A DNA stretch of 64,000 nucleotides from the human T2T-CHM13v2.0 reference genome, Homo sapiens: the NCBI GenBank assembly GCA_009914755.4, contig CP086569.2, forward strand, positions 6,240,001 through 6,304,000, written 5' to 3'. Position numbers and translations under genes: made by a program. The notes under the pieces were generated by a model that was not told the origin of the DNA, ran no database searches, and saw nothing but the letters and a program-made list of their open reading frames with translations. Below are positions 1 to 64,000 of the stretch, one piece after another. Within the stretch, counting starts at the first letter, position 1; each line of letters begins with the position of its first letter.

Positions 1-12029: not shown

Positions 12030-13740
12030 TTAATAAGAGACATTCTGACTGGTGTTTAAAAGTACCTTATTGTTGTTATGATTTGTATTTCTCTGATGAT
12101 TAGTGATGTTGACCATTCATTTATATGTGTGTTGACCACTTGTATGTCTTCTTTTGAGAAGTTTCTCTTTATGTCTTTTATCCATTTTTTAATGGGGTTA
12201 TTTATTCTTTGCCTGTTCAATTGTTTAAGTTACTTATAGACTTTGGATATTAGACCTTTGTCAGATGCATAGTTTGTAAATATTTTCTCCCATTCTGTAG
12301 GTTGTCTCTTTACTCTGTTTATAGTTTCTTTTGCTGTGCGTAAGCTCTTTAATTAGGTTCTACTTGTCCATTTTTTGGTTTTGTTGCATTTGCTTTTGAG
12401 GACTTAGTCATAAATTCTTTCCCAAGACTGATATCCAGAATGGTGTTTCCTAGGTTTTGCTTTAGGATTCTTATACTTTGAGGTATTACATTTAAATCTT
12501 TCATGCATCTTGAGTTTATTTTTGTATGTGGTGAATTGTAGGAGTCCAGTTTAATTCTTTTGCATATGCCTTGTAGCTATCCCAGCCCTATTTATTGAAC
12601 AAGGAGTCCTTTCCTCATTGATTATTTTTATTGACTGCTGAAGATGAGATAAATGTAGGTGTGAAGCTTTATTTATGGGTTATATATTATCTTCCATTGT
12701 TCTAGGTGTCTGCTTTGTACCAGAACCATGGTATTTTGGTTACTGTTGACTTATAGTATAGTTTGAAGTTGGGTGATGTGATGCCTCTGGATTTGATCTT
12801 TTTCCACATGAATGCTTTGGCTATCTGGGCTGTTTTTTGTTTCTCTGTGAATCTTAGAATAGTTTTTACGAATTCTGTGAAAAAAAAATTATGTTGGTAG
12901 TTTGATAGGAACAGTGTTGAATCTGTAGTTGCTTTGGACAGTATGGGCATTTTAATGGCATTAATTCTTCCAATCCAGGAACATAGAAGTCTTTTCCATT
13001 TGTTTATGTCACCTATGATTTCTTTTAGCAGTGTTTTTTTTTATTTGTGTGTGTTTGTGTTTGTGTGTGTGTGGAAATTTTTAACCTTATTAGTTAGATG
13101 TATTCCTAGGCATCAAATTTTGTATATTAACAGTATATTTTGTGACAATGTTATCATTGCTTATATCTTCTTAGGAGTTATTGTCAATTATTTGTGATTA
13201 GTAGACTGACTTTACTTTGTAAAAAATATTGTTAATTTATCTCTTCTTTTTCTTGGCTAGACTTGCTAGAGGTTAAAAGATTGTACTATCTTTTCAAAAA
13301 CCAGATTTGGTTTTTCCTTTTTTTCTGTATTATTTTTGCTTTTAATTTTGTTGATTATTGACTTTAAGTCATTTATTATTTTACTTTCTTTAGGCTATCT
13401 TTGTCACTTTATTATTATATGAGATGAACTTTGGTTACCGATTTCAGAGATTTGTTCTTTTCTAATTTCTGCATTTAATTCTATACATTTTCCACTCTTC
13501 ACTGCCTTTGCTGCCTTCCACAAATTTTTATAAGTTGTATTTTTCTTTGATTTAGTTGACAATATATTTTTTAATTTATCTTGAGTGTTTTTCTTTGATA
13601 CATTTGTTATTTAAAAGTTTAGTGCCTAATCTTGAAATATTTTAAAAGTTTTCAGCTATCTTTCTCCTATTGATTTAAATGTTAATTCCATTGTGGTCCA
13701 AGGACATACATTATATGATTTTTTTCTTTTAAATTTATTA
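12030..13740 (-). mobile_element. Ancient L1 (L1PB/L1MA-like) ORF2 fragment, antisense
   Basis: ...tttctctgatgattagtgatgttgaccattcatttatatgtgtgttgaccacttgtatgtcttcttttgagaag...ttctcccattctgtaggttgtc...tccattgtggtccaaggacatacattatatgatttttttcttttaaatttattaag is the reverse complement of L1 ORF2 (heavily diverged). Confidence 0.7.
13046..13073. repeat. (GT)n microsatellite
   Basis: tgtgtgtgtttgtgtttgtgtgtgtgtg. Confidence 0.9.
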
Positions 13741-14179
13741 AGATAACATGATATTAGAAAAAAAAAAGCTAGAAAGGAAACCCAAAATGTCCATCCCACC
13801 CAAAAAGCAGTGAATAAGCTAGCAAAAACAATCAGAATCAACTTTTTCAGAACCACCAAATGTAATAAAAACTTACAGAAACCAGGGGAGTGGTTATTGA
13901 AGAAAATAATAACAGCTGAGTCTTGGTAAAAGAGCTTTGTGGCATTTTTATTTACTTTGGTACCATCCTCTACTACTCATTTTGGTGATGACCTTGAAGA
14001 AAATAGACTGCATTCTTGGAAGAAATTTTTAGTACTGATTTTCTAGTAGTAGAGGGAAAAGTACTATCCCATTCTCAAAGAATTATTGTTGTTTGTTTTT
14101 ATCTAGCCAACTTGGAACTTTCTCAGAGCTGGATATACTACTTGGGTTGAAATTGGTCAACAACTGTTCAAGGTGAGAT

Positions 14180-16409
14180 TTGAGGCAGAGCAAGATGGCA
14201 GAATAGAAGGGTCCATTGATTGCCTCTCTTGCAAGGACACCAATTTAACAAATATATACACAAAATAAACGTTCATAAGAACCAAAAATCAAGTGAGCAC
14301 ACAGAGCACCTGTTTTTAACTTTGTATCACTGAAAGAGGCAGTGAAAAGGTAGGTAAAAAAATCTTGAATAGCGAAAACACCACCCATTCACTATCCCCT
14401 GGCAGTGGTGGCATGGTGTGGAAACATTTTAGTGCACTAGGGTGAGGGAGATCATGGCATTTGTGAGGCATTAAACTCAGTGCCGTCCTATTATAACAGA
14501 AAAAAAAAAAACCCACACCAAACTCAGCTGATGCCCACCAAGGGAGAGAGCATTTAAAACAGCCCTAACAAGAGGGGAATTACCAATACCAGAAGTGGGA
14601 ACTCGAGTTCCCACATCCCTCACCACTGCTTGCTAAAGTGCCTTGGGGAGTTAAATAAACTTGAAAAGCAGTGTAGGCCACAAGGACTGAAACACCTATG
14701 GTGAGTCCTAGTACTGAACTGGGCCCAGAGACAGTGGACTGGAGGGGCATGTTACCTACTGAGACACTAGTTGGGGAGGCTAAGGGAGTGTTAGCATCAC
14801 CCCTCCCAAAACCCTAGGCCGGGCTGGGTACGGTGGCTCACACCTGTAATCCCAGCACTTTGGGGGCCAAGGTGGGTGGATCGCCTGAGGTCAGGAGTTT
14901 GAGATCAGCCTAGCCAACATGGTGAAACCTCATCTCTACTAAAAATACAAAAATTAGCCGGGCATGGTGGTGGGAGCTTGTAATCCCAGCTACTCAGGAA
15001 GCTGAGGCAGGACAATCCCTTGAACTCAGGAGGAGGAGGTTGCAGTGAGCCAATATTGCACCATTCCATTCCAGCCTGGGCGACAAGAGCGAGACTTCAT
15101 TTCAAAAAAGAAAAAGAAAAAAAACCCTAGGCTGCAGAACTCATGGCACCAAAAGAGTCTCCTTCTCTCCACTTGAGGAGAGAAGAGGAAAGAGGCGGGA
15201 GGACTTTGTTTGTATTTTGGATACCAGCAAAGCCACAGCAGGATAGGGCATCATCAGAGTTGTGAGGCCCCCTTTCCACGTCCTAACTCACAGACAACAT
15301 TTCTAGACACACCATGGGCCAGAAGGGAACCTGCTGCCTTGAAGGGAAGGAACCAGTCCTGGCAGGATGTATCACCTGCTAACTGAAGAGCCCTTGAGCA
15401 TTGAATAACCAGCAGTGATACCCACATACTATATATAGAGGGCCGTGAGTGAGACTCTGAGACTCGCTTCTTCAGGTAAGACTCAGCACTTTCCCAGCTC
15501 CAGTAGCTATGGGAAGACACTCCACCCACTTAAGAACAGCAGATAGAAAAGTAAAGCAGACTTTGCCTTGCGACTTAAGTATCAACGTGCCCACAATGGG
15601 GAAGAGCACTAGGCAGGCTCTTGAAGTCCCAAATTTTAGGACTCGGCTCTTGGAATGCATTTTTGGAACTGTCCTAGGACACAGGGGATCCCACTGCCCT
15701 GGAGGATGAGTTCCAGGCCAGGCAACAGTCACCACAAGCTGACTTAAGAGACCTTGAGTCTTAGGGGAACATCAGTGATAGTCTGGCAATTATCCCCATA
15801 GGTCTATGGTGGTGGTGGTGGTGCTGGCCATGAGATGAAGATCTTCTGCCTTTGGAAAGGGAACAGAAAAGTGGGAAGGACTGCATCTAGTGTTTTGAGT
15901 ACCAGCTCAGCTGCAGTACAATAGAACACCAGGTAGACTTCTAAGGATCTTGCCTCTAGTCCCTGGCTCCCAGATGGCAACTCTGGACAGACCTGGGGTC
16001 TAAGGGAAGCTGCCACCCTGAAGTGAGGACACAGATCTGGCTGGATTTGCCATATGCTGTTTTTAGACCCCTGGTGCCTTGAGCAAACATAGGCAGTAGC
16101 CAGTGAGCGATTACAGCAGGCCTTGGATAAGATCCCATGCTATGCTTTCTTCAGATCTGACTCAACACAGTCTCACTGGTGGTGACTACTGAGGTGCTTG
16201 TGTCACACCACCTGCAGCTCCAGGTGTCTCAAAAGAGAGAGAGAGAGACTCTGTTTGTTTGGGAAAAAGTAAGGGAAGAGAACAGGAGTCTCAGCCTGGT
16301 AATCTAGATAATTCTTCCAGATCTTATCCAAAACTATCAAGATGGAAACTCTACGAGTCTGTAAGAACCACAGAGTTACTGCAATTAGGATGCCTCCTAA
16401 AGAAGAAAC

Positions 16410-16410
<1 letters not shown>
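14180..16410 (+). mobile_element. Ancient L1 5'UTR-like region (starts ggcagagcaagatggcagaatagaagg), interrupted by an Alu
   Basis: An L1-type 5' terminus motif 'caagatggc(a/g)gaatag', followed by sequence resembling older primate L1 5'UTRs (...cataagaaccaaaaatcaagtgagcacacagagcacctgtttttaactttgtatcactgaaagaggcagtgaa...). There is no ORF1, so it appears internally deleted. Confidence 0.4.
14817..15124 (+). mobile_element. Alu SINE, full length
   Basis: ggccgggctgggtacggtggctcacacctgtaatcccagcactttggggg... with an A-rich tail. Flanking direct repeat aaaccctag (14808-14816 and ~15122-15130). Confidence 0.9.
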
Positions 16411-17000
<590 letters not shown>

Positions 17001-17059
17001 AGACTGTAACAATACTAACCTGATAGTAATCACTCTCCTGAATTTTAAAACAAAGTTTG

Positions 17060-17820
17060 GTGTTTACTGCTTTTGAACCTTATATACATGGAATCATATT
17101 TTATTTGCTCTTTTGTTTTCTAGGGTTTTTTTTTGGTTTCACAAGCATTCTTACTCATTGTTATGCTTGCCAGATTTATCTGTGCAGCTCTGTATAGCTG
17201 TAGATGATTAATTCTTGTTACCTTGTGTGTATATTCCATTGTGAATATACTATAATTTATATATCCAAACTGCTATTGATGAGTATTTGGGTGGTTTTCC
17301 ATTTGTGTTTATTATAAATAATACTACAATGAACATCATTGTATATGTTTTTTCATGAATATATATGTGCATTTTTATTGTAGGAATGGTTAGTTCTTAG
17401 GATGTACACATGTTAAGCTTTAGTAGATAATACAAAGTAGTTTAACAAAATGATTATAGCAGTTAATTCCTCCATTAGTGCTGTGTGAAAATTCCAATTG
17501 TTCCACTTACTCTTCAATGCTTCATCTTCGCTGCCTTTTTTTTTTTTTTTTTAGCCTTCTTTTTGGGATTATAATAGTATTGTATGGTAGATTTAATTTG
17601 AGTTTTCCTGATGACCAATAAAGTTAAACACCCTTTCAATATGTTTACTGGTGATGCAAATATCCTCTTTAGCTTATTTTTCTATTAAATTATCTGTTTT
17701 TTGCTTATTGATTTGTAATAGTTCTTTATATTATCCAGATATTAGTCATTTGCAATATGTGTGTTGCAAATATCTTCTCTCATTTTGTGTTTTGCTTTTT
17801 TATTTCCTTAAGGTATATTT
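17060..17820 (-). mobile_element. Ancient L1 (L1M-like) 3'-end fragment, antisense
   Basis: ...atacatggaatcatattttatttgc...tattccattgtgaatatactataatttatatatccaaactgctattgatgagtatttgggtggttttcc...tttgcaatatgtgtgttgcaaatatcttctctcattttgtg matches the antisense L1 3'UTR/ORF2 end. Confidence 0.5.
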
Positions 17821-20349
17821 AAGTAAAAAAAAAAAAAAACATTCAAATGTAGCTACATTTATTTAGTTTCAAGTAAGATACAGTATATGGTGAAAGGCCC
17901 AAATTCCTATTGGAACAATTGCATACATCAAATAAGGTACAAATGTCATATTTTAAAAGGCATTGAAGCAATGGGTATGATAAACAAAAAATTCAAGAGA
18001 GAGGGAAAATAATTATTCTGAGGTGAGCTGATAATTGACTCCCATATCTCCCATCCTCCATCCTCCCTCTGACAGGCATTTGCTATTTCCCATTGCAAGT
18101 TGTAGATCAGGCTTGGTCCAGGATTTTTTTTTTTTTATAATTTTATAGTAAGACAAACTCTTACTCACTTAAACAAGGAACTATGTCTAAGGGTTAAATA
18201 TCAGTATAAAAATATTTGCTGTTTTTATCTTTTCTCCAAATAAATGTGAAAGTGTAATATACTAATATACCTTGACTATAACAGCAAAATACTTTATTTG
18301 AGCAAGTAATAGTGTGCCATGGTAGTGTAAGTAGGCTTTTAATAAGTTACTCTATAACATGATTATGGGAATTAGGTTACATTAATACATTTACACAATA
18401 AACTACATTTTACAGTAGTTTGAATTTGAAATCTGTAAATCTGCAACCAATATCGTCAACGTGGTCTTAGGTTCATTGTGCCTTTCTTATTATATGAAAA
18501 TGTTTAATAGCACTTCAGTCTCTGAAAATTAGAGTAGACAATTGAAATTTAAGTAAATAATCCATAAAAGTACACTAAACCATAAGTTTCTACAGACACA
18601 AAATTACGGCAGAAGGTCCTATACATAAGACAGAATCTCCTACATTGGAATTGACTTTTATTTCTATTTAACAATAAAAATAAAATCATAGCTTTAAGTC
18701 TAATTAGAATTATAAACTTTTTTGCTTTCTAATTGCATTTGGAATTTACTAAGCAGTTTCTTAGTAGGGAGATTTTAAGTGAATTAAGTCATAAATTTCA
18801 AAGGTATAATGAATTTCATAAATATAAATGCAAAATGAAAATGAAGCACCATTATAGGTATTTTTAAAAATAAGAAAACTTTTTTTAATAGAATAACTTT
18901 GTCATTCTAAATAATAACTTTTAATATAACTTGATTGTGAGTCATTTGTATAAGTGCCATGTATAAACAAACACACATATTGTCATTAAAAAGCACTCTA
19001 ACAATGGTACTACTGCAAATGGTAATTTCAGGAACTGGAAAACTTGTCACGACAATCAACAATTTCAACTTCTTTGTTAATTTTGATTTAATGCCATAAA
19101 AATTAGCAGAGAGTTTATAGCCCTTTTGTTATTTTTGAATAGTTACTAGCAGTTAGCAGCAAATATCTTCTTTTTTCCCACCTGCCTCACAAATTGAATA
19201 TTTCACAGAACTGAACACTCTCATGAAGATTATACAAAAGTTTTTGGAGGATTGAAATTGTGTGGGACTCTTTTGAGAGTGATCAAGAGATGACATGAAA
19301 AAGTTGCATGTCTGTTCTTACTCACAGCAGTTACCATAAAAGATGGCATGAAAACTCTCCAGAGAAACAAAACCTTTTCATCCAGCTCAATGGCTTAAAA
19401 AATGTCAGGGAGTTTTCTATCTATTTCCATCCAAGTAATTCAACATAGCATATTTTAAGCATGAAAGACTAAAACAAATGGGTGAAAGTGATGTTTTCTT
19501 TGCATCTGTCTTAAAATTCAATGGATTTTAAGAATCATAAAACTGCTTTATTTTCAGACACCATTTATTCCTTCCCTGCCATGGGGGGATACTGCTATGG
19601 AACAGTGTGTACTGCTGGAAACTTTTTGATTGACAGTTAGAATCTGGTGACTTTTTAAACTCTTCAAAAGTTAAAGCAAAGCATGCGTTAAATTTTGCTT
19701 GCAAAAAGGTCAATCCCAGAGATATTTTTAAAAAATCCACAGACGTTCTTATTTAATAATTCATAATAAGCCTTTTTTTACCTTTTCCATGAATTACATT
19801 TTTAAATTTAATTTATATTTTAAATTAAATTTTAATTTAAATTTTAAATTGACATTGAAATTTACATTTAAAAATTTTAAGTGCATGAGCACTTGCCTTG
19901 GCCAAAGTTTTATAAATTTGTTTTTCAATAATCATAATCAGTCATTTTCTCTATCATTTCTCTTTTTGTATCACTCATTTTCCCTAAAGTTTCAAGTAAT
20001 ATTTAGTTTTCTTACATCTGTAAAGAAGAACTAAAAAGGAAAAAAAATGCTGATTTGTTGGAAATGAAGTACTTCCAAGATATCAGTTATATGCTGCTAT
20101 CTTATAAGAAAAGATATGTTTTATTTAACAAAGGTGCAATAGAAAATATTCATTCCCAGGTACTTCTGGCCAGCCATGCACATGGACAAAATGGGTTTTA
20201 CTAGCAAGAGGCAGCCATCTGTCAAAATGTAGGTGTTTGATGTTGGAAGTCAGGCTAGGGAAACAGAACACTGATAGTTTCTGCTACAATAGACTTTTGA
20301 AATTGGAATAACTGCTAAAGTGTCCGTAGATCCACCAAGTGGGAGTTAT

Positions 20350-20480
20350 CAGGAATGTAGCCTGAAATAGTTTCCCCATTGGTAAGAAAGGAGAGGGAAA
20401 CTACTTTTCAGGGTTGTTGTGAGGATTTAATGAAATGGCATGCCAGAAGTTCCTGGAACAAGGCAGTCAATAAAATTTAG
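20350..20480 (+). mobile_element. MIR SINE fragment
   Basis: ...cagggttgttgtgaggatttaatgaaatggcatgccagaagttcctggaacaaggcagtcaataaaatttag resembles the MIR core and 3' region. Confidence 0.45.
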
Positions 20481-21499
20481 ATTTCCAACCCTTTTAAGTT
20501 CTAACATTAAACATTCTTCTTTTCACTTATCAAGTAGATACTAATATTTTATTTTTGCAACTCAGTTAATGAATGCTAGTGGTACGGTTACGGTAAAGAT
20601 ATAATTCAAGAAATTTGCTGAATAATCGCAACATTTTGTAGCTAAATAAAACAGATGTGGAGAATTATTTTTCCAATGTTGACTAAATAATATAAAGAAA
20701 AATAAGTGAATTAATATATAAAAATTAAATCTAAATTAAAATTAGTGTTTTATTTTATGCTAAAACATGAATTTTACAGAATATAATAATGCATCTCAGG
20801 TCTCCTGGAACTGTACACTATTTAAGAGCAATGAAGATATTTTGGAAGAGCCTAGGAAATTAATGTCAGTTCTCTCAGGGTACGGCATCCTATTCTGTTG
20901 TTTAGAAGAATACTAGAATTAAATAGAAGCATCATTATGTCACATCAAATACAATGTCAACGTAAGTGAAATCCCCCTTTTCATCCATACTTCTAATGGT
21001 GTAAGAGGATTCTGATGAAGATAGAAACTAATGCAATACAACTGGTGGTACATATAAACATAATTTGTTAGGTGTGCTAGGCATGGTAAACCTAACAAAT
21101 TTAAGCTACAATGTCTGAAGAAACAGTTTCCAAAGATTAAAAAAAAATAAATGTAACATTATTAGAAATTACTAACTAGAAAGAGATATCTTTCAAGCTT
21201 TCAATCTGTATATTTTTAGGGCCGCTTAACCTTCTCTTACATGTCCCACATGCATTTTAAATTCAAGATGTTAAAACTAAATTTTTTTATACCCCAACAC
21301 TCCATCTCAGTGAAAGACACCAGTCTACATCTATGTGCTAAAACCAGAAACCTGGAAGTCATTCTTAAATTCTCCTTCCCCATCATCATCTCTCTCAACC
21401 AATCAATTACCAATTTATTTTAAACAAACCTCCTGAATACCCTGAAGAACCTTTAACTTTTCTACATTTTCAGAAACATCATCCTATCAGCCACTAACA

Positions 21500-21660
21500 A
21501 TCCTCAACTGGGCTATTGTAATGACCTCGCAACTAGTCTTTTTGTTTGTGTCGCTCCCTATAATTCATCCTCTAAAGCTTAGTTTGACACTGTATTCTGA
21601 GCACCTAGTGTCTGGCATATAGTAGTTTATCAATTGATATTTACTGATATTTGTTCAAAT
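21500..21660 (+). mobile_element. MIR SINE 3' fragment
   Basis: ...gagcacctagtgtctggcatatagtagtttatcaattgatatttactg resembles the MIR 3' end (cagtgcctggcacatagtaagcgctcaataaat). Confidence 0.45.
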
Positions 21661-22179
21661 AATAAAAGAAGAAAACAAGAAAAAAATGAAATTTTGACAA
21701 ATTAAAAGGCAAATATGATTATTACTACATCTACTAAAAACTCCTCCATGACTTTTGATTACTCTCATGATTAAATCTAAATTCTATAACAAGTTCTATA
21801 GGCTTCTTAATAATCTTTGCATCATTTATCTGTTCAGTCTCTTCACTTGTCACTGTCCCCACCAATGACCCTCTGTATTCTGTATTCTTCACATTTAACA
21901 TCTTTCAGTTCTCTAACCGTGGCATTTTCTCTATTGTCTCTAAAACTCCACAGGCTGATTCTTCTCTCTGGAATACCATCCCCTCTCTGGTTCATGTAGA
22001 CAACTCCTGCTTACTCTTAAAACCACTCCTCTGCTCATTTATTTTAGTATAACTCACCTGCATGCCCCCAAGTCTTAGTTGAGAACCCCATTTCTATGGT
22101 CTCAAACACCTGCTATTCCCTGCATCTTAGCAGTTAGCATATAATATCCACCTGGATGTTTACATTTCTTCCTTATTTG

Positions 22180-22310
22180 CTAAATTTCCAAGAGCAGAGA
22201 CCATGTCTATTTTGTTTTTGGCTACATTCCCAAACCAAGGCACAGTGACTTACACCTAGCAGGTGCTCAGTAAGTATTTGTTCAATACGTGGATGAATGA
22301 GTGAATGAAA
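22180..22310 (+). mobile_element. MIR-like SINE 3' fragment
   Basis: ...acctagcaggtgctcagtaagtatttgttcaatacgtggatgaatgagtgaatgaa. Confidence 0.4.
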
Positions 22311-25300
22311 TTATATCATGTCTAGAGATCTTTCTAGTCCATTTTAAAGCTGACATTTCCAAGATAGTTGGTGTGGTAGATGTCATAACACATGACCTCA
22401 CCTCCTCTCATAAATAAAGGACTTATTCTGCAGCTGCTGGGACTGCTGCCAGTAGAAAATCCTCAGTAGTCATCCCCTTTGAGGATGCCTCGGCTAAAGA
22501 AGAGTGCCGGGAACAAGGTTATGCCCACTTCCCAAGATGATATGCAGCCAAATACTGATCCTTATAGGAGCATAAAGGCCTGCTTCTTGCCCTAATTCAG
22601 GGCAGCTCTGAAGGGTCACCCCATTTGCAGAACTCCATAGAGACTAAATTCAGTCATTCCAATCAGAATGCATTGCAGCTTTACCACTCCCTATTCTTTA
22701 TTTAACTCTCTTCACTTTCCTACCACAGGAATTGAATTGAATCTAAGAGCATTCTATAACAGAGTACTTCTAACCTCTGTCTCAGAGTCCATGTTCTAAG
22801 GAACCCAACCTGTGAAAGTTAGAGAATGGAGAAATTTAGTGTTTGTTAAAATTTCAATAAATTATTCTGATTATTTTTGTATTGATTATCTGCATTTGTC
22901 CCTGCCCCCAACCCCATTCCTATATCCATTATTTACCCCTCTCTGTTCTGGTCTTGACCCAGGAGACTGACCTTGGTGGAATTCAGGGTATGATACCTCA
23001 AAATATGGCACCTTGGCATTTGAGTCCTAAGACCCTCATTTAAGAGATTCTCTCTATCTGTCTGAAGGAAAGAAACATTCTTATCTCAGAAAACACAGGA
23101 ACATAAAGAAAAATGTGAACAAACAATCCTTGATAACTTCCCCCAAGCTAATTATCATTAGATTATAGCATTTAGTCTTCTAATTATATTTCTCCATGAC
23201 GATGCACTCTTCATCACTCTTCAAAAGGTTTACCTGTTTCTTTGGGTTTTTATGTCTAAGGATTCCTGTGTCACGTAAAACTTATATCAAATATATTTAT
23301 AGGTTTTTCTCATGTTAGTTTGCCCTTTGGTAAAGAAGCCTCAGACACAACCTAACATGAGAAGAAATGACATATTTCTTTCCTACAACATCCATGTCAG
23401 AATATGCTTCCTGCGCTACCTTGCTGGTCTTGTTCCCAGCTGTGTTAAGCCAGGGGAAGGCAGAAGCAAGAGATAGGATAATGAGAAAAAAGAGGCCGTG
23501 AGGGTCTTTTTTTATGTTTTCTGACATCAATTCTGACACAAAATATATGATTTTATTCTGACAACAAATAAATGTATTTTTCCACACCATTTCTGCAATT
23601 CTCCAATACCAACAAAGTGTTTGAAAATTCAATTCAATTCTCTCACTAACTTCTGTTAGTGGCAGTACCCTATGGGGCAGTAACCCCATAGGTTAAGCAC
23701 AGAGCTCTGTAGGAGCACAGAGCTCCTAAAACCAGAAACAAAGACCAAATACATTTTTTATTACACCACAGTATTTTTTTTAACCTGCTCCATTCTTGCC
23801 TCCATATTACATTTTTTAACAGGAGATGCTATTCTTTGAATTGCTCATTGCTTTACAGTTGTTCACTACAATCTGACTCCTGTTGGGCTTTGATACTACT
23901 ATACTATTCTCTCCTTTTTCCCCTTCTGGTTTAAGGAAAATAGTGTCTTCCTGCTGTTGCTTATCTTAGTAACTCAGCATTCCTAGTTGGTTCTATCTTG
24001 CCAACAGTTGATAGGGGTGTGGGAGGAGATAGTATTTCCACTCCCTTCCCTCTTCTTTACCAGTTGTCAAGTGAAACGTAAGGTGAATTCCATAGTTGTT
24101 CAGAATGCTGTGAGGGAGTCCCATCCTACATTTGGTTAGATTTAAGAAAATCTCTTTCCACTATACCATTTTACAAGAGGAATAACCTGTTTTGAGTTCA
24201 CTTGTATTTTCCTGACTGCCTTGCAATTTGTTTCTCATTAAACTCAGATGTGCCTTTCTTTGCCCTCACGCATTGAGATTTGGCCTTTTCCACTTTTGAA
24301 CTGAGCCCAGAGACCAGAACATTTTTAATTATCAATTAAAAAGTGATGAGGAATCACTAACCAACTCGTTTGTAATGACTGCTTGTCAGGTTACTGTTAC
24401 TGTCCTCTTGACTATGAAAACTGTAGCATACAATAGCAGTACATTTGTTCAACTGTCCGAGTAATCTGCAAAAAGATTATGGCTCTCTAGATTACTTTTT
24501 TAAAGAAAGAGATTAAAAGCTTTACCTCATCATTTAATTTAAAATTAGGTTAAAGTTCTTTTTAATTTATGGGAAGGGGTCATTGACAAAGAGTTCAAAT
24601 AACAATTTTTATAAACATGTTTGATGAGGGCTACATATTGAAGAGTAGTTGCAAATAAATTATTACACAAGAGTAATTGAGCTCACCGTGTCCCTGAAAT
24701 TGACAGACCACATGCATAGTAATTTTCTCTGTTTAGAGAAACTATATAATTAGCCTTAACAAGTAAAGGGAAGAAAGGGATTAACTTTTTGCAAGATGAT
24801 TCTATTAAAGCAGTGCTGTGGGATTTGAAATTTGAACATAGAGCTATTCATTGAAATTCTAAAATAGTTGACATGAGGGAAAATATATTGAAAGATATTT
24901 GGAATTTCTAATTGTACCTGCCCCGATCTCTGGCCAAAGGGCAGCCTTATGGGTCAAAATGGTCTAGAGTTTGTCCCTTGTTATTTGTTACCAGTAAAAG
25001 AATGGTTTAGAATAGGCTTAATGGAGGAATCAGTTAAAGAGTTTTTCTTCTACTAACTCTTGACACAATGAACCCACCATATCAGTCATCACGTAAATGT
25101 CCATAAACCTTGAAAAAGGATCTGATAGTTTGACTCTGTTGACATCTTAGACTCTTTTTGCTGCATTCTTTTCTTCCACATTTCTTTTCTTTTTCCCTTC
25201 CTCCTTTCTTCCTTCCTTTCTTCTGTTCATCATTTCTTCTTAGCTTATTTATACTAGTAATATGAAAATACTTTTTTTATGTAATCGGTATTACATAACA

Positions 25301-25989
25301 ATATATAACTATATCTAATGTATATATATTATATATAGAGAGACAGCACAAAACTTTATTTGCAATTCTCTTTTAGTTGTTTTCCTATTGTGATGATAGG
25401 TAACATTATAATTTCCACAACACTGCTGCTGCTGCATGTGATTATTTCTGCTTTCTCAAAATGATGGAAACAAAATTTAAGTGAAATTACAAGCTTCTGA
25501 AAGTTGCACAGACATTGACCAGCCATAACTGCTTCAGAAGGAATATAACAGGGAAAATTGTCAATTACCAGACATTTTTTGAAAAGGCTTTTTTTTTTTC
25601 CCAAAGCCATCACAAGAGCTCCTATGTTGTCAGAGCAATATCACTTTTTTTATCTCATGGCATCACTTAGGGCTGGTTTGTTTGTTTCAACAGCTTTATT
25701 AAGTTATAATTGATTTCCAAAAACCTCATATATTTAATTTATATAATTTGATGAGTTTGAACATGGACATACACTCCTTAAACCATCACAACAATGAAGG
25801 TAATAAAAGTCTTCATCACCTCCCCAAGTTTTCTCATATTTCTTGTTTGTGTGTACATATGTGTGCACGTGCACACATGTGTGGGAAGAACACAACATGA
25901 GAACTACCCTCTTAAGAACTGCTTTAAGTGTAAAATATAGTATCGTTTACTGTATGCACTATGTTTTGGAGCAGATCTATAGAAGTTAT

Positions 25990-26640
25990 TTAACTTGCAT
26001 AACAAACATTATTGCCATTAAATAACAACTCCCTATCTTTCTTCTCCCCAGCCTCTGGCAACCACCATTCTACTCTCTGCTTCTATGAGTTTATTTTCGA
26101 TTTCAAATATAAGTGAAAAAAGAACCATGCAGTGTTTATCCTTCTGTGTGGATGACTTGTTTTACTTAGCATTATGCCCTCCAGGGTCACCCATGTTGTC
26201 ATATATGGCAGAATTTCTTTTTTAATGCTGAATAATATTCCAATGTACATATATATTATGTTTTATTTTTCCATTCATCTGATGATAGACATTTAGGTTG
26301 TTTCTATATCTCAGCTATTGTAAATAATGCTGCAATTAACCTGGAAGTGAAGATATAACTTTAAGATACTGATTTCAGTAATTTTGGATAAGTATCCAGA
26401 ACTGGGATTGCTGTATCATATGGTTGTTTCATTATATTTGCTTTTTATGAAATTTCATATGATTTTTCATATCAAAAACACCATTTTATATTCCCACCAA
26501 CAATGTGCAAGTGTTCCCACTTCTCTACAACTTCAACAACACTTGATATATTTTGGTATTTTTTTGAAAATACCATTGTAAGAGATGTGAGATGGTATTT
26601 GATTGTGATTTTGATTTGCATTTCTCTGATAATTAGTGAC
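25990..26640 (-). mobile_element. Ancient L1 3'UTR, antisense. This is the 3' end of the long split L1 continuing at 27330-28304 and 34079-36400.
   Basis: ...ccccagcctctggcaaccaccattctactctctgcttctatgagtttattttcgatttcaaatataagtgaaaaaagaaccatgcagtgtttatcc...ttcccaccaacaatgtgcaagtgttcccacttctctacaacttcaacaacac...gatttgcatttctctgataattagtgacgt. Confidence 0.75.
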
Positions 26641-27328
26641 GTCGTTACAGATAGTTAGGCATGAGTGGGGCAGGAGAGGGCTCTCCCCCAACCCACTAGA
26701 ATGTCAGGTGATGGTCTGGCAATTACTGCATTGCCTCTTTAATTTGGTAATGCCAGAGGAAGGTCATTTCCTGATGGTCCAAACCTGTTAATATCAAAAT
26801 ATTAATTGAATGCATGCCCAAGGGAGAAGCAACTTCCTGCACATGAGCATTAAGAAACAAAAATGGTGAAGTATGATCTTCCGCGGGCACATTCCACCAG
26901 AAAAGGGAAGAAAACCTCAGATGGACAGGCTCATAATTCCCTTAACACACTGCGCATGCTCAACTCCAAAGAGTAAGGAAAGTACTGAGCATGTGGGAAG
27001 CCCACTCTAAGGGAAGAATCATGTGGAAGAGGCGAGCTTATAGAAGTCCTAGGATCAAGGTTAAACAGGGCACTTGACTTTCTCTTTCACCTTCACATGC
27101 CCGCTTGGGTTTCTTCCAAGTGCATCGTCCTTTCTTTCCTGTTCTAAGGCCTTTTGAAATAAACTTCCACTTCTGCTCTGGAACTTGTCTCAGTCTCTTT
27201 TTCTGCTTTATGCTCCTCAGTTGAATTCTTTCTTCTGAGGAGGCAAGAACTGAAGATGCTCCGAATCTGTAAGAATAGACCACCAGTAACTTGGGGTAAC
27301 TCGGTTCTTTTCCAATAACAACAATATT
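26641..27328 (+). mobile_element. LTR-like insertion (probable ERV solo LTR, family unassigned) inside the ancient L1
   Basis: L1 antisense sequence stops at ...attagtgacgt and resumes at tgagcacttttttat... (27330). The inserted 690 bp contains a retroviral-style AATAAA (gaaataaacttccacttctgctctgg) and retains several CpGs. Confidence 0.4.
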
Positions 27329-27329
27329 G

Positions 27330-28304
27330 AGCACTTTTTTATATATCTGTTGGTCAACTGTATGTCTTCTTTGGAAAAATGTCTAACTATTAAGGTATCT
27401 ATTAGATGTCTATCTAGTAAATTGTTTTATTTGGTTTTGTTCCTTTTTTTTTTTTTTTGCTGTTGAGTTAAAGGAGTTACTTATGCATTTTAAGTATTGT
27501 CCTGTTATGATACATCATTTGCAAATATTTTCTCCCATTCCTTAGGTTATCTTTTCATTCTGTTAACCGTTTTCTTTACTATTCGGAAGCTTTCTTATTC
27601 TTATGTAGTCCCATGTGTTTATCTTTGCTTTCATTGTCTGAGCTTTTGGTGTAATATCCAAAAAAATTATTACCAAGGCCAGTGTCACGAACTGTTTTTC
27701 TTCCCAATATTTTCTGTAAAACTGTAGCCTTAAAATTTCCGGTTTTTTGTTTAGATTTTTAATTCATTTTGAGTGAATTTTTGTGTATGGTATAATAAAA
27801 AGTATTCAATTGCATTCTTCTGCATGTAAATATTATTTTCTCAACAGAATTTGTTGAATAGAGTGATATTTTCCTGATTAGGTAACCTTGGCACCCTTGT
27901 GAAATGTCAGGCAACTGCATCTACATGAGTTTATTTCTTGGCTGTCTATTCTCTTCCATTGGACTATATGTCTATTTTTATGCCAGTACCATACAGTGGT
28001 AACTATAGTAACTTTGTTCTATATTTTGAAATGAGAAAGTGTGATACCTCCAGATTTCTTTCCTTCCCAAAATTGTTTTGACTGACTACAGATTTTATGG
28101 TTGCATTTGAATTTTAGGATTCTTCTCTATGGAAAAAATGTCATTGGGATATTTATGGGGATTGCATTGAATCCATAGATTACTTTTGGTAGTATGCATA
28201 TTTTAACAATATTAATTCTGCCAATCTATGGAAATGGAATATCTTTCTATTGGTGTCTACCTTAGTTTCTTTAATCAATGTTTTATAGATTTTGGCATAC
28301 AAAT
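27330..28304 (-). mobile_element. Ancient L1 ORF2, antisense (continuation)
   Basis: ...gtctgagcttttggtgtaatatccaaaaaaattattaccaaggccagtgtcacgaac...ccagtaccatacagtggtaactatagtaactttgttctatattttgaaatgagaaagtgtgatacctccag...atcaatgttttatagattttggcatacaaat. Confidence 0.75.
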
Positions 28305-28634
28305 TGTTGCAGAACTTTTCCTTAGTTCAGCTAAAGATGAGGTCCTTGTCTGTCCCATGGTCATGAAGATTTAGGCTCATAGACAATTTGAAGGGTGAGT
28401 AAAGCAGGGTTTTATTCAGTGAAAAGGAAGAAAAGGGGGAAAAAGAGACTCTCACAAGGCCAGAGTCTCTACTAGAGTGCTTCCCACCTGGCCATTTGAA
28501 TCTCAGTTTCCACACAGGAAGAGAAGGGGCCAAGTTCCTCCCTGCTGCAAATGTTGTGAAATTCCTAAGTTTCCACCTCAGTGGGCAGGCTGGTTGGAGT
28601 TTCTCCAGGGACTCCTTTCCAACTGGCTGTCTCA
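28305..28634. repeat. 5'-side LTR of the 28305-34074 element (330 bp, TG...CA)
   Basis: ~85% identical to 33779-34074 over ~300 bp, with a ~30-bp indel. Confidence 0.6.
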
Positions 28635-28972
28635 TTTCCCCCTCTAAAGACATGCATCTAACTGCCCTTAGATTAAGGATAAAGACAAAGATGAACTTAA
28701 CTGCTTCCTGCTGACAGGGGTTGCTGTTTGGGGGAAACGGTAGTCAGAGCTCCCTCAAAGTCCTATCTAAGGGATCCCAGCAGAAGGGGCCATCATCAGA
28801 GGCTCAGGTTGCATGACTGTTTTGAGTGTGATGTCCTGAAGGCAAGAACAGATGAACCAGGTTATTAGAAAACATGAATCAAAACAAAACAAGAGAAGGG
28901 AGAAGGACAGCTGAAAGATCCCAAGGCCTTTTACCAGTTTGTACAGGGAGAGGGAGGTCAAAAGCCCAACCG

Positions 28973-28977
<5 letters not shown>

Positions 28978-29004
<27 letters not shown>
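28978..29004 (+). repeat. Poly(A) tract, 27 bp
   Basis: Direct reading. Confidence 0.95.
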
Positions 29005-31271
29005 CTTTACCCTTTTGCCAGCAAGTTGGGCTTCTGGGTTCCCTTCCCCTGGGCCCAACCTTAAGTCAACCAGTTTAAGGTTTAGGAAATTACTCTTTAT
29101 AGTTTGGAAGATGCATCTGAAGGGAGTGTCCCATAGTATGGAGAAACAATTACCTATCAATGAAGAGACTCCTGAGGAGGAGAAAGGAATAAAAAGATGG
29201 CATTTTTTCAAAGGAGCCACAGGGGCTCAGGATGCATTTGAAAGGGGTACAGACTAAAGATGAATGGCTACCTATCTAGAAAGACAGGAGCAGGCATGCC
29301 TGGTTCCCTTCTCTTCCTAGCAGATACCCGGAGGTAAATGAGGTAGGAAGAGGAGAGGGTCCTATTTCCCTCTTCTGTCCTTGCATCCCCGAGTTCCAGT
29401 GACCTTGGCAGGTGCTGTCATAGATGTCAAAGAGACTTGCACCCATGAAGCAGGGAGACCTAGAGAATAAGAATTATCCACTCTCACCTATGTCCCTTTC
29501 CAATCTACTGTCAGTAGCCTTAGAGTTCCCTAGACCTCATTTATGCCATGGGTATTAACACAGTTTTTATTCATGAAACAGGAAGTTTGGGGTTGGCTTA
29601 ATTGGCAGGAAACAGCCACACTCACCTGCACTGTGCCTTTTAACCTCTGTTGTCATTTGCCTCTGGATCCCTCAGATCCAGTTTTCTTTCCTAGGGCTTT
29701 GACCCGAAGCTTGGAATTGAGTTTGGGACAAAAATGTTTCTCAGGGCGGTGGGGGTGGGGGTTGCATGGACTCCTTATGATAAGCTAAAGGCTAAGATGA
29801 AACTGTGGAACTGAGTTCTCCTCCAGCAAGGGAGAGGAAAGAATGTCTTGTGACACACTCAGATAACTGATAGCTATAGTTATGCTTGCTAGGATTTGGG
29901 TGCACGGTGCTTGGCTTTTGTTACCTTCCTTGGTCTTACTTTCCCAGAAGGAAACTTCTGGGTGATGGGCACCCTATTTATTCCTTATTTATTCTAACAC
30001 CTGGCAAGATTTGCAGGATAATTGCTCGGAACTAGAATATTGACACCGATTTGTACATTACCCATCCCTTTTGTTCTTTCTGAGCTGCAGCTGGAGATTG
30101 CTGGTAGGTTCACAGGAACAAGCAGAGTTAATCTAAAATGTAGGCAAAAACTTAAAAAGAACTAATGAGTTTAGAATTTAGTGACAAACGTATGGTAAGT
30201 TTTGGAACATAATGTCTCCCTCTCCAGTCCTCATTTTTGTTAAGAAACAAATGATCATAGGACTGAGTTATTCAAATAGATTTTAGTCTTATACTTGGCC
30301 TGATTATTTGCATAAAATGGAGCAAGAATAATTATTTCTACATAGGCCTTTTGGATTACCTTTGATGGAATTCTCTCTTTTCCACAAGGAATCTCAAATA
30401 AGACCTTTTAAAGCCAAGCCAAACCATGGGTTTGTATCTTCAAATACCTGTGAGTAGGGTGATCCTCACCTCTTAAGGTTCCAAGATAAACTTGGAGCTC
30501 CTACACCTGTTTGAAACTGACATTCTTTACTGACAACAAGTCAGGAACCCTGTACAAGGGCTGCACAGACAAGGATATGAGGCCAGTTTCCCCACTGGGC
30601 TTCTACTGGCTCTGTAAGTTGAGCTTGACTCTTCGAAGGGAAACATACCCTTCCAATCTAAGACTTGATAAAATGACCACTTTCTCAAGTTGTGTTCTGT
30701 TACAAAAGAAAAATGAATTCTTCTTGCACTGATGCAATTATATTGCCATAAGTTAGGAATACTCACAGAGAGTTTCTAAATTTTAGAGTAACCAGGAAGA
30801 GAGTAACAAACATGCTCCAAATTTTGTTCATAGGAGTTTATCTTACTCAATTATTGAAGACTGTAAATAGTTCAAAATAAGTTTCCTTCACTATGAAAAA
30901 CAAAACAAGGATCAGCAATATTCCAACCAAAAATCGAAAAGGTTTCTTCAGCTTTCTGAGTTCAGTTCATTTAGTTAACTCTTGTTTTGCTTGATATTCA
31001 TGAACATTTCAGTTCTTCCTTAGTCCTTACATTTTCCTTTATTCCATTGTTACAATTTACAAAGTTACCAGCAGCCTGTACTTGGGAGCACCTTTTATAG
31101 TTCTGTAGCTCATTAGAAACCATCTTTAAAAAAAATTAAAACAAGACAACAATTGTCTGTGAATAGCAAAATGTCCAGGGTAGTTACAATTAGATACGCA
31201 ATTGAAAAAAAATTTGGTTATCTCCGTGGTTTACAATAACGTAACACAAAAACCTTAATTATGATTGATAG

Positions 31272-32015
31272 TGTGTCCAGAATTGGTTCTTTCTGATGGG
31301 TTCTTGGTCTCACTGACTTCAAGAATGAAGCCGCAGACCCTCACTGTGAGTGTTACAGTTCTTAAAGATGGTGTGTGTGCAGTTTGTTCCTTCAGATGTT
31401 CAGATGTGTCCGGAGTTTGTTCCTTCAGATGTTCAGATATGTCCAGAGTTTCTTCCTTCCAGTGGGTTCATGGTCTTGCTGACTTCAGAAGTGCAGCCAC
31501 AGACCTTTGTAGTGAGTGTTACCGCTCTTAAAAGTGGCTGGTCCGGAGTTGTTTGTTCCTCCTTGTGGGTTCGTGATCTTGCTGACTTTAGGAGTGAAGC
31601 CACAAGCCTTCATGGTGTTACAGCTCATAAAGGTAGTGCAGACCCAAAGGGTGAGCAGCAGCAAGATTTGTTATGAAGAGCAAAAGAACAAAGTTTCCAC
31701 AGCATGGAAGGGGGCTGGAACGGGTTGCTGCCGCTGGCTCCGGTGGCCAGCTTTTATTCCCTTATTTGGCCCCACCCACATCCTGCTGATTGGTCCATTT
31801 TACAGAGTGCTGATTGTTCCATTTTACAGAGTGCTGATTGGTCCATTTTACAGAGTTCTGATTGGTGCGTTTTTACAGAGTGCTCATTGGTGTGTTTACA
31901 ATCCTTTAGCTAGACACAGAGCACTGATTGGTGCATTTATAATCCTTTAGCTAGACACAAAAGTTCTCCAAGTCCCCACCCCACCCAGAAGGCCAGCTGG
32001 CTTCACCTTTCAAAA
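31272..32015 (+). mobile_element. LTR12-like (HERV9 LTR family) fragment with internal tandem duplications
   Basis: ...ttcttggtctcactgacttcaagaatgaagccgcagaccctcactgtgagtgttacagttcttaaag...gagcagcagcaagatttgttatgaagagcaaaagaacaaagtttccacagcatggaagg...ctgattggtccattttacagagtg (x3)...ctagacacaaaagttctccaagtccccacc...ccagctggcttcacc matches my recollection of LTR12. A 33-bp unit is duplicated at 31381-31446. Confidence 0.55.
31786..31945 (+). promoter_or_regulatory. Cluster of five ATTGG (inverted CCAAT / NF-Y-type) boxes in 24-bp tandem units within the LTR12-like segment
   Basis: ctgattggtccattttacagagtg repeated at 31786, 31810 (attgt variant), 31834; then ctgattggtgcg..., ctcattggtgtg..., ctgattggtgcattt. 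LTR12 elements are known for reiterated NF-Y sites. Confidence 0.4.
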
Positions 32016-33778
32016 GCATATACTCAGACATTAGAATTTTAGAAATCCCATACAATTTTGAAACATATATTAGCATTATTCACCAAGATATAACCTAAAG
32101 AAGACTGAGCATCATTTTGGCCATCTCGGGTACCTAAACATGTGAAATAATCCTGTTTACCTCTCTTTTCTGGACACTTTGGGGGCCCTTTGAAGTAGCC
32201 ACAGTAGCCCTCTGAAAAGCCAGGTGCCACAGAAGACAATTGTGCAACACAAGTTTGATTTGGGGAAGGCTGTTAAATGTTCGAGGTTTAAAACACTTGA
32301 TATTAAGAAATAGAATTCCAGATTACCATAAGTTATTTATTTTGATAAAGTGATGACTCAAGTTTTAAAGAAGGAGAAACCTTTCATAACCTTTTATAAA
32401 TTTTGCCAAAAAGCAGATTAGTACCTTAGGAAAACCTTGTTATGCTTTTATTTCAATGCTCAATTTACAGACAAACCATATAATACCCTTTTTTTGAATT
32501 TAGTCAATATGTTCACACAGAGAACCTCTTCTGCAAGATTAATTCCCACAATTCTTCCACCACTTCTTTGAACCTTCAGCTTTTTCCTAATTTAACTCAA
32601 AACAGTCCTTTAACTCTAGGCAAAAGTTTACATTTCCATGCCTTCTTATAACCTTTTACTAAAAAACACATTTTACTGTTCTTATACACCTTGCATGTAA
32701 ATCTATTTCTAGTAGTTTCAATTAACTCCTGGAAATTTTTAACTTTAAGGTAAAACTTGGTAAGTTGCTTTTATTGTGTGCTAACTGCAGTCAAGGTTTG
32801 CCTTCTTAGTTAAGGGCGTTGTTAGTTCCATATGTCCCCAGGCCTTACCAATTGTGAAGCCAGCAAGTCAAATAGTTCCCAAAAGCCAAAAAGCAGTTTT
32901 TAACCTCAAAACACTTAGCAAATCTTGCATCTGACGTGCATTTTGCCAATGGTCTTAAGGGCTGTTTTTGTTTCTCAAAGATTAAAATCACATGAACTGA
33001 AAGGTTCCACAGCTTTTAACTTCCCTGTAAAAAATATTAGATCCAAGCGCTTGTCTTTCTTTAGGCCAAATTAATTAGATATCTCTTTTTACAGATATCA
33101 AGCACAGTACACACACAGGCAGAAGAAAACCTAGTTGCTGGGTGGGGCCCTCTAAGAGACAGGGCTAGGAAAACATGCGGATATCAAACCAGAAAGAAAC
33201 TTACTTCCTAAGGCAGGATTGCTAAACAAAGCCTTGACACTGGAGTTACAAGCCACGCCCTCAGGATGTAAAACAAGATGAAAGATTGATTTCACAATGA
33301 AAACTTTGCAGAGAATACACACAGTGATAGTTGGTGGGGGGTGGGGGGGAGTGGGGTATGGCCTGGTAAAATGTGTCCTAAAAGAAAAAAAAAAAAATTA
33401 ACTGCGGACAGGATGGAGAAGAGGAAAAAAGAAAGAGTTTTAGACTGCCTGGGGAAGAATCTCTTACTCTTATGCAACTGGTTCCTCCACCAGGGAGAAA
33501 AGTTTAATTACTGTCTGATGGAGAAGGAAAACCCCTTGGCTGGGGAAGGAGAAGGCTGAGAACCAGCACAGCCAGCTGTGTGAGACCCTTGGGCCATGCG
33601 ACCCAGCCCCAGCCTGGAGAGGGAAGCGGCTGGCCGACCCCCGGTTGTAACAGGGTGTAGGGGTGCAGTTCCCCGTAAGCTCAGAAGTCCAAGGATGAAA
33701 AGGCTGAGAAACCAGTGAGAGATTTTGAGTCCCCATTTTACGCACCGCTTCTCGAGCCTCCATATTGTGCGCCAAAAA

Positions 33779-34074
33779 TATTGCAAGACTTTTCCTTAGT
33801 TCAGGTAAAGATGGGGTCCTTGTCTGTCCCATGTTTGAAGGATGAGTGAAGCAGGGTTTTGTTGGGTGAAAAGGAAGAAAAGGGGGAAATCGGGACTGTC
33901 ACAAGGCCAGAGGGCCTGCTACAGTGCTTCTAGCCAGGCCATTTGAATCTGTTTCCACACTGGAAGAGGAGGGGCCAGGCTCCTCCCTGCTGCAAATGTG
34001 GTGAAATTTGGAGACTCCACCTCAGTGGGCAGGCTGGTTGGAGTTTCTCCAGCGACCTCTTCCCACCTGTCTCA
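33779..34074. repeat. 3'-side LTR of the 28305-34074 element (296 bp)
   Basis: See the 5' LTR. Followed by 'aaat' (34075-34078), and L1 resumes at 34079. Confidence 0.6.
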
Positions 34075-34078
34075 AAAT

Positions 34079-36400
34079 CTTTCACCTCCTTGTTTGAGTT
34101 CATACACAAATATTTTGACACTATTAGAAATGGGATTATTTTAATAATTCATTTTACAAATAACTTTTTGTTAGTGTATAAAATGCAAGTAACTCTTGTA
34201 TGTAGATGTTAGGTCCTGCAACCTTATTGAATTTTTTTTGTAACGTAACAGGTTTTTAGTGGAATCTTCAGGTTTCCTACATACATATAAGATCACATCA
34301 TCTGCAAATGGGAGTATTTTACTTCTTTCCTCTCAAATTGGATGGCTTTTTATTCTATTTATTGCCTAATTGCTCTGGTTAAAACTTACAGTGCTTTGCT
34401 AAATGGAAGTGGCAAGAGTACGGATCCTTGTCATGTGTCTGATCTTAGAGGAAAAGCATTCAGTTTTTTAACATTAACTATGATGTTAGCTGAGAACCTG
34501 TCATATACGGCTTTTGCTATGTTGATATAAATTTCTTTTATATGTAGTTTGTTGAGTTTTATGACTCAAGTGTGTTGAATTTTCTCAAACACTTTTTTGC
34601 ATTTATCAAGATGTACATGTGGTTTTTATCCTTCATTCTGTTAATGTGATATATCACATTAATGTCTTTCTGTATGTTTAACCATTCTTGCAACCCAGGG
34701 ATAAATTCCACTTGGTCACAGTGTACATTTTTAAATATGTTATTAAATTTGATTTGCTTGTATTTTCTTCAGGGTTTTTGCAAATATGTTCATCAGAAAT
34801 ATTGGTCTGAAGTTTACTTTTCTTGTAGTGTCTTTGTCTGACTTTGATATTAGAATAATGCTGGACTCATAAAATGAGTTTGAAAGTGTTCCCTCCTTTT
34901 AAATTTTTTGGAAGAATTTGAGTGTGATTGGTTTTATGTATTCTTTAAATGTTTGATAAAATTCATCCATGAAGACATCTGGTCTTGAGGTTGTTTTGTC
35001 GTTGTTGGGAGGTGTTTGATTACTAATTAAATTTCCTTACTTGTCGTTGGTCATTTTAGGTTTTTGATTTCTTAAAAATTCAGTCTTAGTAGGTTGTATG
35101 TCTTAGTAGTCTTAGTAGGTTGTAGTCTTAGTAGGAGTAGGAATTTCTCCATTTCTTCCAAGTTATCTAATTTCTTATTGTATAATTGCTCATACCAATG
35201 TTTGTGATTCTTTTTTATTTCTGTGGAAAGAATTGTAATGTCTTCTTTTAATTTCTAATTTTATTAATTTTAGTCTTCTCTCTTTTCTTCTTAGTCTAGT
35301 TAAATGTTTGTTAATTTTGTTGATTAAAAAACTCAGTTTCATTGATTTGTTCTAATTTTTATTTTATTATTATTATTTTTTGTTTCAGATAGTACCATTT
35401 TCTTTCTTCTGCTAACTTCTGACTTAGTTTGTTATTGTTGTTTTTGAGGTATCAAGTTAGATTGTTAATTTGTGATCTTCCTTTCTTCATTTTTTACAAG
35501 ACTCCTGGATCAGAGACAATCTTCTTTATTAATGTAGGCATTTACCATAACAAACTTCCCATTTAGTACTGCTTTTGCTGTATTCCATGAGTTTTGGTAT
35601 TATGTCTCTTCATTTTAATTTATCTTAAGATATTTTCTGATTTCTCTTTTTATTTCTTCTTTGACCCATTGATTGTTCAGAATTGTGTTTTTAATTTCCT
35701 CATATTTTTGAGTATTCTAATTTTCCTTCTCTTATGGGTTTCTGGTTTCATTCCATTGTGGAGAAAAAGATACTTAGTATGATTTCATTCTTTTAAAATT
35801 TGTTAAGACATTTTGAGAATGTGTATTTTTCTGCTGTTGGATGGAATGTTTTGTATATGACTGGTAGGTCCATTTGGTCTTTAATGATTTGAAGTCTGTT
35901 ATTTCTTTATTTTCTATTTGGATCATGTATTTGGTATTAAGAGTGGGGTATTGAAGTCTTCAGTTATTATTGTATTGCAGTTTATCTCTTTATTCTGTCT
36001 TTTTTATATTTTTAGTTCCTCTGAATAGATGTACATACATGTTTATAATTGTTGGGCCTTCCTGAGGAATTCATCATTATATGTCCTTTTGTGTCTCTTG
36101 TTACAGTGTTTGAATTATAGTCTATTTTGTCTAATATAAGTATTGCCACCCTCATTTCTTTTATTTACATTTGCATAGAATATCTTTTTCTATTCCTCGC
36201 CTTTCAGCCTAAGTCCCTAAATCTCAAGTATGGATTTTTTAGACAGCACATAGGTTTGTTTATTTGTTTTTTTTTAAATATCCATTCAACTACTTTAAGT
36301 CTTTTGATTTTGGATTTTACTTATTTTTATTTTAAATAATTTTACCTTTTTGTTGCTAAAAGAATACATTTTATAATTTTAATATTTTTGCAACTTTTGT
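34079..36400 (-). mobile_element. Ancient L1 ORF2, antisense (continuation of the split L1)
   Basis: ...gtcatctgcaaatgggagtattttacttctttcc... (antisense of the FADD region) ...ttccattgtggagaaaaagatacttagtatgatttcattcttttaaaatttgttaag...gtctaatataagtattgccaccc. Confidence 0.75.
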
Positions 36401-37300
36401 TTTAGAATTAGGGGTATATGTGAAGTGTTGTTACAATGGCATATTGTGTGATGCTGTGGTTTGGAGTACAAATTAATCCATCACTGAGGTAGTGAGCATG
36501 GTACCCAATAGGTAGTTTTTCTCAACATTTACCCCACTTCCTCCCTCTAACTTTTTGAAATCTCCAGCATCTACTGTTCCCATTTTTATGATTGTGTGTG
36601 TCCAATGTTTAGCTTCTACTTATAAGTGAGAACTTGTGGCATTTGGTTTTCTGTTTCTACATTAGTTCACTTAAGATCGTGGTTTCCAGCTGTATCTATG
36701 TTTCTGCAAAGGACATAACTTATTTCTTCTTTATGGCTGCATAGTATTGCATGGTGCATATATACCATATTTTCCTTTTCTAATTCACCATTTATGGACA
36801 CCTAGGATGATTCCATTACTTTGTTATTGTGAATACCACAGTGATGAAAGTATGGATACATGTGTCTTTTTGGTAGGATGGTGGATTTTATTTTGGGTAT
36901 ACACTCAGGAGTGGGATTGCTGGGTTGAATGGTAGTTCAACTCTCAGTTTATTGAGAAATCTCCAAACTGCTTTCCAGAGTGACTGAACTAATTTAAATT
37001 CTCACCAACAGTGTATAAGTGTTCTCTTTTCTCTGCAGCCAAGCCAACATTTTTATTTATTTACTTTTATTTTTCAGCAAAAGCTATTCTGACTGTTGTG
37101 AAATGGTATCTCACTGTGGTTTCAGCTTGCATTTTTCTGATGATTAGCAATGATGAGCATAGTTTTCTATGTTTATTGGCCACTTGTATGTGCTCTTTTG
37201 AGAATCATTTATTGATGTGCTCTGCCCATTTTTTAATGGGCTTATTTGGTTTCTGCTTGTTGGGTTGTTTAAGTTACTAATAGATTCTGGATGTAATATA
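36400..37300 (-). mobile_element. Ancient L1 3'-end fragment (separate copy), antisense
   Basis: ...ggtacccaataggtagtttttctcaacatttaccccacttcctccc...gtgtccaatgtttagcttctacttataagtgagaac... then ORF2 C-terminus antisense ...gcatttttctgatgattagcaatgatgagcatagttttc... Confidence 0.7.
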
Positions 37301-37639
37301 GAACAAAATTATTTTTTGTAAGTGATTGTTTTATTTTATTCATTACAGTTTCTGAAAAATACAGCTATTCATTTATACCAGTTCTCAAACTATGTATTTG
37401 AACTCCCTGCCAATCATTTATTGCAAAATTTAATGTTGACACTCATTAATCTGATGCCGAGGAGATAGTTTCTTTCTGTCTGACATAAAACAATGATAAA
37501 AGAGACAATAGTTACTTTGATTGCACAATAGTAGAGGAAACATATTTTTTCATGAACAATAAGGATGATTATTTCATTCTTAGCAATATACATGGCTATC
37601 ATTTCTTTTTATGAAGTAAGTAGCCTGTTTATTAATTGA

Positions 37640-38060
37640 ATTATTCCAACATTTTTATGTTGGAGTCCCAGCTCCCAGTACCTCCAAATGTGGCCTTATT
37701 TGTAAAAACAATGATTAACCATGTAATTAGTTATGATGATGTTATAATGGAGTAGGGTGATAGTCTAATCCAACATGATTGGTGTCCTTTATAAAAATAT
37801 TTGGGCCTAGATAACTCACAAGGAAAATTTCATGTGATGATAAAGGCAGAGATATGAGTGATGTTTCTGCAAGTGAAGAGCCACCAAAGATCAACAGTAA
37901 ACCATCATAAGTTAGGCAAGAGTCATGAAACAAATTCTTTCTCACAGTAGTCAGCAGAAAGCAGTTCTGCCAATACTTTGATCTTGCACTTCTAACCTCT
38001 AGAACTGTGAAAGAATGCATTATAGTCTTTTAAGCTACCCAGTTTTTGGTGCTTTCTTAT
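37640..38060 (+). mobile_element. MaLR LTR (MLT1-like)
   Basis: ...tcccagctcccagtacctccaaatgtggccttatttgtaaaaacaatg...gatcttgcacttctaacctctagaactgtgaaagaatgcattatagtcttttaagctacccagtttttggtgctttcttatagtg resembles the MLT1 3' terminus. Confidence 0.55.
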
Positions 38061-38856
38061 AGTGAAGTAAGGCAGATGAGCCAAAAAATTGGGGATTAGA
38101 ATGGAAACTTTCTTGGCTTCACTTTAAAGAAGAATTCAAGTGTGAGCCAGTGGTAATTAAAAGAGCTTTATTGAGGTGGCAGTGTTACAGCTCCATGACT
38201 ACTCCTGCAGAGCAAATCTACCCCACAGGCAGTGGAATGAGAGTAGCAGCTCAGGGGCAGCTCTGCAGTCATATTTATAACCAACTTTTAATTACATGCA
38301 AATGAAGGGGTGGGTTATTCCGAATTTTCTATAAAAAGGTTGGTAATTTCAAGGTCATTCCCATGGAATGGAGATGTAACTTCCGGGTGTTGCCATGGCA
38401 ATGGCAAATTGACATGGCACTGGTGGGCAAGTCTTATGAAGACGTGCTTTGGGTGCCTCTTCCCTGTTTCAGCCAGTCTTCAGTCTGATCCAGAGTAAAA
38501 TCCTGCCTCCTACCTCATTCCTCACTCAGAGATTAGATACTTATTTTTAAATTCAAGGGGTTCACAAAAGGATGGAGATCTGTCTTCTATAACTGCTTCC
38601 TGCTGAGTTCATGGGTGTAGGCTCTTTCCGGCACTGAAGGAGTAAAAATTTTTGAATAAAAAAAATCCAGATCCAGAGATAAGAACTACATCACATACAA
38701 GGGAGTCCTGACATACTATCAATGGATTTCTTAACAGAAACCCTGAAGGAAAGAATGGTATGAAATATTCAAAGTTTTGAAAGAAATAATATAAAAACCA
38801 GCAATAAAGAATACTTTAGTTACTTTAATTGGAAAAACTGTTCTAACATGCAGCAG

Positions 38857-38891
38857 GTTTGTTTTTGTTTGTTTGTTTGTTTGTTTGTTTT
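38857..38891. repeat. (GTTT)n microsatellite
   Basis: gtttgtttttgtttgtttgtttgtttgtttgttttt. Confidence 0.9.
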
Positions 38892-38892
38892 T

Positions 38893-41800
38893 AAGATGGC
38901 TGATTAGGGATGTCAGATTCCAGATCTCCTCAGAAAGATCAAAATTACAAATGAGTGGCCATGATTTGAATGGAAAGCTGAAGAAAGAAGGCCTGGATCT
39001 CTTTGAGAGCCCAGGGGAAACAGCTGGTGTGCCTAAAAGGCAAACAGCAAATATATTAAGTATATTGCAAAAACTAATCCCCCAAAGAACTCGGAGCTCC
39101 ATGAAAAGGACAGGTTCGAGTGCTTCTGTACTTTCCTCATGCCTGCAACAATCTGCTGACCACTAAATTGTTGGGGAGGCCTTCTGTCTTAGTTACCCTG
39201 GGCAATGCTTTTGGTGGCTGTTTGGGAAATTGCCAGGGACAGAGCACTGTGCGGTCAGTTCACACAGATGCACCCACATTCTTCTCAGGGCTGAACCGAG
39301 ATGGTCGGAGACATACTGTTTGTGTACCCAATGTGAGCCACTGCTTTGTCTAGGGAAACTCAGCTCTTATATCATTGCATCACCAGATATCCTGCAAACA
39401 TACCCCAAAACTTGCTCTGACTTTGGCAATGAGAGGAGACTGCCGAGTTTCTGCGAAGCTGCATAATCCCTGAAGATCTAGCCTTCAGCAGGGGCCACCC
39501 CTATGGAACAGGGAGAACACAGACCATCAAAGCCACCTTGGGACAAAGGAAATGTAAACAAAGCACCAATCACTGAGGGTGGTAGCACCAGTGACTGGGA
39601 ACAGACGTGGAGAAGGGGTAATCTTGTGCTGCCCCATCGACTGTCACAGACACAGTAGAGGCTCTCACACTGGGATTTGGTGTGAGTCTACTTGGAGACA
39701 ACCTTCCCATTGCTTTATACAGTGGTTTCACTCCCATTGCAAGTAAGACCATACTGAATGGGCATGCACAAAATATGAGGCCCATCTTCCCCTTTTACAC
39801 AGAGCAATAAAATCCTGGCAACAGCAGGCAGACAAGTCACAGAGCTTTCTGTGCTGGACTGAGGGATGTATCTCTGCCTCGAGCTTGTTTTGATGGTAGC
39901 TGCCAGAGGGGAAATAATACAGACTCACACTTCAGTTAGGAGCCAAAGAACAGTATCCATATGAATTGAAGGTCATGAGCCCTGTTATGGGGCATCATAA
40001 GGAAGAAGATTGTATTTCTGCCTGCCCAGGATGAGAAGCTGGTGCAGCCTTTACCCCCTTATTCCTATCCTGGATGCTTCAGTGCATTCCAACATGATCT
40101 CCCCCTCAGTGCTCCCCAAGAAAGTAGATGCCTATATTTATTATCAAGCTACCAGAGAGTGAGCTGGCTCTTACTCTAAAGCACCATTTACTCTACTGGA
40201 GAGTAAACTTCACTACCAAATACAAAACTTACTACTAAAAAGGCATAGTGCCAGTGTATGATATAAGCTTCCTGAGATTTCTGCATTCTCGGACCCACAG
40301 GAGATAGTCAGATCATATGTTCAGTACATTGGTACAACAAGATGCATTTGGGAAAATTATTGCAAAAGAGCTATCCACAACTAAGGAACCCATACAAAAC
40401 CTGTGCACCTTGAAAACATCCAGAAATAAAACCAAATGATTTTACACAAGATACACCACAGTAACAACCTCAAGGGAAAAAAAGAATAAATAATAAAGAA
40501 GTCCCATCCAAATGATAGCAAACACAAAACTGAGAAGTGACACTGCTTCAGAGGAGGAAAAAAATCATTGCAAGAACTCTGGCAGTACAAAAAGACAGAT
40601 TGTTTCAACATCTCCAGCAGAATGGACTCGCTATCTCAGTATAGATCCTAAACAAAATGAAAATTCTGAAATGAGAAATAAGGAATTCAAAATATGGATT
40701 ATAATGAAGCTCAAAGAGATGAAATAGAACATTAAAAACAAACAAAAAAAACCAGAGAAATGATTCAGGATAGGGAAGATGAGATAGCTATGTTAAAAAT
40801 ATAGAATTTTTGGAATTAAAAAATAAAAGAAAATTCAAATAGAATTGAAACCTTCAAAAGTTGACTAGATCAAACAGAAGAATTCCAGAATTTGAAAACT
40901 GGTCTTTCAAATTAATCCAATCAGAAAATATTTTTTAAATAATTTTTAAAAATCAACAAAGCCTTTGAGAAATATGAGATGAGGAAATGTGACCAAACCT
41001 ATGATTTATATGCATTCTTGAGAGAGAAGAACAAAAAGTAAGCAATTTGGAAAACATATTTGTGGCAATAATTCAGGAACATTACCCTAATATTGCTAGA
41101 GAGATAAACATCCAGATACAAAAAATTCAGAGAATGACTGCAAGATACTACACAAGATGAACATCACCAAGACATGTAGTCATCCAGACTATCCCAGGTC
41201 AAACGTACTGAAAAAAATCATAAAGCAGATAGAGAAAGGGGGACAAATCCCATGCAAAGATAATCCCATCAGACTGTCAACAGACTGCTCCACAGAAAAC
41301 AGAAGAGAATGTTGCTCTATTTTGAGCCTTCTAAAAGAAACAGAAATGCCATCCAAAATTTTCATATCCTGCCAAACAAAGCTTCATAAATAAAGCAGAA
41401 AAATGTATTTCCTATACAAGGAAACACGAAGATAATTTGTCATCATGCCACCACTAGATTGTACATACAAAGAAATGCTCAAATGAGTTCTCAGCATGGA
41501 AATAAAAAAGATCATACTTCTATCAAAATGCACATGTAAATATAAACTTCACAGATCCTATAAAGTAATTATACAATTGAGACTACAGCAACTAGCTAAC
41601 AACAGTATAACAGGAACAAAACCTCACATATCAATATTATCCTTTAATGTAAATAGCTTAAATGTTCCACTAAAAGGTATAGAATGGCAAATTGGATTTA
41701 AAAAATAAAACACAAGACCAAACCATATGTTGCTTTTAAGAGATCTACTTAAAGTGTCATGACATCCATAGGCTCACAGTAAATGAGTGAAGAAATATAT

Positions 41801-44800
41801 TTCACATACGTGGAAAACAAAACAGAGCAAGGTTGCTATTCTTGTATCACACCACATAAGCCAGACTTTAAACAAACAACAGTAAAGACAGACAAAAAAG
41901 GCACTGTGTAATGACATAGGGTTCAATTCAACAAGAAGGTTTATCTATTCTAAATATATATGCACCCAACACCAAAGAAGCCAGATTTATAAAACAAATG
42001 CTAATATGACTAAGAAAAGAGATAGACATTCATAAAATAATAGACGGGAGTTCAATACTTCATTGACAGCAGTAGAAAAATATTTGATGCAGACTCTGGT
42101 CTTAAACTGTACTCTTGACCAATTGAAACTAATAGATAAATCAGAATATTTCATCCAACAATGGCACGATATACATTTTTCTATTCTGTGCATGAAATAT
42201 AGTCAATTTATGGATTTCATGCACAGATGAAAATTCACAGATTAATTCCCCAAAACTAATCATATACTTGTTCATAAAGCAAGTTTCAATATACTTTTAA
42301 AAATCTATCACTATATCAGATCAAGTATATTCTCAGACCACAGTGGAATAAATCTAGGAATCTATACCAAGAGGAGTCCTCAAAGCCATACAAGAACAAG
42401 GAAAATAAACAACTTGCTTTTGAATGACTTTGTGTAAACAATAAAATTCAGGCAAAAATTAAAATTTTTTGAAACAAATGAAAATATAGACACTGCACAC
42501 CAAAACTTCTCAGATGCAGCAAAAGTAGTATTAAAAGGAAAGTTTCTAAAACTAAATGTTTATTTCAAAAAGATAAAAGATTTCAAGTGACAACCTAATA
42601 TCACACTTCAAAGCACTGGAACAACAGAAACAATTCAAACCCAAGGACAGTCGAAGAAAAAAATAACAAAAATCATAGTAGAACTAAATGAAATTAAGGC
42701 CAAATAAATAATACAAAGGATCAACAAAATGACAAGTTTGTTTTTTTGAAAGTAAAAATTGATAGACAGCTAGCTAGATTAAGAAAAGCAATTCAAATAA
42801 GCACAATTAGAAATGATAAAGGTTATATTACAACTGATACCACAGCAATACAAAAGACCATCAAAGATTACTGTGAACATCTCTACATGCACAAACTAGA
42901 GAGCATAAAGAAAATGGAAAAATTCCTGGAAACATGCAAACTTCCAAGATTGAACCAGGAAGAAATAGATTAGACATAGATTTCTATTTCTTCCTGGTTC
43001 AATCTTGGAAGTTTGCATGTTTCCAGGAATTTTCTATGCCAATAATGAGTTATGAAATTGAATCAGTGATAAAACATCTACCAACCAAAGCCCAGGATCA
43101 TATGGATTTAGAGCTAAATTCTACCAGGAGTACAACAAAATCTGGTACGAATGTTACTAAAACTACTACAAAAAATAAAGGAGTAGACATGCCTCCCTAA
43201 CTCATTCTATGAAACCAGTATTATTCTGACACCAAAATCTAGCAAGAATGCAACACAAAAGTAAACTTTAGGTCAATATTCTTGATAAACATAGACACAA
43301 AATTCACAACCAAATACTGGTAAACAGTATCTACCAGCAAGCCAAAAACATAATTTATCATCATCAAGTGGGGTTTATCCCAGAAATGCAAGGATGGTTC
43401 AACATATGAAAATGTGTTATTTACAACATATTCAGAAATAACAACAAAAAGCACATGATCATCTCAATAGTTGCAGATAAAATTCAGCATCCCTTTATGA
43501 TAAAAACCCTCAACAACGTAGGCATCAAACAAATATATTTCAAATTAGTAACAGCCATGTATGACAACCCACAGCCAACATCATACTTAATGAGGAAAAA
43601 TTGAAAGCATTCCTCCTAAGAACTAGTATAAGACAGGGATGTCCACTCTCATCACTTTTCTTCAACATAGTACTGAAAGCCCTACCCAGAGAAACTAGGG
43701 AGGAAAAAAAAAACATCCAAGTTGGAAAAGAGAAAATCAAATTATCTCTGTTTGCTGATCAGATGATCTTATATCTGGAAAATCTGAAGATTGCTCCAGA
43801 AGACTTTCACATCTGATAAACAACTTCAACAAAGTTTTAGGATACAAAATTAATGCACAAATACTAGTTGCATTTCTATACACCAACAATGCTCAATTTA
43901 AGAGCCAAATCAATAAATCAATCTTAGTTAAAATAGCCACAAAAATATCTATGAATACCTTTAACCAGGAAGGTGAAAGACCTATATAAGGAAAACTACA
44001 ATACACTGATGAAATAAATTGTAGACAACACAAATGAAAGAACATGCTATGCCCATGGATAGAATCAATATGATTAAAATGAATATACACCCCAAAGCAT
44101 TCTACAGATTCAATACAATTCTTATGAAAATACCAACATCGTTTTTCACAGAGTTAGACAAAACAATTCTAAAATTCATATGGAAACAAAGAAGAGCCCA
44201 AGATAGCCAAAGCAATCGTAAGCAATAAGAACAAAGTTGGAAACATCACATTGTCTGACTGCAAACTATGCTACAAGGAGATAGTAACCCAAACAGCACT
44301 GCACAGGGACAAAAATAGACACATAAATCAATAGAATAGAAAAAGAAACCAGAAATAAAGCCACATACCTACAACTAACTGATTCTTGACAAAGTAAACA
44401 CAAGTAAACATTGGGGAAAGGACATCCTATTCAATAAATGCTTCAGGAAGAACAGGCTAGCTAAATGTTGAATAATGCAACTGGACCATTATCTCCCACT
44501 GCATAGAAAAATTAACTCAAGATGGAGTAAAAGTTTACATTTTAGACTGGATTATCAAAAAGTTCTGGAAGAAAACCTAGGAAAATGTCTTTTGGACATT
44601 GGCCTAGGTAAAGAATTTATGGCTAAGGCATCAAAGGCCAGTGCAACAAAAACAAAAATATACAAGTTAAAATTAAATAAAAGGGCTTCTGCACAACAAA
44701 AGACACTAACAACAGACTAAATTGATAACCTACAGCGTGGAAGAAAATATTTGCAAACTGAGTCTGATAAATGACTAATACTCATAATCTAAAAGGAATT

Positions 44801-45490
44801 TAAACAAATCAACACTAAGAAACCAATAACCTCATCAAATAGTGAGCAAGGAGATGAACAGACACTTCTCAAAGAAGACATATAATGAGTCAACAAATAT
44901 ATGAAAAAAGACTCAATATTACAAATCATCATATACATGCAAATTAACACCACAATGAAATCCATCTCATAAGAGTTGGAATGGCTATTATTAAATACTC
45001 AAAAAATAAAAGATGTTGGTGAGGATGTAGAGAAAAAGGGACACTTATTTACCATTACTTGTACTGTAAATTAGTTCAACCCCTAAGGTAATCAGTATCC
45101 AGATTTCTCAAAGAACTAAAAACAGAACTGCCATTTGACCCAGCAACCCCACTGCTGCTTCTCTCTCCAAAGGAAGAGAAATCATTCTACCAAAAAGACA
45201 CCTGCACTCATATGTTTATGGCAGTCCTATTCACAGTAACAAAGTCATGGAATCAACCTAAGTGTCAGTCCATGGTTGATTGTGCAAAGAAAATGTCGTA
45301 TATATACAGCATGAAATCCCATGCAGCCATAAAAAATAATAATGCCTTTGTAGCAACATGGTTGGAGCGAGAGGCCATTAACCTAAATGAAATAACTCAA
45401 AAACAGAAAAACAAATACTGCATAGTCTCACCTTTAGGAGTTAAGCAGTGGGTACACATGGAACAAATATGGAAATAATAGACACAGAAA
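38893..45490 (+). mobile_element. Ancient near-full-length L1 (L1PB/L1MA-like), 6.6 kb, ORFs decayed
   Basis: 5' terminus aagatggctgattagg..., ORF1-like and ORF2-like translations (e.g. 43601-43816 [30 protein letters not shown]..., 44034-44228 ...[35 protein letters not shown]), 3' end ...gtcatggaatcaacctaagtgtcagtcc...ggaacaaatatggaaataatag. Confidence 0.75.
42921..43031. repeat. Perfect 49-bp inverted repeat (arms 42921-42969 and 42983-43031) with a 13-nt spacer, inside ancient L1 ORF2
   Basis: aattcctggaaacatgcaaacttccaagattgaaccaggaagaaataga | ttagacatagatt | tctatttcttcctggttcaatcttggaagtttgcatgtttccaggaatt. The right arm is the exact reverse complement of the left, with no mismatches. 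Confidence 0.95.
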
Positions 45491-45494
45491 TCCA

Positions 45495-45660
45495 GTATAT
45501 ATATATACACACACATATATAGTTAATAATAATGTATATTTCTATTATTACAATATAATAATATGTACTTTTAATACATAATATGTATTTTAATAATGTA
45601 TTTTAAAATTATATTAACTATATATAGTTAATATTAATGTATATTTAAAAATTGTTAAGA
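45495..45660. repeat. AT-rich low-complexity or simple repeat (TA/TAA-rich)
   Basis: Direct reading; probably the degenerated A-rich tail region of the preceding L1. Confidence 0.8.
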
Positions 45661-45739
45661 GAATGCAATTCAAATTTCTCATTAAAAGTGATAGCAAGTG
45701 ATGTAATAGTAATTTAGCTTTATTTAATCTTCCACGTTG

Positions 45740-45778
45740 TGTGTTTGTGTGTGTGTATGTGTGTGTGTGTACACAGGT
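45740..45778. repeat. (TG)n microsatellite
   Basis: gtgtgtttgtgtgtgtgtatgtgtgtgtgtgtacacaggtgtgg. Confidence 0.9.
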
Positions 45779-45789
45779 GTGGGACCTGT

Positions 45790-47598
45790 GGGACATGGAC
45801 TGGCTTCCTCTCCTTGGGTTAACTGCAGCACATTGGAGGTGTGGATAAAAGACTTAGGGTCTTTGCTCCTTTGTTAGTCTGAGGGTAGAAAGATCAGTTC
45901 CACTCCAGAGGCCGTGGCAGAGAAGTTTTCAGTTGTCCCTGGAGGCTCTGTCCAGGAATTTTCTCGGTTGCTACTGGCTCAGTAGCTCTGGTGGGGGTGG
46001 CTGGAGGCCCAGGCATGGAGGACCTCACCAGTGAGGAGACGTGGGACCAAGCACCCACTTAAGTCTGGTCACTTTTCCATTGGACTGCTGCAGTATGCTG
46101 GGGGCTCACTCCAGTCCCTAGTCACCTTAGATTTTCCAATACCTGGAGGTATCACCAGTGAAGGCTGTGTAACAGCAAAGATGGCAGCCTTCTCCTCCAG
46201 ACCTGTTTTTGGCCTGAACACACCTGTAGAAGGTAGCTAGAGACCACGGTTGGGAGTTCCCACCCAGTGAGGAGGAACAGGATTGGCAGACCTGCTTGAA
46301 AAAGCAGCCTGGTCATGTTTTGGTGGAGCAGCTGTGCTATGCTGGGTATCCACTTCAGCCCCCAGTCACCTCAGACACTCCAAAGCCCAAAGGCCGGAAT
46401 AGCTAAGTCACTCAAACAGCAAAGATGGCAGCTCACCCCTCCTCTGGGAGCCCCATCCCTGGAGAGTTTGAAACCTCTGTCAGCCAGAGAACACTGGCGG
46501 GGATAGCTGGAGATCCGGGTTGGGAGGCCCCACTGATGATGAGAAACAGGATTGGGGAACTGCTTAAAAAAGCAATCTGGTCATGTTTTCATAAGGCAGT
46601 TGTGCTGTGCAGGGGGTCCACTTCAGCCCCTAGTCACCTTGTACTCTCCAAAGGCCAGAATAGCTATGTCACTCAAACGGCACAGATGGCAGGCCATCCC
46701 TCCCTCTGGGAGCTCCATTCCAGGGAGGCTTCAAATCTCTGTCAACTGGAGAACACCAGTGGGGGTGGCTAAAGACCCCAGTTGGAAGTCCTGCACACTG
46801 AAAAGGAATGGGAGAGGGGATCTTCTTAAAAAGGCAGTCTGGTGGTATTTTCATAGAGCAGTTGTGATGTGCTGTAGGATTCCTCCTGTTTCTGGTCAGC
46901 TTAGACTCTCCAAAGACCACAGGGTGGAACGGCTGTCTCCCAAACAGCAAAGATGGTGGCCTACCCCTACCCCCAGGAGCTCCATCCCAGTCGCAATATT
47001 ACTATCAGTGGCTGGCTGAAATTCCAAGCCAGAGTTTTATTCTGTGAGGTGCCTTGGTAGTGGGACCTGCGGACAGTCACTGCTCAGCTCCCTGGATTCA
47101 GCCTCTTTCCTAGGGATATGTACAGGTGGTCTAACCTTTCACTTTGCTGGAATTGCAAGTAATTTTTCTGGGAAGCCCAGAAAGCCTGAGTATCTAAGGC
47201 TCCTGGGTCTCCACATGTGCCTGAGCAGATGCTCAGCAAAGACTCCACATAGCTCTGTGTGTCAGACTGAAGGCCCTGGTGGAGTGGGTTCATGAGGGGA
47301 ATCTCCTGACCCAAGGGTTGCAAAGATCTGTGGAAGAAGCGTGGGTTCCTGCAGTCACACTTTCACTCACCACTTCCTTGGGTGGCGGAGGTTACTTGGC
47401 TCCATGTCACTCCTGGGTAGGCCATCATTCTGCTTTGATTTTCTCCATTTTTCGTGGGTCAAGTTGTTTTCTTGATTAGTCCTTATGCACGCTCCTGGAT
47501 GTTTCAGTTGAAAATGCTGTATTTACTCACCCCTTCCTTTTCTCTCCATGAGAGCCATGCACACTAGCTGCTTCTAGTTGGCCATCTTGGCCACCTCC
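45790..47598 (-). mobile_element. L1 5'UTR-like fragment in antisense orientation (orphan 5' end) containing a tandem array
   Basis: The right edge ...agctgcttctagttggccatcttggccacctcccc is the reverse complement of an L1 5' terminus (ggggaggtggccaagatggccaactag...). No ORF1/ORF2 adjoins it. Confidence 0.4.
46061..47000. repeat. Tandem repeat, ~265-bp unit x ~4 (A 46061-46300, B 46301-46568, C 46569-46829, D 46830-~47000), ~80-85% identity between units
   Basis: Units B and C begin with ctggtcatgttt and share ...ccacttcagccccNagtcacct...ccaaag..cc.gaatagcta.gtcactcaaac.gca.agatggcag...ctctgggagc.ccat.cc.gg.ag...; units A and D are more diverged. Confidence 0.8.
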
Positions 47599-48917
47599 CC
47601 AACAGAGAACATTTTGGACAGGGGTGACAAATATGGATTTGATGATGGAATCTTTTAACCTTGATGCGAAGCTACAAGAAGGCTTCAACACCTTCGGTTT
47701 ACAACAGTATTAGACTGTCTCACTTCCATCATTAATTACAAATTATTAATGAGCACCCTACACAGCACAGGATTGGTCAGTCTGTTCAAAGCTTTGATTG
47801 GACACTCCTCAGTTATAGTCAAGCAGATCCTCAGTATCACAATGCATGTTTTTTTTTTATTGTGGAAGTGCATTAAGAACTTGTGTTTGTACAATCTATA
47901 ATTTACAAGCTATAGGAAACTGGGAGCAGAATGAAAAATGTCTGATTTCAACCATCAATGGCAATATGCTATAAAAATCTCTAGGAAGTGTTAAAACACA
48001 GGATTGACATCTGCTCTGTGACATGAACACTCCATATGAACATTTATAAAGTTAAAATTAACTGTGAGAGTTACTCTGCCAACTAGAATTTACAGGTTCA
48101 CATATAACCTACATACTCAATGATACATATTTGGACATGTTAATTTAGTTTTAATTCACTCCATGTTTGTCTTGAAGATCAAGTGAATTTAGGACAGATA
48201 GTATGATTGCTAAGCAGCAGGAAAATTCACTTTATTTCTTTGGTCATAAATTAACTTGAAACCTTTCAGCTTGAGTTTCTTGTTATTTCTTTGTTTGTTT
48301 GTTTTCTTTTTCCAGACCTGTTATTTTTGTTATAGGTACAGACTAAGTAGAGAGTTAGATTAAGTAGAGTTGAGGGTCTTCCAGGTAACTACAATAGAGA
48401 AATAAAAAGTGTGAGCAACAGAGGAACAAACAGGCAAGTGGAATGTACATACAAGGCAGAGATTGCAATGAAAGAACATGAACTCTAAAGTGGGTAATAA
48501 GGGAAAGTAATACAGGCAGAAAACATTGAAAAGTGAAAAGGTGGTAATGTAAATAAGTTTGATTCCAATAGAGTCAAATAATTGTTGGAAAGTGATGCTA
48601 GAGGCTATGACCTACAAAGATGGGATATTGTGACTGGTGAATGGATTTATTGAAATTGAGATTTTGTAAATGTAATTAATGAAAATAATAATGTCTATGA
48701 TCACAGGTGGAGGTGTCACAGGTGGGACAAAGGAAAAGCTCACCGACACTAATGAAGTCAAGAAACTGAGAGAACAGTTTGAGGGATTTTTTTTATTATT
48801 ATTTTAACATTCCTGACAACTGACAAGAGTGGTGTTGGATATAAATTAAGTCAGACATAAAATTCTGAAGGAAGAAATGTAAATAATTAGCCAGTCTATA
48901 AATAAAAAGAGAGACAG

Positions 48918-49312
48918 TGATACGGTTAGCCCATGTGTCTTCACCCAAATCTCATCTTGAATTGTAATCCCCAGATGTTGAGGAAGGACCCTGGTGGGAG
49001 GTGATTGGATCATGGAGGTGGTTTCTCCCATGCTGTTCTCATGGTAGTGAGTACTCACAAGATCTGATGGCTTTATTAGTGTTTGGCAAGTTCCTCCTTC
49101 ACTCACTCTTCTCTCTTCTGCCGACTTAAGAAGAAGGTGCTTGCTTCCCCTTCCACCATGATTGTAAGTTTCCTGATGCCTCCCCAGCCATGCAGAACTG
49201 TGAATCAATTAAACCCCTTTTCTTTATATATTACCCAGTTTTGGGTAGTATCTTTATAGCAGTGTGAGAACAGACTAATATCTTTACAGCAGTGTGAGAA
49301 CAGACTAATACA
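48918..49312 (+). mobile_element. THE1/MST (MaLR) solo LTR with 30-bp tandem duplication at its 3' end
   Basis: tgatacggttagcccatgtgtcttcacccaaatctcatcttgaattgtaatccccagatgttgaggaaggaccctggtgggaggtgattggatcatgg...ccaccatgattgtaagtttcctgatgcctccccagccatgcagaactgtgaatcaattaaacc...; tctttatagcagtgtgagaacagactaata (49251-49280) is repeated as tctttacagcagtgtgagaacagactaata (49281-49310). Confidence 0.8.
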
Positions 49313-49417
49313 AATGTTATACTAACACCATATATAATATATAGTATAGTATTGCATGCAATTCAAAGGATATTTTTTCTTTTTGTAAATTAGAAGGGAA
49401 GAATAATGGTCCAGAAT

Positions 49418-49446
49418 TGGCAAAAAAAAAAAAAAAAAAAAAAAAA
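49418..49446 (+). repeat. Poly(A) tract, ~29 bp
   Basis: Direct reading. Confidence 0.95.
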
Positions 49447-50469
49447 CTAAGACAATATATTCTCAGGCCCACTAGTTCATAGAATGTGAGATAATAGAAT
49501 CTCTTTCACTCATCTTAGCTCCTGGGGGAAACACTGTCCTCTGGAGACATCCAGAAAATTTAAGAAGGTAAAGGATACATCCAGGAAAACATTGAAACAT
49601 TTTTCCATTAGAGAGCACAGTGAGAGGATTTAAGGCATTTAGAATAGATTGAACATGGGTACATATTATAGTATATACACTGCCATGAGAAGATAAAAAT
49701 CGATCCACTTTATGATAGAGAATTTTGGAGTCTTGGCCCCCTTGTGATCATCAAAGTAAGCAAGGACAAGAGTCATAAAGATAATTTTCTCTATTGTCAT
49801 TTACATGGAGGTGAATAATTATTCTAATTATTAGTATAATTTTAGGGTCTCTCCATGAGTAGGAACTCTCTGAGTTTGCCCATATATTTTCTAATAGGTT
49901 GATGTGATGTTCATCCTAGGGAAAGACTACATTACAAAAAGCAAGTGGATGTCTATGCTAGCTGCCTAAATCATGTTGAAAATGATGTCAATGCTCAGAG
50001 ACAGGCAGTCCTACTAAGACTATAAGAAATTCTGCCAACTGTGAACTTTAAACTCTTTTGAGGTGAATAACTAACCAACAGCCAACAAAATTCTTATCTG
50101 AGAAACAGTGAAAATAAATGTTATATTTAGGAAAAAGACAAGGATGCTTTCTACTATCCCAATTTTAAATATTTGTCAGGAAATTTTACTTAATATATTT
50201 TATATATTTTATAATTTGCAACATTATATAAATTATATATCATATATATATCATGTATGATCATATATATATGATGTTGCTGAAATGGGAAAAGTTCCCT
50301 TGTCCCTCTTGCAGGGTGTGAAATGGGGATGTGGCTTGCTTCTTCAGTGCTCTATTGCTCAAACCTTTAGGGGAGCATACAGATGGGCAGGGAGACCCAT
50401 GGCAGTGTCCAGGGGTGAATGTTTACAGCTGAAGCCCAGTGACCATGTGTTACTGGGTGCTCTTTTAGT

Positions 50470-51080
50470 TTAGCCCTGCATAGGTGGCTGTGTTAGCTCA
50501 ATTAGACCCCTGCTTTATCGCAAGCACAGAGGGCTTTCTGTATCCCAGGGTTCTTGCCTTGGAGTACGGGAAGAATTGGATCACACATGGGCTTGGAGAA
50601 TGAGTCCAAGGTTTTATTGAATGGAAGTAGCTCTCAGCAGTGGGGGAGCCAGAAGGGAGAAGATTTTCCCCTAGAGTTGGGCCACTTGGAGGCCTGGACT
50701 CTCCTCCAACTGCCCCAACCAAACTCTGTGTCATTCTGCTGGTCGGTGGCCTGCCAGCATGTTCGGTGTGTTCCTCTCGACATCCAACCATCCGTGTGTT
50801 CCTCTGCTGATGTGCTCCTCTCGATGTCCAGCCACCTGTGTGTCTGCTTGCTAGCATCTTGGGGTTTTTACAGGCACAGGATGGGGCCATGGCAGGCCAG
50901 GGTAGTCTTGGGAAATGCAACATTTGGGCAGGAAAACAAAAATGCCTGTCCTCATGTAGGTCTGTGGCCACAGGCCTGGGTGTGGAGTCCTAGCCAGGGA
51001 CCACAACCTTACCCCCTTCCGTATAATTTAAAGGGATCATGTCCTTCCTTTCCCAGAATTTCCCTTCCATATCATTGTTA
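50470..51080. other. GC-rich, CpG-retaining segment of unknown origin (possibly a solo LTR)
   Basis: Carries two overlapping antisense ORFs (50498-50971 minus, 50554-51081 plus) with no recognisable protein similarity. It has an internal ~30-bp imperfect duplication (gtgttcctctcgacatccaaccatc / gtgctcctctcgatgtccagccacc) and 'ggttttattg' (antisense AATAAA). Confidence 0.3.
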
Positions 51081-52519
51081 ATGACATGTTTGGATACTTC
51101 AGAAATCTAAGATAGATCATCTAAGACACATAAGAGCTTAGAATTTGTCACTTTCATTCTTTTAACAAGGAAAAGCTGGAAAAACTGAAAATCAGTTGAC
51201 ACTTTTTGGACTCATCAGAGAAGTGAAGTTACTGGATTTCCTTGAAATATTTAGAAACAGTTATTTTAAGAAGGACAAAACACATGAGCAATTTCTTATC
51301 TGGAGCAGACACTGCCAGACACCCTAGAAGGCAGTAAGAACGTTAAACTAGAAATTCTGATGAACTTATGGTGCCCAAATGTGGGCTAGCTTCTGGAGGC
51401 TGCAATCACAGGAATACCCCTCATTTCTGTAGGCTTTCCTCCAGAAGCTCCACCAGGCTTTCATAGAGTGGATTTAGAAAAATCCTAAGAGTGCTCCCTT
51501 TGTGACTCTGCCAAGGGAAGGGAAGGAATTAGGAGGCAGGGTGAAAAAGAGTCTACCCCTAAAGAAAAAAAAGAAACACGAATTACAAAAGTCACAGCTC
51601 TGAAACACAGCTTACTATGCATTCCAAAACTTGAGAATAAAACATAAAACCTAGAGAATGCCTTATATCCTTCTTTCCTATATGATCACTATACTAGTAA
51701 TGCCTCCAATAATGGTTACAGTGGATTACAACTGAAAGAGCTAAAAGAAAAAATAAATAAATAAAACTTTCTAAGAAGCAGAATAGAGAAGCCCAAAATT
51801 CAACAGGAGAGAAAAAAAACATGATTACTAGAGAAATATGAATCTTCCAGTGTCCATAGCTACAACAAACATCAAACATAACACAACTCTTGGCCAGATA
51901 ACATGTATACCAAACATCTATTAACATATATGATATGTTCATCATTCAACAAAAAGTTCTAAGACATGCCCAAAAGGCAAGAAGCAAACAAATAAACAAC
52001 ACACAGTCAGAAGACAAAGTATTAATGAGACACAGACTCACTTATGACATGAATGTTGGAATTGTCAGAGAGGAAATTTAAAAATGATTATGATTACCTT
52101 GTCAAAATCTCTAATGAAAAAGGTACAGGACAGGCAAAACCAGAAGGGTCACATAAGAGGAGAGATGCAAATTGTAAGAATAAAAAGAAAAGGTTATAAA
52201 TTATTTTTAAAAAATATGGCAACAAAAATGAAGAATGCTCTCCATAGTTCATCAGTATACCCAACACAACTAAATAAAAAGTCAGTAAATTTGAAGACAG
52301 GTAAATAGAAATTTTTCAAACTGAAATTGAATAAAGTGACAAAAATAGAAGAGAACATTCGAGAACTGTGGGAAAATATCTGCAAAACTGTAATACTAGA
52401 AGAAAAAGGCAAAATGAAACAAAATAAAAATTTGAAGAAATAGTAGTTGAAAAATGTTAAGTTAGTGACAGTCACCAATACATGGATCTAAGAAGCTTAG
52501 AGAACCCTAAGAAAAGATA

Positions 52520-52990
52520 ACACACTGTATTAGTCAGGATTCTCCGAAAAAATATAAACAATAGAACCAATAGGCTCTATTTTTGTCTCTCCATAGAGAG
52601 AGAGATACAGAAGTTTATTTTAAGAAGTTGGCTCACATGATTATGGGAGCAGGCAAATCCAAAAGCTGCAGGATGGATTGGCAGGTTGGAGACCCAAAGA
52701 AGAGCAAATAATGTAGTTCAAGTCTGAAGGCCATCAGAATAAAGTTTCAGGAAGGAACCAACATTGCAGTTCAAATCCAAAGGATATCTACTGGCAGAAT
52801 TACTCTTTGCTTGGGGGAAGTCAGTACTTTTGTTCTATTCAGTTCTTAACTGAGTGGATGAGACCCACCCAACTTACAGAGGAAAATCTCTTTTGCTCAA
52901 AGTTGACTAATTTATATGCTAATCTCATGGAAAACAATCTTCATAAAAATATCTGGAATAATGTGTGAACAAATATTTGGGCACAATGAG
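52520..52990 (-). mobile_element. MaLR-type solo LTR (same family as 945-1447 and 9272-9792), antisense
   Basis: Begins cactgtattagtcaggattctccgaaaaaatataaacaatagaaccaatagg, the reverse complement of the ...cctattggttctgtttctctggagaaccctgactaatacagtg terminus. Ends ...cacttaaaattaattatcaca. Confidence 0.6.
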
Positions 52991-53721
52991 GCATCCAAAT
53001 TGACACTTAAAATTAATTATCACACATAACAAAACATAGATAAGAATTGCCAAAGACATCTTATCAGATATTATGTCAACAGGAAAATAATGGCATACAA
53101 TATTTAAAATTTTAAAAGAAAAATTCTGCCAATCAAAAATTCTATACTCAGCAAAACATGTACTTTAAGATTGAAAAAAAATCCTTTCTCAAAAAAAAAA
53201 TTATTACTAGTAGACTAGCCCTACAAAAATTGTTAAAGGAAGTTCTTCACAGAAAGAAACTTATATAGGTCAGAAAAATTGAGAATATACAAAAAAAAGA
53301 AGAGTGGAGCACAACAAATAAATAAAGGTAAAATATCTTTTATGTTTTTCTTAATTTCCCAAAAGATAATTGACACTTTAAAACAATAATAATAACAATG
53401 TATGAAGTATTTATAGCATATGTTTAAATAAAATGAATGACTGTGTCAGAAGAGATGAGAGAGGAATTAAGAATACCATAAATTACCTGCACTATATCTG
53501 AATGAAATAGTATTATTTAAAGAGGAACTTAGATTGTTTAAAAATGTATATAGTAAACCCTCAGGCAACCACTAAAATAATGAAAAGGAAGTATAAGTGA
53601 TATGTCAGTATGGAAGACAAATGGCATCATAATAAATGTTCAATAAATAGCAGAGAGAGCCACAGAAGGAAACATTTAAAAGAAAGAGCAAATGCAATTA
53701 ATACAAAGCATAAAGATAATA

Positions 53722-54022
<301 letters not shown>

Positions 54023-54861
54023 GAAACAGATAGTATATATAGTTTCTTCCAAATATATTTGGAATCACTTTATACCTGAATAGTCTAAATACACCAGTCA
54101 AAATCAGAAATTGGTTTTCTGTTCCTGTGTTAATTCACTTAGGATTATGGCCTCCAGTTCTATCCATGTTGTTGCAAAGGACATGCTTTTATTTTTTTCC
54201 TATAGTTGTGTAGTATTTCATGGCGTATGTGTAACACATTTTCTCAATTATAAATAGTAGCTAAATATTGAGCACACAAGGACTCAAACAAGGGAACAAC
54301 AGACACTGTGGACTACTAGATGGGGGAGATGGAAAGAAGGAGGTGGGTTGAAAAACTACCTATTGGGTAATATGTCAGTACCGGGGTGCAATATAACCAT
54401 GTAAAAAATCTGCACATGTACGTTCTGTATCTAAAAAAAAAGTTGAATTTAAAAAAAAAGAAATTGGGAAGTATGATCAACTGATAAACACCAATGTAGG
54501 GAAAGATGTAGACTTAAGAACACTCTTACACAATACTTATTAGAGTTTTAATTGGTATGATCACTTTTGGGAGCCATTTGGTAATATCTCGTGAGATTAA
54601 AAATGTGCATATTTCATGACCAGACAATTCCAACCCTCAATGTCTATATCAGATATGTTCTATTTTATATATGCCAGGAAACATATGAAAAAAAGTATTT
54701 ACTTTAGCGCTTGTTGATATCAGCAAATAAAGCGTAAATAAATTAACTTTCTGCCAATAGGAAAATGGGTGACTTAGAGATAGCTTATTTTTATAAGAAA
54801 ATAGTATATAATATTAGAAATGAATTCAGTTGATTTACTTGTATCAAGAGGGATAAATATA

Positions 54862-54875
54862 GAAAAGATAATGTT
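54862..54875. repeat. TSD (left) of the full-length L1PA: gaaaagataatgtt
   Basis: Identical 14-mer at 60906-60919, immediately after the L1 A-rich tail. Confidence 0.85.
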
Positions 54876-55780
54876 GAGGAGGAGCCAAGATGGCTAACAG
54901 GAACAGCTCCGGTCTACAGCTCCCAGTGAGAGCGACGCAGAAGACAGGTGATTTCTACATTTCCATCTGAAGTACCAGGTTCATCTCACCATGGAGTGCC
55001 AGACAGTGGGTGCAGGTCAGTGGGTGTGTGCACCGTGCATGAGCCAAAGCGGGGCAAGGCATTGCCTCACTCGGGAAGTGCAAGGGGTCAGGGAGTTCCC
55101 TTTCCTAGTCAAAGAAAGGGGTGTCAGACGGCACCTGGAAAATCGGGTCAGTCCCACCTGAATACTGCACTTTTCTGACGGGCTTAAAAAACGGTGCACC
55201 AGGAGATTATATCCCACACCTGGCTCAGAGGGTCCTATGCCCACAGAGTCTTGCTGATTGCTAGCACAGCAGTCTGAGATCAAACTGCAAGGTGGCAGCA
55301 AGGCTGGGGGAGGGGCGCCCACCATTGCCCAGGCTTGCTTAGGTAAACAAAGCAGAGGGGAAGCTTGAACTGGGTGGAGCCCACCACAGCTCAAGGAGGC
55401 CTGCCTGCCTCTGTAGGCTCCACCTCTGGGGGCAGGGCACAGACAAACAAAAAGACAGCAGTAACCTCTGCAGACTTAAATGTCCCTGTCTGACAGCTTT
55501 GAAGAGAGCAGTGGTTCTTCCAGCACACAGCTGGAGATCTGAGAATGGGCAGACTGCCTCCTCAAGTGGGTCCCTGACCCCTGACCCCCAAGCAGCCTAA
55601 CTGGAAGGCACCCCCAAGCAGGGGCAGACTGACACCTCACAGGGCTGGGTACTCCAACAGACCTGCAGCTAAGGGTCCTGTCTGTTAGAAGGAAAACTAA
55701 CAAACAGAAAGGACATCCACACCAAAAACCCATCTGTACATCACCATCATCAAAGACCAAAAGTAGATAAAACCACAAAG

Positions 55781-56794
55781 ATGGGGAAAAAACAGAACAG
55801 AAAAACTGGAAACTCTAAAAAGCAGAGCACCTATCCTCCAAAGGAATGCAGTTCCTCACCAGCAACAGAACAAAGCTGGACAGAGAATGACTTTGACGAG
55901 CTGAGAGAAGAAGGCTTCAGACGATCAAATTACTCCGAGCTATGGGATGACATTCAAACCAAAGACAAAGAAGTTGAAAACTTTGAAAAAAAATTTAGAA
56001 GAATGTATAACTAGAGTAACCAATACAGAGAAGTGCTTATAGAGCTGATGGAGCTGAAAACCAAGGCTTGAGAACTACGTGAAGAATACAGAAGCCTCAG
56101 GAGCTGATGCGATCAACTGGAATAAAGGGTATCAGTGATGGAAGATGAAATGAATGAAATGAAGTGAGAAGGGAAGTTTAGAGAAAAAAGAATAAAAAGA
56201 AATGAGCAAAGCCTCCAAGAAATATGGGACTATGTGAAAAGACCAAATCTACGTCTGATTGGTGTGCCTGAAAGTGACGGGGAGAATGGAACCAAGTTGG
56301 AAAACATTCTGCAGGATATTATCCAGGAGAACTTCCCCAATCTAGCAAGGCAGGCCAACATTCAGATTCAGGAGATACAGAGAATGCCACAAAGATACTC
56401 CTCGAGAAGAGCAACTCCAAGACACATAATTGTCAGATTCACCAAAGTTGAAATGAAAGAAAAAATGTTAAGGGCAGCCAGAGAGAAAGGTCAGGTTACC
56501 CTCAAAGGGAAGCACATAAGACTAACAGCAGATCTCTCAGCAGAAACTCTACAAGCCAGAAGAGACTGGGAACCAATATTCAACATTCTTAAAGAAAAGA
56601 ATTTTCAACCCAGAATTTCATATCCAGCCAAACTAAGCTTCATAAATGAAGGAGAAATAAAATACTTTATAGACAAGCAAATGTTGAGAGATTTTGTCAC
56701 CACCAGGCCTGCCCAAAAAGAGCTCCTGAAGGAAGTGCTAAACATGGAAAGGAACAACCGGTACCAGCCACTGCAAAATCATGCCAAAATGTAA
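55781..56794 (+). pseudogene. L1 ORF1 (disrupted: premature stop after 77 aa at 56012-56014, reading resumes in another frame at 56234-56794)
   Basis: MGKKQNRKTGNSKKQSTYPPKECSSSPATEQSWTENDFDELREEGFRRSNYSELWDDIQTKDKEVENFEKKFRRMYN*, then ...RPNLRLIGVPESDGENGTKLENILQDIIQENFPNLARQANIQIQEIQRMPQRYSSRRATPRHIIVRFTKVEMKEKMLRAAREKGQVTLKGKHIRLTADLSAETLQARRDWEPIFNILKEKNFQPRISYPAKLSFINEGEIKYF... An extra A in the A-run near 55985-55992 gives a frameshift. Confidence 0.9.
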
Positions 56795-56857
56795 AGACCA
56801 TCGAGACTAGGAAGAAACTGCATCAACTAACAAGCAAAATAACCAGCTAATATCATA

Positions 56858-60460
<3,603 letters not shown>

Positions 60461-60905
60461 CAAAGACTTGGAACCAACCCAAATGTCCAACAATGATAGA
60501 CTGGATAAAGAAAATGTGGCACATATACAACATGGAATACTATGCAGCCATAAAAAATGATGAGTTCATGTCCTTTGTAGGGACATGGACGAAGCTGGAA
60601 ACCATCACTCTTAGCAAACTATTGCAAGGGCAGAAAACCAAACACCATATGTTCTCATAGGTGGGAATTGAACAATGAGAACACTTGGACACAGGGAGGG
60701 GAACATCACACAATGGGGCCTGTTGTGGGGTGGGGGGAGGGGGGAGGGATAGCATTAGGAGATATACCTAATGCTAGATGACGAGTTAGTGGGTGCAGCG
60801 CACCAGCATGGCCCATGTATACATATGTAACTAACCTGCACATTGTGCACATGTACCCTAAAACTTAAAGTATAATAATAATAAATAAAGAAAAAGAAAA
60901 CAAAA

Positions 60906-60919
60906 GAAAAGATAATGTT
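60906..60919. repeat. TSD (right) of the full-length L1PA: gaaaagataatgtt
   Basis: See 54862-54875. Confidence 0.85.
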
Positions 60920-63400
60920 AAGTAAAAATCAAACCTTCAAAAGGGTACTTAGAGTAGGAAGCAACATATATAAATTAAAACACACAAATTAATAGAATAT
61001 TTGTTTATGGGGACATACATATGTAGTAAAGACAAAATGCACATTTGTTAGTTCAATGGCATAAAAAAATCATAAATTGTAGATTAGATTAAGAAACAAA
61101 AAACAGTATCAAGAAAACAAAACAAAAATATGATACCTAATTATATGCTGTGTAGAGCAAACCCAATTTAAATATAAAGACTTTTAGAAGTTAAATAAAA
61201 TGATGAAGAAAGATATATCATGCAAACACAAAGCATAAAAAGAAGCTGAATTACCTCTATTAATTTCAGACAAAGCAATCTTCAGAACAAAAAAGAGTAT
61301 CAGGAGTAAAAGAAACATTAAATAATGAAAAAAGGATCAATTCTCAAAGCAGACATAATCATAAAATGGTGTGTACCTAACAAAACAGCATCAAAATATA
61401 TGCAAAAATTTATAGAACTGAAAGGAGAAATAGACAAATATCCTATTATAGTTGCATAGTTTGACACTCCCTTGTCAGTAAATGATAAATAGAGCAGGCA
61501 GAAAATGATAAGGCTAAAGATAAACTGAACAACACTATCAACAAATTGGCATTATAGAATATTCTGTACAGCATCATAAGAATACACGTTCTTCTCATGT
61601 GCAGATGGAACACTCATCAGGATGGAACACTCATGAAGATACATCACAGTATAGGCCATAAAATAAACATTTGCAGGTTGAAAATGCTAGAAATTATGTA
61701 AAGTACGTTCTCAGAGGGTAACAGATTTACTGTAGAAATCAGTAACTGAAATATGGCCATAAAACCTGAACTATTTATAAAATAGAGAATATAGCTCTAA
61801 ATAACACTTACGGTTAAAAAAATACCAACATATCTTATGAACACAGAGTATATACAAAAATCCTTTAAAGTATTAGCAAATCAAAAATGGTAAGATATAA
61901 AAAGAGTAATTCACCACAACTTATTCATTATAGGAATGCAAGTATGGTTTTACATTCATAAATCAATCAATGTAATTTATCTTGTTAGCAGGCTAAATAT
62001 CAGAAATCATATCAATAGATACATTAAATACATTTTACAAAATTTAATATCCCTTTACGATTAAAAACTCAAAAATCAGGAATAGAAGGTGTGTTAGCCC
62101 AGTCTTGCATTGCTATGAAGAAATGACCAAAACTGGATAAATTGTAAAGAAAATAAACCTAATTGGCTAACAGTTCTGCAGGTTTTGCAGAAAGTATGGT
62201 GATGGCATCTGCTGGACTTCTGGTGAGGCCTCTGGGAGCCTTTATTCATGGTGGAAGGCAAAGTGGGAACTGGCACATCACATGGCTTGAGCTAGAGCAA
62301 GAGAGAGAATGGGAAATCCTACAGAGTTTTAAATAACCAGATCTTGTGTGAACCCACTCATCACTAAGGGGATGGTGCTAAGTCATTCATGAGGGATACA
62401 CATTTTCATGATCTAAACACTTTCCACGTGCCCCATCTCCAACAATGGGGATTACATTTCAATGTGAGATTGGATGGGGAAACAGATCCAAATCATCTCA
62501 GAGGGAAACATCCTTTATGTAATCAGGCAGATAGGAAAACTTACAAAGAACATCGTATTGATGACAGACAGAACAAAATGAATATAGTAGTATTGCATTA
62601 TAGCTAAAATTATAAAATAAATACTTACAAGTCCATACAGATATTAAAAATGAATTAATAAATAGACAAGGGAGAATAGAAAAATCTCCTCTGCAGAAGA
62701 ATTACAAATAATTTGTTAAGATACATTCACCTTAAGGAAGCAGAGCTCATCTCCCAGTTTCTTAGATGTGGTCTTTATATTGTGACTTTCTTCCAAAAAA
62801 TACACATTACAAAGGAATAAAAAAAGGAACTACAGTGTAGCAACTTGACAAACTACCATAGCCAAGTGATTAATATCAACATTAAAAAGTCATATTGATA
62901 GCATATATTCTTGATATACTATGACAAGAAAGGCATTTAATCTCTGTGATCTTGCAACCAGATACCAATTATCCCAGCCTAATGAGAAAAACATCAAAGA
63001 AATTGCAATGTAGGAACATTCTACAAAATAACCTGAACTCCTCAAAACTGTCAAAGTCATCAGAACAGAAATGGAAAATCTGAGAAACCATCATAGCTAC
63101 ATGGAGCCAAAGGAGACATGACTACTAAATATAGTGTGGTATTATGTTTGGGAATCTAAGATAGGAAAAGGACATGCAGTAAAAACTATGAAAATGTGCA
63201 TAAATGTGGACTTTAGTTAATAAGATATCAATACTAGTTTGTTAATTATAACAAATCTATTTTTCTAATATAAGATACTAGTTATAGGAGAAACTGGATG
63301 CAGAGTATATGGAAAACATACGATTTTATTTTTATTTAAAACTGCTCTAAATTATCAAGTTTATAAAAATATTTACTCTACTACTTCTTCCTTAAAAATT
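60920..63400 (+). mobile_element. Ancient L1M-like ORF2 region (continuation of the 51540-54860 element), interrupted by a MaLR LTR at 62090-62501
   Basis: A/T-rich degenerate L1 ORF2-like sequence (e.g. ...ttctcatgtgcagatggaacactcatcaggatggaacactcatgaagatacatcacagtataggccataaaataaacatttgcaggttgaaaatgctagaaattatg..., ~HVQMEHS...INICRLKM motif region of EN). Confidence 0.5.
62090..62501 (-). mobile_element. THE1/MST-type MaLR solo LTR, antisense
   Basis: gtgtgttagcccagtcttgcattgctatgaagaaatgaccaaaactggataaattgtaaagaaaataaacctaattggctaacagttctgcaggttt...ggggattacatttcaatgtgagattggatggggaaacagatccaaatcatctca is the reverse complement of the THE1/MST LTR. Confidence 0.75.
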
Positions 63401-64000
63401 CTAATTAAGTATGAGATAGGCTTAAACTCTTCAAATGAAGACACATAGAATATCTGATGATATTAGGAAAACCAAAGTAATGGAGCTTCACAGAAATTTA
63501 ATTTCATCAAAGTTAGCAATGTGAATGATCAGCCACTCCGGACTAAATTCTGATTCTTTTTTGTACCCTTACAATATTTAATTTGCTAGCTTTAAAAGAT
63601 TTTAACTATGATGTTTCAAACAATTGTTTTAGGAGATATCTGAACATTAACTTGAGCATTGGAAGCTTTTATTATGGTAAAGAGAATTGGTGGAAATAAT
63701 GGTTAATGATGTTTAAAATACTTTTGTGTGTTTATAATACTATCTAGAGAGCCACTTTGCAGAAATGTATATTCAGATTATTAACCCATTTTATGATTGG
63801 GTTATTTAATTATTTAATATTGTGCTATTAGTACTTTATAGGCTCTAGATACAAGTTTTGTTGTTGCTGTTGTTGGATATGTGGTTTGCAAATATTTCCT
63901 CCCAGTCTGTTCCTTGTCTTTTCTTCTTCACATGGACCTTCAAAGAGCAAATGTTTTTAGTTTCAATTTTAATTATGTCCAATGTAGCAAAGTTTTATGG

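What the first reader, a model, noticed from the sequence alone, without database searches (positions are those of the whole stretch)
28301..34078. 5.8-kb LTR-bounded insertion with 4-bp TSD splitting an ancient L1. The interior is non-coding and mosaic.
Two ~300-330 bp direct repeats (28305-28634 and 33779-34074) are roughly 85% identical, with a 30-bp indel. Each begins TGttgca(g/a)ac and ends ...tgtctCA. The 4-mer aaat flanks both ends. The interrupted ancient L1 (antisense) reads continuously across the insertion (...ggcatacaaat | ctttcacctcc...). That is the signature of an LTR retrotransposon or ERV integration rather than a segmental duplication. The 5.1-kb interior has no ORF >150 aa. 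It carries a 27-bp poly-A tract, an LTR12-like segment, and a CpG-retaining GC-rich patch, so it has been remodelled by secondary events. I could not assign the outer LTRs to a named family.
Basis: partly seen in the sequence, partly recalled or inferred. Interest (0 to 1): 0.5.

Follow-up and report, generated by a model that had tools for sequence, protein, structure and literature searches.

The report
Decayed endogenous retrovirus splitting an L1
This is an old, dead endogenous-retrovirus copy (two LTRs, primer-binding site, polypurine tract, 4-bp target duplication) that inserted into an older L1 in a primate genome and was later hit by an LTR12 insertion; it is an ordinary genomic fossil, not a new kind of element.

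Summary
Direct repeats at 28305-28634 and 33779-34074 are 88.8% identical. Both are flanked by AAAT. Removing the insert and one AAAT restores an L1 ORF2 frame (…NKEVKDLYAKIYKTL…) that aligns without a gap to solved L1 ORF2p.

The element lies on the minus strand. Its LTRs read TGAGACAG…AATAAA…TGCAACA. A tRNA-Lys1,2-type primer-binding site follows the 5' LTR, and a polypurine tract (AGAGGGGGAAA) abuts the 3' LTR.

Ten metagenome contigs of primate contamination carry 72-86% identical copies with the same termini, PBS, PPT and adjoining interior, so this is a dispersed family.

No gag or pol was detected. A weak relic of a gamma-type Env TM tail survives 153-263 bp upstream of the 3' LTR and is clearer in two sister copies. 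With the 4-bp duplication, this points to a class I (ERV1-like) element, probably from a lineage that was already defective.

Two of the three "mosaic" features are secondary: a minus-strand LTR12 solo LTR (~31272-32018) and a copy-specific 27-A run. The CpG-retaining GC-rich patch is the element's own PBS and leader.

LTR divergence suggests integration about 28-60 Mya. I could not name the family because no Dfam or RepeatMasker was available. Interest is low.

The parts
28301..28304 (.). Target-site duplication, left copy (AAAT on the plus strand)
   Evidence: Identical 4-mer directly outside both LTR ends. One copy is needed to restore the L1 ORF2 frame.
28305..28634 (-). 3' LTR of the element (330 bp). 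Sense strand reads TGAGACAGCC…AATAAA…TTCTGCAACA.
   Evidence: The termini match the family consensus from L001-L010. The AATAAA is about 110 nt from the 3' end in sense orientation.
28635..28645 (-). Polypurine tract AGAGGGGGAAA, directly upstream of the 3' LTR
   Evidence: Conserved as TTTAGAGGGGGGAA|TGAGACAG in L006, L007, L008 and L009.
28788..28898 (-). Relic of the gamma-type Env TM membrane anchor and cytoplasmic tail (LLLFCFDSCFLITWFICSCLQDITLKTVMQPEPLMMA)
   Evidence: Local Env profile search with filters off. The homologous site scores 15.3 bits in L006 (E 3e-5), 14.3 bits in L007 (E 7e-5) and 5.0 bits in the window (E 0.044). The shuffled maximum is 6.6 bits. BLASTP of the window peptide gives 46% identity over 37 aa to Env P0059. 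Pfam PF00429 does not detect it.
28635..29968 (-). 3' part of the family-specific interior
   Evidence: 80% identity to L006 over 28496-29195. L007 matches 28305-28925 and 29873-29968.
28978..29004 (+). Copy-specific run of 27 A (poly-T in element sense)
   Evidence: TRF. It is absent at the aligned position in L006, and nothing else is inserted with it.
29969..31271 (-). Central interior, partly AT-rich, origin unverified
   Evidence: No Pfam or protein hits in any frame. No similarity to the rest of the window. No other copy was available that covers it.
31272..32018 (-). Secondary insertion: LTR12 (ERV9) solo LTR in the same orientation as the host element. The 5' limit is approximate.
   Evidence: About 41-nt and 24-nt U3 tandem repeats carry CCAAT, TCTGTGTCTAGCT and GTGGGGA motifs. 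U5 repeats are present, and the LTR ends …CTGGACACA. These match the published LTR12 description.
32019..33289 (-). Central interior, AT-rich, origin unverified
   Evidence: As for 29969-31271.
33290..33756 (-). Family-specific 5' leader, including the CpG-retaining GC-rich patch, a GGTG(A/C)GT splice-donor-like site and a short ORF starting MGTQNLS
   Evidence: Aligns with L007, L008 and L010. CpG observed/expected is 0.56.
33757..33774 (-). Primer-binding site TGGCGCACAATATGGAGG, 4 nt (TTTT) after the 5' LTR
   Evidence: 13/18 matches to the tRNA-Lys1,2 PBS TGGCGCCCAACGTGGGGC in the window, and 15/18 in each of L007, L008 and L010 at the same position. The 18-mer is taken from PMC8775094.
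33779..34074 (-). 5' LTR of the element (296 bp), with a derived 27-bp U5 deletion and AATAAA mutated to AACAAA
34075..34078 (.). Target-site duplication, right copy (AAAT)
26214..28300 (-). Host L1, C-terminal part of ORF2 downstream of the insertion point. It carries a second, unrelated ~685-bp interruption at ~26638-27323.
   Evidence: ORF2 motifs were located by translation. The junction aligns to ORF2p.
34079..36185 (-). Host L1, ORF2 endonuclease and RT part upstream of the insertion point

Best explanation
Region 28305-34074 is one decayed proviral copy of a dispersed primate ERV family, lying on the minus strand.

How it arose:
- A retroviral RNA carrying this family's LTR, PBS, packaging region and PPT signals was reverse-transcribed. 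tRNA-Lys1,2 primed the minus strand at the PBS, and the polypurine tract primed the plus strand. This regenerated two identical LTRs.
- A retroviral integrase inserted the DNA into the ORF2 region of an older L1 and made a 4-bp staggered cut, leaving AAAT on both sides.

What kind of virus it came from:
- The 4-bp duplication and a surviving fragment of a gamma-type Env TM tail place the source lineage among class I (gammaretrovirus-like, ERV1) elements.
- No gag or pol is detectable. Sister copies share the same stop codons in the Env relic. The family was therefore probably already defective when it spread, copied in trans by proteins of a competent relative.

What happened after integration (about 28-60 Mya from LTR divergence):
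- It has decayed neutrally.
- It lost 27 bp of U5 and the poly-A signal in the 5' LTR.
- It gained an ERV9 LTR12 solo LTR and a 27-A run.
- It has no evident present function.

Shown: the structure, the single integration, the existence of the family, the PBS and PPT, and the Env relic in sister copies. Inferred: the class assignment, trans-mobilisation and the age.
For: 1. Paired LTRs at 88.8% identity, each with about 6-7% private changes and 9 shared derived sites relative to the family majority.
2. A 4-bp TSD, and exact restoration of the L1 ORF2 frame across the junction.
3. Family termini TGAGACAG…TGCAACA are identical in independent copies L001-L010 with unrelated flanks.
4. The PPT is conserved in 5 copies. 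The PBS matches tRNA-Lys1,2 at 13-15 of 18 positions in 4 copies, 3-4 nt after the LTR.
5. The AATAAA is in minus-strand orientation and conserved in the family.
6. The Env TM tail relic lies where env should end. It scores 15.3 and 14.3 bits in L006 and L007 against a shuffled maximum of 6.6. BLASTP gives 43-55% identity to HERV-W-type Env tails.
7. No retroviral domain in six frames. No protein homologue at E<=1e-3 among 5.8 billion proteins.
8. Stop codons fall at identical positions in three copies.
9. The inserted LTR12 belongs to a family active about 30-6 Mya, consistent with an older host element.
Against: - The window copy's own Env signal is within noise (5.0 bits, E 0.044). The claim rests on 80%-identical sister copies.
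- Pfam's curated Env model sees nothing.
- A tRNA-Lys PBS is typical of class II rather than class I human ERVs.
- About 2.6 kb of central interior (29969-31271 and 32019-33289) could not be shown to belong to the family.
- Non-autonomy is inferred from absence of signal in one full copy plus the ends of a few others.
- The family has no curated name from me.
Confidence: 0.85

Rival explanations
1. It is a class II (betaretrovirus-like, type-D or ERVK-related) element rather than class I. The tRNA-Lys1,2 PBS and an RD114/type-D-style Env tail are the combination seen in simian type-D retroviruses.
For: The PBS consensus equals the tRNA-Lys1,2 18-mer used by SERV. [quoted passage not shown] The Env tail resembles …FVSSRIEAIKLQMVLQMEP…, which from my own knowledge is also found in type-D viruses.
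Against: The TSD is exactly 4 bp, fixed by the L1 reading frame. A solo copy, L002, is compatible with 4 bp (ATAC/ATAT, 3 of 4) but not with 5 or 6 bp. Group II elements make duplications of 5-6 bp. PBS usage is an unstable trait, and some class I HERV-H copies use Lys. No pro, dUTPase or pol of any kind was detected.
Confidence: 0.07
2. It was a complete, autonomous provirus at integration. Its coding regions were destroyed only in this copy by later deletion, substitution and insertion, so the family is not intrinsically non-autonomous.
For: The interior is 4.4 kb after removing LTR12, shorter than a full provirus. L007 shows a ~950-bp length difference in the 3' interior, so indels are common. 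An Env relic proves a coding ancestry.
Against: About 6-7% decay per LTR normally leaves pol and gag readily detectable, yet none is seen in six frames. L006, L007 and the window share stop codons, and there is no Env ectodomain signal upstream of the relic. The 5' 500-700 bp of L007 and L008 also lack any gag signal.
Confidence: 0.2
3. The central 2.6 kb of AT-rich interior is not ERV sequence. It would be captured host DNA or one or more unrecognised older transposon insertions, making the interior a true mosaic.
For: GC content drops to 0.30-0.38 there, against 0.42-0.54 in the verified ERV ends. None of the ten related contigs covers it. Host-gene capture by ERVs is documented.
Against: There is no similarity to L1 or other repeats elsewhere in the window. 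There are no L1, transposase or other domains in any frame. No internal TSD or poly-A boundaries were seen apart from the 27-A run, which brings no extra sequence.
Confidence: 0.3
4. The two repeats are not a provirus. They would be a local segmental duplication, or two independently inserted solo LTRs that happen to bracket 5 kb.
For: None beyond the bare existence of two similar repeats.
Against: Identical 4-bp flanks with exact restoration of the L1 frame require one insertion event. The PBS sits inside one LTR and the PPT inside the other, in the correct orientation. The LTRs share 9 derived sites.
Confidence: 0.01

Closest known systems
Class I (gammaretrovirus-like, ERV1) human endogenous retroviruses, especially the HERV-W / ERV9 group
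   Same: LTR-PBS-interior-PPT-LTR layout. TG…CA termini. 4-bp target duplication. A GGGGGGAA|TGA… PPT/U3 junction resembling MLV (from my memory of the MoMLV sequence; not found in the searchable literature). An Env TM tail 43-55% identical to syncytin-1-like proteins.
   Different: PBS of tRNA-Lys1,2 type rather than Arg, His or Pro. No recognisable gag or pol. Short LTRs (~325 bp). Membership in a named family was not established.
Simian type-D retroviruses (SRV/MPMV, SERV)
   Same: The tRNA-Lys1,2 PBS 18-mer and an RD114/type-D-style Env cytoplasmic tail.
   Different: Those viruses are betaretroviruses with 6-bp duplications (established knowledge). Here the duplication is 4 bp, and no beta-type genes are present.
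Non-autonomous LTR elements such as MaLR (THE1/MST) and the defective ERV variants described by Frith 2025 (for example the MER41E interior with a pol-env deletion)
   Same: LTR-bounded, with PBS and PPT retained and coding capacity missing or truncated. Spread presumably in trans.
   Different: MaLRs are ERVL-related with 5-bp duplications and a different interior. This family keeps a gamma-type Env fragment.
LTR12 (ERV9) solo LTR
   Same: The segment ~31272-32018 has the diagnostic U3 ~41-nt repeats with CCAAT, GATA-like and GTGGGGA motifs, and repeated U5 units.
   Different: It is heavily CpG-decayed. Its subfamily and its own target duplication were not resolved. It is a passenger, not part of the host element.

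Membership tests
LTR retroelement / ERV provirus | Two direct LTRs with TG…CA termini | tested here: met
   330-bp and 296-bp repeats at 88.8% identity. The family consensus is TGAGACAG…TGCAACA. One terminal TG has mutated to TA in the 5' LTR copy.
LTR retroelement / ERV provirus | Short target-site duplication from a single integration | tested here: met
   AAAT on both sides. The L1 ORF2 frame is restored exactly when the insert and one AAAT are removed.
LTR retroelement / ERV provirus | tRNA primer-binding site just downstream of the 5' LTR | tested here: met
   A TGG… 18-mer lies 3-4 nt after the LTR in 4 of 4 copies, with 13-15 of 18 matches to tRNA-Lys1,2.
LTR retroelement / ERV provirus | Polypurine tract abutting the 3' LTR | tested here: met
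   AGAGGGGG(G)AA|TG in 5 of 5 copies.
LTR retroelement / ERV provirus | gag, pol and env coding regions or their remnants | tested here: inconclusive
   No gag or pol in six frames. Only a ~37-aa Env TM tail relic, convincing in the sister copies and weak in the window.
Class I (ERV1, gamma-like) | 4-bp target-site duplication | tested here: met
   Solo copy L002 has ATAC/ATAT.
Class I (ERV1, gamma-like) | Gamma-type (TLV_coat) Env TM | tested here: met
   A local profile built from 65 PF00429 proteins hits L006 and L007 at 15.3 and 14.3 bits, against a shuffled maximum of 6.6. BLASTP E about 1e-7. Caveat: Pfam's own model does not report it.
Class I (ERV1, gamma-like) | Gamma-type pol (RT/IN) by phylogeny | not testable with these tools
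   No pol remnant was detected in the only full-length copy available.
Class II (ERVK, beta-like) | 5-6-bp target-site duplication | tested here: not met
   The 5- and 6-mers flanking the element differ (CAAAT vs AAATC; ACAAAT vs AAATCT), and the ORF2 frame needs exactly 4 bp.
Class II (ERVK, beta-like) | tRNA-Lys PBS | tested here: met
   This is not exclusive to class II.
Class III (ERVL / MaLR) | 5-bp TSD, with an ERVL-type or MaLR interior | tested here: not met
   The TSD is 4 bp. The Env relic is gamma-type, whereas ERVL lacks env (established knowledge).
LTR12 / ERV9 solo LTR (segment ~31272-32018) | U3 tandem ~41-nt repeats with CCAAT (NF-Y), GATA and GTGGGGA motifs; repeated U5 units | tested here: met
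   TRF periods of 41 and 24 at 31784-31959 and 33 at 31381-31459. The motifs are visible in the sequence. Definition from PMC11853044.
LTR12 / ERV9 solo LTR (segment ~31272-32018) | Its own TG…CA ends and a 4-bp TSD | tested here: inconclusive
   The 3' end …GGACACA at 31272 is clear. The 5' end and the duplication could not be fixed (ATAG on one side; TATA or ATAC on the other).
A named Dfam/Repbase LTR family | Significant match of both LTRs and the interior to a curated consensus | not testable with these tools
   No Dfam or RepeatMasker was available. Text searches for diagnostic strings found nothing.

The most novel reading that the evidence does not exclude
The family could be a poorly annotated or unannotated ERV1 lineage that pairs a tRNA-Lys1,2 primer-binding site with an RD114/HERV-W/type-D-style Env tail and a gamma-type 4-bp integration footprint. 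That would make it a fossil relative of the gamma-type env donor, or of a recombination partner, of type-D retroviruses, surviving only as a defective, trans-mobilised derivative.
Probability: 0.08. Interest if true: 0.35.

Novelty: already known. Interest (0 to 1): 0.1.

Why it matters
It matters little beyond annotation. The nested order gives relative ages for this stretch of a primate genome: first the L1, then the ERV, then the LTR12 and the poly-A run.

It also illustrates two practical points:
- An apparently non-coding LTR element can still be classified from its target-duplication length, PBS, PPT and a ~37-residue Env remnant.
- PBS type alone would have misclassified it, since tRNA-Lys suggests class II.

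If the family proved to be uncurated, it would add a Lys-primed, gamma-Env lineage to the primate ERV catalogue.

Tried and rejected
1. Pfam on X-masked translations of all six frames of the interior found nothing apart from one chance PAN_3 hit at E 0.06.
2. One search of all three sense frames (4423 aa, LTR12 removed) against 5.8 billion proteins gave no hit at E<=1e-3.
3. By eye I matched …FMFSNNLVHLF…DPLDR… to the syncytin-1 tail. This is rejected: the profile search placed the real Env relic in a different frame.
4. The 'MGQT…' start inside U5 looked like a gag N-terminus. It is not conserved in other copies, so it is chance.
5. Pfam on sense frames of L006, L007 and L008, and on the window Env peptide, found nothing.
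6. K-mer scans of genome contigs (twice) and viral contigs found no copies. Only the metagenome scan was productive.
7. Literature searches for diagnostic LTR strings and for the MLV PPT/U3 junction found nothing. An LTR12 string search hit only an unrelated software paper.
8. I looked for a family name or for class I groups that use a Lys PBS. None was found.
9. Rfam and tRNA scans of the window found nothing.
10. The poly-A as the tail of a retroposed insert is rejected. L006 shows that only the A-run is extra.
11. A segmental duplication, or two independent solo LTRs, is rejected on the TSD, the L1 frame and the placement of the PBS and PPT.


Full report
**Observation**

The two direct repeats exist where stated, at 28305-28634 (330 bp) and 33779-34074 (296 bp). 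A global alignment gives 261/294 identical positions (88.8%), K2P distance 0.122, with one 27-bp indel and three small ones. AAAT flanks both ends (28301-28304 and 34075-34078).

I joined the flanks with a single AAAT and translated the minus strand. The result reads …SNKEVKDLYAKIYKTLIKETKVDTNR…. This aligns without a gap, across the junction, to solved human L1 ORF2p (8c8j, 8sxt, 8uw3; E about 1e-8). The duplication is therefore exactly 4 bp, and the insert arrived in one event. The host L1 runs on the minus strand from at least 36185 to 26214.

**Orientation and retroviral signals**

On the minus strand the LTR begins TGAGACAG, carries AATAAA about 110 nt before its end, and ends TGCAACA. 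The 5' LTR is therefore 34074→33779 and the 3' LTR is 28634→28305.
- Four nucleotides after the 5' LTR lies TGGCGCACAATATGGAGG (33774→33757).
- Directly before the 3' LTR lies AGAGGGGGAAA (28645→28635).

**It is a dispersed family**

A 21-mer shared by both LTRs found ten metagenome contigs, L001-L010. Several also carry Alu-like sequence, so they are primate contamination. They hold copies 72-86% identical to the window LTRs, with unrelated flanks and the same termini.
- L006-L009 carry the same PPT (TTTAGAGGGGGGAA|TGAGACAG) and the adjoining interior.
- L007, L008 and L010 carry the same post-LTR motif and leader.

Across the four copies the motif matches the tRNA-Lys1,2 PBS TGGCGCCCAACGTGGGGC at 13, 15, 15 and 15 of 18 positions. 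The differences fall mostly at CpG sites. The 18-mer's identity comes from PMC8775094.

The two window LTRs share 9 derived sites against the family majority. They have 15 and 17 private changes over 247 informative columns, as expected for sister LTRs. The 27-bp indel is a derived deletion in the 5' LTR, which has also lost its AATAAA.

**Coding content**

Pfam found no retroviral, or any other credible, domain in six X-masked frames of the interior. A search of all sense frames against 5.8 billion proteins found nothing at E<=1e-3. The longest stop-free stretch is 144 aa and lies in the LTR12 segment.

I retrieved 120 real PF00429 Env proteins, using a syncytin-1 TM bait recalled from memory. 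I built a 314-position profile from 65 of them and searched it, with filters off, against all six frames of the element and the ten contigs.
- The three best hits were the same homologous site in L006 (15.3 bits, E 3e-5), L007 (14.3 bits, E 7e-5) and the window (5.0 bits, E 0.044).
- All three map to the membrane-anchor and cytoplasmic-tail segment LLLFGPCIFNLLVKFVSSRIEAIKLQMVLQLEPQM.
- Forty whole-set shuffles gave a maximum of 6.6 bits.
- BLASTP gives 43-55% identity over 33-46 aa for L006 and L007, and 46% over 37 aa for the window peptide.

The relic lies at window 28788-28898, which is 153-263 bp upstream of the 3' LTR, where env should end. Pfam's own model does not report it, so the signal is weak, and in the window copy alone it is within noise. 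The three copies share stop codons in the frames compared, and no Env ectodomain signal lies upstream. This suggests the founder was already defective.

**Class**

A 4-bp duplication together with a gamma-type Env points to class I (ERV1-like). The Lys PBS is more typical of class II. However, group II elements make 5-6-bp duplications, and PBS usage is known to be labile, with some HERV-H copies using Lys. Without pol the class cannot be proven by phylogeny. I could not name the family, because no Dfam or RepeatMasker was available and text searches failed.

**The 'mosaic' interior**

1. About 31272-32018 is an LTR12 (ERV9) solo LTR on the minus strand.
   - Its U3 has ~41-nt and 24-nt tandem repeats with CCAAT, TCTGTGTCTAGCT and GTGGGGA motifs.
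   - It has repeated U5 units and ends …CTGGACACA.
   - This matches the published description. ERV9 was active about 30-6 Mya.
   - Its 5' edge and its own duplication are unresolved.
2. The 27-A run (28978-29004) is absent from L006 at the aligned position and brings no other sequence with it. It is a copy-specific addition.
3. The GC-rich, CpG-retaining patch (8 CpG in 33601-33800, observed/expected 0.56) is the PBS and leader, shared with L007, L008 and L010. It is ancestral, not a secondary event.
4. Regions 28635-29195, 29873-29968 and 33290-33778 are verified family interior.
5. The central ~2.6 kb (29969-31271 and 32019-33289; GC 0.30-0.38) could not be checked against another copy. 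It has no similarity to the rest of the window.

**Age**

K2P 0.122 between the LTRs gives about 28 My at 2.2e-9 substitutions per site per year, and about 61 My at 1e-9. This fits an element older than its LTR12 passenger and younger than the L1 it split.

**Verdict**

This is a single, ancient, now inert ERV integration of class I type. It most likely belongs to a defective, trans-mobilised lineage and is nested in an older L1. Its orientation and the status of the GC-rich patch needed correction. This is an ordinary, well-understood kind of genomic fossil, and interest is low.

Noticed in passing
L007:120-1275 and L008:1-680: Two distinct family copies (81.6% identical to each other) each show the 3' interior with PPT, then one LTR, then the PBS and 5' leader. 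That is an LTR flanked by internal sequence on both sides. It could be a tandem provirus sharing a central LTR, or an assembly collapse.
   Followed up: partly
L006:1-272: This contig is chimeric. Its LTR is cut after ~139 nt and fused to a DEAD-box helicase ORF (…[30 protein letters not shown]… / …LAPTRELAYQISQSFESLG) that looks like a fungal RRP3/DDX47 homologue. This shows that the structure of these low-coverage contigs cannot be trusted.
   Followed up: partly
window 26638-27323: There is a second interruption of about 685 bp in the same host L1, between ORF2 motifs …KKCSILL and EMQIKITIKYHL. On the plus strand it starts TGACG…, ends …AACA, and has AATAAA about 150 nt before its end. It is probably a solo LTR of another family.
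   Followed up: partly
window 16503-16795: A full-length Alu (GGCCGGGCATGGTGGCTCACGCC…) is flanked by a perfect 19-bp target duplication, AAAAACCATTTAATAATTT. Further Alu-like copies lie near 239-535, 8043-8337, 14808-15050 and 53727-54025. They mark the window as primate DNA.
   Followed up: partly
window 33733-33470 (minus strand): A short ORF starting MGTQNLS… lies about 20 nt after the PBS, just past a GGTG(A/C)GT splice-donor-like site. The ATG is kept in L007, L008 and L010, but the peptide has no detectable homologue. It could be a vestigial gag start or chance.
   Followed up: partly
window 35082-35134: A small tandem duplication (26-bp unit, 2.1 copies, 96% matches) lies inside the L1 flank.
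   Followed up: no
window 33779-34074: The 5' LTR has lost 27 bp of U5, and its poly-A signal has mutated (AATAAA to AACAAA). Its terminal dinucleotide has also mutated (TG to TA on the plus strand). All three are derived relative to the family.
   Followed up: yes
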